64,000 nucleotides of DNA, taken from the NCBI GenBank assembly GCA_965228855.1, contig CBDDIJ010000003.1, forward strand, positions 3,328,001 through 3,392,000, read 5' to 3'. Positions 1 through 64,000 of the stretch are shown here, piece after piece (positions within the stretch are counted from its first letter, which is position 1; each line of letters opens with the position of its first letter). Below the pieces are notes generated by a model. It did not search any database. It worked only from the letters and a program-made list of their open reading frames with translations, and had not been told where the DNA came from. A program made the position numbers and the translations under genes. This DNA comes from Candidatus Obscuribacterales bacterium. GTDB lineage: Bacteria > Cyanobacteriota > Vampirovibrionia > Obscuribacterales > Obscuribacteraceae.

Positions 1-588
1 AGGCTGAGAAAGCGATTCGCGGAGAAGCGTGTCCCTACGAGAAGAGTCTTCATTATTGCCGCCATTATTGCCGTGATTATGGGCGTGTCCGGGGCGTTCC
101 TGAGCGAAGGACTAAAGCTTTATACTCGCTTGAATAATCAATCAGGCGATTCCTTCTCGGAAGCAACCACATTAGACGCAAAGTCATATCATTATTTTAT
201 GAAAGGCGAGTTCGAAAAAGCCGCTCCGCTTCTAGAGTTCGGCATAGCAACTTACAGAGAGAGAGTTGACGCGGACAAGAAATCGAAAGACACCGCACAA
301 CAGTTGCGAGACGAAACCCTGCTCACCGAAAACATTCAGCATGTCGGCAAATGTTATCTGGAGATCGCCAAGCGAGCGCAAAATGAGGGCAAACAGTCGA
401 AGGCAAAAACCAATTATCTCAAGGCTCTTGAACGTTATCGCGAAGCCATGAAGTTCTGGATGCGATACAACTATTCCCAGATAAACAACAGCACCATGGC
501 ACCAGAAGCCGTAGGCGAGTATCGGTTTATTTTAAACGAATTGAAACTCAATGATGAGTTGAAGCGCTTAGACGCGTGGGCAACATAG
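1..588 (+). CDS. 3' part of a membrane-anchored TPR-like protein (5'-truncated by the window edge)
   Basis: Frame is open from base 1 (RLRKRFAEKRVPTRRVFIIAAIIAVIMG...). A hydrophobic helix is followed by TPR-like helices (GEFEKAAPLLE, VGKCYLEIA, YLKALERYREA). Confidence 0.6.
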   Translation, partial: RLRKRFAEKRVPTRRVFIIAAIIAVIMGVSGAFLSEGLKLYTRLNNQSGDSFSEATTLDAKSYHYFMKGEFEKAAPLLEFGIATYRERVDADKKSKDTAQQLRDETLLTENIQHVGKCYLEIAKRAQNEGKQSKAKTNYLKALERYREAMKFWMRYNYSQINNSTMAPEAVGEYRFILNELKLNDELKRLDAWAT

Positions 589-599
589 CAGAAGACCAA

Positions 600-1325
600 T
601 CATCGAATCTCCAACCGCTTTTTCAAGTACGCAGTCGTCTTCGGGAAGTCCTTCAGCAGTCCATCATGCCAATCCGGTCCTCCAATGAGGACTCCGATAA
701 TTGATGAACAACCAAGCGCGCGCGTGTCATGGTTTCTATTCAATTCCTCGACGTATTCATCTTCTTTGCTCGCCGGGATATTGTCGAGATCTTCGTTGTA
801 CAAACGTGTAAGCTCATCGTTCTTGGTCATCACACCCATGCAATCATTTATTGCATGACCGAGAATCTGACACAGTGTCCCACGGATCGTTTCTTGGGAC
901 CGAGGACGTTTGAGTTCTTCGCTGCCGCGAACCTTCTTTGCTTCATAAACCCAAACATCGCGTCCGTAACAGCGTCCCCCTTCCTCACCCATTGTCATGT
1001 CGAGGTCGCCTGGTCTCAATCCATCACCAGATCCCGGCCAATTGTCCTCAATGTTAGGGGCTAGATTGATAGAAGCACCGCCCTCCTCAAGAAGGTTATA
1101 GACCTTAGGCGGCAATTTTTCGAGAACATCTTTTGCCGTCGCAACAGTCTCGGCTCGAACCGGAGCGTGTCCGAACTTCGGAGCGATGACTCGAATGCGC
1201 TCGTTTATCAAAGGTCCCTTGTTCGGCGGGTCTTTCAGCCCAAAACCCAGCCCAAACATGAATAGAACCAGACAGCAACCAATTGCAGCAATCGCGAACG
1301 TAAGTTGTTTCTTTCTCAAGATCAT
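600..1325 (-). CDS. Membrane-anchored ATLF/zincin-like protein with degenerate HExxH (paralog 1)
   Basis: N-terminal TM segment, QILGHAIND where HExxH would be expected, C-terminal FPKT motif. Aligns end to end with the ORF at 1370-2101. Confidence 0.6.
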   Translation of the reverse strand: MILRKKQLTFAIAAIGCCLVLFMFGLGFGLKDPPNKGPLINERIRVIAPKFGHAPVRAETVATAKDVLEKLPPKVYNLLEEGGASINLAPNIEDNWPGSGDGLRPGDLDMTMGEEGGRCYGRDVWVYEAKKVRGSEELKRPRSQETIRGTLCQILGHAINDCMGVMTKNDELTRLYNEDLDNIPASKEDEYVEELNRNHDTRALGCSSIIGVLIGGPDWHDGLLKDFPKTTAYLKKRLEIR

Positions 1326-1369
1326 GCGAGCACATCCTTTGTAGTTGACACCATATACGGTGCAACAAT

Positions 1370-2101
1370 TTACCGTAGTTCTAAACGCTTTTTGTAATAA
1401 GCAGTGGTGAGCGGAAAGTTTTCCAAAATATTGACTTGATGCGAATATGGTCTGCCGCCAAGCAACACGCCGATGATTTCCGAACAGGTCATGTCACGCG
1501 ATTGATCGGCGGTCTCATCTTCAGAACTGTAGTTCTCTTTGATATCATCAGGCAGAGCATTGAAATCCTGCTCGTAGATCTCTCTGAGCTTCGGATTCCT
1601 GGTCAAGCCTCCCATTGAATCGTTGATGCAATGACCCATAATCTGATACATTGCCTGCCGAATCTTAGATACACTGCGCGCCGGCTTCAGTTTTTTGCTC
1701 CCACGAATCTTTTCGGCCTCGTACAGCCAGATATCGCGCCCGTAGCAGCGACCACCTTCCTCGCCCATAGTCATATGCGGCGCGCCCGGTTTCAAACCAT
1801 CGCCGGAGTCAGGCCAGTTATCCTCGATATTCGGCGCCAGATTGACTGAAGCACCTTGTTCTTGCAGCATGTTATAAACTTTTGGAGGCAATTTCAGCAG
1901 AACGTCTTTTGCCATCGCGACTGTTTCCGGTCTGACCGGATCATGTCCGTATCGCGGAGGGATAACGCGTATGCGTTTCTCAATGAGCGGCCCGGAGTTA
2001 TCTCGGTCCTTCATGCCGAAACTAAGACCAACCGCAAAGAGGAGCAGACAGCACCCAAGTGCAGCAATAGCTAGCGATAGCTGTTTTTTCTTGAATATCA
2101 T
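1370..2101 (-). CDS. Membrane-anchored ATLF/zincin-like protein with degenerate HExxH (paralog 2)
   Basis: Shares blocks NLAPNIEDNWP, GDGL, MTMGEEGGRCYGRD and KKRLE with paralog 1. Carries QIMGHCIND. Confidence 0.6.
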   Translation of the reverse strand: MIFKKKQLSLAIAALGCCLLLFAVGLSFGMKDRDNSGPLIEKRIRVIPPRYGHDPVRPETVAMAKDVLLKLPPKVYNMLQEQGASVNLAPNIEDNWPDSGDGLKPGAPHMTMGEEGGRCYGRDIWLYEAEKIRGSKKLKPARSVSKIRQAMYQIMGHCINDSMGGLTRNPKLREIYEQDFNALPDDIKENYSSEDETADQSRDMTCSEIIGVLLGGRPYSHQVNILENFPLTTAYYKKRLELR

Positions 2102-2323
2102 GAACCCATCATAGTGCTTACTTTAAAACGTCGCAAGCTTCAAGAATTTTGATCCATTCACCAGGGTTTCGGCAAATTTTTCGCGATGAAACGCGAAGCA
2201 GAGTTCCCTTGAGAAACCCAAAGTTACTTATCCAAAATTTCGTCCCAGAGACTTCGATTATACAAATCAGCCAGCGCCACCAGATACGGTGACACCGGCT
2301 GACACGGTTTTCACAAACCTGAT

Positions 2324-3676
2324 TTAAGCCTTGCGTATTGCCGGCGGATTCCACTTGCCGTTAAGCGCGCGCCCCTGAGGAGCGTAGAGGCGCATCGTGA
2401 CACCCAACTCACCGCCGGCAGGTCCGGGCAGCCAATTGGATTCGAGGTCGGCTCCAGGCGACTCATGTTGAATGTATAAGTCGATGGAACCGTCAGCGTT
2501 CTTCTTGAGAGGCATCCAGGAACTTACAGCAAAGCGATTGAGAACGTTCGCAACCTGGAAGCCGTTGGAGTCGTACATCGTTAGCGACCAGAACGCATTC
2601 ACAGGCGGAATCTGATCCGCAGGGAAGTGCAACACGTACTTCTTGTCACCGGTAAGCGGCTGACCATCAGCATCCGCAAAGTTCAAAGGATAAATCGCGT
2701 CTTCCACCTGGTTGGCACCCAAGCCGACGAGCGCAACAATGGCTCGCTTCATGTAGAAGTTGCCGTACACTCCCATCGTGTCGGTATTCATAGCCCAACC
2801 ATTGACGGGACGCCCGGTGGTTTTTGCCAGGGCTCCCATATTCTTCAATGCGTCTTGCGCACCGCGAGAGAATTCGCTAAGCATCTCTCCATCCAGCTTT
2901 TTGAGGTCAAAGGATTTGCCGGCTTCAAGACCTAAGCCGCGTAACCTGGCAATCAATGACCAGTCGGTTTTGTGAGGTGCATGAATCTTCAGCAACTCAC
3001 CCGCGAGGCTGAAAAACTGATCAAGCGGCATCGCGTTAACCGTCTCAAGCGGAGGTGTTTTCATATCGATACTGGAATCGATTTTGTGCTCCATCGGCTT
3101 CGGCTGCCCGCCCCAGGCGGAGAGAGGAGTAACGGTCAATGAATCCTGAATCGCGTGAACGGACTTGTAATCATCGGGACCATCGGTCTTGATACGCCCG
3201 ATTACCCACACATAAACCGACGTCGCGTCGACACGTTGCAAACCTGACGGCAACGTGCCACTCCAATCAGGTGGAACAACGGCGATTTGCTGCGCACTGG
3301 TTCCTGACGTCCTCCAACCTGGGGCTGCAAATACATCAGTCCACATATCGAGCATTGGCAATAAATAGTAGCGCCCCGCCGTATCTGCAACGGAGACAAT
3401 CATGGGCTCTTGCGTCAAGTCCAGCCAAGCAGAGCTGTACAGCGTGTCAAAGTTCGGTCGCACAACTGCTTTGAAATCCGCATCGGGGTAAGCGCGAATA
3501 TGGGAGAAGGCATTCATAGGGCCAAATCCAGGTCGCTGCCCTGCGGGCGCGTTAGTCGTTTGGCGACGTGTGACTTCCATCAGGACTAGAGGATAGAAGT
3601 AATAGAAAGACTCCGCTCCAATGTCGTAAGCTTGCTCCGCTGAAATCGCGCATGCGGAAACCGTTCCAGTGCCCAT
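2324..3676 (-). CDS. DUF1254/DUF1214 domain protein
   Basis: VVRPNFDTLYSSAWLDL, GRYYLLPMLDMWTDVF, PPVNAFWSLTMY, NWLP and MRLYAP motifs. Confidence 0.9.
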   Translation of the reverse strand: MGTGTVSACAISAEQAYDIGAESFYYFYPLVLMEVTRRQTTNAPAGQRPGFGPMNAFSHIRAYPDADFKAVVRPNFDTLYSSAWLDLTQEPMIVSVADTAGRYYLLPMLDMWTDVFAAPGWRTSGTSAQQIAVVPPDWSGTLPSGLQRVDATSVYVWVIGRIKTDGPDDYKSVHAIQDSLTVTPLSAWGGQPKPMEHKIDSSIDMKTPPLETVNAMPLDQFFSLAGELLKIHAPHKTDWSLIARLRGLGLEAGKSFDLKKLDGEMLSEFSRGAQDALKNMGALAKTTGRPVNGWAMNTDTMGVYGNFYMKRAIVALVGLGANQVEDAIYPLNFADADGQPLTGDKKYVLHFPADQIPPVNAFWSLTMYDSNGFQVANVLNRFAVSSWMPLKKNADGSIDLYIQHESPGADLESNWLPGPAGGELGVTMRLYAPQGRALNGKWNPPAIRKA

Positions 3677-3733
3677 ATAACAACCTCCGAGTCGGGTGGC
3701 AGTGGTATTCGAAAGAACGCCGAAAGAAGTATA

Positions 3734-4825
3734 TCACTTCATCTCAAACATAGGTCGCTCCGCCGGAGCCTCATTCAGCTTCTTGGCCTCAGCTCGATCC
3801 CTCGCAGCGAGTTCGGTTTTACCGAGCTTGTCATACGCATCCGCACGCGCGAGAAAATTACTTCCTGATTCCGGCATCGTCTCAATCGCTTCAGTGAAAT
3901 CTTCCACGGCCTTGTCATAGTCTTTCATCTTCATGTATTCCAAGCCGCGCATTCGAAGCGGCTCATCATCTTCCACATCAAATTTAGCGGCCTCACTCAG
4001 ATAGGCGATCGCTTCCTTGTGATGTCCGCTTGATCCACGCAAAGCCGCGAGTCGTTTATAAGCAATCGCCTTCAATGGAACCTTTGCTTTGGTCTCATCA
4101 AGCGTTAGCATGTGTTTGTAGACCGCACAGGCATCGTCAAATTTTTTCATAGACTCTAAAACTTGCCCTTGCTGAAAGTAGCAAGCCAGACTCTCGGGAT
4201 CCAGCTTGGCTAGCTGCTTGTAATCAGCCAACGCTTTTTCTTTTTCGCCGATGGAAACATAAATAACCGCTCGTGCTTTGTACAAATCCTTTAAATCGGG
4301 AGCAAGCTTCATTGCAGTTGTAAGACTCTCGATTGCCTTATCGGCTTGTTTACTGCTGTCGTACAGTCGGGCTAAAACGATGTATGGCTCAGGTCCTGGG
4401 TAACCGAGAGCGATAGCCTTTTTCAGATCTTCCAATGCGGCTTTGTCTTTTCCCGAAATCGCGTTACATCTAACCCGCCCCCGCAGATGATATGCGGCAG
4501 CGTTCTTTTCATTCAACGAAATCGCCTCACTGAGCATCATCTCAGCCGCTTCGTTATCGCCGACATCGGCGGCAAGCTTTCCCGCTTCGGTCAACATAAC
4601 GGAATCTTCTCGCGGAGAGTTTCGCAACTTGGTTCCGTATTTTTTTATTGCTTGTTTAAACGAAAGCTTCTTCGGAGTGAATACGATGCGATCGAGTTCG
4701 GCATCTTCATGACCTGAATGCTTTTTCTGCGAAGAACCGCTCACAGCGGTTTCTTTATTGACGCCACAACCGCTCGAGATCAAAATTGATCCGACAATGA
4801 AAAGAACAGGGAGCGCGCGTCGCAT
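3734..4825 (-). CDS. TPR-repeat lipoprotein
   Basis: Lipobox-like ISSGC after a signal peptide, then multiple TPR units (AYHLRG, ALADY, AVEDFTEAI). Confidence 0.8.
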   Translation of the reverse strand: MRRALPVLFIVGSILISSGCGVNKETAVSGSSQKKHSGHEDAELDRIVFTPKKLSFKQAIKKYGTKLRNSPREDSVMLTEAGKLAADVGDNEAAEMMLSEAISLNEKNAAAYHLRGRVRCNAISGKDKAALEDLKKAIALGYPGPEPYIVLARLYDSSKQADKAIESLTTAMKLAPDLKDLYKARAVIYVSIGEKEKALADYKQLAKLDPESLACYFQQGQVLESMKKFDDACAVYKHMLTLDETKAKVPLKAIAYKRLAALRGSSGHHKEAIAYLSEAAKFDVEDDEPLRMRGLEYMKMKDYDKAVEDFTEAIETMPESGSNFLARADAYDKLGKTELAARDRAEAKKLNEAPAERPMFEMK

Positions 4826-4921
4826 TTTCTCAGCACCAAACTAACGGTCGCTGATCTATATTACTACGTCATCAATGAGCGCCTGTCGCAAAGCTCGCAG
4901 AACCGGATGTTTTTCGCTTAG

Positions 4922-5149
4922 CTAATACCAGATATCAGCCTCTCCCCGAAGTAAATAGGCATCCAGGCCAAACAAGATACACAGGAAACCTGCCACCAAC
5001 AGCGTGAGTGCGACAATAAAATTGAGAATGCCCTCTGCCGCGTTCATTGACGCGCCAAATTGAAACCAGGCTAGGACGACGAACAGAACACCCAAAAGGG
5101 TTTGACCGACATAAAGAAGCTTCTTCAGTTCTCTGTATCTGAAAAACAT
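4922..5149 (-). CDS. Small two-TM membrane protein
   Basis: AGGAGG RBS upstream of ATG 5149 and two hydrophobic helices. Confidence 0.7.
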   Translation of the reverse strand: MFFRYRELKKLLYVGQTLLGVLFVVLAWFQFGASMNAAEGILNFIVALTLLVAGFLCILFGLDAYLLRGEADIWY

Positions 5150-5273
5150 AGTTGCCTCCTTCATTTGCTAAGCGTCAATCAGCCTTGCATGTCGAAGACT
5201 CGGCGACTTGCGAAGACTGATTGACTGTAGGCAAGCAAAGCTCTTAGCTTCGAACGTTGCTATTTTAGTGAGT

Positions 5274-6173
5274 TCAGTGAAGTACAACCTCATCCTTACG
5301 GATGACTTTTTCCGGCAACTCACTCATCCTTTCGGATTCGACGTTTTGCTTAACGCTCCCGGCAGCAGTTCTGCGAAGTTGTTGCGTTTCAGCACACTCA
5401 GCAGGTGATTTCACGATCAAACGAGCCTGCTTGGATTTCTCGCTGGGCAAGCGAATGTGTGATGCTAATCCGAGAAAACTCAGTACTCGAATCACGATCC
5501 AGGTCGGGTCAATCTCTCTGGTTGCCAGACCATGACGAGCAGACTGCGGAAAGGCGTGGTGATTGTTGTGCCATCCCTCTCCCATAGACAGTGCTGCAAC
5601 GTACCAGACGTTTCGGCTTCCATCGTTGCTTTCATATGTTTGATAGCCGCATTGCGGTAGGTGGGAAATAGTGTTTACTAGCAACGGTGCCAGGAATGCC
5701 AATCCAGTGGCCGCCAGATTTCCGGCAAGTACGATTGGACCAAACGCGAAGAAAATCGCGACGCGGAAAAGAATCCCGATAGCCAGACAGAGAGGTCCTT
5801 CCCATTGACTGTGTCCACAATGCAGAGCGCGATAAACCGGATCGCGGTACAAGTCCGGAACGATTCTCCTGCTGTCCTCGGCTGTGATGATGACTTTCGG
5901 CTTCCACATCCATGAGATAAATGCGTGCCACATGCCGTCTAGCGGAGAGTGCGGATCTCCCGGGTTATCTGAATATTTGTGGTGCAAGCGGTGAGTCGCC
6001 ACCCAAAAGATAGGCGAACCTTCAAGAGTCAAATAGCCGCCGGATACAACCAGGTACTCCAGCCAGAGCGGAATCTTGATGGAGCGATGCGACAGCAAGC
6101 GGTGGTAGCCGAGTGTGATTCCGAGCGCGTGATAGATGTAGAACCCCAAAAACGATAGCAAAAAAGTTTCCAT
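5274..6173 (-). CDS. Acyl-CoA/acyl-lipid delta-9-type fatty acid desaturase
   Basis: His boxes GYHRLLSH, HRLHHKYSD..GDPHSP and GEGWHNNHHAFP. Confidence 0.93.
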   Translation of the reverse strand: METFLLSFLGFYIYHALGITLGYHRLLSHRSIKIPLWLEYLVVSGGYLTLEGSPIFWVATHRLHHKYSDNPGDPHSPLDGMWHAFISWMWKPKVIITAEDSRRIVPDLYRDPVYRALHCGHSQWEGPLCLAIGILFRVAIFFAFGPIVLAGNLAATGLAFLAPLLVNTISHLPQCGYQTYESNDGSRNVWYVAALSMGEGWHNNHHAFPQSARHGLATREIDPTWIVIRVLSFLGLASHIRLPSEKSKQARLIVKSPAECAETQQLRRTAAGSVKQNVESERMSELPEKVIRKDEVVLH

Positions 6174-6520
6174 AATAAATCTGATTCATTCCTCCGGACG
6201 CCGGTTGACAGGTGTTTCGGCCACTTGAGGTCAAGCGTGAAACCGTCTCTGCTTAACCGTCTGCATCAACTTCATTTAGAGGTTGCTCCTTGCGGAACAA
6301 CTTGAGTTGTTACGCGCTAAAGACTATTCCGATCGCAAACCAAAAAAATCGTCCTTTGGACTGATCTTGAAGCGCTACAATTCGTTTGCAAAACAAACGG
6401 ATTTATCGAAGTTTTCCGGCAAACGTGCGACACTACAGGTTTCGCACCCTTGTCAATGGAACGGTGCGGGCACAGCGCTGCGCCAAACACGGCACTGCCG
6501 CGGACATAAGGAATATCGTC

Positions 6521-7621
6521 ATGCTTAAGGCTGGAATCGTAGGACTTCCCAACGTTGGTAAATCAACGCTTTTTAATGCGTTGACCGGCACATATCAAGC
6601 CGAAAGTGCAAACTATCCGTTCTGCACAATCGACCCGAACGTTGGCATCGTAAAAGTTGCCGACAACCGGCTTGAGAAACTGACGTCGATGGTCAATCCA
6701 CAACAGGTTATTCCCGCGGCATTCGAGTTCGTCGACATCGCCGGTCTGGTGCGCGGAGCCAGCAAAGGCGAAGGGCTCGGCAACCAATTCCTCGCGCACA
6801 TCAGAGAAGTTGACGCTATCGTTCACGTTGTTCGTTGTTTCGAAGATGAAAACGTCGTTCACGTTGACGGTGCAGTAGATCCGATTCGCGATCTGGAAAC
6901 CATCCACATCGAGCTAGCCATGGCAGATTCCTCTTCGATTGAAAAACGTTTGGATCGCTTGGCGAAGCAAAAAAAGCAAGGTGACAAGAGATCTGTGCTC
7001 GAGCATGAATTGCTGTCGAAACTACTGCCGTCGATTCAGGCAGTTGAACCGCCGCCTCTAGACTCGCTCACTGACGAAGAAAGAGAAATTTTGCCACAGA
7101 TGCAACTGCTTTCAACTAAACCGCTAATCTATGTCGCCAATGTCGCAGAATCGGACCTCGCAAATATAGACGGCAACAAATACGTCGCAAAACTTAGAGA
7201 GCATGCGGCTTCCGAAAACCGCAAAGTTGCAGTCATCTCGGCAGCGATTGAAGCAGAACTTGCAACTCTTACTCCAGAAGATCGCAAAGACTATCTCGAC
7301 AGTCTGGGCGTGAGCGATTCCGGCGTAAATGGTTTGATCAAACTAGCCTTCGATCAACTCGGTTTAAAAACATATTTCACCGCAGGCGAAAAGGAAGTTC
7401 GCGCATGGCCCTTCGAATCAGGCATGACAGCACCGCAGTGCGCAGGCATTATTCATACGGATTTCGAACGTGGTTTTATCCGCGCCGAAATCATCGGCTA
7501 CGATGACTACGTCACAGCCGGTTCCGAGAAAGTAGCGAAGGAGAAAGGCACCATGCGGCTTGAGGGCAAAGAGTATCGCATGGCAGATGGCGACGTGGTG
7601 CACTTCCGCTTCAACGTTTAG
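6521..7621 (+). CDS. ychF: Redox-regulated ATPase YchF (OBG family)
   Basis: GIVGLPNVGKST, NYPFCTIDPN, DIAGLVRGAS.GEGLGNQFL and TGS-like C-terminus DGDVVHFRFNV. True start is ATG 6521. Confidence 0.97.
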   Translation: MLKAGIVGLPNVGKSTLFNALTGTYQAESANYPFCTIDPNVGIVKVADNRLEKLTSMVNPQQVIPAAFEFVDIAGLVRGASKGEGLGNQFLAHIREVDAIVHVVRCFEDENVVHVDGAVDPIRDLETIHIELAMADSSSIEKRLDRLAKQKKQGDKRSVLEHELLSKLLPSIQAVEPPPLDSLTDEEREILPQMQLLSTKPLIYVANVAESDLANIDGNKYVAKLREHAASENRKVAVISAAIEAELATLTPEDRKDYLDSLGVSDSGVNGLIKLAFDQLGLKTYFTAGEKEVRAWPFESGMTAPQCAGIIHTDFERGFIRAEIIGYDDYVTAGSEKVAKEKGTMRLEGKEYRMADGDVVHFRFNV

Positions 7622-9123
7622 TCAGAAGAACGCTCATTAGCAAGCGAGGAGCTCAAGACATTCGCGAGCAACTTTGCGGCATCGATTTCATACTTTTCCC
7701 AGGGCACCGCACGACCTTTTCGACTTTCAGTCCACAGTGCAAATGAAGTACGCGGGTAAAGTCTGGAGCCGAACTGATTGTCTTCAGTTGGTTTAAACGG
7801 ATCCCCCGCCCAATTCACTTCAGTCGTGACCTCGAGACGGAACCACAATACCCAGGCTTTGGGCAGTCCTGATATCTTGGCGGCCAAAAGTCCACAGGCG
7901 TAAGAGCCAATTGAACTGCCATACCTCGCAGGCAAATCATCACACGCGAAAACAGCTTCGTCGCGCTCAAGCCAGGAAACCAGCGAGCGCATTGTCACTT
8001 CATCCGGCACCGCATGTTTCTTCCAAATCTTATCGCCAATTACAAGCGCGCATCCTGTGCAGTTGATAAGCGTCTCCAGGCTCGGACGTTCTTGGATTAG
8101 CGACTCAGGAGAGCCGCTCTTTTTAACGTTATCGAGCATATGCTCGACCACATGGAAGGCAGCACTTTTTCGATCTGCACTAACGACCTTATTCAGATCG
8201 GTAATTCGAGATGAGCAAAACTCGCTCATCGAGTAATAAAACAGTGCATCATCCAGACAAAAGTTTTTGGGTGAAGCATGGTGGCACGCAATCAATCCCC
8301 AGAACTTGTTTCCGTTAAACAACGAAATCGACATTGATGCCTTAACATTCATATTGCGCAAATACTGCAAGTGAATTGGCGATACACTTCGCAAAAACGA
8401 AAAGCTCATATCAAGCGGCTCAAGGTGGTCAGCTTGAACCAGTGGTGACTGAGGATCATCGATATCCGCAATTACGCGAATCCTGTTTCGCAAATACAAT
8501 TCACGTGCTTGAACCGGAATATCAGATGCGGGAAAATGAAGTCCAAGATACGACGGCATGAAACTTTCCCGAGCCTCTGCGATCACTTCGCCGTTCCACT
8601 CCGGGTCAAATTTGTAAACCTTAACTCGATCGAAATTGGAAACAGAACGAATTTTCTCAGCAATCATTTGCGCCAACTCAAGTTCATTCGTAGCGGCAGA
8701 AAAACGGTTGGCGAATGATCGGACAGTGGAGAAGAAATCAAGCGAGCTATCTTCATTGGCAGGCACAATGTCGATAAAGCTTTCGCCGACCGTCAGATGC
8801 GTGTGAGCGCAAAGTTTACGACCGCTTTTCGATACTATCGAAGCGCAGTAGAAGAAGTCATTTTCATCCTCCGGGCGAATTTTCGAAATTTCGCGCTCAT
8901 CGAAAATATCCGACAATGGTTTTCCAAGAAGATCCAGAGCGCTGAGTTCCAAAATACTTTTGACGTTTTCGGTCGCCCGAGTAATTTTGTGCTCTCTGTC
9001 AAAAGCAATCAGCGCACCAAAGCTTTGAACGGTTCCCGGAATATGAATTTGTTCTTTGTCACAGTTGTCGATTGACAACGCTTCGATTTTCGATTGCAGT
9101 GCGGTTTTCGGATCGTTAGTCAT
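7618..9123 (-). CDS. Bacteriophytochrome photosensory core (PAS-GAF-PHY) with no output domain
   Basis: N-terminal CDKEQIHIPG with the biliverdin-type Cys, GAF PASDIP, SPIHLQYLRNM and WGLIACHH, PHY tongue WAG..PRTSF. The ORF ends right after the PHY helix. Confidence 0.92.
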   Translation of the reverse strand: MTNDPKTALQSKIEALSIDNCDKEQIHIPGTVQSFGALIAFDREHKITRATENVKSILELSALDLLGKPLSDIFDEREISKIRPEDENDFFYCASIVSKSGRKLCAHTHLTVGESFIDIVPANEDSSLDFFSTVRSFANRFSAATNELELAQMIAEKIRSVSNFDRVKVYKFDPEWNGEVIAEARESFMPSYLGLHFPASDIPVQARELYLRNRIRVIADIDDPQSPLVQADHLEPLDMSFSFLRSVSPIHLQYLRNMNVKASMSISLFNGNKFWGLIACHHASPKNFCLDDALFYYSMSEFCSSRITDLNKVVSADRKSAAFHVVEHMLDNVKKSGSPESLIQERPSLETLINCTGCALVIGDKIWKKHAVPDEVTMRSLVSWLERDEAVFACDDLPARYGSSIGSYACGLLAAKISGLPKAWVLWFRLEVTTEVNWAGDPFKPTEDNQFGSRLYPRTSFALWTESRKGRAVPWEKYEIDAAKLLANVLSSSLANERSSD

Positions 9124-9283
9124 GGAATACTCAAGTCTGGGTTTCTAAAAGGTCACCCGATAAAAGATAGCATTCTTCATCACACCTGTAGCCTCGCAGT
9201 GAAACATGCGCATACATTGGTCGAATATGACGCGACGTTTGGACTCGCGGTACATTCGTGCTGCTATCAGTTACAATCATTAA

Positions 9284-10585
9284 ATGTGCCCATCAGAATC
9301 TGCGACCAGCGAAAATAACGCAACAACCGACAGCGGAAAAACAGTCGCAATCATCGGCGGTGGCCCAGCTGGATTGATGGCGGCAGAAATTCTCATAGAC
9401 TCCGTTGCGAGGATCGACATATATGACTCGATGCCGACCATTGGTCGGAAATTTTTACGCGCCGGATTGGGCGGATTGAACATAACGCATAGCGAGCCGT
9501 TTGACGCCTTTTGCTCCAGGTATGGAGATCGTCAAAAATTCATGCAAGAATTTCTTGAAGATTTTCCACCCGATGCATTCCGGGAGTGGGTACACGAGCT
9601 GGGCATAGAAACCTTCGTTGGAACATCAGGTCGTGTCTTTCCTAAAGAGATGAAAGCGGCACCACTGCTAAGGGCATGGGTTCACCGGTCGCGCGCAGCC
9701 GGTGTGCGTTTTCACCATAACCATCGATGGATTGGGTTTGGACAAAACGATTCATTGATGTTCGAAACAAAATCAGATCCTGGCGACAGCAGCGTCGAAA
9801 CTGTTTCAGTACCAAAACCAGATGCTACCATTCTCGCACTCGGAGGGGCCAGCTGGCCACAGCTTGGTTCGACTGGAACCTGGGCTCAAATCCTCATGGA
9901 CAAAGGCGTATCAGTACAACCATGGCAAGCCTCTAACTGTGCATTCGACATCGACTGGACGAATCACATGCGAGAACGATTCTCGCATGAGCCACTAAAA
10001 GCGGTATCACTGACATTTACAGATGTAAACGGCAGCACAGAAACGAAACAAGGTGAACTTCTCATTACGGATTACGGCATCGAAGGCAGCTTGATTTACT
10101 GGTTTTCAAAACGTATTCGCGAGTCAATTAACGAAGATGGCAAGGCAACATTCTTCCTCGATCTGCTGCCGGGAAGAACAATGGATAAAGTTCTGAATGA
10201 GCTATCTAAGCCGCGCGGTTCGCGATCGATATCACGCCACCTCCAATCGGTCCTCGGCAACAACGCACTCAAGAAAGCACTTCTGTATGAGATTATCGAA
10301 CGAGAAAAGTTCGCAGACTCACATGCCCTGTCGAAAGCAATCAAAGCACTCCCAATCACAACGCAGAAAGTTCATTCACTGGACAAAGCAATTAGCACTG
10401 CCGGCGGTGTCGGTTTTAATTCAGTTGATAGAAACCTGATGCTCAAAACGATGCCTGGAGTTTTCGTCGCCGGTGAGATGCTCGATTGGGAAGCCCCCAC
10501 CGGTGGCTATCTGCTCACGGCTTGCGTCGCCAGCGGTCGTTGGGCCGGCAAGAGCGCCGCCCGCTGGCTTACGGAAACAAGATGA
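9284..10585 (+). CDS. HI0933/YhiN-like FAD-dependent oxidoreductase (TIGR03862-type flavoprotein)
   Basis: IIGGGPAGLMAA, GRKFLRAG.GGLNITHSE, GTSGRVFP, AISTAGGV and [15 protein letters not shown]. Confidence 0.92.
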   Translation: MCPSESATSENNATTDSGKTVAIIGGGPAGLMAAEILIDSVARIDIYDSMPTIGRKFLRAGLGGLNITHSEPFDAFCSRYGDRQKFMQEFLEDFPPDAFREWVHELGIETFVGTSGRVFPKEMKAAPLLRAWVHRSRAAGVRFHHNHRWIGFGQNDSLMFETKSDPGDSSVETVSVPKPDATILALGGASWPQLGSTGTWAQILMDKGVSVQPWQASNCAFDIDWTNHMRERFSHEPLKAVSLTFTDVNGSTETKQGELLITDYGIEGSLIYWFSKRIRESINEDGKATFFLDLLPGRTMDKVLNELSKPRGSRSISRHLQSVLGNNALKKALLYEIIEREKFADSHALSKAIKALPITTQKVHSLDKAISTAGGVGFNSVDRNLMLKTMPGVFVAGEMLDWEAPTGGYLLTACVASGRWAGKSAARWLTETR

Positions 10586-10600
10586 ACGCGCTTGAGTTGC

Positions 10601-11086
10601 TCAGAAATAAAACTGGAGGAGCGCCTTGTTCGCCGCGCTTGACTCGGTCATAAAGTTTCTAAGTTCAAAGAAGTCGGTACACAGACTCTCCAGAGCACTT
10701 TCAGATTCGAATACTCCCGTTTTGAGACTCTTCTTCATTTCCTCTGCGTCAAAGCATTCACGCAGCTCGATTTCAGAAATAGCTGCCAGCGCACGCTCGA
10801 TTGTTGCCACCTCAGATCGTGAGAAGGCACGAATTTCTTCAACTCCACTGTCTTCGTCCACAAATTCTATAGGAATTCCTCCCGACGTGAGAAAGGAAAG
10901 AAGCTGATTGCGCCCAGCTTCGGTCCGTCTTATCAAAAAGTCTATACCAGGCCAAGTCCAATCTAGAGCAAACTCATCATCGTCATCATCGTCGTTAATG
11001 ATTTCCCCAAGCATGCTGTGGTCACCTTCAATGATTTCATTAAAGATGTCCTCGTTGATAGCCAATAAACAACAGCCAACGCCCAT
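10601..11086 (-). CDS. YfbM/DUF1877-like acidic protein
   Basis: MG start, LDWTW.GIDFL, F.ELRNF...A..NKALL pattern, very acidic. Confidence 0.65.
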   Translation of the reverse strand: MGVGCCLLAINEDIFNEIIEGDHSMLGEIINDDDDDDEFALDWTWPGIDFLIRRTEAGRNQLLSFLTSGGIPIEFVDEDSGVEEIRAFSRSEVATIERALAAISEIELRECFDAEEMKKSLKTGVFESESALESLCTDFFELRNFMTESSAANKALLQFYF

Positions 11087-11164
11087 CTGCGCATCCCCCT
11101 AAACCTAATTACTAATCGCATAACTCGGAAAAATGAAAGTTCGAACCGGCCCCCTCTATATATC

Positions 11165-11833
11165 TCATGAGCGGTAACGCCCCATGTGCCGCTGCCACTC
11201 GACATTTTGACTAAACTCCAGCTCGTCGAGAAGAGGATAAACATTTCTAGCAGCAAATCTATTAACCGCAACAAAAATGTCACCAGTTCCGAACATGAAA
11301 CCAAAAAATGTCATGGACAGACAGACTATGCCGGCAGTCTTCCAGCGAGGCAATCGGTATCGGCGAAGCGAACAGGAAACAAATAGACTACTGAGAATCA
11401 CAAAGGTAGAGAAGCACTGGACTCTGTATTTCCAGACGAGTTGAAACGTGTTTTCAAACATTGCCACTAGCATACCTGAGCTCCAGAACGTGTGCAGGCC
11501 GACATACACATCGTTGTTGCGGTACTGCCTGAAACCATCAGTTAAGAGCGATTCGATAATCTGAGCTTCTGAACTTTGCCGCTGCGCGGCTTGAGATATG
11601 TAACTGGTTGGAATGTCGGCAAAAGATGTCATCTTCGGTAGTTCCACGCACCTCCGACCGATATCGAAAGAGCATGGATAAGCCGAGTTAGGTGGTTCCG
11701 GTTCAACCGCTGAAGCGAAACCTTTATCGAATACTCGGTCCAGGCCAAGTAAGGGATAGTTTGCAACACAAAACAACGCCAGAAAGGCGGCGGTAAGCAC
11801 CATCCAAAGTCTCAGTGCGCGAAACAGCATCAT
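11165..11833 (-). CDS. Hypothetical membrane protein
   Basis: 222-aa ORF with three hydrophobic segments. Confidence 0.5.
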   Translation of the reverse strand: MMLFRALRLWMVLTAAFLALFCVANYPLLGLDRVFDKGFASAVEPEPPNSAYPCSFDIGRRCVELPKMTSFADIPTSYISQAAQRQSSEAQIIESLLTDGFRQYRNNDVYVGLHTFWSSGMLVAMFENTFQLVWKYRVQCFSTFVILSSLFVSCSLRRYRLPRWKTAGIVCLSMTFFGFMFGTGDIFVAVNRFAARNVYPLLDELEFSQNVEWQRHMGRYRS

Positions 11834-11879
11834 TTAGTACCGAACGACAATACCCTAAAGTATTCGAATCGGCGCAGCA

Positions 11880-11953
11880 CGTCTGTGTGGTAATTCCCCC
11901 TGAGGGCGATTGAAATTGATATAGCTCGAAAAATTCAATCAGGAACAACGTAG
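11880..11953. repeat. Joined (empty) copy of the two flanks of the small selenoprotein locus
   Basis: 11880-11919 resembles 21768-21806 (CCCCCTGAGGGCGAT.GAAATTGA). 11920-11946 is identical to 22085-22111 (TATAGCTCGAAAAATTCAATCAGGAAC). Confidence 0.85.
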
Positions 11954-11960
11954 TTAATTC

Positions 11961-12353
11961 TGCATTCGACATCGACTGGACGAATCACATACACGTTCAG
12001 TATCACGCCACCTTCAAACGGTCCTGCGCAAAAACGCACTCAGGAAAGCACTTCTGTATGAGATTATCGAACGGGAAAAGTTCGCAGATTCACATGCCCT
12101 GTCGAAAGCGATCAAGGCACTCCCAATCACAACGCAGAAAGTTCATTCACTGGACGAGCAATTAGCACTGCGGGCGGTGCCAGTTTTGATTCAGTAGACA
12201 GTAACCTGATGCTTAAAGCGATGCCTGGAGTTTTTCGTCGCCGGTGAGATGCTCGATTGGGAAGCCCCCACCGGCGGCTATCTGCTCACGGCTTTCGTCG
12301 CCAGCGGTCGTTGGGCCGGCAAGAGTGCCGCCCGCTGGCTTGCGGAACGATAG
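11961..12353 (+). pseudogene. Degenerate duplicate of the 3' part of the flavoprotein gene at 9284-10585
   Basis: 11961-11990 is identical to 9940-9969. 12001-12347 aligns to 10230-10576 with substitutions and two 1-bp indels (ggacgagca vs ggacaaagca; gtttttc vs gttttc). About 260 bp are deleted internally. Confidence 0.92.
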
Positions 12354-12413
12354 AAGTTTTCCCACCGCTGATTTGGGCATATTCTCAGAGAAGATGAGAA
12401 CCGAAGGAGGTGC

Positions 12414-13226
12414 ATGAATCTCATGAAAACAGCCGGCAGATTGTTTTTTTTATCGATGCTGATCGCACTCACTTGCCACCCAGGGCCATCTCAGGCGCAA
12501 GAAGATCAACAGTCCCTTCTCACCCGGTACAGAAATCTTCAGAAAGAGGCTCTGGACCTGCAAGAGAAGAAGAACTACGTGGAGTCCGAGATAAAGTTCA
12601 GTCAACTGGTAGACGTTGCTCGAAAGTATCCCGGACCCAACAATCAAAATCTCTCCATGGCCCTGCTCGGTTGGAGCCAGGTCCTCGGGATGCTGGATCG
12701 GGGAGGAGATAGCTGGAAAGCCAGTCAAGAAGCACATAAGCTGACCTCGGAGTCCCTCCGGAAGTCAGGAATGGCAGGCGCGGCCAAGACTCTCGATGCT
12801 GTTTACAGTAGAGCCGACACCGCCATGAAGGAGTCCGAAGCCAAGTATGGAGCTCTGAATGGCAGTGGTAAGCGTCTTAACGACATGAGTGTCAAAGGTT
12901 CTATGCGCACGATGCAGATAGCAGCAAATGCGTACAAAGAGAACTACAAGAGGTATCCGACCTCTCTGGATGTCAGATTCAAAAGCTATTTTCCGGGTGG
13001 CGGATCTGATGGAAAGACCGTTCCGAAGCCTCCGATGAATTTCATCACACATCAGCGCCAGTGGCCCATAGCGGCTTCCCCCGGCATCTCTGTAAAGCCC
13101 TCGCCGGGGCAGATCATCTACATCGCCACTCCAGATGGGCGCAAATATTCTATATACGGCTTCGACCAGACAGGGAAGTATCTGATCGATCAGACGACCG
13201 GCAAGACACTGGTATTGACCAACTAA
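12414..13226 (+). CDS. Secreted protein with TPR-like N-part and pilin/GspG-like C-terminal domain
   Basis: GGAGG RBS, signal peptide, and MRTMQIAANAYKENYKRYPTSL resembling the pseudopilin helix-YP motif. Confidence 0.55.
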   Translation: MNLMKTAGRLFFLSMLIALTCHPGPSQAQEDQQSLLTRYRNLQKEALDLQEKKNYVESEIKFSQLVDVARKYPGPNNQNLSMALLGWSQVLGMLDRGGDSWKASQEAHKLTSESLRKSGMAGAAKTLDAVYSRADTAMKESEAKYGALNGSGKRLNDMSVKGSMRTMQIAANAYKENYKRYPTSLDVRFKSYFPGGGSDGKTVPKPPMNFITHQRQWPIAASPGISVKPSPGQIIYIATPDGRKYSIYGFDQTGKYLIDQTTGKTLVLTN

Positions 13227-13292
13227 GATGGAAGCGTAGCGGGCGGAACCTACCTATGTATGCTGCAATACCAAACGATGCCCATGAAATTG

Positions 13293-16200
13293 TTACGGCG
13301 TGGATGTGCCGTTGCTGCCAGCGGTGCCATTGGTGCCTGTGCCACCGCCGACGGTCCCGCCTGTACCGCCGAGACCGGCGCTGCCACCATCTACGTCGGC
13401 CGGATTTGTCAACACGTTGGTTGTAGTGATCGAGCCGCCGTTTCCACCATTGCCACCGTTGCCGCCATCTCCTCCGGTTACGACAAGGCCTCCGCCACTA
13501 CCGCCGGTGCCGCCGGTGCCGCCATTTCTTCCTGCTGACCTGGCAAAGCCGAGCACGGTAATCGTACCTTTGGAACCGAGATCTATTACTCCACCATTGC
13601 CAGCGAGCGAACCGTCTCCACCATCCGCACCCTCGGCGCGAGTGCCCGTTGCTGAATCACCGCCTGAACCGCCAGTTCCACCAACACCTCCGTTTCCGCC
13701 GGAAGAGTCTACTGTGCCGAAGGTCATGTCTCCTTTAACTTTGGTTGCCGTGACCGAGCCTCCGGATCCGGACTGACCGCCATTTCCTCCAGCTCCTGCG
13801 GCTCCGCCAAAGCTGTTCACGCTGTTTCCTCCAGAACCGCCTGTTCCTCCGGTACCACCAGCGCCACCATTGACCGAAACATCATCCAGACTGAGACTGG
13901 CTGCGGTGAAATCGACTGTTCCACCAAGGCCGCCAGCACCTCCGGCCGCACCTGACGAGCCGGTGCCGCCACCACCACTAGTGGTGCCGACCCCTCCGCT
14001 TCCCCCCGTGCCTCCAGTACCGCCATCGCCACCGAGGGCAAGAACATCGTCGACAAAAGGCGTACCTTTTTTGCTGGTGAGGCTCGCTTGACCGGCGATG
14101 CCGCCATTGCCGCCATTACCTGCAGAACCACCTGCGCCGGCTACGACGGCGGTTATAGAACTACCGCCGGAACCTCCACTTCCGCCAGTGGAACCGCTTC
14201 CGCCGTTGAGAATAATGTCGTTCAATACAGAGATATTTCCGGCTTTAGCTGAGAATATCACGATGCCTCCCGCTCCACCGGCGACACCCGCTGCGCCGTC
14301 GCCTCCGTCTCCGCCACCAGCGCCGCTACCACCTCCGCTACCACCTCCGCCACCATTTCCTGCGCTGCCGGAGGTGCCGCCTGCTACGGAAACCGAATTC
14401 AGATTGATGTTACGCGCACTGTTGAGTTGTATAGTGCCTCCGTTTCCAGCGGCTCCGACGACTCCGGCATTTCCTCCGAAACCTCCGCTTTGAGCGTCCG
14501 CGCCACCACCTACGCCACCACTGCCAGAAGTCGAGAGTCCCGTTCCCGCTCGTGCCTGCAGCAGGTTCGTAATGTTGACATCCGGATTGATTTTCCCCTT
14601 CGTTTTGACCAAAATGAATCCGCCGTTGCCCTGAGCGCCGCTGTCACCGCCAGCGCCACCATTGCCTGCGGCGCCTGTAGTGCCGTTTGCAAAGCCACCG
14701 GTTCCGCCGGCCCCACCATTGCCTCCATCTGTTCCGTCGGCGCGAATCGTGTCGGCCAACAGGGACAGAGCGGATATGGATATGGTGCCACCTAGAGCGC
14801 CATTGCCACCAGTTCCGCCGGTGCCGCCGTCTCCAGCAATTCCGTCTGCAATCAGAGAACCACCAGATCCGCCAACACCACCGACACCGGCCGATCCCCC
14901 GCTGGCGTTAACCAGCCCCAGTACTGTTGCTGCGCCGGTAACGGTTATGTCACCTCCGACGCTGGCGCCCAGTGCCGATCCACCGTCACCGCCTCTACCT
15001 GCGCTTCCGGTCAGACTGGCACCGCCTGTGCCACCATTTCCCCCGGAAGCTGAGGTGGTGTAGGTGCTGGTTATGTCTCCGAGAAAGGAAATGTCGACAG
15101 CGCTGATGTTGATTGAACCATTGGAGCCACCATTTGATGCATTGCCACCATTGCCGCCTGCCCCCCCTGCGGCTGTGCTGTCGTTGTTTCCGCCGTCGCC
15201 GCCATTACCACCACTTCCGGATTGACCACCATAAGACAAGATCTGTGTTGAACCCACGGCCGATATGCTACCCGCCTTCTTCGATGTCAGAAGAGTGACG
15301 GTTTGACCGTCACCGCCAGCGCCACCGGCCCCCCCATTGCCGCCTGCGGCTGCATCCATGGTGTTGTCGGCATCGCCGCCATCGCCGCCGGCTCCACCAT
15401 TGCCGCCGCTGGTGCCCGTGGAGTGGATCACTCCGCCTGCGCGCACGGTGATAGTACCGCGCTCTAACTCCACGCTCACGCTCCGGGAGGATCCTCCGTC
15501 GCCACCTGCTCCGCCGGCGCCACCGACTCCACCAGCGGCCAAAACCGAATTGCCTCCATCTCCGCCTTCTCCACCATCAAAAGCCTGGCCGGCTGCGGAA
15601 ATAATTTGAAGAGCTTCTACATTTCCTATGCCATCCGTCAGGAGTGAGACGAATCCTCCGTCTCCACCCGATCCAGCTGCTCCGCCGGCGCCGCCTGCAC
15701 CGCCATTACCTGTAGTACCATTGCCACCGGCTCCGCCATTGCCGCCGAGACCGCCACTTCCCCCAATCGAGACGAATTGATTGCCTCCGATGTTGCCAGC
15801 TTCAGAGGTGAAGAAGACGCTGCCGGAAGCACCTCCGTTTCCGCCATTACCACCGGCGCCGCCGATTCCACCGGTCGTGAAATTAACGCCGGCACTGCCG
15901 TCACCGGCCGCGCCACCATTGCCACCGTAACTGCCTACGCTCGCGTCGATGAAAATTATGTCGACCGCGCCTACTGAGATGTTGCCCCCGGCACCACCAA
16001 AACCACCATCGCCACCGGCGTTGCCGTCTCCCGAAGAGACGGCACCATCTTGTCCAGCACCGCCGTTGCCTCCGGCTGAACTGATCCCTCCTGTATTTAC
16101 GATCGTAAGGTTGCTCTCGGTCGCAGAAATACTTATGCTGCCGCCCTGGCCACCGGCTCCGCCGTCGGCACCGGGTGCAGTGGCATCAGCCCCGTCGGCA

Positions 16201-18296
16201 CCGTCGGCCGAGACAAGACCCTCGATGTATATATCGCCACCGAGGACCACGATGTTACCGCCGTTCGAACCTGGGATGCTGCCGGATACATTTGTTTCGC
16301 CGCGGAGAACCACAGAATCGCTCGTGGCGATTTGAATAGTTCCCCCTTCAGCTATTAGATTGCCGGTTTCCACAGAGCCCGTTCCCAACTTGGAGCCGAA
16401 ACTGACGCGGCCCTCTCCGACCCCTTCCGTGTCGAATGTCACTTTGAGTTTTGCGTCGGTATTGACGAGCGATATAAAGCCTGCGCCGCCGGAACCACCT
16501 GTCGCGCTGGCCTGGTCCACGTTAATCGCGCTGGAATCGTTTCCGGCTACGACAGAAATCACACCGTTTGCGCCTGTTCCGGAGCCGTTGGCGGAGATTG
16601 TGCCGACATTTAGCCTTCCGGTGTCGCCATCCTTATTTGAAAGCGCGATGATCGAAATTGAACCGGCGTTGCCGTTGTTTATTGCCGAGGCATCAACTGT
16701 AGATGAGGACAACAAAATATCTCCGCCTGTCGCTGATGCTTTGCCTACTTGAACAAAACCCTGTGTGATCGCTCCACTCGTCGTGTCGGTGGTCGGTAAA
16801 GCACCGTCTAACGCCTTCAAGGTCGCGCCTGCGATTATCGTAATTGTATTTCCGTTGTCGCCGGTGTTGCGAGATTGGATGATTCTTGCGTCGCCGTCGT
16901 CCGTGATGTTTCCGCTTGCCAGAATGGCGATTGCTTCATCGAATTGCAAATTCCCGCCGATTGTTATATCGCCCGCGTTATTGAAAAATGTAGGATCTCC
17001 CGTGATCACGCTCTGTCCGAGAACCAGATTCTCGGTCGATGCACCGATATGAGCGATGCCGGCGGATACTTTGAGTTGTCCGGTCAGATCGCCGACAACG
17101 CCATCAGCACTACCTTCGCCTGCATTGATGATCAATTTATTCGAATAATAATCGCCTCCGGATAAGACAATCGCATCGGCCGCGCCGAAATTGTTGTTGC
17201 CGATTGTGATGTCACCATTAGCGGTGAATGTTCCGCCTTGACCATTGATTGATACCAGTCGCGGCGTGCTGCTCACCTGCAGCTGATCTGCGACATTGAT
17301 ATTGCCAGCAGCGGCACTGATATTTCCATTATTGAAAATAGTTACACTCTGCAGACTCAAATTATTGCCGGCCGTAATCGAAGGAATTGATGCGCCGCCC
17401 GTTTCGACCGTATTATAGATTGCACCACCAGCGGTGAGATTGAGGTTGCCATTACCAGTAATACTGCCGCTGTTGACTATGTCCGTGTTCGAAAACAAGT
17501 TTAAATCGAGTGTGTTTGTGCCTGCATCCAGAGTCGCGATGCTACCAGTTGCCGAGTTGCGAATGTGATTGGCGCTGATCGTCGCAGCCAAAACCGACGG
17601 ATCGTTGGAGCGCACCAAGAGATTTCCCGCGTTGCGCAGGTTGCCCGATAAATTAAGCTGTTGAGCTGAAGTGAAGTCACCGGTGACGGTGACATTCTTT
17701 GGAATGTGCAGACTACTAAGATCTTGGACGGATGCTGCATCGAGTGTGAGGTTGCCACCATCCGCGCTACCGTTTCGACCCAGAGACAAACTTTGTCCGC
17801 CTTCTTGCACAACTTGATAAACTGCGGCGAGTTCTGCAGCAGTCAGCGTGGTGCCACTGTTTACATGAAGCTCTTGTCCGCCGCGTGAGATAGTGACGTT
17901 GCCGCTTAAATTCGTAATCGAATATGAGTCGCGTCTCGATCTCAAGTTCAAGTCCGACGGAAGCTGAGTCAGATCGACTGCTGTAATTCGCCGAGAGGCA
18001 CGGTCGGCGGCTTGCATGTTCTGGAGCGCATGAATCGATCTTGCGGTGTCGAACTGCATGCGGTTTTCCATTCGAAGAATTCGTGCTTCGTGGCGACTTG
18101 CTTTGTCGCTCATTTCAAGAACGCGCTCGTTGCGTTCGCGAACCGGACGCTCATTGTTGAACGCTCTTCGGGTGGCATTCTGTATCGCGCTATCAAAAGA
18201 GCGATCGTGTGCGTGTGCCGCCAGCGATGCCTGCGTCGATAATGCAAGTAATGTCAGAACAGCAAAAGTGTATTCACATCTCTTGTACTTCTTCAT
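13293..18296 (-). CDS. Large secreted Gly-rich protein (haemagglutinin-like beta-helix plus PGRS-like GGxGGxGG repeats), probable adhesin
   Basis: 1667 aa with a signal peptide, an N/G/T/S-rich beta-helix-like N-half and about 1000 aa of GGNGGAGG blocks separated by short beta-strand spacers. Confidence 0.8.
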   Translation of the reverse strand: MKKYKRCEYTFAVLTLLALSTQASLAAHAHDRSFDSAIQNATRRAFNNERPVRERNERVLEMSDKASRHEARILRMENRMQFDTARSIHALQNMQAADRASRRITAVDLTQLPSDLNLRSRRDSYSITNLSGNVTISRGGQELHVNSGTTLTAAELAAVYQVVQEGGQSLSLGRNGSADGGNLTLDAASVQDLSSLHIPKNVTVTGDFTSAQQLNLSGNLRNAGNLLVRSNDPSVLAATISANHIRNSATGSIATLDAGTNTLDLNLFSNTDIVNSGSITGNGNLNLTAGGAIYNTVETGGASIPSITAGNNLSLQSVTIFNNGNISAAAGNINVADQLQVSSTPRLVSINGQGGTFTANGDITIGNNNFGAADAIVLSGGDYYSNKLIINAGEGSADGVVGDLTGQLKVSAGIAHIGASTENLVLGQSVITGDPTFFNNAGDITIGGNLQFDEAIAILASGNITDDGDARIIQSRNTGDNGNTITIIAGATLKALDGALPTTDTTSGAITQGFVQVGKASATGGDILLSSSTVDASAINNGNAGSISIIALSNKDGDTGRLNVGTISANGSGTGANGVISVVAGNDSSAINVDQASATGGSGGAGFISLVNTDAKLKVTFDTEGVGEGRVSFGSKLGTGSVETGNLIAEGGTIQIATSDSVVLRGETNVSGSIPGSNGGNIVVLGGDIYIEGLVSADGADGADATAPGADGGAGGQGGSISISATESNLTIVNTGGISSAGGNGGAGQDGAVSSGDGNAGGDGGFGGAGGNISVGAVDIIFIDASVGSYGGNGGAAGDGSAGVNFTTGGIGGAGGNGGNGGASGSVFFTSEAGNIGGNQFVSIGGSGGLGGNGGAGGNGTTGNGGAGGAGGAAGSGGDGGFVSLLTDGIGNVEALQIISAAGQAFDGGEGGDGGNSVLAAGGVGGAGGAGGDGGSSRSVSVELERGTITVRAGGVIHSTGTSGGNGGAGGDGGDADNTMDAAAGGNGGAGGAGGDGQTVTLLTSKKAGSISAVGSTQILSYGGQSGSGGNGGDGGNNDSTAAGGAGGNGGNASNGGSNGSINISAVDISFLGDITSTYTTSASGGNGGTGGASLTGSAGRGGDGGSALGASVGGDITVTGAATVLGLVNASGGSAGVGGVGGSGGSLIADGIAGDGGTGGTGGNGALGGTISISALSLLADTIRADGTDGGNGGAGGTGGFANGTTGAAGNGGAGGDSGAQGNGGFILVKTKGKINPDVNITNLLQARAGTGLSTSGSGGVGGGADAQSGGFGGNAGVVGAAGNGGTIQLNSARNINLNSVSVAGGTSGSAGNGGGGGSGGGSGAGGGDGGDGAAGVAGGAGGIVIFSAKAGNISVLNDIILNGGSGSTGGSGGSGGSSITAVVAGAGGSAGNGGNGGIAGQASLTSKKGTPFVDDVLALGGDGGTGGTGGSGGVGTTSGGGGTGSSGAAGGAGGLGGTVDFTAASLSLDDVSVNGGAGGTGGTGGSGGNSVNSFGGAAGAGGNGGQSGSGGSVTATKVKGDMTFGTVDSSGGNGGVGGTGGSGGDSATGTRAEGADGGDGSLAGNGGVIDLGSKGTITVLGFARSAGRNGGTGGTGGSGGGLVVTGGDGGNGGNGGNGGSITTTNVLTNPADVDGGSAGLGGTGGTVGGGTGTNGTAGSNGTSTP
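13296..16260 (-). repeat. Coding low-complexity GGN-codon repeats (Gly-rich region)
   Basis: Plus strand is dominated by ccgcc/ccacc units, producing Pro-rich antisense shadow ORFs. Confidence 0.85.
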
Positions 18297-18535
18297 TTCA
18301 AATCTCCCCGAAAAACCGCTTGCTTGACTTCGCCGTCAAGCCGTCTGCCGCATTCGAGGACTGAAAGAGGCCAAGAATCCGTTTCAGCCGAGTAGCTTAC
18401 ACCAAACAGCGCCAGTTCGATGGTTGCACAACGGCATCTAGAAAAAGATTCACCAGAAATTGATTCAATCTTTCACGAAGCTATCAAGTTCAAATCTGCT
18501 TGATCAGAAGAAACCGCGCAAGGTGATGAACTGAT

Positions 18536-20020
18536 TTAACGTAGCGTCGTAAGCGCGATCTTCATTTCCGCAGCGGTCTGGAATCGCTCCTCTAAACGAT
18601 GCGCGGTCGCGGCCGCCAGAACAGCATCGATGGGTGAATGAGCGAACTCATCTACAGGAGAAACTTCAAGCGGAGCCGGGTCTCGCCCAGCCAGAAGAAA
18701 CCAGAGTGTGCATCCCAGAGAGTACAAATCGCTCTGGGTCGAGGGGCGCCCCTTGATCTGTTCCGGAGGCATGTAGGCATATTTTCCAGCCATTACGCTG
18801 AGTTTAGTGTCATCGACCCGCTGGGCAATCGTAAAGTCTATCAGCTTTATCGTGCCATCCTGACAAAGAATCAGATTGTCCGGCGAGATATCGAGGTGCA
18901 CCATAGGCGGTATCAGGCCATGCAGGTACTCGAGAATTTCGCAAATTTCCACTCCCCACCGGCAGGTGCTGGAAAGACTCGCCGGTCCGTTTTGTTTTAC
19001 CAGCCGCCTGAGGGAATGTCCGTTGACGTGCTCGAGTACTAGATAACCGCGGCGGTCTTCGATGAAGGAGTCTAGAACCCTGACAATGCCGGGGTGTGCA
19101 AGCGATGACAGCATGCTCGCTTCATGATTGAATGTATTTACGTCCTCGCGATCGCCATCGCTGCCTTCCTTTACAGAAAAGACAAACTCTTTTAGCACAA
19201 CGGTCAGTGCAGCCTCTAGAGGCAGGAGGATGCCTTCGGAAAGCGAGTCTACTACTCTAGCCAGATAGATTGTGCCCTGCCCGCCGGACGTCAGTTTTTC
19301 CAGAACTTCTATCGAACCTTGTCTCAGCTTGTCGCCTGAAACAAGCTGTCCTTTCCGCACACGAACCGTAGACCTCGAAAAATAGTCCAACCAGATTGTG
19401 GTATGGCTCGGGCTGCCGTCATTAATACCGGTGTGTTTTCTTGGCAGTGATACCACCACCTGCGGTGCGTACTGTCTTGCTGCGTTCAGCAGATCCAGCG
19501 GTTCGATCCAGGAGAATGCGTTTTCAGCAGTTAGAATATATCCTCGCCGGTCAAATGTTTCAATGCAAATGAAAGGGGATTCGTAGTCTCCCTCAGGGTA
19601 GCTGCAAATTTGAACTATGGTTCCCCAGGGAAGGGAGTAGCCGCCGGAGTTAGGCCGTATCGCTTCACCAACTCTGCCGAGAAGAAGACCTTCTTTGCTC
19701 ACGCCGGCGATCTTGAGTAAAGAGGTATCCTCTCCTTGCAAGCGCCAAACCAACAGGCCTAAGGAACACAACGCGATCCCGACGGCTGCCACGACAGCCA
19801 GGACTGGATGCGCCGACACAAACGCCGCGGCACCGCCCTTGAAGAACCAGAGCGCTAAAGCCGCAGTCGGAATTGTCAAACAAAGGAATAGACCATACTT
19901 TGAATCGTCTGAAGAATTGCCCGCCTCTGGCTTCGGCAAGTTTCTGATCAGGCGAAGCGATGACAGCGTCGTGGTTGCGCGCAGGTCATCATTGCCTGGA
20001 GAGCTGAATGAGGGGGACAT
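18536..20020 (-). CDS. Membrane Ser/Thr protein kinase (Hanks type)
   Basis: Two TM helices, GGQGTIYLA, VVLKEF, HLDISPDN, IDF, GKYAYMPPEQ and SDLYSLG. Confidence 0.9.
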   Translation of the reverse strand: MSPSFSSPGNDDLRATTTLSSLRLIRNLPKPEAGNSSDDSKYGLFLCLTIPTAALALWFFKGGAAAFVSAHPVLAVVAAVGIALCSLGLLVWRLQGEDTSLLKIAGVSKEGLLLGRVGEAIRPNSGGYSLPWGTIVQICSYPEGDYESPFICIETFDRRGYILTAENAFSWIEPLDLLNAARQYAPQVVVSLPRKHTGINDGSPSHTTIWLDYFSRSTVRVRKGQLVSGDKLRQGSIEVLEKLTSGGQGTIYLARVVDSLSEGILLPLEAALTVVLKEFVFSVKEGSDGDREDVNTFNHEASMLSSLAHPGIVRVLDSFIEDRRGYLVLEHVNGHSLRRLVKQNGPASLSSTCRWGVEICEILEYLHGLIPPMVHLDISPDNLILCQDGTIKLIDFTIAQRVDDTKLSVMAGKYAYMPPEQIKGRPSTQSDLYSLGCTLWFLLAGRDPAPLEVSPVDEFAHSPIDAVLAAATAHRLEERFQTAAEMKIALTTLR

Positions 20021-20071
20021 TATCTACCTGCCAATCTTCCGGTCGACCATTTTCTCGAGTTCAACCATAAC

Positions 20072-21538
20072 TCATCGTATCGAATCAATCATAGGTTTCA
20101 ATCTATTCAAAACTTCTTTGATATCGGGTCGCTCATTCGCCGCGTCCTTTGTGCAGTCACTCAGAAGCACCGACAAAGGTCCGGGCACATTAAGTCCGGC
20201 ATAGTCGGACGGTGACAAATTTTGGAACGGCTCAGGGTCGTGTCCAGTGATGCAATAGTGCAAGGTCTTCGCGAACGAGTAGACATCACTGGCTTGAACA
20301 GGTCGCCCCTTGAATTGTTCGAGCGGCATGTAGGCGGCTTTTCCGATAACAGTTCCAGTGACGGTGGTGAGAAAAAAATTGGCGGCACCAAAATCGATCA
20401 AGGTCAGTTTGCCATCTCGCTCGAGGATGAAATTGTCGGGGGTCAAATCGCGATGCACTACCGGTGGTGACTGACTGTGCAAGTAAGCTATTAGTTCCGC
20501 GATCTCCGACGCAAAGAAAATTGTGGTTGCTGCAGTACACTTCCCGCGGCTCGCTACAACGGTCCTCAGGTTATTCCCCTCGACAAACGGCATCAGGAGA
20601 TAGTGCCGCCCCTCCTCAACGAAGTAGTCGTAAATTTTTACTATCCGGGGATGGTCGAGTTTAGCCAAAAGTTCGGCTTCGCGCTTGAACAATCGCTCGA
20701 TCTCTTTCACAGCCTCAGGCTCGGTAGATTCAGGAACGATCGCTTCTTTCACAATGCACGGGTCGGCGATTGCAGAACCGGCTAGATAGATGGCGGAAAG
20801 GCCACCCGTCGCGATTTCAGTATGGATGCGAATTCTGCCTTCTTGAAGTTGCACTCCTGGACTGAGCGGTACAAACGCCGTTGGTGCATATCGTCTGTTA
20901 TATTCGGAAATCCAGTGATCAGTCGGATTATATTCACCGTCGCCGCGCGGGCTGTCAGGGTTTATCTTGATGGGCAGTTTATCCAATGATGGATAAAATA
21001 AAACATTGCTTCCGAACATCCGGAGGGCTCGAATAAGCATCTCCAACTCTCGCCTTTTGAAACCGTCAAGGCGATACATGAGATTAGTTCGATCGTGGAA
21101 AACAAATTTCATTGCAGTGAGCTGGTCGTCAGCCACATTATTACTCAAAAAAGAAACCTGCTTCAGCTCAGACCACGGACGATGCAAACGGAAGCCGAGA
21201 GTAACCAGCGCTGCACTAGGAAATAGTATGCCATCGTGATTAATTTTGAGTCTTTGCCTGGAAAAGAAAACGGCTGAGGCACACTGAATTCCGATCATGA
21301 AGACGAGCACGCAAACCAGATAATAGAGTTTGAGGAAAAATGTGAGTATAAAAACGATTGTAAAAGACCAGCCGACGATTGTTTCACTGATTGACTTCGA
21401 GCGCGAACGTCCGCCGGTTCCTAAGAGCGCTTCGGACATTTTTGGTCTGTAGTTGATCAGGACGGCTTGTTCCGAGCTGTCGTTGAGGCGTGTTGGGGTG
21501 GTCATGGTCGGAGGAACTGAGGGAAGGGCGAGCACCAA
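20072..21538 (-). CDS. Membrane Ser/Thr protein kinase (Hanks type); start uncertain
   Basis: TM helices, GGLSAIYLA, IVKEA, HRDLTPDN, IDFGAA, GKAAYMPLEQ and SDVYSF. Confidence 0.9.
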   Translation of the reverse strand: MVLALPSVPPTMTTPTRLNDSSEQAVLINYRPKMSEALLGTGGRSRSKSISETIVGWSFTIVFILTFFLKLYYLVCVLVFMIGIQCASAVFFSRQRLKINHDGILFPSAALVTLGFRLHRPWSELKQVSFLSNNVADDQLTAMKFVFHDRTNLMYRLDGFKRRELEMLIRALRMFGSNVLFYPSLDKLPIKINPDSPRGDGEYNPTDHWISEYNRRYAPTAFVPLSPGVQLQEGRIRIHTEIATGGLSAIYLAGSAIADPCIVKEAIVPESTEPEAVKEIERLFKREAELLAKLDHPRIVKIYDYFVEEGRHYLLMPFVEGNNLRTVVASRGKCTAATTIFFASEIAELIAYLHSQSPPVVHRDLTPDNFILERDGKLTLIDFGAANFFLTTVTGTVIGKAAYMPLEQFKGRPVQASDVYSFAKTLHYCITGHDPEPFQNLSPSDYAGLNVPGPLSVLLSDCTKDAANERPDIKEVLNRLKPMIDSIR

Positions 21539-21811
21539 GAAGCGTTCGGATTATTGGTGTTGCGTGCTAGATTGCGGCTTATGTCGAACTCCGCACTATG
21601 GTAGCAGTTTCAGAGCAGCGCTCGCTGGTTTCAAGTAGACGAAGGATGACGTGAATGAGCAATTCCGCCTGGAAGCTGACTTTACCAGTGGCAATATCTC
21701 AAGCAGCGAACTGTATAACTTCTGGCATGAACACTTCGACAATTATAAGTTAGATGACGTGAAGTCCCGTCCGTGTTGTAATCCCCCTGAGGGCGATAGA
21801 AATTGAATTAG

Positions 21812-22009
21812 CTATCGCATGTCCTTCTTCGGTGGCGTCTCAACGCGTTTCAGGCCAAAATCTTCAGCGTCAACTTCCTTCTTGTTGCTCTTCTGCTCGA
21901 CCGAGCAGTTGCGGGACATTCAAGTCTGAATGCCCATCTTCGGGAGGATCCAAAGTTGCATTGCAAAATACAACACAACGAATCCAAAGAACAAAAATAC
22001 GTTTTCCAT
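21812..22009 (-). CDS. Putative 65-aa single-TM selenoprotein (in-frame TGA at 21922-21920)
   Basis: Translates as MENVFLFFGFVVLYFAMQLWILPKMGIQT-U-MSRNCSVEQKSNKKEVDAEDFGLKRVETPPKKDMR*. GGTGA RBS-like sequence upstream and a SECIS-like hairpin 11 nt after the TGA. Not in the ORF track. Confidence 0.72.
21893..21908 (-). promoter_or_regulatory. Candidate bacterial SECIS element
   Basis: mRNA UGA-AUGUCCCGCAA-CUGCUC(GGUC)GAGCAG: perfect 6-bp stem, GGUC loop, 11-nt spacer. Confidence 0.7.
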
Positions 22010-22301
22010 CACGTTCACCGTTGTTCGCTTTATTGGTGAGTTAGCATCTGTCGTAGTACGCATCATATTCACCTCTGACTTAAGTATAGCTCGAAAAATT
22101 CAATCAGGAACGACCTAGCAATCAGCCGCGGTCGAACTGGTAGAAACGAGTCCAAAGTCGCGGTGGAGTCAGGAAGCGTGCCGGTTCATCAAATAAGCGG
22201 AATGCAGGAAGAGAGTTGCACGCTGCCGGATATCGCGGTTTAATACTAAAGTTAAGCAACCGGACAAATCGCCGGCAGTCATACGGAGTCTCTTCAATCA
22301 G

Positions 22302-24167
22302 ATGGCAACAAATCACCGCAGGTTTCAACTTGCACTAGCTCTGGCGGTCTCATTGCTTATGCCACTGCCCGCGGCGGCAAGTGATGAACAAGAATCCAGC
22401 GCAGATCCTGTTGATACCGGAGTCGTCACAGAATCCGCCAAAGCAGCTGTCGAATCGAAGGCATCAACGAATTTGATGACTGAACCGCCGAAGATACCTG
22501 ACCTGCCGGCACCGGTGCCAGGCGAGGAGAAACTTGTAGAGCGGCTGTCCAAACGCGACTTCGAGACAGCGCAGAAGTTGATTAAGAAACGGTTGAGTAG
22601 GAAAAACACCCGCGCCCAGAAGGCGGAACTGCTAAATCTCCTTGCTTACACTTACTACAGACAGAACAAAACCCGCAGTGCCATAAAAATTTTGGAACAT
22701 CTTTCGGATGACAATACCTCGAAGGAAGGCAAACGCGCAGGTGTTTTGCGAGAGAAGAGGCTAGCCGACATGTACGTTCATCTACCTGATGAACAGAAAG
22801 CAATCGAGATGTACAAGTCTGCACTCGCAAAAGCAAATAAATACGATCGCAACGATTCAATCCGAATATCAATTTTGGAACCGCTTACCGGACTGCTTGT
22901 AGAGAAGAAGGAATTCGAAGAAGCTCAGCCATATGCGGAAGAGCTAACATCACTCTGCACCGCTCGAGTCAAAGCCGGACATATCGCGGAAGTCGTTTCA
23001 CTTTTCTGGGCGCATACACACCTGGCAAGGATTTATAACGAAACCAAAAACTCTGATGCGTCAGCAAAATTTACCCCTCAACTTCTAGCACTGCTCGATC
23101 CTTTACTTACACTATCAGCGAAATACCAGGCGAATTCACTCGAAGAAGATCAAAAGGCATATGTGCGCTTTCAGAACAAGATGCGGGACGAATTCATCGA
23201 AGATAACACGCCCAGGACATTGTCAGAATATCTCTGGCTGAGCTCACAATTCAGAATGCGCGATCTCCCGCTTACAAACTGGACTGCAAGCACCGGAGCG
23301 AAACCTAAAGCTGCTATTCTATGTGTTCACGCATTGGGATTGAGCAACCGGGCTTTCGGTCCCTTAGCGAAGGAGCTGACGAACCGCGGATTCACGGTCT
23401 ACGCGATGGATGTTCGCGGCTTCGGCGCATGGCAACACGAATTCGGAAGCGAGACAGTTCACTTCGAACGAGCTATGGATGATGTCAAATCCATTTTGCA
23501 ACTTATCAAAATGCGCGAGCCAGGCAAGCCGGTTTTTCTACTCGGGGAATCGATGGGCGGAGCAATTGTGCTGAGGGCCGCAAGCGACTATGCCGGCGAG
23601 ATGTCTGGCGTTATATCTTCGGCGCCCTCGGCGAAGCGTTACGGTGAGGCAAAACTTGCAGCGCTTGTTGCCCTTCACTTGTTCAGAAAACCAACCCAGC
23701 CATTCGATATCGGCGAGCAATTGGCTCAACAAGCCACTAGCCAGGAAGATTTACGCGAGATATGGAAACATGACCCGCGAGCGAAGGTCTCCTTAACTCC
23801 TATCGAATTGATCAAGTTCAATAAGTTCATGATCGACACAAGCAAGTCATGCAGCTCGATAGACAATGTGCCGATCATGGTCGTGCAAGGGCAAGCCGAC
23901 AAGTTGGCAAAGCCGCAAGGGACCTATCAGATGTACGATTCTGTTTCCTCAAAAGACAAAGCGATGCTCATTCTAGGCGACGCGGAACACCTTATTTTTG
24001 AACTGCCGAATCAATCAAAAGTTCTGCTCGACGGTGTGACAAGTTGGTTGGATAATCACCTGGCAATGCAAGCGTCGAAGCCTATACCGAAGCCCGTAAC
24101 TTTAGAAAACAAAACCGAGAAGCAAAGCAAGGCTCGAAAAGCAGCGCGAAAAAAGGCTCAGCTTTGA
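22302..24167 (+). CDS. Exported TPR plus alpha/beta hydrolase (lysophospholipase-like) fusion
   Basis: Signal peptide, TPR helices, CVHALG, DVRGFG, nucleophile GESMGG, then GQAD and AEHLIFE triad residues. Confidence 0.85.
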   Translation: MATNHRRFQLALALAVSLLMPLPAAASDEQESSADPVDTGVVTESAKAAVESKASTNLMTEPPKIPDLPAPVPGEEKLVERLSKRDFETAQKLIKKRLSRKNTRAQKAELLNLLAYTYYRQNKTRSAIKILEHLSDDNTSKEGKRAGVLREKRLADMYVHLPDEQKAIEMYKSALAKANKYDRNDSIRISILEPLTGLLVEKKEFEEAQPYAEELTSLCTARVKAGHIAEVVSLFWAHTHLARIYNETKNSDASAKFTPQLLALLDPLLTLSAKYQANSLEEDQKAYVRFQNKMRDEFIEDNTPRTLSEYLWLSSQFRMRDLPLTNWTASTGAKPKAAILCVHALGLSNRAFGPLAKELTNRGFTVYAMDVRGFGAWQHEFGSETVHFERAMDDVKSILQLIKMREPGKPVFLLGESMGGAIVLRAASDYAGEMSGVISSAPSAKRYGEAKLAALVALHLFRKPTQPFDIGEQLAQQATSQEDLREIWKHDPRAKVSLTPIELIKFNKFMIDTSKSCSSIDNVPIMVVQGQADKLAKPQGTYQMYDSVSSKDKAMLILGDAEHLIFELPNQSKVLLDGVTSWLDNHLAMQASKPIPKPVTLENKTEKQSKARKAARKKAQL

Positions 24168-24206
24168 TAGATCGCCTTAATACTGCGCATAGTGGCATTA
24201 AACCAC

Positions 24207-27200
24207 CTACACGGGCTTCGATGTATCATCGGCGTCTTTCTGGTTCGTAATCCGGTAGAGCGTTGGCAGGACTACGAGCGTCATGGCTGTGGCGGTCAGC
24301 AGTCCACCAAACACGACGGTCGCCAGTGGTCGCTGCACTTCCGCACCGGTTCCGTGCGAAAAAATCTTGGGCAACAGACCCATCGTTGCAACCAACGCTG
24401 TCATCAAAACGGGTCGCAATCGAGTGGTGGCGCCTTGCACAATAGCCTCTCGAATCTCAACGCCTCTAGTCTGCAACTGCATTATATAACTCAGCATGAT
24501 GACGCCGTTTTGAACAGCCACTCCGAACAGCGCGATAAAACCGATGATCGCTGGAACCGATAGCGTCTGCTGAGAAACAAACAAACCCACAATGCCACCA
24601 ATTAAAGCGAACGGAACGTTCAGCATAATCAACGCCGCGTTTTTTATCGAGTTAAACGACGAAAAGAGCAGAATGAAAATCAAGCCGAGAACAATTGGAA
24701 CAACGATGGATAGCCGTTCCATCGCCTTGCGTTGATTTTCGAATTGACCGCTCCAGACAATCTTGTAACCCTTCGGAATTTTCACATTCTTTGCCACCCG
24801 CTCCTGAGCTTCAGCGACGAACGAACCCAGATCCCTATTACGAACATTCGCCAGCACTGCAGTTCTTCGCTGACCATCCTCGCGATTTATTGTCACAAGT
24901 CCACGCGACCTTACAAACTTAGATAAGTGGTCCAGCGGAATTCGAGCACCAGTTGGCGTGTCAACGGCGATCTCGGCAATGTCTTGCGGGCTATCGCGGT
25001 ACAACTTGTCGTATCGAACCAGAACGCCGAAACGTCTGTAAGCCTCGATAACTTCGGTGACGCTGTCACCCGCAAGAGCAACTCTGAGTATTCCCAGCAC
25101 ATCATCTGAGTTTAAACCGAAACGCGCGATCGCTCGCCTATCGACTTCAATCTGAAGTTCAGGCAGACCGAGCAAGTGCTCACGCTGCAGGTCAACGGCA
25201 CCGCGTACGCTGGAAATTTCACCTTGAATTTCTTCAGCCAGCTTCGCAAGCACCTTTTCGTCGTCTCCAAAGATTTTGATACCGAGGTCAGCACGAATAC
25301 CGGCAACGAGGTCGTCAATCATATCGGCAATCGGCTGAGAAAAACTGTAGGAAACACCAGGAATAGACTCGAGGCGCGCGGACATTTTGTTGATCAGTTC
25401 CTCTTTGCTGTGCGCCGTTTTCCACGTGCTGAGCGGTTTTAGTCCAATATAAAAATCAGATGCATCCACCCCATCAAGTCCCGGGCCGTTCGTCGGTCTC
25501 CCGGTCCTTGAAACTACCACCTCTACTTCCGGAAACTCCATCAAAAGCTTTTCAATAGACTCGGCATAACGCCTGGAATTTGTGTGCGAAACACTAGCAG
25601 GCATCTTCGTTCTCACAAGAATTGAGCCTTCATCTAACGTGGGTATGAACTCGGATCCTAGAAAAGGCAGCAAGCAGAAACTCGCTGCCAGACAGGCGAG
25701 GCTTGCCCCTATAACCAGTTTAGGTTTATCCAGAGCAAAATTTAAAACAGGAATATATTTGTTAGCAATCCAGACTACAGCAGGATTTTCGCGCTCTACG
25801 ATTTTCCCGCGCAATACCCAAAAGCAGAGAACCGGAATGATTGTCAGAGAGCACAGCAGCGATCCGGTTATCGCGTAGATAAACGTTAAAGCCAGAGGCT
25901 GGAACATCTTGCCTTCGATGCCTTCCAATGCGAACAACGGCAGATGAACCGCGATGATAATGCTTATTGCGAACACCACCGGCCGACCGACTTCGCGCGC
26001 GGCGTTGAGCACAACCTCAAACGTGTTGACCTTCTCAGAAGAGTGCCATGCCTTCGACAAATGGCGATAAATGTTTTCCACCATAACGACGCCGGCATCG
26101 ACAATTACGCCAAAGTCGACGGCGCCCAACGTCATCAAGTTCGCGGTCAGCCCCGTGTATTTCATTAGGATGAAACTAAACAGCAGCGAAATCGGAATTA
26201 TCACAGAGACGATTAACGCGCTCGGTATATGCAATAGAACAGCGGTCAAAATTACGATGACCAGTCCGCCGCTGAAGAACAAAATTTCTTTGACGGTCTC
26301 GATGGTCTTTTCTACTAGTTCGGTTTGGTCATAGAATGCAACTAGCTTCACCGACGGTGGCAACTCTCTCCGGATCTCCTCTACCTTTTCTTTGACGTGC
26401 TCCACAACCGCCTTTGTATTGACACCTTTGCGCGTATAGACGATCCCGATTACAGTTTCACCCCGCCCATCCTTCGACGCAGATCCGCGACGGAACGCCT
26501 CACCGATTGTCACATCGGCAACTTGGGAAACTTTTATCGGCGTACCGCTATACTCTTTTAAAACGATGTTCTTGATGTCATCGAGCGTCTTGATCCGACC
26601 GATTCCGCGTATAACGACCTCTTCACCGGCTTCCTCAATGAAATTGCCGCCGATGTTATCGTTGTTTGCGGCGACAATTCGTACGACGTCGGCAAGCTTG
26701 ATGCCAAACTTCCGCAACTGCATCGGGTGAATTACCAACTGATACTGTTTAACGAAACCGCCGAAGCTGCCGACATTGGCGACGCCGGGGACAGTTCGCA
26801 ATTTGCGGGCGATATCCCAGTCCTGGATAGTTCGCAACTCGGTGTTATTCAAATGATCCGATTCGAGCGAATACATATAAACCTGACTGAAGCTCGAAAT
26901 AACCGGTCCCAGCTCAGGCCGTCGCACCCGCTGTGGAAGGCTCGATTCAATCTGCATCAGGCGCTGCTGCACTAACTGTCGCGCAAAATAGACGTCGGTA
27001 TCGTCGTCAAAAATAGCCGTGACGACGGACAGTCCAAAACTCGAGGACGACCGAATCTGTTTTATCTTCGGGAGCCCGTTCAGAGCATTCTCGATCGGAA
27101 ATGTGATGAGCAACTCAATCTCTTCAGTTGCCATGCTTTCCGGTTCAGTGATGATTTGTACCTGAACATTACTCACATCAGGAAACGAGTCAATCGGGAT

Positions 27201-27299
27201 ATTGAGCATGCTCCAGATCCCGAACGCGACCACCCCGACCGCGACAATAAGCGTCAGCAGCCGTTGCTTCAAAGCAACGCGAATCAAATTATCGATCAT
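24207..27299 (-). CDS. czcA: CusA/CzcA-family heavy-metal RND efflux permease
   Basis: IPIDSFPDVSNVQVQI, ANLMTLGAVDFGVIVD, EGKMFQPLA, RLRPVLMTA and GAEVQRPLATVV; 1030 aa. Confidence 0.92.
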   Translation of the reverse strand: MIDNLIRVALKQRLLTLIVAVGVVAFGIWSMLNIPIDSFPDVSNVQVQIITEPESMATEEIELLITFPIENALNGLPKIKQIRSSSSFGLSVVTAIFDDDTDVYFARQLVQQRLMQIESSLPQRVRRPELGPVISSFSQVYMYSLESDHLNNTELRTIQDWDIARKLRTVPGVANVGSFGGFVKQYQLVIHPMQLRKFGIKLADVVRIVAANNDNIGGNFIEEAGEEVVIRGIGRIKTLDDIKNIVLKEYSGTPIKVSQVADVTIGEAFRRGSASKDGRGETVIGIVYTRKGVNTKAVVEHVKEKVEEIRRELPPSVKLVAFYDQTELVEKTIETVKEILFFSGGLVIVILTAVLLHIPSALIVSVIIPISLLFSFILMKYTGLTANLMTLGAVDFGVIVDAGVVMVENIYRHLSKAWHSSEKVNTFEVVLNAAREVGRPVVFAISIIIAVHLPLFALEGIEGKMFQPLALTFIYAITGSLLCSLTIIPVLCFWVLRGKIVERENPAVVWIANKYIPVLNFALDKPKLVIGASLACLAASFCLLPFLGSEFIPTLDEGSILVRTKMPASVSHTNSRRYAESIEKLLMEFPEVEVVVSRTGRPTNGPGLDGVDASDFYIGLKPLSTWKTAHSKEELINKMSARLESIPGVSYSFSQPIADMIDDLVAGIRADLGIKIFGDDEKVLAKLAEEIQGEISSVRGAVDLQREHLLGLPELQIEVDRRAIARFGLNSDDVLGILRVALAGDSVTEVIEAYRRFGVLVRYDKLYRDSPQDIAEIAVDTPTGARIPLDHLSKFVRSRGLVTINREDGQRRTAVLANVRNRDLGSFVAEAQERVAKNVKIPKGYKIVWSGQFENQRKAMERLSIVVPIVLGLIFILLFSSFNSIKNAALIMLNVPFALIGGIVGLFVSQQTLSVPAIIGFIALFGVAVQNGVIMLSYIMQLQTRGVEIREAIVQGATTRLRPVLMTALVATMGLLPKIFSHGTGAEVQRPLATVVFGGLLTATAMTLVVLPTLYRITNQKDADDTSKPV

Positions 27300-27483
27300 A
27301 AAGTCTCCAAACCCAATCGAATTTGATGAGCCTAGTTTTCGCGACTAGATGAAACTCAACTCAATCCGGTCCTTTAACAACCGCATTGAAACTCAATCGG
27401 ACAAATCTAAAAACACCAGCGAATCTGCACGCAGCGATAGACGAAATCCGTTTCGCATCAGGATTCGTTGCATCGCAGATGTT

Positions 27484-27825
27484 TCAAATTAATAGAGCCC
27501 GCTTAAACAACCATAATCGGTTTTGCCGGTAAGAAATAGCCGGTGGAATATCCCAGTTTTGCCGGACTGTGACAAGGAGCGCCGGCAACAGGAAGAGCGT
27601 AAGAAAAACAATCGCTTGTAATTCCGGATTCAAGCCAAGGTCGTCTGCGCTACCGCCGGCGGTTCCTAAAAATGGATCCAGCGGTACGACATGCTCCAAA
27701 CTCATATCCTGAACATCTTCCACATCGTAGTTATGCGCGATGAACGACAGCCCACCTACCATAGACAAATACTGCACAGCAAGCAGTAAAACGGTAGTGA
27801 ATATGACTTTCGCAGACACCGACAT
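27484..27825 (-). CDS. Small hypothetical membrane protein upstream of the RND gene
   Basis: Two hydrophobic segments, same strand as and directly upstream of the czcA-like gene. Confidence 0.5.
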   Translation of the reverse strand: MSVSAKVIFTTVLLLAVQYLSMVGGLSFIAHNYDVEDVQDMSLEHVVPLDPFLGTAGGSADDLGLNPELQAIVFLTLFLLPALLVTVRQNWDIPPAISYRQNRLWLFKRALLI

Positions 27826-28016
27826 TTAAAACACCTGTGCCAAAAATGTAGCTCCAGCGTATCATAAATTCCGAAAAAGCCAACTAATTCCTGAACCACT
27901 TCAGCATATTTGTCGGCTTCCCAGCAGTTTTGTAACTGAAGAGCCACAATTGCAAGGGCTCTGCGCGGCGCCTGATAGACTAACTCTTCAACCAGAGGCA
28001 CTTAAGGATTGTACAT

Positions 28017-28991
28017 ATGCAAAACAGAAACACGCACTTCCTGACCGTCCAGCCCGGGCGGCAAACGTTGCTATTGCCAATCCTCCTCCTTACGCTGTTT
28101 GTCGTTCAGCTCTCAATTCAAACAGCGAGCGCCGAGGAACTAAAGTTTGCCTGGCCGGTTCCGTCGCGAGTCACCGTGACGGAAGAGACGCTCAAAAAAG
28201 GCAAGACCGCGAAGATGCGATACGACATCGTTTTAAACAAGCAGTCGTCCGGTGACAACTACGAACTCAATTTCGATAAATTCGAGTTTCTGGCAATTGA
28301 AGGGACGGACCTCTCCGTTCCGGAAAATCGTGAGCAAGCAGGAGCGGTTTTGAAACAAGCAACCGCACTCGGCAGTATGTTGCCGACCCTGGTGATCACG
28401 CCTAAAGGCAATGTGGTTGATGTTATAGGAATGGAAAAATGCATAGATGCAGCCACGGCGCTGCTTTCGTCGGCGGATCCGAAGGTCATCGAGATTATCA
28501 AGTCGCCGGAGATGGTCGAGCAGATGAAGCAAAAGAGCGTCGACTTCTGGAGAGTTTGGGTGGAGACCTGGTTAACGGCGCCGGAAAGCGGCAAAGTCAA
28601 CGCCTATGAAATGGAAGTCCCGCTTATGGGGATGAAACTTCAGGCACCACTTACGGTGCGTAACGAGGGTTCGAGTAAGGAAACAGGGAGCGATGTAAAA
28701 CTGATTGCGGAGACGATTCTAGAAGGCGAAAAAGCTCGGCAAGCGCTCGCCACGATGATGCAAAACATGGTCGCAAAAATCCCGCAAAAGGAGGGCGTTA
28801 AGCCGTTCTCACCAGACATGATCAAGAGCATGAAACGGGTGACACGATTTACAGTCGTGACTAATCCGAAGACCCTGCAGCCGCGCTCTGCGAGTTCCGA
28901 CAGCTTGATTGACCTGGCCATCGAAGACAAACAACGCTCAGAAATAGAGAAGCACGATTACAGCTTCGATTGGAAATCAACGACAAACTAG
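28017..28991 (+). CDS. Hypothetical secreted protein
   Basis: AAGGA RBS, signal peptide ending ASA-EE, 324 aa. Confidence 0.7.
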   Translation: MQNRNTHFLTVQPGRQTLLLPILLLTLFVVQLSIQTASAEELKFAWPVPSRVTVTEETLKKGKTAKMRYDIVLNKQSSGDNYELNFDKFEFLAIEGTDLSVPENREQAGAVLKQATALGSMLPTLVITPKGNVVDVIGMEKCIDAATALLSSADPKVIEIIKSPEMVEQMKQKSVDFWRVWVETWLTAPESGKVNAYEMEVPLMGMKLQAPLTVRNEGSSKETGSDVKLIAETILEGEKARQALATMMQNMVAKIPQKEGVKPFSPDMIKSMKRVTRFTVVTNPKTLQPRSASSDSLIDLAIEDKQRSEIEKHDYSFDWKSTTN

Positions 28992-29022
28992 GTTGTCTTT
29001 TGCGTTAAAACCAGGCACGCAC

Positions 29023-30354
29023 TCAAGAGTTTGGTGGGTTGAAAACTTTCAGCGTATTCCAGTCGTAGCGAGACTTTTTCAAGTAATCGTCGAGCGGAGT
29101 CGCCGCATCGTTAAACGCGTAGAGTTGGCCATCGTGCCCTTTTCCAATCACGGCGATATCACCATAATTTGGACAGGGTCCACGTCTGGCTTGCTCCTGC
29201 GCGTAAACTTCCGGCGTCCAATACACATGAACGACCTGTCCGACCTTGAGTTCTTTCGATTTCGAGACCGTAAAACCTTCACTCGGCAAAGTTTCTCTCA
29301 TATCATTTGCATTGCCGTAGATGATCTTTCCAGTCGCGCGTTCAATCGCATAGCTGACCCCTTTAGCGCAGTAACCGTATGTTCCAAGTTCATCGGAAAC
29401 TTGCGCAGCTTTATCAGCTAATTTTGCACCGGTTGCATTCACAGCTTCGCACGATGTGGAAACCTTTCCACTTGACGGTAAGCGCAGAGATTCCAAACTC
29501 GGATCTTTCGAATCTACCAGATGCCGCAATTTCTTGGTGTCAATCCTTCCGTTCGCACCGACAATCTTCTTATACAGCTCGGGCATGCGCTTCTTAAACG
29601 TTTCAGGGTCGGAAGCAAACCAGTCCATAAGCAAGTCAAACAGATCAACCTGAGACCAGTCGGTTTGCGGCGGTTGATAAGCACTGGTATCAGATATGGT
29701 TCGAGCGGGTTGGTAGCTGCCGGTATCAGATATGGTTCGCTCTGGTCGATAGCTGGTATCGGTTGTGGTTCGAGCAACCTGACGACCGGTATCATATACG
29801 GTTCGAACCGGCGAGTAGTTGTCGGTATCAGAAGCAGTGCGAACCGGGCCGCTCGCAAAATCCATCTCAACAATCTTCCCTAACTCTTGCGCGTATTCCA
29901 TCAGGCTTTTAAAGAGCTGAAACTGTTTATCAGCGGATATATCAGGCACGAAATCGCCTCTCTCAAGCGCAATTACAAAATCGCCTCCTTTACGGTCCAT
30001 TCTCAAAAATTGTTGAATGGTGCCGTCCGGTTTTAAAACAACATCCGCATTTGAACAATCCGCAGTCACGGTGATTGACGACGCAGCCTCAATTGCGGCT
30101 CGCATCTCCGCGTTATCGAATAATTGCATAGAGTCGCTGGGCAGTTGGAAGGGAACGTTTGCCGCAATGCGCTCACCAAATCGCAAGTCAGACACCGAAT
30201 CCATTTGAAGAATGGACATCAACGAAGATTCCTTCGCGATAGCTCCTGTCTCAAGTGAATTAATACGCTCGTAAACCATCATAAGCCCCCGTATTCGCCA
30301 ACCTGCACACAGTCTAGTTTCCAGGATGTGACAAATTCGGGTCACGTTTTGCAA
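29023..30354 (-). CDS. Hypothetical protein with internal RTxxDT repeats and a C-terminal CHAP/amidase-like domain (start probably near 30280)
   Basis: GYCAKGV...GNAND...KVGQVV...YGDIAV resembles the CHAP/NlpC Cys-His fold with the His replaced by Asp. Confidence 0.6.
   Translation of the reverse strand: MQNVTRICHILETRLCAGWRIRGLMMVYERINSLETGAIAKESSLMSILQMDSVSDLRFGERIAANVPFQLPSDSMQLFDNAEMRAAIEAASSITVTADCSNADVVLKPDGTIQQFLRMDRKGGDFVIALERGDFVPDISADKQFQLFKSLMEYAQELGKIVEMDFASGPVRTASDTDNYSPVRTVYDTGRQVARTTTDTSYRPERTISDTGSYQPARTISDTSAYQPPQTDWSQVDLFDLLMDWFASDPETFKKRMPELYKKIVGANGRIDTKKLRHLVDSKDPSLESLRLPSSGKVSTSCEAVNATGAKLADKAAQVSDELGTYGYCAKGVSYAIERATGKIIYGNANDMRETLPSEGFTVSKSKELKVGQVVHVYWTPEVYAQEQARRGPCPNYGDIAVIGKGHDGQLYAFNDAATPLDDYLKKSRYDWNTLKVFNPPNS
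29665..29845 (-). repeat. Five imperfect 33-36 bp coding tandem repeats
   Basis: Units contain ggtatc...ggttcg and encode RTASDT/RTVYDT/RTTTDT/RTISDT/RTISDT. Confidence 0.8.
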
Positions 30355-30438
30355 TCGACCGACTTCATCGTGCTACCTAGTGAGCAAGTCAGGATTTGAT
30401 TCTCTGACGGTCAGTATCGCCAATTTGCTGGAGCACTT

Positions 30439-30591
30439 ATGAGCAAGAAAGACACAGACGAAGAAGTCGACTACATGCACCCGGACGGCACCAAGAAAAA
30501 GCCGCCGAAAAATCAAGAAGAGAAGAAAAACGAAGAGAAGGCAGAAGAATCGACAGAGCTTGTCGAAGAATTGCAGGAAGAACAATCCTGA
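30439..30591 (+). CDS. Small charged protein (50 aa)
   Basis: GGAG RBS, MSKKDTDEEVDYMHPDGTKKKPP...EEQS*. Below the ORF-track cutoff. Confidence 0.5.
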   Translation: MSKKDTDEEVDYMHPDGTKKKPPKNQEEKKNEEKAEESTELVEELQEEQS

Positions 30592-30627
30592 AACCGGCAC
30601 GAACGGCACGGTTCAGTTGAACTCAGG

Positions 30628-31839
30628 CTACCAGTTGCGCATGCTCGCGGGATGACGAACCTGAGGCTTCGCGATGTTGGTTTGATAGTTAGGTCCTGGC
30701 TTGATGTGCGTGAGTTTGTACCAGCGCGCACTGGTGATCGACCCATCCTTAGCCGGTTCGAGCCTCAACAGCCAGGTGTCGAATGACTCGACGTCAACTG
30801 CGCATATCTTCTCTCTGTTTGTGATAAGCAGTATTTTGCGAAGACCGGAACCAAAATCCGGCAGCACGACATCGAATGTGTACTGCCGACCATTGACGGT
30901 CGCTTTGAAGGCGGGATTCGCATGCCCGTCCAAACCAAACGCAGCCGTCCTTCCTTCGACCGATATCGGCATCCAGTCGGTCGCAGCGGTCAGTGTATTG
31001 GAACCTATTTCAAATGTTTCCAGGCAATTCATTTCCTGAAAACACTTGGTGACGATCAATGGAATCAAGCGCCGGTCGTTGACTTCGAGCAGTGGGATAT
31101 TGCGAGTGTTGTCACGAACAGCAAGTTGCGCTTGCGGCTCGATTGCAATTTGAGACTTGACCGGATTGCGCAGGAAGTGGCTGTTTTCAATGGAACCGAC
31201 CAGATCTGCCAAACTGATACCACCGTCCAGCGGAGCATCACGATCAAGCGCACCATGCTGCCCCTGCATGTTTGGAGCCATCGGCGCGCGTTTCGCGACC
31301 TGCCCCGTGAGCGGCGGCGAAGACTTGAGACTATTAACTTTGGCTTCGGCCTTACCTTTCAGAGGATTGCTTTCGTCGAATTTCGCAAACAGCTCAAATG
31401 CCTTTTTATACATGTCCGCGGCAGCAGTCTGTTTCCGGAGATTCTCCAGACAGACGCCCTGGAAATAGTTGCACTCAGCGCGATACCCTTCGTAACCATC
31501 ACCGAGTTGCGGCGTGAGTTTCTGCAGCGCGACTAGCGCCTGTCCAAAATTCTGCATTGCGATGTTCTGCATTGCCTGTTTGTAGAGCGGCTGCTCTTGC
31601 AGAATCATCTCAGTGACTTCAGTACGCCCCTGGAGCGGCGTCCGCGGCGTGGTAGAGGAGGTGCTATCACCTTTGGGAAGTTCAAGTGCTTCAAAACCGT
31701 CTCCGCCTGCGGCAAAGGCGCCCGTCCATCCGAAAGCAAACGCCGACGATACCGCCAGGGCCAGGCGCAGGTGTTTGAAGAATGGATTTCGGTTGGGGTT
31801 TCGCATGATTATGAAATAGTGGAAGGGCTTAAGCCCCAT
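30628..31839 (-). CDS. Secreted TPR-containing hypothetical protein
   Basis: Signal peptide (AFAAG) and TPR-like helices (AECNYFQGVCLE..AADMYKKA). Confidence 0.65.
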   Translation of the reverse strand: MGLKPFHYFIIMRNPNRNPFFKHLRLALAVSSAFAFGWTGAFAAGGDGFEALELPKGDSTSSTTPRTPLQGRTEVTEMILQEQPLYKQAMQNIAMQNFGQALVALQKLTPQLGDGYEGYRAECNYFQGVCLENLRKQTAAADMYKKAFELFAKFDESNPLKGKAEAKVNSLKSSPPLTGQVAKRAPMAPNMQGQHGALDRDAPLDGGISLADLVGSIENSHFLRNPVKSQIAIEPQAQLAVRDNTRNIPLLEVNDRRLIPLIVTKCFQEMNCLETFEIGSNTLTAATDWMPISVEGRTAAFGLDGHANPAFKATVNGRQYTFDVVLPDFGSGLRKILLITNREKICAVDVESFDTWLLRLEPAKDGSITSARWYKLTHIKPGPNYQTNIAKPQVRHPASMRNW

Positions 31840-31927
31840 CCTATTTGATTAATCCACGAAAAGCGTCAAGATCAACGTAGTTATCGTTAGCAGGTCACAA
31901 CAGCGCGCTGCCTCGCCAACAGTACAA

Positions 31928-31950
31928 GGGGAGGGTGTGAGACCCTCCCC
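31928..31950 (-). terminator. Probable intrinsic terminator
   Basis: GGGGAGGGT-gtgag-ACCCTCCCC hairpin just downstream of the 31977-32291 gene. Confidence 0.6.
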
Positions 31951-31976
31951 CCTTAGTTTTCGAACTCGAGACGCGG

Positions 31977-32291
31977 CTATTTAGCTTCTTTGATGGCTTT
32001 TTTGTCAGCCTTGTATTGAAGCTTATCGGCATCTTCCTTAATTTCAGCTGCTTTCTTGGCTTCCTTGGCCGCTTTCTTCGCATGGGACGCGGCGCGACCT
32101 TCTTTGCCGTCGGCTTGAGCTTCGGCAGAGGCAGCGGATTCATCGCTGGCTACGCCTGCAGTCGCGGCGGCTTCGGCATTCTTCGCATCAGCATCTGCTT
32201 GGATTTCAGCTGCATCCTTAGCCAGCGCCGGAGCAAAAGTCGACGCAGAGATGAGAGCGAGCGCCGTGAATGAGAACAAGAAATTACGCAT
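31977..32291 (-). CDS. Small secreted Ala/Lys-rich protein
   Basis: AGGAGG RBS, signal peptide (PALA-KD), helical low-complexity body. Confidence 0.75.
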   Translation of the reverse strand: MRNFLFSFTALALISASTFAPALAKDAAEIQADADAKNAEAAATAGVASDESAASAEAQADGKEGRAASHAKKAAKEAKKAAEIKEDADKLQYKADKKAIKEAK

Positions 32292-32489
32292 GAGTTAACC
32301 TCCTAGTAGTGCTATACCTTCGTAGTACATAGGCTGCCAAGCATTGCCTGCAACGGTTCCCAGCGCTTGATATATCTACACACGAAACCTGGATGGAAGG
32401 CTACATCAGCCACCCGACCGAAGAAAGCCCTTCGCAAGAAACCCATTTTTGCGAGGGTCGGTCAATACCTAAAGAAGTTGGGCCGCAAG

Positions 32490-33143
32490 TTAAGGCGTCC
32501 TGAATCTAATGCAATTTACTTGAGCTAGAACATTCTGAACCGAGACCACCTCGTCAGGTTTTAAATTAGCGACGTCGTGCCCTAAATCAATGGTCAACGC
32601 GAGAAGCTCGTCAGCACCGCCTGCGGTGCCAGCTTGCAGCGCATTGTGAATAGTATCACGAAGTGAATCGAAATTCGCAGAAAAAACAATTGAAGCCAAA
32701 TCCTTTTCGTTCAGTCGTGGGTTTAAAACGGTGATATTAGGCCAGTCAGGCCACGTAACTGTCTCCGTATCGCCTGTGAAAAAAAGACACTGGTCAAGCA
32801 CGGCACTCGAAAAATCACAGTTGCGATAGTAAGCGTTGGGACTTTTCGAGACCCCTCGCTGAAAGCCAAAACTACAATTAATGAACTTTCCACTGATTGC
32901 TGACCGCTCGAAAACGGACTCGAGGAACTGCACATTTTCAATGGGCACTTTCGCGTTTATTCTGCAATTCAAAAAATTAGCATCAACAATTTCGAAATTG
33001 GTACCGCCGAAATTAACCTCGCAATTCACGAGAAAAGCGCCACCATATACGGTATCCGTATCGTCGTGAATACCCAACTCCAAGGTCTCGTTTCGGGTGT
33101 TGCCACCGACTATCTCGATGCGCTTCGTGTCTGCCATTGTCAC
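32490..33143 (-). CDS. Hypothetical protein with pentapeptide/beta-helix-like repeats
   Basis: FLNC, FINCSF, YRNCDFS and LDQCLF periodicity. Confidence 0.55.
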   Translation of the reverse strand: MTMADTKRIEIVGGNTRNETLELGIHDDTDTVYGGAFLVNCEVNFGGTNFEIVDANFLNCRINAKVPIENVQFLESVFERSAISGKFINCSFGFQRGVSKSPNAYYRNCDFSSAVLDQCLFFTGDTETVTWPDWPNITVLNPRLNEKDLASIVFSANFDSLRDTIHNALQAGTAGGADELLALTIDLGHDVANLKPDEVVSVQNVLAQVNCIRFRTP

Positions 33144-33162
33144 CTCAACAAAAACTCCTACT

Positions 33163-34638
33163 TCAGAAGATGCTCATCTGGTCATCCATATTTTCCAAAT
33201 CATCCATGTCCTCTAACAGCTTTGCGTGAACAGAGGTTGTTGTGATTGTTGTAGCCCTCTTGCGCGCAATCTCTTCTCTCAATTTCCCTTGAATATTGTC
33301 CAGAGTCCAGACCCCGGAACCGGCGATGTAAGTAGTTGAAGCGGCGGCGACCAGCGGATAGGATTTGGTTGCTGCGTCAAAGTATTTGAATCCGGCCACC
33401 GCCAACTGAGCTCCACGTGCAACTTGAGTACCACCAACGGTGGTACTGTAGAACATCCTCTCATGATATTCTTTTTTGATACGCTTATCGATTGCTTCGC
33501 GAGTTTCCTCACGGGCGTCCAGCAGCTCATTTTGTAGGTCGTAGACAGTCTTGCGAGCATCGAGAGCTTGGAGAAGCTGCTTATCTGATGAGTCAGCTCG
33601 GGCGATAAGTTCAGCCAATTCTTTGCGATGAGCATCGAAATTTTCAGCGGCTATGACGCGAGCGGTTACTCCAGCACTCTCCAGTTTGGCCCGGGCTCGG
33701 AAGCGAGCGTGATGGCCGGCCCAATGAATCAACATTGGCGAAGCGATTACGCTTGAGCCCGATGTTATGAAGCCAATCCCCGCGACGCCGACTTGCTTGG
33801 GCTCTCGATCGGCGACTGAAAGCAATGACTGCAGGGAGCCGCCGTAAGCTGCCGTCGCTGCACCAAATGCGGTGGTTAAAGTAGCCGCATCGCGCGCACT
33901 ACGCAAGCGCGCAATATCAGAGAACGAATACTGAAACTCTGAAACAGTCAAGTCTCGCAGGTCACGGAGCACCAGCCCGTCCACACGAAGGATCTCTTTC
34001 TGGGATGGCGACAGACCTGGACAGTTTTCAACCAACGAATTGCGCTTAGCAAGTGAACTGTCTAATTGATTTTGCATGTCGAGGAACGTCTGGAGAGCAG
34101 ACTTGAGGTCTAGATGTTTCTTCGCATGCCTGTTCTCGGCTCGCTTATCGAGAAAAGCTTCGAACAACGTACCGCCAAGGAGAATAGAAGCGCCTGTCAT
34201 ATTGACGATGTGACCGGACTTCAAATAAGGGCGTGATGCCGCAGGAGGATTATTCATGTATTGGAATCGCGAGCCGGCAATTAAGCTCATTCCGACGTTC
34301 AACATCGTAGAGCCGGTCATTTTGTACGCGAACACACGCCAGGACTTGCCGCGACTCGGACGCACCCAAGTAGCGTGAAGGGAGGTCGAGTAGCGCATCA
34401 TTTGGATCTCAGCCCGAAGGATCGAATTGGTCAGTTTTTCAACTTCAACCAGCTGAGGATTACCGAAATCATCGAGACTTTTGACATTAGGTTTCGATTG
34501 TTCTAGCTGGGCTGAAGCAGAGTCTTGCGCAGTCCGTTCTGCAGCAGCTGCACATGATGGACCCTGTACTAACAAGATCGAAATCACGCCTAACCGATTG
34601 AGAAAACTCGCGACGCTTCGCACAGACCAGCACCACAA
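33163..34638 (-). CDS. Hypothetical exported protein (coiled-coil plus Gly/Ala hydrophobic helices)
   Basis: 491-aa ORF with a signal-like N-terminus. Confidence 0.6.
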   Translation of the reverse strand: MWCWSVRSVASFLNRLGVISILLVQGPSCAAAAERTAQDSASAQLEQSKPNVKSLDDFGNPQLVEVEKLTNSILRAEIQMMRYSTSLHATWVRPSRGKSWRVFAYKMTGSTMLNVGMSLIAGSRFQYMNNPPAASRPYLKSGHIVNMTGASILLGGTLFEAFLDKRAENRHAKKHLDLKSALQTFLDMQNQLDSSLAKRNSLVENCPGLSPSQKEILRVDGLVLRDLRDLTVSEFQYSFSDIARLRSARDAATLTTAFGAATAAYGGSLQSLLSVADREPKQVGVAGIGFITSGSSVIASPMLIHWAGHHARFRARAKLESAGVTARVIAAENFDAHRKELAELIARADSSDKQLLQALDARKTVYDLQNELLDAREETREAIDKRIKKEYHERMFYSTTVGGTQVARGAQLAVAGFKYFDAATKSYPLVAAASTTYIAGSGVWTLDNIQGKLREEIARKRATTITTTSVHAKLLEDMDDLENMDDQMSIF

Positions 34639-34783
34639 AAACTTTGACGCTGATTATGACAGCATTTTTCACGTAAAAACAGATACGACTTGTTTAGAAA
34701 TGCGCCCCAAACAGATGTCCACCTTCGCTGGTTTGCATATAGAAACAAACCTCAATCACTTCAATATTCTGACTTCTACGCCT

Positions 34784-35143
34784 TCACTTCCTTATCAAAC
34801 GTGTAGCAATCAGTCCGGCGAACCTATCTTTGCCTGTGTAAAACCAACCAATATGCCGGTGACACTGACCACATATCGCATAAGTCCATTCGTAGCCTTC
34901 AAACCATGTCGCCAGACTTGAAGGCTCCCCGGCTTCGATGGCACCAGGTGCGGTGCTATAACAAACGACGTGAAACGAGTAGCCGGCAGGATTGCGAAAA
35001 GTGTGTTCATGCGGTTCAATCGCGTACTCGGGCTCGGTAATGTCAAACTCGCAATTTGCGCAACGTACCGTTTGCTTCGGCTCCTCGTCCACAACATCGT
35101 CAAGATGCGTAGAGACTTCATTACCCGCATCATCACGCAACAT
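34784..35143 (-). CDS. Cereblon-like (CULT domain) protein
   Basis: CANC...CGQC zinc pairs, NPAG, and TWFEGYEW and HIGW aromatic-cage motifs. Confidence 0.9.
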   Translation of the reverse strand: MLRDDAGNEVSTHLDDVVDEEPKQTVRCANCEFDITEPEYAIEPHEHTFRNPAGYSFHVVCYSTAPGAIEAGEPSSLATWFEGYEWTYAICGQCHRHIGWFYTGKDRFAGLIATRLIRK

Positions 35144-35158
35144 CTCCGAATCCCCTGC

Positions 35159-35692
35159 CTACCGCGCAGCTGAAACGATTGCCATTATGCCATTGTACTC
35201 GTTTAGATAAACGAAGATTTTGTACTTATGTCCATTGGCCAATTTGAACGTGTGAAAGGTGACCGTATCTCCCGCCCCCGTCTTCCCCTCTTTGCTACCA
35301 AGGCATGATTTCTCCAAAACCACGTTCACCGATTGAGCGTCAACTTTCATAACTTTCATGAAAGCCGCCGCAGCCAGCTGAACAGGTAAAGACGCCACCG
35401 CGGAGGAAGTTAAGGTGTCCATGTAAGCGCCCGGAATATGTACGTCGATTGTGTTCAGGTTCTTCGTGGCAGAAAATCCATCCCCCAACTGAACCGGCGA
35501 TTCCGATTTGAGCAACTCGGGCTTGCGAAGGTCAGCAGTTGAGATTGAAACGATCGGAGCTGTTTTCTTCGCAACCCTTGCGCTCGCATTCTGGGAGTAT
35601 GCGGGAGTTGAGGTTATTAGTAAAAACAGGAGGACAACTGTGGCAATTATTGATTTCATCTTCCTCACCGGCTTGATCACATCGATTTTCAT
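35159..35692 (-). CDS. Hypothetical secreted protein
   Basis: Signal peptide (PAYS-Q). Confidence 0.6.
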   Translation of the reverse strand: MKIDVIKPVRKMKSIIATVVLLFLLITSTPAYSQNASARVAKKTAPIVSISTADLRKPELLKSESPVQLGDGFSATKNLNTIDVHIPGAYMDTLTSSAVASLPVQLAAAAFMKVMKVDAQSVNVVLEKSCLGSKEGKTGAGDTVTFHTFKLANGHKYKIFVYLNEYNGIMAIVSAAR

Positions 35693-35748
35693 TTTAAGCG
35701 ATACAATGGTCTGTTACTACCGGGCGTGAACACATTCAGAGATAAACT

Positions 35749-36471
35749 GTGATACCAAAACACATATCCCTTGCCCTCAGCGATGGTGTTGAACTCCAGT
35801 CAACCAGTGCAGCAGGTGTGTGCAGAGTTAAATTAATTGATGAAACCAAACGCTTCGACTTAACGTGGGATCGGTTCGTTAGACTACACCGTACAGCTCG
35901 TGAAATTAAGCGACTGGTACCGGACAGCGACACCATCTTAGATGTCGGCGGTTTTGACGGCGCCTTAGCAATGTTTCTCCCAGAATACAAGGTTGAGGTT
36001 GTCGATCCAGCGACAACTTGTGGCACTGTATTTAGTGTCAATGAAAGCTCATATGAAGCGGTCGTGTCGATCGATGCAATTGAACACGTTGAGCCTAAAG
36101 ATAGAAAGGCATTTTTGACACACGTGACGCAGGTCGCGAAGCGAAGCTGTTTCATAAACTTCCCATCCAGACAGACTAAAGACTCACAAGCTTTGGTTCT
36201 CGAACTCACAGATAATCCTCTAGTGAAAGAGCACGTAGAATGGCCACTTCCCGACACCTCCGAAATCAGTAGACATTTGGAGTTACAGGGCTATTCCGTA
36301 GATATACAGAATCACGGCAGCCTGACACAGTGGCTTTCACAATTTGTTCTGCAGGCAGTATCACCCGAAAAGGCTTCCAGAATCAGCCGCCACCTTATCG
36401 AAAGCTATCTAGATGAGCCTTTTGGCGTACCGCTCTACAATCTAGTAATCGGCTTGAAAAGTAGTGAATAA
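35749..36471 (+). CDS. Class I SAM-dependent methyltransferase
   Basis: ILDVGGFDG, SYEAVVSIDAIEHV. Confidence 0.8.
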   Translation: MIPKHISLALSDGVELQSTSAAGVCRVKLIDETKRFDLTWDRFVRLHRTAREIKRLVPDSDTILDVGGFDGALAMFLPEYKVEVVDPATTCGTVFSVNESSYEAVVSIDAIEHVEPKDRKAFLTHVTQVAKRSCFINFPSRQTKDSQALVLELTDNPLVKEHVEWPLPDTSEISRHLELQGYSVDIQNHGSLTQWLSQFVLQAVSPEKASRISRHLIESYLDEPFGVPLYNLVIGLKSSE

Positions 36472-37861
36472 CATGCGGAGAACGTTAATGCCACTGAGAT
36501 CCGCCCTAAAGAGCAGCATCGCTCAAATTACAATCGCGTCTATCTTGCAGCTAATCGCACTGGGAGCAGACCGAGAAGCGAGCGCAGTGGCAGCGTCACC
36601 GGAAGAAGTGCGCCAGGCAATCACAGCCAATAACGAAGGTATGGTTCTCGTCAACAACGGTGAATTTAAACCAGCAGCGGACAAATTCGAAACGGCTTGC
36701 AAACTCGAACCAGAGCGTTCTCTCTTTCATTGCAACTATGGATTCGCACTGTTGAAACTTGGAAATTTTGACGGTGCGATCGCACAGCTCGAAGAGTCCG
36801 TCAGGTTACAGCCAGATTTCTCCCGAGCCTGGATAAATCTGGCGGTTGCATTCGAGAGCAAAGGGGACACGGCGCGAGCGATCCCTGCTTTGAAAAAAGT
36901 GGTCGAAATCGGACCGCCATCACCTGAGGTCGATCGAATCAAAGCGCACATCGAGTTGCTTTCAAAAGAAAACGAGATTGGCAATCTAGACAAAAGCGAG
37001 ACTGATTATGTCGAGTCAATAAAAGCGAGAAACAAATTCCGCTGGGCGAAAAGCCGCATGCCGATTAAAGTCTTCATGAAATCGGGCGAGGGAGTGGAAT
37101 CTTTCAAACCGGAATACGAGACATTTTTGAAAGATGCATTCGACCAGTGGGTAGCGGCGTCGAACGGACAGCTATCTGTCGAGTTCGTCAAGAAAGCGAA
37201 GGATGCCGACATTACGACCGAGTGGACAACAGATACCACTGGCGTTCTCAACTTATCAGAACTCGGGGATACACGCTACAAATGTGATGGTCAGGGAATG
37301 GCGAGCGCAATGATCCGCATGCTCCTCGTCGACCCAAAACCCGCAAAGTTGACACCAGTCATGGTGCAGTGGGGAGCTCTGCACGAAGTCGGACATGCAT
37401 TTGGTCTGCTCGGTCACAGTCGCAACCCCGGCGACGTTATGTTTTCTGTTTATCCGGCGAACGCTGAAGATCCGAAACTCACCGCCCGCGATATCGCGAC
37501 AATTCAAAAGTTTTACGCAGAAGACCTGGGTGATACCTGGCTCTCTCTAAACGATGCTGGAAACGTCGCCGCAAAGAACGGCGATTATGCTTTGGCGATC
37601 ACGCAGTACGAGAAATCCGTCGCTCTTAAACCGGACAGTAACGTTCCCACGCAAAATCTGATCAGGGCAAACTACAATCAAGCCCTTTATCTCCTCCGAA
37701 AGGGAGACACTAATGGTCCGGAGCAATACTTTAAACGAGCTCTGGAACTTGAAAAAGGTCAGCACGATGAGAACTATCCTGTAATCATCAAGTCCTACTC
37801 GCAATATTTGAAAATGGTCGGTCGCAAGAAAGAGGCTGCCGAAATCGAAAAGCTAAAATGA
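36464..37861 (+). CDS. TPR-containing matrixin (M10-like) zinc metalloprotease
   Basis: HEVGHAFGLLGHS..PGDVM (Met-turn), flanked by TPR arrays. Confidence 0.88.
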   Translation: MNNMRRTLMPLRSALKSSIAQITIASILQLIALGADREASAVAASPEEVRQAITANNEGMVLVNNGEFKPAADKFETACKLEPERSLFHCNYGFALLKLGNFDGAIAQLEESVRLQPDFSRAWINLAVAFESKGDTARAIPALKKVVEIGPPSPEVDRIKAHIELLSKENEIGNLDKSETDYVESIKARNKFRWAKSRMPIKVFMKSGEGVESFKPEYETFLKDAFDQWVAASNGQLSVEFVKKAKDADITTEWTTDTTGVLNLSELGDTRYKCDGQGMASAMIRMLLVDPKPAKLTPVMVQWGALHEVGHAFGLLGHSRNPGDVMFSVYPANAEDPKLTARDIATIQKFYAEDLGDTWLSLNDAGNVAAKNGDYALAITQYEKSVALKPDSNVPTQNLIRANYNQALYLLRKGDTNGPEQYFKRALELEKGQHDENYPVIIKSYSQYLKMVGRKKEAAEIEKLK

Positions 37862-37913
37862 GACTATTTCAAAGCTGTTTCTGTCGCACGCTCCCATCCT
37901 TATCACTGGCGCT

Positions 37914-39536
37914 CTAATCTTCCGACCTGTTCAATATATCTTGATTAAGGACAGTGGTTCGAGTTTCTGTTTTGAACAGCGAAGCCACTAGAATTGTCGT
38001 GAGCGCTCCAAATGTTATTCGCCAAGGAAAGGAAATTACCGGTATCGCATTCAGTGCATCGCTCGGTTTTAAGTTGAAAGTTTCAACCAACTGAGCAGGC
38101 ATTCCTGTGAGCAAACCGACCATACAAAACCCGCTGACCATGGCGATGCAGTTGCCGACATCGGACCCTCGTTCCTTTGTTAAAAAACCGAGAAGGAAAA
38201 TTCCGAGTAGCGACCCATATGTGTATCCAAAAATTCCTAGCACGATTGGAATGATGCGAGAGTCCGGGTGGTTTATCACGAAAAATGCAGTAATGCCGGC
38301 GACAACCGTCATTAGCGCAGCAAATACGATTGTGAAAAACTTTGCCGCACTTACGGCGCCGTCCTCTGTAGCTGCAATTCGCCTGCGCATGTAAAAGTCT
38401 CTGGTAAAACTAGTAGACAGTGCGTTGAGAGCTGCACTCAGCGACCCCATCGCCGTTGCAAAAATTCCAGCAACGAGCAGACCTCGCAACCCAACCGGCA
38501 TGCGCGTCAGAATAAAGTAGGCAAAAACTTCACTGTTTTTGCCTGGAAGGTTAGGATCCGGCGCTTGTTGATAATAACAATTCATCAGAATTCCAATCGT
38601 CAGAAATACAAATGCAATAGGAATGTCAGCAAATCCAGATGCAATTAGTGAAACACGACTTTTTCTATAGTCGCTTGCCGTGAGCATGCGCTGAACCATG
38701 TCCTGATCGGTGCCATGAGTGGCCATGGCTGTGAAGGTGGACCCAAGAATTGCTGCCCAAATCGTATACTCTGACGTTAAAATGCTCCGAAGGTTAGAAG
38801 AGAAAGAGGCACCACTCTCGGTACCAGTCAGAAAGATTGGTGTGGGCGTCCTTGCGAAGAAATCGGTGATTGTAGAAAAGCCGCCCGGCATCGTGAAGAA
38901 CAAAAGCAAGATCGCACCAAGCGCTCCTCCGAACATGACGCTCGATTGAATGCAGTCTGTCCAAACAACGGCCTTTATACCACCAACGGACGTGTACACT
39001 GCCGTTAGAATCGTGATGAACAGAATCGCGCCGAAGTATATCACCATCTGCTGCTCGATTGTCGGCTGCATGCCGGTGACGAGCTGATACCCGACAGCGA
39101 TGATTATCGCAGCGACGTATAGTCTAGCGCCGGAGGCGAGTAATCGAGTCATGAGAAACAAAGCGCTGCCGGCCGTTCTCGTTTTGCTACCAAAACGAAT
39201 CTCCAGATATTCATAGATAGAAAAAACGTTGTAATCAAAAAACGCTTTTATAAATAACCAGGCAACGATAATTCGGCCGATTATTGCTCCGATTAGAATC
39301 TGCAGGTACGAGTAATTGCAAAGCTGAAAACCTTCACCAGGTGCACCGAGAAAGGTAGCAGCACTGGTCTCAGCAGCGATAATCGACGCTAAAACAGCGA
39401 ACCACGGAATAGATCGACCGCCTAATGCAAAGTCTTCAAAAGACTCCTTACCCTTAGCAAATCGTAAGCCGACGTACACGACGAGAACAAAATACGCGCA
39501 GATAACTAGTAGATCGACGATAACATCCATCAACAA
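37914..39536 (-). CDS. Sodium:solute symporter (SSS family)
   Basis: SIIAAETSAATFLGAPG, GGIKAVVWTD.IQ, GTDQDMVQRML and AMGSLSAALNAL. Confidence 0.92.
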   Translation of the reverse strand: MLMDVIVDLLVICAYFVLVVYVGLRFAKGKESFEDFALGGRSIPWFAVLASIIAAETSAATFLGAPGEGFQLCNYSYLQILIGAIIGRIIVAWLFIKAFFDYNVFSIYEYLEIRFGSKTRTAGSALFLMTRLLASGARLYVAAIIIAVGYQLVTGMQPTIEQQMVIYFGAILFITILTAVYTSVGGIKAVVWTDCIQSSVMFGGALGAILLLFFTMPGGFSTITDFFARTPTPIFLTGTESGASFSSNLRSILTSEYTIWAAILGSTFTAMATHGTDQDMVQRMLTASDYRKSRVSLIASGFADIPIAFVFLTIGILMNCYYQQAPDPNLPGKNSEVFAYFILTRMPVGLRGLLVAGIFATAMGSLSAALNALSTSFTRDFYMRRRIAATEDGAVSAAKFFTIVFAALMTVVAGITAFFVINHPDSRIIPIVLGIFGYTYGSLLGIFLLGFLTKERGSDVGNCIAMVSGFCMVGLLTGMPAQLVETFNLKPSDALNAIPVISFPWRITFGALTTILVASLFKTETRTTVLNQDILNRSED

Positions 39537-39928
39537 CCGAACAACCTATAGGGTCGACAAATGATACCACGAGGAGCCCGAGTTTATGAGTCTTTTGGCA
39601 TAGACTCAGTGTTTACGTGCGTACCGACTTACCTCTACTGACTGGCAGTCGGGACAAAAATAAACGATGCGCGATTTCTCTTCTGCCTCGTCCTGTTCAC
39701 CCGCAAGTGCGGACGCGTCCACTTTTCCTGTTCGCCTGGCTCCTTCGCCAACACTTGCGACCACCGGCGTATTAGATGGCGTAACTGCCTGGCGAAGCTG
39801 TTTTACGGGAGTGGCGCACAGCATATAATCCGGCGCCAGTTTCGGTCCGATTTCAATGACAGCTCCGCAACAGGCATTGCGCAATATGCTATGAGAGACA
39901 AGCCTGTAGTCTACGAACAATTTCAATT

Positions 39929-40768
39929 ATGCGAACAATCGAAGATTCGACAGCAGAATATGCTCGCGGTCTGGCCGGCGGTTTTCTCCTGAGTCTTCCG
40001 CTGCTCTACACCATGGAGGTGTGGTGGCAGGGTTTTATACTATCGCCGACACACTTGTTAGCTTTTGTCGGTGTGACATTTGTTTTGCTCTTGGGTTACA
40101 ACCGCTTCTCCGGCATGCGGAGAGACGCAAGTTTCATCGAAGTTGTCATCGACTCAGTAGAAGAACTTGGACTTGGAATTATTCTCTCCACTCTCATACT
40201 GTTTTGCCTGAACAAGATTTGGCTCGGCATGCCGATTGAAGAAGCACTAGGCAAGGTGACTATAGAAGCCATGACCGTAGCAATTGGTGTTTCCGTCGGC
40301 ACGGCTCAACTCATGAGCGACGATGAAGACACCGGCATGGAAGGTGACAGCGAAGACAAAAACAGTTTCGACATGCGAACATTCTTCGAACAAATCTTTG
40401 TGAGCTTTTGTGGAGCGACACTCGTAGGAAGCAGCATTGCTCCGACTGAGGAGGTGCTGCAAATTGCGGTGAGCTCATCTACACCTCATCTAATCAGCTT
40501 GATGATTTTGTCACTGGGCGTTATTGCAGCAGTGCTCTACATGAGCAATTTCAAAGGTGCTGACGAAATTGAAGGCGATAAGCTGCTTGCCAACAAGCTT
40601 GAGACCGTATCTGTAGTGTACGCAATTTCGATTGGGTCGGCATTTCTTTTGCTCTGGATGTATGGTCAAGTCTCCGGTGTGTCACCGGCAGTAGTTATAT
40701 CAGAAGCCATAGTTCTAGCATTCGTCACGTCACTTGGCGCATCGGCAGGGAGGTTACTGATTCAATGA
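39929..40768 (+). CDS. TIGR02587/DUF2391 family membrane protein
   Basis: RGLAGGFLLSLPLLYTMEVWWQG, IAPTEEV and SLGASAGRLL. Confidence 0.88.
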   Translation: MRTIEDSTAEYARGLAGGFLLSLPLLYTMEVWWQGFILSPTHLLAFVGVTFVLLLGYNRFSGMRRDASFIEVVIDSVEELGLGIILSTLILFCLNKIWLGMPIEEALGKVTIEAMTVAIGVSVGTAQLMSDDEDTGMEGDSEDKNSFDMRTFFEQIFVSFCGATLVGSSIAPTEEVLQIAVSSSTPHLISLMILSLGVIAAVLYMSNFKGADEIEGDKLLANKLETVSVVYAISIGSAFLLLWMYGQVSGVSPAVVISEAIVLAFVTSLGASAGRLLIQ

Positions 40769-41229
40769 CGGCGCGTACAACAAACAAAGATAAGGCCACG
40801 ACCAGGCGCTCTTCGCAAAAGGCAAGAGAAACCAAATCAGCCAAGCCCAACTCAACCTCAGGTGCACGGCTGGAGAAAAACTGGCTTGAGTGGACTGTTT
40901 TTGGCTTTAGCTTGATGCTTGTTCTTGGTCTGGTCGGTTACCTCGTGTACCTCGAAATTACACCTTCCAGTAAAGACTTTCAATATGAAATCAGTTTTGA
41001 AAAACCGCAAGAAATCCATGGCAGATACTTGGTTCCTCTGAAAATCGACAACAAAAGCAATAAGTCTGTGCAGGATGTCGCGGTAGAAATATCGTCCGGT
41101 GGAAACAAGGAGTCGGCCGATTTGCAACTCGATTACCTTCCACGACACTCGCACAGAGAAGCTACTGTGTTTTTCAGAGAAAAACCGACTCAGTTGGAAG
41201 GCCACATCAACTCATTCAACATTCCATAG
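40765..41229 (+). CDS. TIGR02588-like partner protein
   Basis: ATGA overlap with the previous gene, KNWLEWTVFG, DYLPRHS.RE. Confidence 0.75.
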   Translation: MTARTTNKDKATTRRSSQKARETKSAKPNSTSGARLEKNWLEWTVFGFSLMLVLGLVGYLVYLEITPSSKDFQYEISFEKPQEIHGRYLVPLKIDNKSNKSVQDVAVEISSGGNKESADLQLDYLPRHSHREATVFFREKPTQLEGHINSFNIP

Positions 41230-41286
41230 GGTTGGCAATGCTGCGTATTGCAGCAGATCCCGCCAACTTTTTCATCGTTTTTCACA

Positions 41287-41304
41287 AGTCACATGAAAGT
41301 CACG
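41287..41304 (+). promoter_or_regulatory. Candidate OmpR-family binding box (GTCAC-N6-GTCAC)
   Basis: AGTCACATGAAAGTCACG, matching the reverse complement of 46865-46882 at 17 of 18 positions. Confidence 0.55.
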
Positions 41305-41374
41305 TGCCGACTTTAGATTTCTGCAACACCGGAACAGAACATAGTTTGCGAAGTTACTATCGAGGTACCAGCCC

Positions 41375-41851
41375 ATGACCGCAGAATCATTTGAACAGCA
41401 CAACTCCCGTGAATTGCAGAATGCAGCACCTGGCGAAGGACTCTCATTTCGCCAGATTATGGAGAGTCTTCCGAACTTCGGCGATCTGACTAACCGCACA
41501 GATACCTGTGCGACCAAAAACCTTCCTAATCTCACAATAGAAAAATGCGTCTCAAACGAAATCATCAATCAGGACAATTCACTGTCCAGTTCTAGAGACT
41601 TCGGCAATCGGGACAAACCAAATCTCAACTCCGATCAGTCACAGGTCAAGCCAGAAAAACCATTTAAGCCAGTTCAGCCACTCGGCGAACTCGACTTACC
41701 TGAAAAAAATCCTCTGAAGCCAGTCCCCAAACCAGGTCTTGGCGGCATCAAAGACTGCCTGCCGGAAAAGCCGCAACGAGAGCCCCACAAACCCATTAAC
41801 AGCCTTGATGGAAAACCGATTGAGGCAAAACCTTATCTGCCAAAGAAATAG
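41375..41851 (+). CDS. Hypothetical Pro/Lys-rich protein
   Basis: GAGG RBS, 158 aa, low complexity. Confidence 0.6.
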   Translation: MTAESFEQHNSRELQNAAPGEGLSFRQIMESLPNFGDLTNRTDTCATKNLPNLTIEKCVSNEIINQDNSLSSSRDFGNRDKPNLNSDQSQVKPEKPFKPVQPLGELDLPEKNPLKPVPKPGLGGIKDCLPEKPQREPHKPINSLDGKPIEAKPYLPKK

Positions 41852-41949
41852 CGCGCTCTCTAAGATGAATTCAATTTTGCCAGGCTGGGTACAATGTGCT
41901 TCAGAGCTCCTCTGAGGCACATCCCACTTGGAGAGCAGAATCGCTGCGC

Positions 41950-43737
41950 ATGAAAAATCGGTTAACGCGGAAACTCTTACTAATTGTCGCAATCCCGGTA
42001 ACTTTTGAGTTGGCGCTTTTTTCGACCTGCGCCGTAATGCTCAATATCGCTGAAATTGAGAGTGCCAACGAGTCTAGAACAATACGCGTGATGGCGCGGA
42101 TGGCACCGGTTCTGGTATCATCCGTCAGTAGCGTGACCCTGACGGCACGCGCGTTGCTCAGGAAACAGGCTGTTGACCCTGCTCATCGCTCGGCCGAACG
42201 ACTTGCCGTACAGCATGAAATAGACTCGTTTTTGAAAGTCGCCACCGATTCCGAGTTCGCAGAATATCAGCGACAAATTCGTGCGATCTGTGATGCGGCG
42301 GAAAAATTAGGCGACTGCCTGGATCAGGTCACAAGTACGATTACGAATCGAACGGAAAGTGTTCGCGCGCTGTTTGACCTTCGCGACGCCGTATCGACTA
42401 TCGACCAAACGTCTCAGATAATTTTGAATGATCTAAAGAGAAACCGCCGGGAGCTTGCAGAAAGTGATGCAGTCGTGCGACGCGCCTTTCACTTCATACT
42501 CTGGAGCAGTCTGGCAATGAGTTTTTGTGTTGCGATAATCGGCTTAATTGCGTTCGAGAAACTACTGTCAAAACCGTTGAAGGAGTTGATCAAGCTATCG
42601 AACGGACTTGCTGAGGGCATCCCGGTCGATGAGATGGAACCGATGCAACACGCTAATGATGAAATTGGAGACTTAGGTCGCGCCTTTGAATCGATGGCAG
42701 CAGAATTGGAAAAGCGGACAGGCACGGAGCGCGCGATCTTTGAAAACAGCGCTGATATTATTTGCACCATCGACAAAGAAAATCGTATTCAAATAATCAA
42801 CAACGCGGCAAAGACACATCTAGGTTTCGAACCTCGTCGTCTGGTTGATTGCGAGATTAGCGAGCTTCTGCCGGAAAAGCAAAAATCTAACGTTTTAAAT
42901 CGACTGGAAGAGATTCGAGAAAAGGAAACTTATGGCTCATTCGAGTCGACTCTTTTGAAAGAAAATGGTATCGAATTTGATGTCGTCTGGTCCGTGCGCT
43001 GGTCAAGTCAAGACGAGCTGCTTTACTGCTGCTTGTACAACATCGACTTTGAGCGAAAAACCGAACAGTTCGCAAAGAACTTAAGAACAATCGTCGTTAT
43101 CGAATTGACCCAGGCGTTAAAGGAAGCAAGATCCTCGGTCCTCAAACTCAAGAGTAGTGAAACAAAAACGACGCAAAAACTTGATCTTCTAGACAGCAAT
43201 TTCTTGAAGACAGTCAATCTTCTTAAAACACTTGGCGATGCAATTTCACAAGAATCAACCGATATTCCTTTGTCGACAAAACCCACCGAAGTTGCTGATC
43301 TACTAAAGGAAAGTCTGGAGTCGGTTTCTTTTCTGGCAAAACAAAAGTCAGTGAATATAATCGTCACTACCAGGAACGTTGATTCAATCGTAATGGACCC
43401 GGCACAGATTCAGAGGGTTGTAGTCAATCTGCTTTCCAACGCGATCAAAGCGTCTCCACAGGGCGGAGAGATAAAGGTTCTAGCAAGACTAGACGGGCAG
43501 TTTATTCACTTTGAGATCGCCGATCAAGGTCCCGGAATTCCCCTCAACAAACAACATATGCTGTTCGAACGGTTCAATCAGGTAGGAAAGCTACAGTCGG
43601 AAGAAGGCAAAGGTTCCGGTTTAGGTTTATACAGCGCAAGACAAATCGTTGAAGCACATGGTGGCACAATTGGTGTCATCAGCGACGGGCAAAACGGTTG
43701 CACTTTTCGGGTGACACTACCGGCGAGGCAGCAATGA
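41950..43737 (+). CDS. Sensor kinase-like protein (TM-HAMP-PAS-HATPase) lacking the phospho-acceptor His
   Basis: N box NLLSNAIK, G1 DQGPGI, F box LFERF and G2 GSGLGL are intact. The H-box position reads TIVVIELTQAL. Confidence 0.85.
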   Translation: MKNRLTRKLLLIVAIPVTFELALFSTCAVMLNIAEIESANESRTIRVMARMAPVLVSSVSSVTLTARALLRKQAVDPAHRSAERLAVQHEIDSFLKVATDSEFAEYQRQIRAICDAAEKLGDCLDQVTSTITNRTESVRALFDLRDAVSTIDQTSQIILNDLKRNRRELAESDAVVRRAFHFILWSSLAMSFCVAIIGLIAFEKLLSKPLKELIKLSNGLAEGIPVDEMEPMQHANDEIGDLGRAFESMAAELEKRTGTERAIFENSADIICTIDKENRIQIINNAAKTHLGFEPRRLVDCEISELLPEKQKSNVLNRLEEIREKETYGSFESTLLKENGIEFDVVWSVRWSSQDELLYCCLYNIDFERKTEQFAKNLRTIVVIELTQALKEARSSVLKLKSSETKTTQKLDLLDSNFLKTVNLLKTLGDAISQESTDIPLSTKPTEVADLLKESLESVSFLAKQKSVNIIVTTRNVDSIVMDPAQIQRVVVNLLSNAIKASPQGGEIKVLARLDGQFIHFEIADQGPGIPLNKQHMLFERFNQVGKLQSEEGKGSGLGLYSARQIVEAHGGTIGVISDGQNGCTFRVTLPARQQ

Positions 43738-45503
43738 AGTTAACCAATTCGATGTTTGCCAAGGTCGCGCTTATGCTGTGCATGCCTATGCTATTCGAGG
43801 TCAGCGTTATCATGACTTCAATCGGTCTGCTAAACCAGATAGATGCCGCGCGCGTAGAGAAGCGAAAAATTGGAAAAGTAGTTTACACCTACATAGATAC
43901 ATTGGATGCAATGATTAGCGACTACACAAAAGTCGCTGTATCTCTAGAAGGTAAAGAGACCGCATCCAGACAAGGATTAAACGCCCAGTTCACGCGGGCT
44001 CAAACGGGTCTAGATGATCTGTTCAAGGTTTGCTCAGAGAATGGTATTCCATGCAAAGACATCAAACGCAAAGTGATGACAAACCGCCGGCGGTTTGTAG
44101 AAGGCCGAAATGCACCTGATGAAATAAATTCTGCGCAGATTCAAAAGAGGACAGAAGCACGAGAGATCGTCAATGACGTCATCGGAATAGTAGACCAACG
44201 AGTAATGGCTCGAGTCAATTCGCTAAAAGAAGCGGAGGAATCTGAAAAAGCTCTGTTTTTGCGTATGAGCGGTTTGCTGTTTCTTGCATTTGCTGTCAGT
44301 GTGGTGTTGACTGTAAGTCTCTGCCTGCTGATCAGCAAAATGATTACCGTCAGGATTGATCATATACGAAAAAATACCGAGCGCCTCGCCAAAGGCGATC
44401 AATTGCTTCCCCCACTACGGGGTAGCGATGAAATTTCGCAGCTTGACCAGAACTTTCATGACATGAAAGATGCGCTCGTTTCAGCTGATCTGAGAAACCA
44501 GATGATTCTGGACAATTCAATAGACCTCATTTGTGCCGTCGATCGGGACCTTCAATTCGTGAAGGTGAGCAACTCAAGCGAAAACTTCTGGCAGATAAAA
44601 CCTGAGGAATTGCTTGGTCGCGCACTCTCAGAGTTCATAACATCAGATTTGCAGCTGAGCTTTATCAAAAATTTCGACGACGCTCGGGAATCTCTGGAAG
44701 TAAAACATTTTGAGGCAACCACGACAGCAGGTGAAAACTCGTTGCCGTGCCTCTGGTCTATTCAATGGTCAGACAAAGACCAGCTGTTCATATGCATCGC
44801 ACATGATAATACAGAACGGAAATCGGCAGAGGCGCGCAGACAAGATCTGCTTGCGGTAATTTCACACGATCTGCGAAGTCCGCTAACAGCAGCCAGACTT
44901 TCTCTTGAGATGTTAGAGCACGATAAGAGTTTGAAAACTCAATCCGAACACCTTGATTCAGCCAGCTCATCAGTCAACTATGTCATCTCGGTGACGAATG
45001 ATCTCATCGACCTGCTTCGAATACAACAATCTCGTTTAACTTTAGAACTTAAATTGAGTACAATCGCCAAGACAAAGGAACTAATCGAAAACCAGATGGA
45101 TAGCCAGGGAGTGGACATTGATATCAATGTAGAGCTCTCGGACGCAGCTTATTTAATGCTGGATGAAGACCAATTGCCCAGAATGATAGTCACTCTTGCC
45201 AAGCACACGAGGCTGGTCTGCGGAGACGCACCTGTTTCTCTGACAATCACTACGCTACCGGCAATCAGATTGTTGAACGATGAAGATGCAGACGACCGAA
45301 TCATCTTTCGACTGGAGCCGGCGAGTCAAAACAGGAAAGATGCCAACAGACGAGTGCAATCGGCGAAAAGAATCAGCTCAGAGATTTCACTGACGCTTTG
45401 TCACGAAATAGCGGAACGCTTGCAAGGACATATTTATACCAGCTGGACGGCTCAGGGACTGCCTACATATGAACTTCGGTTGCCCGCCATCGCATTGGGT
45501 TAA
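43734..45503 (+). CDS. Sensor kinase-like protein (TM-HAMP-PAS-HisKA) with degenerate ATPase domain
   Basis: Intact H box ISHDLRSPL. No N, G1 or G2 box is recognisable. ATGA overlap with the upstream kinase. Confidence 0.85.
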   Translation: MKLTNSMFAKVALMLCMPMLFEVSVIMTSIGLLNQIDAARVEKRKIGKVVYTYIDTLDAMISDYTKVAVSLEGKETASRQGLNAQFTRAQTGLDDLFKVCSENGIPCKDIKRKVMTNRRRFVEGRNAPDEINSAQIQKRTEAREIVNDVIGIVDQRVMARVNSLKEAEESEKALFLRMSGLLFLAFAVSVVLTVSLCLLISKMITVRIDHIRKNTERLAKGDQLLPPLRGSDEISQLDQNFHDMKDALVSADLRNQMILDNSIDLICAVDRDLQFVKVSNSSENFWQIKPEELLGRALSEFITSDLQLSFIKNFDDARESLEVKHFEATTTAGENSLPCLWSIQWSDKDQLFICIAHDNTERKSAEARRQDLLAVISHDLRSPLTAARLSLEMLEHDKSLKTQSEHLDSASSSVNYVISVTNDLIDLLRIQQSRLTLELKLSTIAKTKELIENQMDSQGVDIDINVELSDAAYLMLDEDQLPRMIVTLAKHTRLVCGDAPVSLTITTLPAIRLLNDEDADDRIIFRLEPASQNRKDANRRVQSAKRISSEISLTLCHEIAERLQGHIYTSWTAQGLPTYELRLPAIALG

Positions 45504-45528
45504 AATATAGACTCGGAGAATTGGACCT

Positions 45529-46203
45529 ATGGCGAAAATCTTAGTTGTCGAAGACGACGAGTCACTCGTACTCGAATTGAAGGAGATTCTCTCTCAAGAG
45601 GGTCATGTCGTTGATGTCGTCAATGATGGGCGCTCGGCGCTGGAGTCTCTGAAGAATTTCACTTACGAATTGCTAATTTTCGATGTCAATATTCCTGAGA
45701 TAAACGGCGTCCAACTTTGTACGCAATTCAGAGCCGCCGGTGGTATCACACCGGTGCTGATGCTCACAGGATTATCCTCGGACGCGGACAAGGAAACAGG
45801 CTTGGACTCAGGCGCCGATGATTATTTGACAAAACCATTCAGCTCCCGCGAGTTGCAAGCACGTATCAGGGCTCTGCTCCGGCGCTCTCCCGTCGCGCCA
45901 TCCAGCGCTCTCAAATATCGCGACCTGGTCGTCGACACGACAACCAAATCTGTTAAACGCGGTGAAAAAGATATCAAACTGTGGCCAAAGGAGTACGATG
46001 TCCTCGTTTATCTCCTGAAGCACATCAATCATGTATTCGATGCAGACGCTCTATTGAATCGAGTCTGGCCCATGGAGGCCGAAACATCTCCTGAAGCGAT
46101 TCGACAATGCGTAAAGCGCCTTCGCGAAAAAATAGATATCGATGGAGAGCCCTCGATTATCTCCACAGTCAAAGGCTTCGGTTACACAATCAAAGATATT
46201 TGA
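45529..46203 (+). CDS. OmpR/PhoB-family response regulator
   Basis: ILVVEDD, LIFDVNIP (phospho-Asp), GADDYLTKPF and winged-helix TVKGFGY. Confidence 0.95.
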   Translation: MAKILVVEDDESLVLELKEILSQEGHVVDVVNDGRSALESLKNFTYELLIFDVNIPEINGVQLCTQFRAAGGITPVLMLTGLSSDADKETGLDSGADDYLTKPFSSRELQARIRALLRRSPVAPSSALKYRDLVVDTTTKSVKRGEKDIKLWPKEYDVLVYLLKHINHVFDADALLNRVWPMEAETSPEAIRQCVKRLREKIDIDGEPSIISTVKGFGYTIKDI

Positions 46204-46241
46204 ATCCGCAGGTTGAACGTTACCAAACAAACTTTGACGTA

Positions 46242-46280
46242 ACTAAACTGCCAGCCGACTCACATCGACTGGCAGTTAGT
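46242..46280. terminator. Hairpin between convergent genes
   Basis: AACTGCCAG...CTGGCAGTT inverted repeat. Confidence 0.5.
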
Positions 46281-46313
46281 CTTCGCTGCACTAAAATCTA
46301 TATAGAGGAACAG

Positions 46314-46808
46314 TTACTTCCGTCCTTGACCTTCCGCCTCGACAGAAAGGACACGGCTATTGGTTTCTAAATCGAAAACCGATACGGTATAACTACTCAC
46401 AGGCATGCGCCCTTCTTCCGGTACAACCTTAACGACTCGACCAGAAGGCTCAAGACGCTGGTTAAGCTGCTCCGCTACGCAATCCATGGTGGCACTACCG
46501 GACGAAGAAGCATCGCTGAATAGCTCCTCGAGGCGGGAAGCAGGCTGCGATTTATTATTCAGTTTTCCATCACTCAATTGGTCGGCGAGCTTGTCCAAAC
46601 CGGCAGCAGGTGCAGCGCCGTTACAAATATCCAGTGCTGGAAGAATCCCCTGCAGGTTTTCCGAACCTTGACCGGTTGTTCGTCCCCCTTTAACGAAGTC
46701 CTGACGGATTTCGTCAAACAGTTGTCGACCCAAATTTTGCTCGTTGCTATTAGTAAGTGTTTTGCCATCAGAGCTGGCATCAAACGGTCGTTCAATGAAT
46801 GTAGACAT
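46314..46808 (-). CDS. Hypothetical protein
   Basis: GAGGAG RBS, 164 aa. Confidence 0.65.
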   Translation of the reverse strand: MSTFIERPFDASSDGKTLTNSNEQNLGRQLFDEIRQDFVKGGRTTGQGSENLQGILPALDICNGAAPAAGLDKLADQLSDGKLNNKSQPASRLEELFSDASSSGSATMDCVAEQLNQRLEPSGRVVKVVPEEGRMPVSSYTVSVFDLETNSRVLSVEAEGQGRK

Positions 46809-46864
46809 TTTAGAAACTCCTCAGAACATTCGTTCGCTGGACAAGGAGGAGCCTAAAATCAACG

Positions 46865-46882
46865 CGTGACTTTCGTGTGACT
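46865..46882 (-). promoter_or_regulatory. Candidate OmpR-family binding box (second copy)
   Basis: Minus strand AGTCACACGAAAGTCACG, 56 nt upstream of ATG 46808. Confidence 0.55.
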
Positions 46883-47159
46883 CTAAAGTCATGCTGGCTG
46901 GAGTTCCAGAAGCGATGCGTAAATACGCAGATCTAATGCGCGAACTCTCCTTCAATCTATTCGTTTCTACTAATAAACTGAACACATACAAGAATCTCGA
47001 ACGAGATCAACCCCGACCGCATCCGCCCTCCCTGACTGCTCGAATTGAACGACCATCTGCCGCTGAAGCGGAACTTTATTACCACCACTCGCTCTAACAT
47101 TCGTGACGGGAACTGCTCAATCCGCATTTCCGATTCCCACACGAACGGAAGGACTATAT

Positions 47160-47690
47160 ATGAGAATTGAACATTTTAACCATGCCACCGCCAGTGATGC
47201 TGGCACATCAGGAATCGCACGCAGATTGCTGGACGACTCCTGGACGCCACCATCTGAGAAACAACAAACGAAGCCAATTGAAAAACCGGACGCGCTTAAC
47301 AGTCCTGAGCAGCGCTTCAAAGATATGATAGAAAGCGCCAAAGAAGGCCGAATCGACTCGACAGCAAAATTGATGATGCTCAATGCTCTGGTGGAGGGCA
47401 ACGTACCTGGAATGTATGCGGCAGGAAACAAACTGAATCAAGCGCTTACAGAAGCCGGAGCAGACTACCGCGTCAGACTCGGCATAATGGAAGACGAGTC
47501 AGGCGCAGCGGACATAAGTTTCGCGCTTGTCAAATCGGACGAGAAAGCCGAAACAATTCTCCAGGATCTCGTCGACAAAGGTGACAACAGCCAGTATCGA
47601 GAGCGCGGCATGCACATCAGCATTCCGGCACCTGAGCAAGAAGAGCCTCAAATCATGATGCCGGAGCCGCGTCGCCAGTTCGACATCTAA
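47160..47690 (+). CDS. Hypothetical protein
   Basis: GAAGGA RBS before ATG 47160. Confidence 0.6.
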   Translation: MRIEHFNHATASDAGTSGIARRLLDDSWTPPSEKQQTKPIEKPDALNSPEQRFKDMIESAKEGRIDSTAKLMMLNALVEGNVPGMYAAGNKLNQALTEAGADYRVRLGIMEDESGAADISFALVKSDEKAETILQDLVDKGDNSQYRERGMHISIPAPEQEEPQIMMPEPRRQFDI

Positions 47691-48607
47691 CTTTTGCCGG
47701 CAGCACTCAATTGCTTGAATCTGGCCACATCACGCATAGGTGGATCGCCAAACAAGCGCTTATACTCGCGCGTAAACTGCGAAGCGTCGTCGTATCCGAC
47801 CCGCAGAGCAGCACTGCTTGCATCGACATCTTCAGACAACAGCAAGCGCCGAGCCTCCTGTAAGCGCAGCAATTTTTGAAATTGCAACGGACTCATTGAG
47901 GTGGCTGTTTTAAAATGTTGATGAAAACTGGATACGCTCATTCCCAGGTCACGAGCCAGATCCTCGATGCTAAGCGCTTCATTGAAACGCGTTCGCAGCG
48001 TTTGTACCGCTTTACCGATCCTATTAGTATGTCCATTGTATGCGGCCATTTGCCGCAAACGAGGACCGTGATCGCTCATCAATAACCTGTATATGATTTC
48101 ACGAATCACCAGAGGCGATACCACGCGGTAGTCACTCGGACAATCCAACAATCGAAACAATCTTACAAACGCATCCAGAAGCTCACCTTCCAGACGTCCC
48201 ACATCGATCGATTTCACACAATCATTTTTCCCGGGCGACACACCAGCTTCAACACTCACAGATGCGATAAGAGTAGGCTCCAGATCCATTTTCAAACCGA
48301 GAAACGGCCTGTCCGGACTAGCTTCGACAATGCGAGTTGAAACTGGGACATCAAATGACGTTAGCAAAAATTGCGACGGATCATAACGGAACAGATGCTC
48401 TCCCATCTGCACTTCTTTGGCGCCTTGAGCAATAATGCATATCGACGGAGAATAGACACCATGATGTGGGTGCACCGGCGGCGTCACATGCTTGAAAAAA
48501 TTCAGCCCGTCGGCGACTTCGTTGGTTCCTTCAAGAACTGCGCGCCTGCTGACAATTTCAACAAGTTCAGTTTTATTGTTATCGTCCCGCAACTTTTGAG
48601 TCGTCAT
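47687..48607 (-). CDS. AraC-family regulator (YqhC-like, AraC_N plus HTH)
   Basis: PSICIIAQGAKEV, MSVSSFHQHFK..T.MSPLQFQK.LRLQEAR and VGYDDASQFTREYKRLFG. Confidence 0.93.
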   Translation of the reverse strand: MTTQKLRDDNNKTELVEIVSRRAVLEGTNEVADGLNFFKHVTPPVHPHHGVYSPSICIIAQGAKEVQMGEHLFRYDPSQFLLTSFDVPVSTRIVEASPDRPFLGLKMDLEPTLIASVSVEAGVSPGKNDCVKSIDVGRLEGELLDAFVRLFRLLDCPSDYRVVSPLVIREIIYRLLMSDHGPRLRQMAAYNGHTNRIGKAVQTLRTRFNEALSIEDLARDLGMSVSSFHQHFKTATSMSPLQFQKLLRLQEARRLLLSEDVDASSAALRVGYDDASQFTREYKRLFGDPPMRDVARFKQLSAAGKS

Positions 48608-48843
48608 AAAATTCAATCCAATTCCGTACCTTCTTAGAGCGTATCGCACGTTTCAGCCACTATCAATCTATTCCAGTCACTTTTGGAGGAATGTCCAATG
48701 ATTCTGGAATTTTGTTATAGCCCAGGGCAACAAACCCAGCATATCATTGAAAGGTCGGTTGCGGCTGTTGCATTTTTAGCCAAGCAACCTATTCAATATA
48801 ATGCGTACCGCATTCATGCGATAAACCAACTTTCCGCGTCTAA

Positions 48844-49919
<1,076 letters not shown>

Positions 49920-49948
49920 TCATCAGAAATAGAATCAGGAGCAAACAA

Positions 49949-51010
49949 ATGTTAAAAACAGGAATCAAAACAAAAGCTTACGCGGCTTTCAGCACCGAAG
50001 GCGATACCAAGCCACTAGAGATTGTGAGACGAGAACCTGGTCCGACCGACGTTCTTATCGATATCAAGTTTTGCGGTATATGCCACTCGGACATTCACAT
50101 GGCAAAAGGCGAGTGGGGACAAACAGTCTACCCCGTCGTTCCCGGTCATGAAATTGCCGGTATCGTGAATAGCGTCGGCGATAAAGTAACGAAATTCAAA
50201 GTCGGCGATCACGTCGGTGTCGGCTGCATGGTCGATTCATGCGGCGAGTGCGATGCCTGCGCCGAGGGTGAGGAGCAGTACTGCAGCAAAATGGTTCTAA
50301 CCTACGGAGTCCTCGAACGTGATGGAAAAACAATGACATACGGCGGATACTCAGAACGAGTTACGGTCGATGAGCGATTCGTAGTCCGCATTCCTGACGA
50401 GCTACCTCTGGACAGAGCTGCGCCATTGCTTTGCGCAGGCATCACAACATACTCGCCGCTTACTCATTGGAACGCGGGACCTGGCAAAAAGGTGGCGGTA
50501 GTAGGAGTCGGCGGTCTGGGTCATATGGGTATCAAGCTCGCGGCGGCTCTCGGCGCGGATGTGACTTCCATCAGTCGCTCAGACAGCAAGAAAGCCGATG
50601 CACAAAAGATGGGAGCGACAAACCACATCGCCACATCAGACAAAGCAGCGTGTGAAGCCGCGGCAGAACAATTCGATCTGATCATCAATACCGTTTCGTC
50701 AGCTGCGGATATGAATCTCTATCTCGGCATGTTGAAGCGCGATGGTGTAATGGTGCTTGTAGGTGCTCCCCCGGACACCCTGCCCGTCCATCCATTCGCG
50801 TTGATACCGAGACGTAAATCGCTTGCCGGCTCCACCATCGGTGGCATTCGCGAAACTCAAGAGATGCTCGACTTCTGTGCCAAACATAACATTGGTTCAG
50901 ACATCGAACTCATCACCATCGACCAGGTCAATAAAGCCTACGAACGCATCGAGAAAAGCGATGTTCGTTATCGCTTCGTGATCGACATGTCGTCTCTTAG
51001 CGGCAAGTAG
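49949..51010 (+). CDS. Zn-dependent NAD(P) alcohol/aldehyde dehydrogenase (cinnamyl-ADH family)
   Basis: CGICHSD, GHE, CGECDAC..GEEQYC, APLLCAGITTYSPL, GVGGLGH and DVRYRFVID. Confidence 0.95.
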   Translation: MLKTGIKTKAYAAFSTEGDTKPLEIVRREPGPTDVLIDIKFCGICHSDIHMAKGEWGQTVYPVVPGHEIAGIVNSVGDKVTKFKVGDHVGVGCMVDSCGECDACAEGEEQYCSKMVLTYGVLERDGKTMTYGGYSERVTVDERFVVRIPDELPLDRAAPLLCAGITTYSPLTHWNAGPGKKVAVVGVGGLGHMGIKLAAALGADVTSISRSDSKKADAQKMGATNHIATSDKAACEAAAEQFDLIINTVSSAADMNLYLGMLKRDGVMVLVGAPPDTLPVHPFALIPRRKSLAGSTIGGIRETQEMLDFCAKHNIGSDIELITIDQVNKAYERIEKSDVRYRFVIDMSSLSGK

Positions 51011-51081
51011 TTCGTAAACGTTCATCGAACGATAAAAACGCAGATCTAGTTCATCACTGACAAACCAGGAGAAGCGACAGT

Positions 51082-52152
51082 CTATCGTATTGCAGCTCTG
51101 ATCCCGTACTGGGCAGCCCGCATCAATAACGATTTGCCCTGTCGCTTCACTTGTGTTTTAACAGGATGAGCAGCCGGATCATTGCCAATAGCTTTGCCCT
51201 CTCCTCGTTGTTTCGTTGTCTGACCGTTACTGGCGACAAGTTCTTCCTCATTCTTGTCATACATCGGCCGGCCATAATCGCTATAGGCTTTCACATCGAA
51301 GTCTTTGTATTGAACAAACGGACGAGAAGCCATTCTCTGATGCATAATCACATCACATGTTTTCACCGCATGTGGTGGCAGGTCCATTTTGACAGGATCG
51401 AAAGTTCTCGGATTGATGACTGTTCTGTTAAACACATCGGACGTCAGAAAGCGTTTCTTCTTTTCATACGCAACATCAAAATGCTGCATTTCGCTGCGTT
51501 TACGCTCCGCCGCCGTATGCTGGCTCAGATGCTGCTTCTGCATCTCACTGAACTTCGCGTTTTTCTCGTCGCGGCTCAGAGCCGGATCGACCCAGACAGC
51601 ATTGAGAGTCTTGGCGAATTCCAGTTCGCTAGCCAGATCCTTAGAATTCCAATAGCCCGGCAGACAGGTCAAGACTGTACCGTCCGACGCCATAACGAAC
51701 ATTTGAATATTATGCGGACCGGCTCCGTTTGTCGTGTCGACGGCCTGTCCATTGGGACTGTGTTTACGCGAACTTCCGGCATATCCCTTGTTCTCGATAT
51801 CCTTATAGCCGCATACAAATTCGTTCTTAAGCAGACTAAAAACTGGATCTTGCGAGAGCGACACGGCTCTCAAGCTGTTCCCGGCGCTTCAAGTAAAACC
51901 ATCGAGCTTTCCGACCATATGCACCCAGAGTATCAGCTTGTCTTGCGCCGCCGCCTCTTCTTGCAATTTATCAAGGTCTCGGCTCCAGGTGATCTCATTT
52001 GTCAGTCGTCCAACATTCTCCGAACAGATTTGTCCGGAATAGACCGGTGACGCCTGTAATGGCGAATTCATACCGGATGAAACGATACCAGTCGCTAAAG
52101 AAACAGCCAGAAGAGCCGAAAGCAACGGACGAGCGGCAAGTGGATTTCGCAT
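51082..52152 (-). CDS. Putative exported thioredoxin-fold (SelN-like) selenoprotein, 356 aa, in-frame TGA at 51891-51889
   Basis: Track ORFs 51889-52179 and 51082-51873 share a frame and are separated only by TGA plus 5 sense codons: ...MVGKLDGFT-U-SAGNSLRAVSLSQDPVFSLLKNEFV. GGAGA RBS before ATG 52152, signal peptide, SECIS-like hairpin. Confidence 0.78.
51850..51873 (-). promoter_or_regulatory. Candidate bacterial SECIS element
   Basis: mRNA UGA-AGCGCCGGGAACAGC-UUGAGAGC(CGUGUC)GCUCUCGCAA: GAGAGC/GCUCUC stem with GU in the loop, loop about 23 nt after the UGA. Confidence 0.6.
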
Positions 52153-52223
52153 GTTCCATCTCCGAGAGCTAACATGCATTGTACACCGAGATGCTTCGGA
52201 CTGCTGACGCTATTCCAGCCACC

Positions 52224-53723
52224 CTAGCTAATCAGGACAGCAGCCTCCACTTCATCTACCTTCTTATTCACGGCAGCAGCCGCAATGCCGCTTATCATGC
52301 CGTTAAACACAAAATGATGCAGCGGAGAAACAGCCTTCCAGTAAGCCAGACCCAGAAGTCCAGACGGTAGAAATTTTGCGGTTTGAATCAGCTTGCTCCT
52401 GCCAGGCGAAATTTCTTCGATAGTAAACTCCAATACCGCCTCACCAGGCAAAATCATCTCAGCAACGAGGACCAGTGCTTTGTTTTTCTCCACACGCTTC
52501 ACGCGCCAGAAATCGAGAACATCACCGGCAGAGAGTTCACTGGGACTGCGCCGTCCCCGTCTCAAACCTACGCCGCCTATCGCCTTGTCCATGATGCCAC
52601 GCAGGCGCCACAACCAGTTGCCGTAGTAGTAGCCGGTGCTTCCGCCCAGGCGAACGAGTGGATTCCAGATTTGCTCCGGCGTCCTATCCAGCGTCAACTC
52701 CCGCCGATCCATGTAGACCGTGCCACCTGACCACTTCGCATCGGCTTCACTGCTCCAGGCCACTGGCCAGATTTTGCCTGCGTCCGTCCAGTGACTTTCC
52801 ACGAGATAATTTTGCGTTTTGTTCAACGCATTGCGAATCGCGCCGCGGCAGCTTAGAAGGTCCTGTTTGATGATTTCTCTTATGTCATTCTCTCGGCACA
52901 CGGTAGGATTCTTCAAGCCTTCAGCCAGAGGGCGCCCAAGGTAGGCAGGGACGGGCGTGACCAGATGTATCCAGTATGAGCTGAGTGTGGGCGTGAAAAA
53001 CGGAATCGGGATGATCAATCGCGGGCCAAGCCCGGCAACATCGGCGTAAATTTCCATGAGGTCACGGTATCGGAGAATATCCGGGCCACCGATGTCAAAA
53101 GTCCGCCCCCTTGTTTCCGGATGAGTTAAACAACCGGCTAGATAGTTGAGAACGTTTACGATTCCTATAGGCTGCGTTGGCACCGATACCCATTTAGGCG
53201 TGATCATCACAGGAAGCCGCTCCACAAGATAGCGGAGAATTTCAAACGACGCACTGCCGGAGCCGATTATCATCGCAGCTCTGAGAGTAGTAAGAGGAAC
53301 CTTACTCCTCGCGAGAATCTCGCCGACCTCAGCGCGCGATCTTAGATGTTTACTCAGATTTGGTGAGTCCTCACCCAGACCGCCGAGGTAGATTAGTTGG
53401 TCAAGACTGGAATTATCCGCAGCTCTCACCATATTCTCGGCGGCAGTACGGTCATCGTCTGCAAAATTTCTTGACTGGGCGTTCATAGAATGGACAAAAT
53501 AGTAAGCCTTTTTGCACCCTTGCAGGGCCGCCTCGATTGACCCCTGTTCAAGCACATTCGTCTCGACTAGCTCGACATTCGGATGATCGGCCCAGTGGCG
53601 CCCTCGTAATTTGTTGAGGTCACGAGAGGTTGCTCTCACAGTCCAACCTTCGTCCAGAAGCTTTCGAACCAGTCTGGTTCCAACATATCCTGTTGCGCCG
53701 ATCACGGCGACTTTGTCATTCAT
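52224..53723 (-). CDS. YbjT-like NAD(P)-binding SDR with DUF2867 C-terminal domain
   Basis: VIGATGYVG, AYYFVHSM, HLRSRAEVG, IIGSGSASFE, GDVLDFWRV and GLLGLAYW. Confidence 0.9.
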   Translation of the reverse strand: MNDKVAVIGATGYVGTRLVRKLLDEGWTVRATSRDLNKLRGRHWADHPNVELVETNVLEQGSIEAALQGCKKAYYFVHSMNAQSRNFADDDRTAAENMVRAADNSSLDQLIYLGGLGEDSPNLSKHLRSRAEVGEILARSKVPLTTLRAAMIIGSGSASFEILRYLVERLPVMITPKWVSVPTQPIGIVNVLNYLAGCLTHPETRGRTFDIGGPDILRYRDLMEIYADVAGLGPRLIIPIPFFTPTLSSYWIHLVTPVPAYLGRPLAEGLKNPTVCRENDIREIIKQDLLSCRGAIRNALNKTQNYLVESHWTDAGKIWPVAWSSEADAKWSGGTVYMDRRELTLDRTPEQIWNPLVRLGGSTGYYYGNWLWRLRGIMDKAIGGVGLRRGRRSPSELSAGDVLDFWRVKRVEKNKALVLVAEMILPGEAVLEFTIEEISPGRSKLIQTAKFLPSGLLGLAYWKAVSPLHHFVFNGMISGIAAAAVNKKVDEVEAAVLIS

Positions 53724-53935
53724 TGTCACCACTCCAGCCGACTTCTCTATTACCACATTACATCCTCGACGTGAGCAAGAGGTGAACTACCGGAGCCGTT
53801 AGCAAACTTTCTACAAACCGCAAGTAAGTAAACGAATCTGCGCTCGAAACCGGCAAACAGTTTTCAAACTGTTTGGACCCTCGCAACCGTCACGACCAGA
53901 GCAATATACTGTCCGAGTAAACTTGGTAACGAGTC

Positions 53936-54961
53936 ATGTCAGACACGCTAAAAGTGACGCTTTCTGCGTCGATAGCTACTAGTTTCTTAATCTCGACGAT
54001 CAGCCCCGCGTACTGTGCCAGGGCAGCTGCCGGTGACGATGCACCACCTGTGGTGAGACGCGAGAAAATCAAATTTGGTCGTACGCGGCACACGATGGTA
54101 CTCGACGGTTTGTTCCGAGCTTATTACCTTCACATTCCCAAAGGTTTTTCCAGAGAAAAACGATTGCCACTCGTTCTTGTTTTGCATGGCGGGCTCGGCG
54201 ACGCTCGTTCAGCAGAATGGGACAGCGTGATGTCCAAACAAGCTGACAAAGAAAACTTTGTGGTCGCATATCCCAATGGGCATCTGCGCACATGGAACGC
54301 TGGCGAGTGCTGCGGCATTTCTCGCGTTCAAAATGTCAACGACGTCAATTTCGTTCGCACCTTGATTAAGAAACTGCAGACTGACCTCAACATCGATCCG
54401 GATCGCGTGTACGTCGCGGGTCTCTCAAACGGTGGCATGATGGCTTATCGTCTGGCCAGCGAACTATCAAACTTGATAGCGGCAGTGGCGCCGGTTGAAG
54501 GATGCATGTACGAGCAATCGCCAGAGTTCAGAGGACCAGTGAGCATTATCGCCTTTCACGGATTGGCTGATACTGTCGTCAAATACGCTGGCGGCACCGG
54601 TCGGGTCGGTACCTATCAACTGACAGCGACGCCCGTTATACCGACAATCGAATACTGGACGAAACGCAATCAGTGCGATGCCAAGCCGGTTCGTGAAGAA
54701 GATGAAAACCTGATTAAGGAGCTGTATCGCAACGGGAAGAATGGAACTGAGGTCTGTTTATACACGATAAAGGACGGCGGCCACGCATGGCCAGGCGGTC
54801 GGCGCGCGTCATTTTTATTCGACAAGCCCAGCAAATACGTTTCCGCGACAGAGGTGATGTGTCAATTTTTCTGGGCTCATCCACGCAGAATGCCCATGCC
54901 GGACACGGCATTTACGTTGCGTCGCGATAATCAACAATCGAGTGAAACTGGTCTACAATAG
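53936..54961 (+). CDS. Exported PHB-depolymerase/LpqP-family esterase
   Basis: PLVLVLHGG, VVAYPNG..WNAGECCG, GLSNGGMM, FHG..D and GGHAWPGG. Confidence 0.88.
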   Translation: MSDTLKVTLSASIATSFLISTISPAYCARAAAGDDAPPVVRREKIKFGRTRHTMVLDGLFRAYYLHIPKGFSREKRLPLVLVLHGGLGDARSAEWDSVMSKQADKENFVVAYPNGHLRTWNAGECCGISRVQNVNDVNFVRTLIKKLQTDLNIDPDRVYVAGLSNGGMMAYRLASELSNLIAAVAPVEGCMYEQSPEFRGPVSIIAFHGLADTVVKYAGGTGRVGTYQLTATPVIPTIEYWTKRNQCDAKPVREEDENLIKELYRNGKNGTEVCLYTIKDGGHAWPGGRRASFLFDKPSKYVSATEVMCQFFWAHPRRMPMPDTAFTLRRDNQQSSETGLQ

Positions 54962-55112
54962 TTCCAACCGGTACGATTTCCTTCGCTCCCTCCGGGTGGT
55001 CATCGGTGCGATCGCCTTCGCACGTTCCGGCTCTAGATGCTCCGGTAGTTTCTTCGCTCTCTGCGCGTCGCAATAACTCCACCAGAGCGATTCCTCTCCC
55101 TCTCCCGCCCGA

Positions 55113-55553
55113 ATGACCAACGAATCCGCAGAACTAGACAAAACAGCTCCGTGCTCAATCGCCGCTGACGATAGAGACTTCCTCACGCAATTCGACGAAT
55201 GCACTCTGGGCAAAACGTGCTGGTCGCACGAAGCTCACATACGAATGGCGTGGCTGCGCATGGAACAGTTTAAGACCTACGAAGAAGCACTGGAGCGCAT
55301 CAGAACCGGGATTCAAGCCTATAATTCGTCGGTCCAGAGCGTAGGCTACCATGAAACAATCACCGTCGCATTTGCACGACTAATCTATGCAAAACGAGCC
55401 GAAACCCGTGCCGGGACCTGGCAGGAGTTTCTGCAACATCACCCGAATTTATTGCAAAAGCGCTGTTTACTCGAATTCTACAGCAAGGAAATTCTGGCGA
55501 GTGAAAAGGCTCGACACGAGTTTGTAAAACCGGATAAGAAGCCGCTCCCGTGA
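55113..55553 (+). CDS. Conserved hypothetical protein
   Basis: W.HEAHIRMAW, GYHETIT and FYS..L.S..AR..FV.PD motifs. Confidence 0.7.
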   Translation: MTNESAELDKTAPCSIAADDRDFLTQFDECTLGKTCWSHEAHIRMAWLRMEQFKTYEEALERIRTGIQAYNSSVQSVGYHETITVAFARLIYAKRAETRAGTWQEFLQHHPNLLQKRCLLEFYSKEILASEKARHEFVKPDKKPLP

Positions 55554-55770
55554 GCTAATCAACAAATCTTAGCCTGGTTGTTATTAATGCAGAAGCCTCA
55601 GCAATTCGGAGTTTCAGAACTTCAAAGAAGCTGAGTCCAGGCGGGTTTCGGATAATCACTCGATCGAGTGATTGCTAACTTCCACGACCTCGTTCGTAAT
55701 GAAATAAGGCACCCCTACTTATTTTTGAAAAAACAGCTTGCCGGGACGACTTCATTCCGGGGAGGTTACT

Positions 55771-56304
55771 ATGAACGCATTACGTGATTTGGTTTCGCAG
55801 TTTCTGACGCGCGTCGGCCGAATATGCACCCAAACAAAACAACAGAATAAACCTAGACAGGTAGTTACCTGTGACGAGAAGGTCGCGCAGGTCCAGGAGG
55901 CGATTCAGAATGGTGAGGAGGTCCGGAAGGTAACCGACATCAAAACCGGCAGAGCAACTCTGAGGAAAACCTTACACGACATGCCAGTTGCGACGTCGCA
56001 CAAAAACAATTTCGGCAAAGAACGACACTGGTTCGACAAAGCGGAGTATGACCCCAGATATAGTGGCAAGCCGTCAAACACCATGAACCGCCTGGAGGCA
56101 TTCCTATCGAATACAGATCCCGACCAACTCAAAGCACTTGATCCGCAATGGATTCAAGGACTGGTTGGTGCGCCGGACGACAGACCACAACCGAAGCAGG
56201 AACCGGTAGACTTGCCAAAGATTAAGAGAGCTCCAGTAGACGAAGTTAGACCGGCTGAATCTGCGAACTGGCATGAGGGTGCGCTATCGGAATCAATCTC
56301 CTGA
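55771..56304 (+). CDS. Hypothetical protein
   Basis: GGGGAGG RBS before ATG 55771. Confidence 0.6.
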   Translation: MNALRDLVSQFLTRVGRICTQTKQQNKPRQVVTCDEKVAQVQEAIQNGEEVRKVTDIKTGRATLRKTLHDMPVATSHKNNFGKERHWFDKAEYDPRYSGKPSNTMNRLEAFLSNTDPDQLKALDPQWIQGLVGAPDDRPQPKQEPVDLPKIKRAPVDEVRPAESANWHEGALSESIS

Positions 56305-57024
56305 CGAAACAGCAAGCCAGTTTTTCATCAGCCTCTGCGGCCAGAAATGTTGAGGCAGTACCATTGCGGCCTCGGTTTCCTTCGCGTTTGAAACGATCGG
56401 AAATCTTCGCTTGGTCAGAAGACCACCAGGCAAGTGGCTGGGCTGGATCAAAATGGTGGAGTAGAAAACCGAGCGCCCGTCGCAAAGCATGCGAGGCATT
56501 TCGAGTTTCAAAATTCGTTCGAAGTCTTTTCTAATAGTCCGCATAAAGATACCAAATTCGGTATCATCGTCGACCGTATTCTTTGAGCTCGATAATCCCT
56601 GTGCAATCTTTTCAAGCGTTCCAGGATTTCCATCATAGATAGGGTCAGGACTATATATGATTGCGGCCGGCAGAGTGTGCTCGTTGTTTGGTCGGCTAAG
56701 AAGCGGATTCGCTTCAACCAATTGTCCCCAGCAGACATCACCGTGTTCATACAATTTAGCCTGGTCTTTGATGATGCTGAGCAAAACGTCATCACGCCGG
56801 CGGAGCAATTCCTGGAACTCTAGTCCAAGCGAAATTCGAAAAGCGTGTCGATCGCTTTCAAGCAGCGGAATTCTATAAGCGGCGCGACACTCAGCGAGGA
56901 GTTCTCCCCACTGCTCATCCGAAATCTCAGCTTCGCGGCGTTCGGCTTCTCGCGCAGCCTGCTCCAAAACCTCCGGCGAAGGCTTTTCTGTATTCTTGGT
57001 GTGCTTTTTGTAGAACTCTTGCAT
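56293..57024 (-). CDS. Hypothetical protein
   Basis: Likely start MQEFYKK at 57024. Globular-looking C-part (GDVCWGQLVEAN..L, HLPGG.L). Confidence 0.6.
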   Translation of the reverse strand: MQEFYKKHTKNTEKPSPEVLEQAAREAERREAEISDEQWGELLAECRAAYRIPLLESDRHAFRISLGLEFQELLRRRDDVLLSIIKDQAKLYEHGDVCWGQLVEANPLLSRPNNEHTLPAAIIYSPDPIYDGNPGTLEKIAQGLSSSKNTVDDDTEFGIFMRTIRKDFERILKLEMPRMLCDGRSVFYSTILIQPSHLPGGLLTKRRFPIVSNAKETEAAMVLPQHFWPQRLMKNWLAVSSGD

Positions 57025-57200
57025 GTCAACGCATCCGTTTTTCACACGCCTTTGAACAACGATACACCAATTCATTGAAGAATTGGAATCCACTGCTTGA
57101 CAATAGAGAAACTTGGATGTCACAGTTCGGTGACATTGATATTCAATAATTGTCGTACGTAACAAACGCCCTTTGTCGACTGAGCTTACCAGGTAGAAAA

Positions 57201-57857
57201 ATGCTAAAACCATCCATTTACACGTTGTCCGTGGTCGCTTTGGCTGCTCTGATTTATGGCGAGCCGGCATTTGCCCAGGCTGCTTCGCAAGCCCGCACAG
57301 GCACTTTCGGTAACACCTCCACCACCACCAATAATTTTCGCCGTGCCAACGCACAATTCACCCGAAATCAGCGGCTGCCGCAGGTGCGCCCAACCGGTCT
57401 GGGTGGTCTGGCGCAGATACATGGACGAACCGGCCGCAACGGACTGCCCGTCACAAGCCTCGACAGTTTTGTTCTTAACGCAGGCGGAGCCGCCGATCAA
57501 ATCTACGGCGACGAAGGCACCGAAGGTCCGCCACCTTTCGAGGAATTCACAGCAGGTCATCGGATTCAAGCAGGGATACAGGGCAACGCGAGCGGTTTAA
57601 CGACCGGGCATGGAAGCTATCTGCCATGCGCATGGGGCGGCGATGAATTCGTCGATGGTCCGGAATTTAGCCAATCGGCTCCGCGCGGCGGCAACAATTA
57701 TTGGGCAAACCAACCGCAAACCGGCGCGAATCCCGGCACACAGAATACAGACACGCAGAACAACGACTCTGACAACTATCGAGATTACGTCGCTCCAGAC
57801 CAATATTATATGTCTGACACCGATAACTCTCTTTACCAGCAGGTCTACGGTCAATAG
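57201..57857 (+). CDS. Hypothetical secreted protein
   Basis: Signal peptide (PAFA-Q), IYGDEG..GPPP and LTTGHGS motifs. Confidence 0.65.
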   Translation: MLKPSIYTLSVVALAALIYGEPAFAQAASQARTGTFGNTSTTTNNFRRANAQFTRNQRLPQVRPTGLGGLAQIHGRTGRNGLPVTSLDSFVLNAGGAADQIYGDEGTEGPPPFEEFTAGHRIQAGIQGNASGLTTGHGSYLPCAWGGDEFVDGPEFSQSAPRGGNNYWANQPQTGANPGTQNTDTQNNDSDNYRDYVAPDQYYMSDTDNSLYQQVYGQ

Positions 57858-57995
57858 CGGCGACACGACGAGCAAACGAACTTACAGGCTCTCTTTGGAA
57901 TCAAAAGCACAAACCGGCTCGCCGTCGCTAGAGGAAGAGTGCGAAATGCGATACCGGTTTGTGTTTGCTAGCCTCGATCAGGCGAATGTCCTGAC

Positions 57996-60215
57996 CTAGA
58001 GACTCGACATTTTTGTTTTTCCTTCGCGCTCCCAGAAGCGCAGCTTCCGGCAGTTTTCGATGAAGGTCGACGCATCAGCCGCTTTACTGAGTTGAATCAT
58101 TCCAGCGTCGTCGTTGCCAGCGACTCCGGCTTTGGTGAACAAAACAGATGCGGCCTCGTTGTAACCAATGAACTTTTGATGAGCGAACGCATCAGAAACA
58201 AAGTCTTTTGCAGTCGCATCAGTGGACAACTTGGTGGCACCCTCAGGTGATACCAGAATAGCAACTGCATCGAATAGCACTGAAGGACCGCCATTCAAGC
58301 GGATGTCTGCGTCTATGTGCGAGCCGTCACTTGCATCCACACCACCAATTTTCGGAGCCACGATTTTTACCTCGGCACCTTCCCTGGTGGCAGCCTCTTT
58401 CAACGCGGCAACGAGCTTGGCATCAACGCCGTCGCTCACGAGTATACCGAGGCAGCGGTCTTTGAACGAGTCCGGACCGTTCTTCAAAATGCTCAAAGCA
58501 TTGGAAGGAGGCAATTCTTTTGTTGCCTTTGCAGCTTTAGCCGGGGCTGGCAATGATTTCATTCCCAGACCATCCGCTACACGTTTGGCAAGATCGCCAT
58601 CAATGTTTAACAGATGTGAAACGACTCGTTCACGTATCGACGCCTTTTCGACCTTCGAGAGTTCGAATGTCAAAGCGTCCGCCATATGAGTTTGCTCGAT
58701 AGGCGTTTGACTGATGTAGAACTGCCTCGCCTGGCTGTAATGATCAGCAAATGACTCGGGTCGTTGCCTGATTTTTGGGCCATTAACTTGTTGAGGATGA
58801 GTCTTGAAGCCTTCAGCAAGATTCTCTCTGGAGCCACCCCACGAATTCGGTTCGTAGTTGGCCCTTCCTTTTACGTTGACGAAATTCATGTGTCCGTCCT
58901 GCTGAAAGTTGAAGACTGGACATTTAGGAGCATTGATCGGCAATTGAGTGAAGTTAGGCGAACCGAGCCGCTTTAGCTGTGTATCGAGATACGAGAAGTT
59001 TCTGATTTGCAGCAATGGATCGTCCGTGAAATCGATTCCAGGAACGATATTTTGCGTGCAAAAAGCGACTTGTTCGGTTTCCGCAAAAAAGTTATCGACA
59101 GTTCTATCGAGAACCATCCTTCCGACTTTCCTTACGGGAACTAGCTCTTCTGGAATTATCTTTGTCGCATCCAGAACATCGAAATCGAACTTATTTGCAA
59201 ATTCTTCATCGAAGACTTGCATTCCTAACTCCCATTCAGGGTAGTGACCGCCTTTGATCGCATTCCAGAGATCGTGTCGATGGAAGTCAGGGTCGGCACC
59301 GTTTATCTTGACGGCTTCATTCCAAACAACTGACTGCATGCCTTGCTTTGGCTTCCAGTGAAACTTCACAAATCGGCTCTTGCCGGAAGCATCAACCAGT
59401 TTGAAGGTGTGAACGCCAAAGCCTTCCATGAATCTAAACGATCTCGGAATTGCGCGGTCAGACATTATCCACATAACCATATTCATGGACTCTGGAGTCA
59501 GCGAAATAAAATCCCAGAAGTTATCATGCGCAGTTGCCGCTTGAGGGAAAGCACGATCCGGCGCTTCTTTCGCAGCGTGGATCAAATCCGGGAATTTGAT
59601 TCCGTCTTGAATGAAGAAAACAGGAATATTGTTTCCGACCAGATCCCAATTGCCTTGCTTTGTATAAAACTTGACCGCAAATCCGCGAACGTCTCGAGCG
59701 AGGTCAAATGACCCCTTGTTTCCTGCGACAGTGGAGAAGCGGACAAACACTGGAGTTTTCTCGCCTGCTCGCTGGAAAAGGTCTGCCTTGGTGACGTCAG
59801 CTTGGGATTTGTACAGTTCAAAGAAACCGTGAGCACCAAAACCTCGAGCATGGACGACGCGTTCAGGAATACGCTCATGATCGAAGTGAAAAATCTTCTC
59901 TCGCATCATCTGATCTTCAAGCAACGCCGGACCACGCGGGCCAACTCTTAAGCTGTTTTGATCGTCTGATACGGGCACTCCGAGTTGAGTGGTCATAGTC
60001 GGCAATTTACCGCCTGATTGTTGGTGAGCCTCTCCACCTGTATGTGATGGATTTACGTCAGGCTGACCAACTGCGGTCGCCCCCTTATCGGACGGACTAT
60101 TGATGGCAAAATCAGCTGCTAAAGCCAGATTGTTTTGAATAGTTCCGATCGACAGAGAAACGGCCACAATCAAGCTCATTATTTTTCGATTCGAGCATTG
60201 ATTCAAAATCATCAT
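57996..60215 (-). CDS. katE: Large-subunit (clade 2) heme catalase with C-terminal DJ-1-like domain and N-terminal signal-like peptide
   Basis: [37 protein letters not shown] and PSVLFDAV. Confidence 0.95.
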
Positions 60216-60505
60216 TAAAAACTCCCCATTGAAAGAAACACGAATAGAAGCTCACTTGGCGCAGTTGCGCACAGATGGGCTTCACTTGAATTTACGGCTT
60301 CATCATTCTAGACGGTTTCATTACCTACGTGGATAAATCGTTGCAAGCAAATTTAACTACCCAGAACTGAGCTGCCCTAGACGAGCTTCAGAAGCCAGAC
60401 TTCGAAGATCCTCGTTTAGCAGATTCGCGAAGAAAAGTTTCGCGACTTAAGCAGAGGAAAGTCGGTGTCCAATGAGTAAGTAGCAGAAAATGATTCCCGT
60501 GATGT

Positions 60506-62212
60506 TCACTTAGAGAGCGTGCGACGAGGAGGTTTATTCTCGGTCTTCACTTTCTCGTGAGGTTGATCGTAGAAGGCAATCTGCACGGCCAATGCAAAAC
60601 CGCCAATTGCAGCCGCTACGAAACAAACTATAGCGATGGTCGGGTAGCCCCATAAGGTAAAGGATGTCGGAACCCTCATAAGAAGAGCAGCTCCAATGAT
60701 TAAAGCAGCTAGGATTAAAGACAAACTGATCCTGTTAGCGACTTTCTGGAATGAATCGATAAGAATTGGTTCGTCGATCACTTTCATCTCGAACTTATTG
60801 CTTGATACCAGATCAAGGATTTTATTGATTCGCTTAGGCAAGTTTTCGAGAAAGTCTTTAGTCTCAATCAAACTATCACCTAAATGTCCTGGCGATAGAT
60901 CGTTGCGCATGCGCTGTTCCATAATGTGCGCGGCGTTTCTTCTAACAGAAGCATTTGGTTCGAACGACGGATCGAGAGTTCGACCGATCTGATCGAGATT
61001 CATAAGCGCTTTGCCGACCATTGTCAGTTCGGCCGGTACACGAATCCCACAGTCACCAGCGCACTTCGTGACACCGAGCACAACGCGGCCAACCTGCATA
61101 CCTTCAATATCAGCGTTGAGATCGTTTTGAACAAGGTCCGCAATCTGCATGCGAAATGATTGCTCGTCGAAATTGTCCTTGCGCTCTCCTATATCAATTC
61201 CGACATCCGCTACGCTGTCAGCTCGACCTTCGCTGATAGCAATGACCATGCGCAACAACTTTTGCTGCAGTGGTGGTGTTAAATGTGCCACCATTCCCAA
61301 ATCGAGCAGTCCAATCGTTTTATCATCCGTGAGAAACACATTCCCTGGATGCGGATCTGCGTGAAAGAAACCGTCGACTAGTATTTGTTTCAAATAAGCC
61401 CTGAAGATTTCCTCGGCAAGAGCGGCTCCATTGATCTCCAGAAGGGCTAACCGAGTAATGTCCGTGACCTTCTTCCCAGTCACAAAATCCATGGTTAAAA
61501 CAGTATTACTGGTGTAATCCCAGACCGGGCAAGGAACGTGAATTAGCTCGAATTCCTTGAGGTTGGCGCGAATGGTTTCGAGATTGTGGGCCTCTTTTCT
61601 GTAATCGAGCTCTTCCAGAACCGATTTTCGGAACTCGTCCGCGATGACAGTGAACTCGTACTTCTTCCCAGATTCCGTATGCTGATCGTAAAACTCCGCA
61701 ATCTCGGACAAAATTTGCAGGTCTTCCATGATGCCGTCTTTGATACCAGGTCGTTGAACCTTGACTGCAACTTCACGACCATTACGCAGAACGGCTCGGT
61801 GAATTTGTCCAAGTGAAGCCGCTGCAATTGGCGTACTTTCAAACTCTCTAAACCCTTTAGAAATTCTGACACCAAGTTCGGTGACAACGCGCTTCTCTAT
61901 TAAATCGAAAGGGACAGGTTCACAATTATCTTGCAGTCTCGACAAAGCAGCTAAATACGTTGGAGGCAAGAAGTCGGAACGTGTCGAGAGGAGCTGTCCG
62001 AGCTTCACGAATGCGGGACCGAGCTCCTCTATATCTCGAGCGAGGTCATCTGCGGTCTTCTCCGCATCCTTGGGTACGGACGGGACGCCTTTTGAATCCG
62101 TGACATACTCGTCGAGCCCAGCATTCTTGACTAGATCGGAGTTACCATATTTTACGAGCAGCATCGCGATATCTTTGTACCGCTTCACATGTGGTCCCAG
62201 ACCAATACCCAT
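60506..62212 (-). CDS. ABC1/AarF/UbiB-family atypical kinase
   Basis: LGPAFVKLGQLLSTR, PIAAASLGQIH, VAVKVQRP, ELDY..EA, FFHADPHPGN, LDLGM and two C-terminal TM helices. Confidence 0.93.
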   Translation of the reverse strand: MGIGLGPHVKRYKDIAMLLVKYGNSDLVKNAGLDEYVTDSKGVPSVPKDAEKTADDLARDIEELGPAFVKLGQLLSTRSDFLPPTYLAALSRLQDNCEPVPFDLIEKRVVTELGVRISKGFREFESTPIAAASLGQIHRAVLRNGREVAVKVQRPGIKDGIMEDLQILSEIAEFYDQHTESGKKYEFTVIADEFRKSVLEELDYRKEAHNLETIRANLKEFELIHVPCPVWDYTSNTVLTMDFVTGKKVTDITRLALLEINGAALAEEIFRAYLKQILVDGFFHADPHPGNVFLTDDKTIGLLDLGMVAHLTPPLQQKLLRMVIAISEGRADSVADVGIDIGERKDNFDEQSFRMQIADLVQNDLNADIEGMQVGRVVLGVTKCAGDCGIRVPAELTMVGKALMNLDQIGRTLDPSFEPNASVRRNAAHIMEQRMRNDLSPGHLGDSLIETKDFLENLPKRINKILDLVSSNKFEMKVIDEPILIDSFQKVANRISLSLILAALIIGAALLMRVPTSFTLWGYPTIAIVCFVAAAIGGFALAVQIAFYDQPHEKVKTENKPPRRTLSK

Positions 62213-62360
62213 CAAACAATCCTCGCCGACCCAATACCGTAATGATTTACATAGCACTCGAATTTAATATTCATGCGGTGAGCTATACTGGAGCGCTCGG
62301 TCTCCAAGTGAAAAACGCTTGACACCGAGTTCGGAACAGCCTTAACAGCTAAGGAACGAA

Positions 62361-62615
62361 ATGAAGACCAATCCAGCAAACGACTCAGCAAATGACTCAA
62401 CTAACGAGCAGTCATCATCCGATTTCATAAGGCTTGATCAGTTTTTGAAGTTGAATAACCTGGTGGCTTCCGGCGGCGAGGCGAAGCATCTAATTCAAGA
62501 CGGCAACGTCAAAGTTAACGGACAGATCGAGACCCGTCGGGGAAAGAAGTTGCGTGCAGGCGATGTAGTCGAAGCCTTCGGTCAAAAACTTCGAATTGAA
62601 TCGGATTCGGAATAG
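62361..62615 (+). CDS. S4-domain RNA-binding protein (YaaA/YbcJ-like)
   Basis: IRLDQFLK...SGGEAK.LIQ.G.VKVNG..ETRRGKKL. Confidence 0.92.
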   Translation: MKTNPANDSANDSTNEQSSSDFIRLDQFLKLNNLVASGGEAKHLIQDGNVKVNGQIETRRGKKLRAGDVVEAFGQKLRIESDSE

Positions 62616-62634
62616 ACCTGCAGTCTGTCGGCTA

Positions 62635-62904
62635 TCAAACGAAAACTTCGGCATCATTGGCTTCGTAGCACTCCCGAACAAGAATCTCACCGTGCTCCGA
62701 ATGTACAAAGAATTTGGAGTGTTCGCGACGAGCAATTTCGCGACCAAAGTTTTCCGCTTCGACTAATGAGTCAAAGTAGTTTTCATCAGTACCAGCCGTT
62801 GTCACTATCCAGCCGCCTTCCAGGCAGAGAATATGTACATCTCGTCGCGCAGATATTGAGTAAACAGAATTACCTTCTTCTTCTGGTTCAATCATGATGT
62901 TCAC
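62635..62904 (-). CDS. DUF2188-like small protein
   Basis: VH....GGW.V, F....EA...GREIAR and VH...G.I pattern. Confidence 0.6.
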   Translation of the reverse strand: MNIMIEPEEEGNSVYSISARRDVHILCLEGGWIVTTAGTDENYFDSLVEAENFGREIARREHSKFFVHSEHGEILVRECYEANDAEVFV

Positions 62905-63164
62905 CCGATGTTGTATCTAATAACATCTGAGCCGTCCAGCTAGCTGAGATATGACATGAATAGCATCAGGTCGAACTGCTGAAGCAAGTTTGTTCAGGTT
63001 TGGTGATTGCCCGGCAGGAAGAATTGCTTCCACTCAGCAGTCCCGAGCAAAATTTCGGTTCGGCAGATTTATCGCCTTCGTGTCCACGGCACGGGAACCA
63101 TAGGCTATTAAGCTTACAGAATGAAGGGAAGAAAACAGAACCACTAAAGTGGATAAGAGCTAAC

Positions 63165-63195
63165 GAAAAGGACGGGTGGCAGCCCCGTCCTTTTC
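63165..63195 (-). terminator. Intrinsic terminator (possibly bidirectional)
   Basis: GAAAAGGACGGG-tggcagc-CCCGTCCTTTTC just downstream of the 63221-63826 gene. Confidence 0.75.
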
Positions 63196-63220
63196 CACTT
63201 CAATCGCTCCCTGTTTTATT

Positions 63221-63826
63221 TTATCCAGCCTGAGATGCGGAGGCATCACGCTCCTTTAGCTCGCCGACGGCTGCTTTTGCGAGTTTCGAATATTTTCTCT
63301 TTATTTCATCGAGCTCTTCTTGTGATTTCTCCTCTAGATCCATCACATCATTCTGGGCATCCCCTACGGCGCGAATCAACTCATCGAGTTTCAACTGAAC
63401 GGCTTCACTGTCTCGATTTTGAGTGTTCTGAATCAGAAACACCATTAGAAACGTGACAATCGTGGTGCCCGTGTTAATGACGAGCTGCCATGTGTCGTTG
63501 AATCCAAATATCGGACCGGTAACTCCCCACAAAACAATAATTCCGAACGCGATCAGAAAGGTGGAAGGCTGTCCCGTTCTTACAGCAACACGCCTGGCGA
63601 TGGAACCAAATATATCTCGTTTCTTCTCGTCAGATTCATCGGAGTCTTCTGGCTTCTGTCTTCTTGTCTCCATTTTCCGATCTTTCGACTTCTCACCAGC
63701 CTCGCCGATTCCATCGATATTTTCAGAGTCGCTTACCTTCGCTTTAGTTATGCTATCCATTTCAGAAATCCTTTTATCAACGTCAGGCGTTAGTTGTATA
63801 GCACCTGAAAGCTGATAGATGGACAT
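63221..63826 (-). CDS. Low-affinity iron permease (Fet4-like) family protein; start uncertain
   Basis: GPIFGFNDTWQLVINTGTTIVTFLMVFLIQNTQNRD..A.QLKLDELIRA. Confidence 0.9.
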   Translation of the reverse strand: MSIYQLSGAIQLTPDVDKRISEMDSITKAKVSDSENIDGIGEAGEKSKDRKMETRRQKPEDSDESDEKKRDIFGSIARRVAVRTGQPSTFLIAFGIIVLWGVTGPIFGFNDTWQLVINTGTTIVTFLMVFLIQNTQNRDSEAVQLKLDELIRAVGDAQNDVMDLEEKSQEELDEIKRKYSKLAKAAVGELKERDASASQAG

Positions 63827-64000
63827 TCTTCGCGCATTACGATCACAGAATAATCACATCAAAGGACCAAGCCGACGTTCATCAAATGCAAGCCCAACTG
63901 AAATCGCAATCAATTTCAAATGGAAAACGGGAGACAGCTATTACCGCCTCCCGCTTATTTAGTCCATTAGCTTCGGCTACTTTGCCGCAGCTGGCTCTAG

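Follow-up and report, generated by a model that had tools for sequence, protein, structure and literature searches.

A small gene on the minus strand of the window (the whole stretch of 64,000 nucleotides that was analysed) is, as judged from its sequence and that of its relatives, very likely a real member of a widespread and uncatalogued family that encodes selenocysteine (Sec), with a function that we infer. The original prediction of a 65-residue frame missing from the list of open reading frames, with one transmembrane helix, an in-frame TGA and a terminal TAG, was borne out: the frame is absent from the list (table 11, 60-aa list), carries one hydrophobic segment and a single TGA at codon 30 (21922-21920), and stops at a TAG. 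In the protein collection the gene is present only as a product of 48 residues cut at the TGA (P0004). The features of the gene and its surroundings were as follows.

21812-22009, minus strand: coding sequence of 65 residues if codon 30 (TGA) specifies Sec, ending in a TAG at 21814-21812 and with a start aligned with the family.
21920-21922, minus strand: in-frame TGA, codon 30, inferred Sec, behind the conserved P-x-x-G-x-x-T.
21944-22000, minus strand: residues 4-22, the one hydrophobic stretch (mean hydropathy 2.31) and predicted transmembrane helix.
21905-21907, minus strand: Cys35, the second residue of the U-x4-C motif.
21893-21908, minus strand: bacterial SECIS-type hairpin with a perfect 6-bp stem and a GGUC loop that begins 17 nt past the UGA, overlapping codons 34-39.
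22010-22066, minus strand: open in-frame leader from an ATG at 22066 or 22063, which may extend the N-terminus by as many as 19 residues.
22070-22075, minus strand: Shine-Dalgarno-like sequence GAGGTG ahead of the upstream ATGs.
21768-21813, no strand: 3' flank of the small gene, an 87% repeat over 47 nt at 11880-11926.
22302-24167, plus strand: divergent neighbour, a TPR and Hydrolase_4 protein (context only).

Depending on the start used, the product could be 65 or up to 84 residues long; the start at 22009 is favoured because 116 of 124 homologues begin 28 or 29 codons before the TGA. Codon 30 was identical in contigs of three other runs (X2, X4 and X5), and the window DNA may itself stem from two of these, X2 and X4. 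The structure of a Cys homologue (P0008) was predicted with AlphaFold2 using 72 sequences, which gave one helix at residues 2-25 (pLDDT above 90 for residues 1-20), followed by a disordered tail of low confidence. Among 104 members the mean net charge was +1.26 after the helix and -0.39 before it. Positive charge marks the cytoplasmic side of a membrane protein (the positive-inside rule), so that this bias suggests a cytoplasmic tail. The protein is likely to be oriented N-out/C-in, and Sec30 and Cys35 would then face the cytoplasm on a flexible tail just inside the membrane.

The proviso that the host should be a Melainabacterium agrees with the nearest titled record (locus L038), which shares 96% protein identity and 94% DNA identity over 5.2 kb and identifies the host as an Obscuribacterales/Melainabacteria relative. 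The genes for Sec insertion, proposed earlier as a check, were all found in the genome with profile scores over the cut-off: selA at 520.5 bits, selB at 267.5 bits, selD at 371.5 bits and tRNA-Sec at 73.5 bits. The host selB carries the SelB winged helix, the selD is of the Cys type and the tRNA-Sec has the anticodon TCA. An independent sign of Sec use in the host genome is given by an MsrA gene (G000:C2:2345574-2346185, minus strand; locus L122), a known selenoprotein family, in which a TGA occupies the catalytic G-U-F-W-G position with a hairpin behind it and the read-through product exceeds the TIGR00401 cut-off. The formate-dehydrogenase-like matches of the host contained no stops. The genome-wide read-through screen missed the small gene itself and does not give a full selenoproteome.

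Sec use is not peculiar to the host genome of the window. A selA over the cut-off was found in 79 of 101 genomes of the family. It was also found in 23 of the 250 genomes sampled elsewhere in the phylum; these 23 come from five families outside the host's class, while the largest family of the host's own class gave none in 98 genomes. The small gene and selA occurred together in 63 family genomes, selA alone in 17 and neither in 16; the five of 68 gene-bearing genomes in which selA was not found are all 76-86% complete. Outside the family, four of the five genomes with the gene had selA over the cut-off, and in the fifth the selA match is a fragment at a contig end.

The same genome and window contain other in-frame TGA codons. 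A second selenoprotein candidate was observed at 51085-52179 on the minus strand of the window, unannotated and 365 residues long, with a signal-like N-terminus, the motif T-U-S-A and a 6-bp hairpin that starts 17 nt behind the TGA and has GU in its loop; the longest-ORF call sets an opposite-strand frame (51151-52047) over it. The genome has three paralogues, the others being at G000:C3:1903060-1904274 (plus) and G000:C5:1052040-1053095 (minus). This second family was detected in 46 of 61 family genomes, nearly always with a single TGA, the same codon and hairpin being present in all loci read, and it had no Pfam or NCBIfam match at E ≤0.1. A weak read-through candidate at 46744-47094 (plus strand) has a U-x-x-C motif, overlaps an opposite-strand ORF, matches no Pfam or NCBIfam family and is probably spurious. 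A beta-carbonic anhydrase (G000:C5:1258174-1258929, plus strand; L124/L125), in which a TGA replaces the cysteine of H-x-x-C, was rejected as a selenoprotein, as the TGA is present in one of six loci and the five relatives have TGC; judged from these sequences it is probably a nonsense change or an assembly error.

The distribution of the small gene was examined with the query P0001, which matched 70 of the 101 family genomes (E ≤0.1; two weakly) at up to four copies per genome and, as this one query, none of the 250 other genomes of the phylum. A GTDB scan confirmed 101 stretches and retained 79 loci, some of them from Verrucomicrobiota, one from a Pirellulaceae and one from a Myxococcota record; in metagenomes 139 were confirmed and 80 retained. 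In the first set of homologues codon 30 was TGA in 75 of 77 and TGT in two, with three loci outside the search pattern later read as TGA, and in the second set it was TGA in 73 of 84 and TGC in 11. Overall this gives 148 TGA and 13 Cys codons in 161 readings, the 77- and 84-gene sets sharing some records. Neither TAA nor TAG was present in any of the 77 or the 84, which argues against the codon simply ending a membrane peptide of 29 to 48 residues, with the hairpin as a terminator, operator or stability element. That explanation draws on the database proteins, 72 of 88 of which end at codon 30; the remainder comprise 14 with Cys, one with Arg and one without the motif. The full HMMER scan yielded 765 clusters when grouped at 50% identity (E ≤0.001), and among the 141 new cluster representatives listed (P0092-P0232) the same column held Cys in 91, the end of the protein in 25, Trp in 19 and another residue in six. 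Cys homologues, which the original prediction proposed to look for, are present in both collections, and Cys in the column of the TGA again speaks against a stop. The Trp entries are probably the result of gene callers reading TGA as Trp, and would hide further Sec members.

Conservation was confined to the end of the helix, the P-x-x-G-x-x-T and the (U/C)-x4-C. P23, G26, C30 and C35 were invariant in 72 aligned, more distant members with a variable tail, and A16, Q18, L19, I21, L22, P23, G26 and T29 were invariant in 127 TGA genes, the search pattern fixing the first five of these. The Cys35 column of the 127 genes held Cys in 122, with the Cys one column later in three and lost in two (L103 and L105, Oceaniferula/Akkermansiaceae copies with Asn instead of the second Cys); as the Cys35 codon lies within the SECIS stem of the TGA genes, the stem by itself constrains this residue. 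Beyond the TGA, residues were conserved as amino acids, where their lack of conservation had been named as grounds for refusing the reading. The codon of Ser32, which lies between the TGA and the stem, was TCN in 78 and AGY in 31 of the 127 genes, a mixed use that indicates selection on the amino acid past the TGA and counts against termination, and 16-78 residues separated the TGA from the next stop in all 123 genes measured.

The hairpin was predicted to lie exactly 11 nt after the TGA and was found there (21908-21893). On its own it has a folding energy of -8.0 kcal/mol, which is unremarkable for a single sequence (z -0.25 for a 53-nt piece and z -0.96 for a 38-nt piece) and to that extent compatible with an ordinary stop; of the genome's 295,737 TGA triplets, three are followed at the same distance by a stem of at least 6 pairs with a GGTY loop. 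It is the family comparison, and not the single-sequence energy, that places the hairpin beyond chance. Hairpins were scored by our own criteria (a stem of at least 5 pairs, a loop of 3-6 nt starting with GG or GU, 15-24 nt after the UGA, at ≤-4 kcal/mol) in 135 cores, 127 with TGA and 8 with Cys, that remained after duplicates and genes with short flanks were dropped. A hairpin was present in 120 of the 127 distinct TGA genes, seven failing, compared with one of the eight Cys genes, an Obscuribacterales-type TGT gene; this association with TGA genes rather than Cys genes weighs further against a terminator or stability element. Random synonymous recodings of the same peptides passed in 19% of cases on average (maximum 44%). 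The stems of different lineages are built from different sequences that code different residues, homologues elsewhere having other stems and 3- to 5-nt GG/GU loops, and the constraint must for this reason act on the RNA. The covariance analysis suggested in advance was carried out on 42 GGUC-type genes hand-picked from the 127, whose relatedness inflates the figures: 98.8% of cells are paired, 11 of them through changes in both strands of the stem, and none of 500 shuffles scored as high. Sliding the stem partners in these genes reduced pairing to 24-55%. The stem codons were restricted at synonymous sites, while the upstream codons vary freely.

The bacterial SECIS consensus in the Fig. 2A legend of PMC13188914 has a loop of 3-9 nt with G in the first two places, a stem of 4-16 bp, a distance of 16-37 nt from the UGA and an energy of ≤-7.5 kcal/mol, and the window hairpin falls within each of these limits. 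Its likeness to the E. coli fdhF SECIS (K-12 record), part of the original prediction, holds for the GGUC tetraloop and for the upper stem starting 11 nt after the UGA; the bulged base in the upper stem of fdhF is absent here, where the 6-bp stem is perfect, and the loop lies at 17 nt instead of 18 nt. The fdhF protein and the window protein are unrelated.

Taken with the machinery, the Cys homologues, the absence of TAA and TAG, the conserved residues after the TGA and the covarying hairpin, these results support the earlier reading of the UGA as Sec. Binding of the GGUC hairpin by SelB and insertion of Sec at codon 30 are, on comparative evidence, very likely. The ordinary stop is correspondingly very improbable, and a promoter and terminator scan at the gene detected neither. 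The features of bacterial SelB/bSECIS genes are found together here: an in-frame UGA in a conserved frame, Sec machinery, Cys homologues, and TGA homologues in other Sec users. In comparison with the SelB/bSECIS genes with Cys homologues in PMC13188914, the small gene has the in-frame UGA, GG in a 4-nt loop, a 6-bp stem and 17-nt spacing. It very likely works like a standard SelB-decoded selenoprotein gene and belongs to no catalogued family that could be compared.

Searches of Pfam and NCBIfam 20.0 gave no significant match for P0001/P0002, 23 members, six Cys homologues or the 72 members, the best family-library E value being 0.0024 to an unrelated membrane family. The best E values were 0.11 in a PDB sequence search and 0.8 in a plasmid search, and the ESM Atlas, searched with the Cys homologue P0008, returned one unnamed cluster of 123 members (score 0.88) and no structural match. 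None of the 119 families in Table 1 of PMC13188914 is described there as a one-helix U-x4-C protein, those listed without an NCBIfam or Pfam model being set apart by name and motif only. Of the 18 Vampirovibrionia rows in the examined part of BSepDB Table S1 (PMC13326102), none is named Obscuribacter. Literature searches returned nothing relevant that linked selenoproteins with Melainabacteria, Obscuribacter with selenocysteine, or YgaP with a selenoprotein. Compared with catalogued bacterial selenoproteins, the small protein has little beyond one helix and the U-x4-C. The eukaryotic selenoproteins SELENOK and SELENOS also have one membrane helix and a disordered cytoplasmic tail that bears Sec; in these the Sec is near the C-terminus and the SECIS is in the 3' UTR, while here the Sec follows a few residues behind the helix, and no homology is claimed.

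The genomic surroundings of the family include sulfur genes at part of the loci. A gene for a rhodanese, persulfide dioxygenase, CoA-disulfide reductase-rhodanese, TauE or sulfide:quinone oxidoreductase-type SQR protein lies within 5 kb at 30 of 76 genomic loci, and at 21 such a sulfur gene, the rhodanese here being YgaP-type, is the immediate upstream neighbour on the same strand, with a gap of 23-123 nt in 19. The usual order is a divergent ArsR, a YgaP-type rhodanese, TauE, a dioxygenase-rhodanese, a reductase or SQR, and then the small gene. In the other 46 loci the sulfur gene is absent from the available DNA, many of these loci being short. SQR, persulfide dioxygenase-rhodanese, sulfurtransferase and TauE act in sulfide and persulfide detoxification in the cst pathway, as given in the available part of PMC12934615. 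The 21 homologues stand directly behind the same kinds of gene as in those cst/BigR-type operons, usually with a divergent ArsR-type regulator; a small membrane selenoprotein is not named in that part of PMC12934615, and the window copy lies outside such an operon.

In the window the small gene has a hydrolase on one side and kinases on the other, and a related hydrolase occurs within 5 kb of the small gene in nine of the 76 homologous loci, one of them the near-identical L038. A cluster in the host at C3:1,246,110-1,252,469 lies 2.1 Mb from the window gene and is without the small gene. This cluster (G000:C3:1246110-1252469) is complete, with CoA-disulfide reductase-rhodanese, ArsR, YgaP-type rhodanese, TauE, persulfide dioxygenase-rhodanese and SQR; the sulfide/persulfide clusters of relatives end with the small gene, and the host cluster does not. 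Both flanks of the small gene (21768-21813 and 22085-22118) recur at 11880-11953, 9.9 kb away, where they are joined to each other through a 5-nt repeat containing the stop codon. In L038 the small gene is followed directly by a homologue of the 11168-11833 gene, and a block of ~9.8 kb, with its right border at 21768..21813 in the window and containing two Ser/Thr kinases and a 1667-residue Gly-rich protein, is missing. Because the L038 gene directly precedes this homologue, most of the block looks to have been inserted behind the stop codon in the window genome.

In metagenomes, 69 of 85 neighbours were scanned from 44 hand-picked loci. The divergent homologues L158, L174, L199 and L208 adjoin rhodanese or dioxygenase genes, L154 and L165 follow ArsR, L159, L197 and L213 follow RND pumps, L137 precedes a DsbD-thioredoxin, and many others of the hand-picked loci have no related neighbour. 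In Verrucomicrobiota (L087, L094, L098, L107 and L110-L115) the gene stands behind argininosuccinate synthase argG at 10 loci and a truncated globin at nine, and has a different hairpin with a 5-nt loop. A tree of 96 rows requires at least three changes of sulfur context on well-supported branches and places the window gene in a subclade holding 21 of the 25 sulfur-context loci; the tree is poorly resolved, with 22 of 93 inner branches well supported, and most operon cases come from related genomes. Thioredoxin is fused to three Cys homologues, P0147, a one-member cluster on a 1-kb contig, and P0236 and P0237, the only longer matches among 7,999 scored candidates; the three fusions may represent one event.

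The sulfur-gene context and the thioredoxin fusions together suggest a membrane-tethered selenol/thiol arm. There is about an even chance, on this comparative evidence, that the protein is a membrane-tethered U-x4-C carrier or reductant for sulfane sulfur (persulfide or polysulfide). In such a cycle, which has similarly balanced odds, Sec30 would attack sulfane sulfur delivered from SQR, the membrane rhodanese or TauE, Cys35 would form a selenenylsulfide or pass the sulfur on, and thioredoxin or the CoA-disulfide reductase-rhodanese would re-reduce the pair. Counting against such a role are the 46 loci with no sulfur neighbour, the argG and globin context in Verrucomicrobiota, the distance of the window copy from the host's own sulfur cluster, the lack of a YgaP-type domain in five gene-carrying genomes outside the Obscuribacterales, and the two TGA genes that have lost Cys35. 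Of the tiny membrane-anchored redox or metal-binding peptide first envisaged, the membrane helix stands and the function would be narrowed towards the handling of sulfane sulfur.

A real selenoprotein could instead bind metals or metalloids (As(III), Cu, Zn, Cd or Hg) at the membrane to which it is anchored, buffering them or feeding efflux through U30 and C35. The ars genes (ArsA, ArsD, Acr3-like, ArsC-like) within 5 kb at 10 of 76 loci, an ArsR-type regulator at 19 of 76, the ArsR or RND efflux genes upstream of the five Cys homologues named above (L154, L165, L159, L197 and L213), an AcrB-family pump at 24210-27299 of the window and extra Cys residues in several tails are consistent with this role. 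The ars genes are, however, mostly downstream on the opposite strand, while the sulfur genes are upstream on the same strand; the ArsR genes head rhodanese operons and also match the BigR/TsoR models, below the cut-off, and the thioredoxin fusions suggest redox cycling. Metal binding is on balance unlikely. Those fusions would equally suit a general membrane thiol-disulfide relay or thioredoxin substrate, scavenging oxidants or passing electrons to DsbD-like proteins and not dedicated to sulfane sulfur, as would the DsbD-TM and thioredoxin gene directly behind L137 (a Cys homologue), the DsbD_N genes near L059, L066 and L076, the AhpC/TSA gene near L199 and the differing contexts across most loci. 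Against this, the persulfide operon is the commonest conserved context and occurs in separate lineages, and a general relay is, if anything, slightly less probable than a metal binder.

A plain anchor would not need conservation nearly as strong as that of the helix end and P-x-x-G-x-x-T, which suggests a binding surface. This would fit a role within a membrane complex, as accessory subunit or as regulator, in which Sec or Cys serves for covalent attachment, acylation or redox switching and not as a carrier. No partner gene accompanies the small gene in all lineages, and repeated Sec use is more usual at catalytic redox sites according to PMC13188914, so that such a subunit appears decidedly improbable.

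Two known sulfur proteins resemble the family in part. TsoB has a UxxxxU motif with the same x4 spacing as the U-x4-C here and a sulfur-transfer context; it is a large multi-domain fusion (a 572-position model) that is matched by no member of the small family. The YgaP-like transmembrane domain (PF11127, DUF2892) is likewise a small membrane domain with a conserved Cys in the same operons, but YgaP-type proteins have two hydrophobic segments when aligned, compared with the one helix of the window family. The G-I-x-T-C ending presumably resembles that of stand-alone DUF2892 proteins. None of the 72 members matched PF11127 (E ≤1), the search of the host genome with this model was also without the small gene, and the YgaP-type domain was present in none of the five gene-carrying genomes outside the Obscuribacterales; these searches gave no support for a relationship to DUF2892.

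The sulfane-sulfur reading leads to a broader proposal, held tentatively and with somewhat less than even confidence: that minimal membrane selenoproteins of one helix and a U-x4-C arm, spread over several phyla, may be a missing component of bacterial sulfide and persulfide detoxification, shuttling sulfane sulfur from membrane enzymes to cytosolic thioredoxin or CoA-persulfide reductase, and may form part of an overlooked selenoproteome in non-photosynthetic relatives of the cyanobacteria. If the operon link is true, a membrane component has been overlooked in the well-studied pathways of persulfide detoxification. The natural variants of the hairpin map what different SelB proteins accept. 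The protein could hardly be smaller and still be a selenoprotein, making it an easy model for comparing Sec with Cys at the membrane, with the natural Cys forms as controls. With this gene a widespread selenoprotein family is added that is truncated by gene callers and absent from the catalogues checked, and the use of Sec is shown across the Obscuribacteraceae.

Follow-up and report, generated by a model that had tools for sequence, protein, structure and literature searches.

Selenoprotein N (SELENON) is a muscle-disease protein, and its SRE hairpin is a site of myopathy mutations. The protein is described as carrying a transmembrane anchor, an EF-hand and an N-terminal domain ahead of its thioredoxin domain (PMC8967691), with its selenocysteine (Sec) in an SCUG motif (PMC12839072), and in algae it is reported almost only as the Sec form (PMC7539508). 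The biochemical role of SELENON and of its Sec has been called enigmatic (PMC12936836). In bacteria, recoding of UGA as Sec depends on a SECIS hairpin, modelled with a spacing of 16-37 nt and a G in the loop (PMC13188914), and for SPS genes an origin of the eukaryotic SRE hairpins from bacterial SECIS elements has already been proposed (PMC4561486). Here we compare with these systems a gene from a 64,000-nt stretch of DNA, hereafter the window, of a Candidatus Obscuribacterales bacterium. The explanation that best accounts for the gene overall, and that we consider likely, is that its in-frame UGA is read as Sec via a downstream hairpin; the product is predicted to be an exported oxidoreductase of thioredoxin fold that has a homologous catalytic domain in common with SELENON. 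Sec recoding and thioredoxin-fold selenoproteins are already known; what is added here, and well supported, is a bacterial family missing from the catalogues examined and linked to SELENON.

The gene occupies 51082..52152 on the minus strand of the window, where a 356-codon frame runs from 52152 to 51082 and closes with a TAG; its only internal TGA is codon 88 (51891-51889). The list of open reading frames cuts this frame in two: 51889..52179 (96 aa) and 51082..51873 (263 aa, with a TTG start). A first-pass annotation of the window had joined these same-frame pieces through the TGA; the joined translation is indeed 356 aa, it lies on the minus strand, and the peptides quoted from it are exact. 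The observation made there that the downstream piece starts only at a TTG, with no clear ribosome-binding site, also stands. The ATG at 52152 has a ribosome-binding-like GGAG 7 nt ahead of it (52160..52163, minus strand), and no GGAG-like site lies ahead of the TTG. Support for the TGA itself, another point raised at that stage, comes from contigs of three of four sequencing runs, which cover the site with zero letter differences, the fourth run contributing no contig and two of these runs possibly being the source of the DNA.

On comparative grounds the two apparent genes are almost certainly one, with the in-frame UGA decoded as Sec. The Sec machinery sought in the genome is present, all of it over cut-off: selA (520 bits), selB (267.5 bits, with its in-frame neighbour), selD (371 bits), and a tRNA-Sec (73.5 bits) with the anticodon loop TTCAAA. 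Related genomes contain matches to the family in 22 of 41 cases, and 61 of the 64 matches carry a TGA, the other three being C-terminal pieces. When homologous loci were fetched and aligned (n=40, including some duplicates), 39 of them had the TGA aligned to residue 88, including loci only about 43% identical, and the fortieth has Cys-TGA, one codon off. The family is present in 22 of 26 selA-positive and 0 of 15 selA-negative genomes—all 22 carriers thus having selA—in a set of genomes that are kin rather than independent; a tRNA-Sec is found in 21 of the 22 genomes with the family. The recoding proposed at first pass is supported by the Sec machinery, the conserved TGA, Cys orthologues, covariation within the SECIS and co-occurrence with selA.

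Database entries might seem to tell a different story, as the downstream half is stored as a separate hypothetical protein: 115 of 120 listed matches start after the TGA. This would suit a TGA that is a real stop, whether in a pseudogene, through a sequencing error, or between two separate small genes. However, the stop would have to recur at one shared position in 39 of the 40 loci, it would split what an AlphaFold model predicts to be one domain, and intact Cys orthologues exist while the contigs agree at the site; the chance that the TGA is a true stop is very slight. The five listed proteins that span the site have Cys (two), Trp (two, P0037 and P0077) and Ser (one). A residue other than Cys at this position had been put forward as evidence against Sec, and the two Trp proteins among these five could speak for a TGA read as Trp or Gly, through a reassigned code or leaky read-through. 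Formally, the Trp and Ser forms do touch on that objection, and at face value the Trp forms count against Sec. P0037, however, is almost identical to locus L050, which carries TGA at the same site, and its Trp probably comes from a gene caller that translates TGA as Trp. Nor has the genetic code been reassigned, because TGA ends 1,289 of 3,910 open frames of at least 300 codons, as the other stops do. True sense-codon orthologues have Cys or Ser, the hairpin is gone in Cys forms, and the family tracks selA, such that we give decoding as Trp or Gly almost no weight.

Natural variants at the Sec site extend beyond the five spanning proteins. Cys orthologues comprise P0007, P0063 and P0171—two of the five and one further Cys form—and a second Ser form was seen besides the one among the five; such Ser forms would either have no catalytic activity or work in another way. 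For instance, P0063, P0068, P0171 and P0178 constitute a divergent branch of family A in which Cys or Ser stands at the Sec site and a C-terminal Y-D-K motif is lost, making them natural catalytic-site variants. In a sister subfamily, Cys occupies the site in 10 genomes elsewhere in the window's phylum, and two of the three tested lack selA. One locus, L057 (G020:C16:8680-9705), has an extra TAG upstream of the TGA, and is either a broken copy or an assembly error.

The hairpin that would direct Sec insertion, noted at first pass as GAGAGC/GCUCUC around a CGUGUC loop, is present at 51853..51872 (minus strand). Its loop lies 23 nt after the UGA, with G second in the six loop nucleotides and followed by U, on a stem of 6-7 bp; in spacing range, loop and stem it matches bacterial Sec-UGA/SECIS recoding, from which the gene shows no mechanistic difference (PMC13188914). 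Folded alone, the hairpin reaches -12.6 kcal/mol (z 0.47), and 132 of 200 shuffles fold as well, which is to say that it is no stabler than chance; the support for it is comparative. Once the offset paralogue and three loci that duplicate or nearly duplicate others had been removed from the 40, all 36 remaining homologues have GCC as codon +8 and GTG as codon +9, and all 36 encode the Arg at +7 by AGA or AGG. Invariant Ala, Gly and Pro residues elsewhere in the same homologues, at four-fold sites, use all four codons. A broader set of 145 distinct sites from three phyla comprised 114 TGA sites, 22 Cys sites (chosen as Cys with Arg at +7) and nine others that were set aside. Here a hairpin of at least 6 bp with a G-loop occurs at 102 of the 114 TGA sites versus 0 of the 22 Cys sites, and the stem shows double-sided changes among TGA sites, from G-C to A-U and from A-U to C-G. 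The bacterial stem has 4.5 expected pairs in register, compared with 0.54 after synonymous recoding.

The protein so encoded is very likely an exported protein of thioredoxin fold, as had been suggested. AlphaFold, run on 39 sequences, gave a model with pLDDT 86.7 and pTM 0.83, in which strands span 41-47, 80-86, 117-122 and 127-133 and U, at 56, follows strand 1 and precedes a helix at 57-66 (model numbering). The thioredoxin-like domain covers about residues 52-188 (51589..51999, minus strand) and places codon 88 (51889..51891), by alignment and model, at the probable nucleophilic position before helix 1. The top structural matches are all thioredoxin-like: 3f9u (Z 9.9, only a little above the level that unrelated models reach; rmsd 2.5 over 110 aligned), 2lst (8.7), 3ira (8.3) and 3ph9 (7.8). 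These belong among Thioredoxin_7, DsbD-gamma, DsbH, AGR2-ERp18 and UAS-type folds, from which the window protein differs in sharing only 12-17% identity, in a loop before the nucleophile that is five residues longer, in having Sec and no CxxC, and in an extra subdomain. AGR2 offers a closer parallel in having a single active-site Cys, that of its CPHS motif, which aligns with U in a weak profile match (E 0.36). An N-terminal hydrophobic stretch, found by a hydropathy heuristic in 34 of 35 homologues, points to export: a signal peptide is predicted at about residues 1-34 (52051..52152), with a hydrophobic h-region there, none in the mature part, and a putative cleavage site at its end.

Around the Sec, the lack of a partner Cys remarked upon at first pass extends throughout the family: position +3 is Gly at 75, Ala at 38 and Ser at 1 of the 114 TGA sites, so Gly or Ala at 113, and never Cys. 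This sets the family apart from CxxC and UxxC dithiol oxidoreductases, which have a resolving Cys at +3. Cys114 and Cys164 are common in the subfamily, yet neither seems to be an obligatory resolving Cys, since the sister subfamily has neither of them and several members have Val in place of Cys164. Arg95, at U+7 (51868..51870), is kept at 110 of 114 Sec sites and is invariant in the alignment of eukaryotic SELENON-type sequences. Pro146 of an NGAGP motif (51715..51717) aligns with the invariant Pro of the SELENON F-P-V motif and would be the thioredoxin cis-proline, its cis geometry being presumed from the alignment; it is nearly invariant in family A and absent in the sister subfamily. Family A also conserves a T-N-G-x-G-P-H-N-x-Q loop. 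Beyond the thioredoxin domain, residues 190-306 (51235..51585, minus strand) form a family-specific helical subdomain, a putative substrate-binding cap, in which 15 residues are invariant, most of them polar (R, S, Q, D, E, H, Y). Folded alone it reaches pLDDT 77.7; Foldseek returned no match for it at E<=0.001 and the best Z was 4.0, a result that indicates neither a new fold nor a function.

From these features we infer, as a best guess at catalysis, substrate and location, a periplasmic single-selenol oxidoreductase. In such a mechanism, SelB would bind the hairpin and insert Sec88, and the signal peptide would direct export of the protein. Sec88, placed where helix 1 begins and with the conserved Arg95 and the predicted cis-Pro146 beside it, would then act as a lone selenolate, attacking a disulfide or oxidised thiol on an envelope substrate to give a mixed Se-S intermediate. 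Since position +3 holds no Cys and the remaining cysteines are not conserved throughout the superfamily, this intermediate may be resolved by an external thiol. Arg95 might help to hold the selenolate or the substrate, and the C-terminal helical cap could select the substrate. We put the prospects of this single-selenol chemistry on protein thiols at about even. Alternatively, the same selenoprotein may act on a small molecule or a metal(loid), as a peroxide-, halide- or metal-handling enzyme with a pocket provided by the C-terminal subdomain. The invariant polar C-terminal residues together with the T-N-G-x-G-P-H-N-x-Q loop do resemble a ligand site, and both the missing resolving Cys and the many paralogues with different C-terminal domains would fit. 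Nonetheless, the nearest solved folds are those of protein-thiol oxidoreductases and chaperone-like proteins (DsbD-gamma-like, DsbH, AGR2/3, ERp18), and SELENON is itself described as acting on a protein, SERCA (PMC12839072), leaving a small-molecule role as the main alternative, though a less likely one.

The resemblance to SELENON that the first-pass annotation pointed out proved sound for the thioredoxin domain, for which sequence comparison makes true homology very probable. A profile built from 12 eukaryotic SELENON-type sequences ranks the genome's four TGA paralogues first to fourth among 96,163 six-frame segments, with E values of 4.7e-6, 1.3e-4 (the window gene), 4.7e-4 and 0.039, and the next match at 0.51. 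Profile-profile comparison with hhalign gave a probability of 94% and E 1.3e-7 over 104 columns, with U on U and Pro146 on the F-P-V proline. Pairwise, the window gene aligns with the SELENON-type sequence L194 at E 2e-7, over 53 residues only and with no other significant segment. L194 itself scores 0.98 against a chordate cluster and 0.86 against one that is named selenoprotein N (197 shared features; a score under 0.9 counts as a lead), and has SCUG, Arg at +4 and the SELENON domain order.

Could this instead be a generic thioredoxin-fold resemblance to which a chance motif adds, with no specific common descent? The aligned region is short, the deep branches of the tree are weak, and the eukaryotic sequences were fetched by a motif taken partly from the sister subfamily, for which reason controls were run. 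With 13 motif residues masked, 11 of the 12 eukaryotic sequences still score 15.6-29 bits on a broad bacterial profile, compared with at most 1.7 for 390 shuffles; on a profile of family A only, the 12 masked sequences score -3 to 13 bits. Eight other sites, CxxC thioredoxins among them, have a median of 0.7 bits versus 23.6. Alongside these controls and the ranking of the paralogues stands L208, a bacterial locus that links both sides, aligning with L194 over 351 columns (28% identity, E 2e-41) and having the same SECIS as the bacterial genes. A purely generic resemblance is thus largely refuted, and we consider it improbable.

The metagenome scan from which these sequences came returned 36 motif loci. 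Thirty-five we read as eukaryotic because many of them have intron-like frame breaks, or long frames with a membrane anchor and an EF-hand-like loop; L208 we read as bacterial because of its lipoprotein signal, pilin-like neighbours and SECIS. L208 (L208:1170-2393, minus strand) encodes a bacterial-type lipoprotein with the SELENON N-terminal domain and SCUG, and is the best candidate for modelling SELENON. In a FastTree phylogeny of 67 sequences over 126 columns, the eukaryotic sequences and L208 fall among bacterial Sec groups; the tree is a weak one, its CxxC outgroup not forming one clade and several deep supports lying below 0.6, and it gives no direction of transfer. Profile searches of protein databases found no match named SELENON among the best 120 or the best 150, which is no test of the link.

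Homology of the domain does not extend to orthology of the gene. Like SELENON of animals and some algae, the window protein has a thioredoxin-like domain alignable over those 104 columns with Sec at the same position, G-x-L-D before the Sec, Gly at +3, L-R at +6/+7, and Pro before strand 3; an exported or luminal location, predicted in the window protein, and a coding-region hairpin just after the UGA are likewise common to both. In contrast, it has T-U-S-A-G in place of S-C-U-G and no Arg at +4. With only 87 residues before U, it is without the transmembrane anchor, the EF-hand and the SELENON N-terminal domain, and it has the family-specific C-terminal helical subdomain instead. In the weak tree it is not the sister group of SELENON, to which L208 is much closer. 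Since it has no EF-hand, SELENON N-domain or SCUG, the window gene is a domain-level relative and not a SELENON orthologue, and the resemblance noted at first pass goes no further than that.

The parallel may extend to the RNA. In 25 distinct eukaryote-type sequences—L208 and four loci with an apparent intron in the stretch being dropped—a long hairpin begins some 6 nt downstream of the UGA, a position that matches the described SELENON SRE (PMC12936836). Its apical pairs 18-33, 19-32, 20-31, 21-30 and 22-29 are those of the bacterial SECIS stem, with mean pair probabilities of 0.31-0.41 in eukaryotic and 0.63-0.66 in bacterial sequences. In register 51 the eukaryote-type sequences have 2.4 expected pairs versus 0.37 after synonymous recoding, and a stronger outer stem lies in register 50. 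A search of 20 of the 36 motif loci found nothing at the Rfam gathering score, and no 3' SECIS was found for the eukaryote-type sequences. Because the inner pairs are only partly kept in eukaryotes, and some are favoured by conserved Arg and Leu codons, descent of the SELENON SRE from a bacterial SECIS is offered here as a hypothesis; the superfamily allows it to be examined at the level of base pairs, as an instance of what has been proposed for SPS genes (PMC4561486). Taken together, SELENON might represent in eukaryotes a very large bacterial superfamily, so far uncatalogued, whose members are exported thioredoxin proteins with a single selenol; it would have been acquired already as a selenoprotein, its SRE being a direct descendant of the superfamily's bacterial SECIS with the same nucleotides paired; the superfamily would also be the main user of Sec in Obscuribacterales, and may keep the Sec machinery there. 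This joint reading is tentative, and we place it somewhat short of an even chance.

The superfamily is indeed extensive: clustering at 50% identity (E<=0.001) gives 2,108 clusters, with Cys forms, fragments and possibly some ordinary thioredoxins included. Its core profile matches 93 of 251 genomes in the phylum to which a Planctomycetota record belongs, and 26 of 121 in that of a Fimbriimonadaceae record; most matches in the two phyla have one TGA and some genomes have up to eight matches, the weak matches including ordinary thioredoxins. Several genomes of the Planctomycetota record's phylum carry two distinct members of the superfamily in tandem, both genes having a TGA (L156, L160, L163, L164 and L165), which suggests heterodimers or a two-step relay in those subfamilies. 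The window's genome holds three further TGA paralogues, with one TGA each, and one relative without TGA. For example, the fourth paralogue (G000:C3:1338083-1338871, minus strand; L023/L060) reads G-A-L-D-D-R-F-C-U and has Arg at both +4 and +7; it resembles the SELENON motif more closely than the window gene does, and has the same SECIS register with a compensatory pair change. The fifth relative (G000:C5:354324-355217, minus strand; L072/L078) has Cys-Glu where the others have Cys-Sec, lacks the hairpin, and is possibly Sec-less or inactive.

Four of the six Sec candidates detected in this genome belong to the superfamily, and this is a lower bound, as the scan can detect a candidate only by a Cys paralogue within the genome or by a similar loop; antisense frames, dismissed by eye, made up most of the 36 rows. 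The other two are an MsrA (G000:C2 near 2345996, minus strand) in which TGA takes the place of the catalytic Cys and a hairpin follows, likely an unannotated selenoprotein of a known family, and a TlpA-like thioredoxin (G000:C5 near 1078754, minus strand) with a U-H-S-C motif and a CGUGA-loop hairpin, likely a selenoprotein of known kind. That the latter is the reductant for the family is speculation. The genome has no formate dehydrogenase alpha over cut-off, and its SelD has no internal stop.

Existing catalogues hold little that corresponds. The window protein matches no Pfam or NCBIfam family at E<=1, neither it nor the family-A profile has a sequence match in the PDB, and none of 41 diverse superfamily members reaches an NCBIfam cut-off (best 34.5 bits against a cut-off of 275). 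The nearest catalogued models are those of the VPGUxxT thioredoxin-like (seleno)proteins, NF041382 and NF041383, which with NF041199 (Trx7/PDZ) describe bacterial thioredoxin-fold selenoproteins of the same N-terminal W...A...GKP helix-strand type and give weak hits for some superfamily members; their Sec motifs differ, and the window protein has no hit to them at E<=1. An Atlas search with a natural Cys orthologue led only to unnamed bacterial clusters and Thioredoxin_7 leads. The family is absent from the part examined of Table 1 of PMC13188914 (119 families), and a SELENON-like prokaryotic family is not named in the main text of that paper or of the BSepDB paper (PMC13326102). Our literature search, whose scope did not take in the BSepDB family table, the algal selenoproteome supplement or Haft and Tolstoy 2025, found no description of the family. 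Two unnamed thioredoxin-like candidates are listed for a planctomycete (PMC4807772). As gene callers split superfamily genes, counts of bacterial selenoproteomes are likely too low. Structural work, substrate trapping and enzymology would become tractable with the bacterial relatives of SELENON, which are small and soluble and occur naturally in Sec, Cys and Ser forms, and with L208, a near full-length bacterial homologue.

The surroundings of the gene offer no operon-based function, because its neighbours are not conserved: no neighbour is common to more than 5 of 38 loci, and shared ones track paralogue lineages. A scan for promoters and terminators at the gene stayed at chance level. Among the neighbours, named here from inspection of their translations, an AraC-type regulator in divergent orientation to genes for an aldo-keto reductase and a zinc alcohol dehydrogenase (window 47687-51010) forms a set that converges on the gene and is shared with the closest relative only. 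Just 72 nt upstream, on the gene's own strand, is an NAD(P)-binding SDR-like gene (52224-53756, minus strand), a neighbour that is not conserved; a large catalase gene (57996-60215, minus strand) is situated about 6 kb from the selenoprotein gene.
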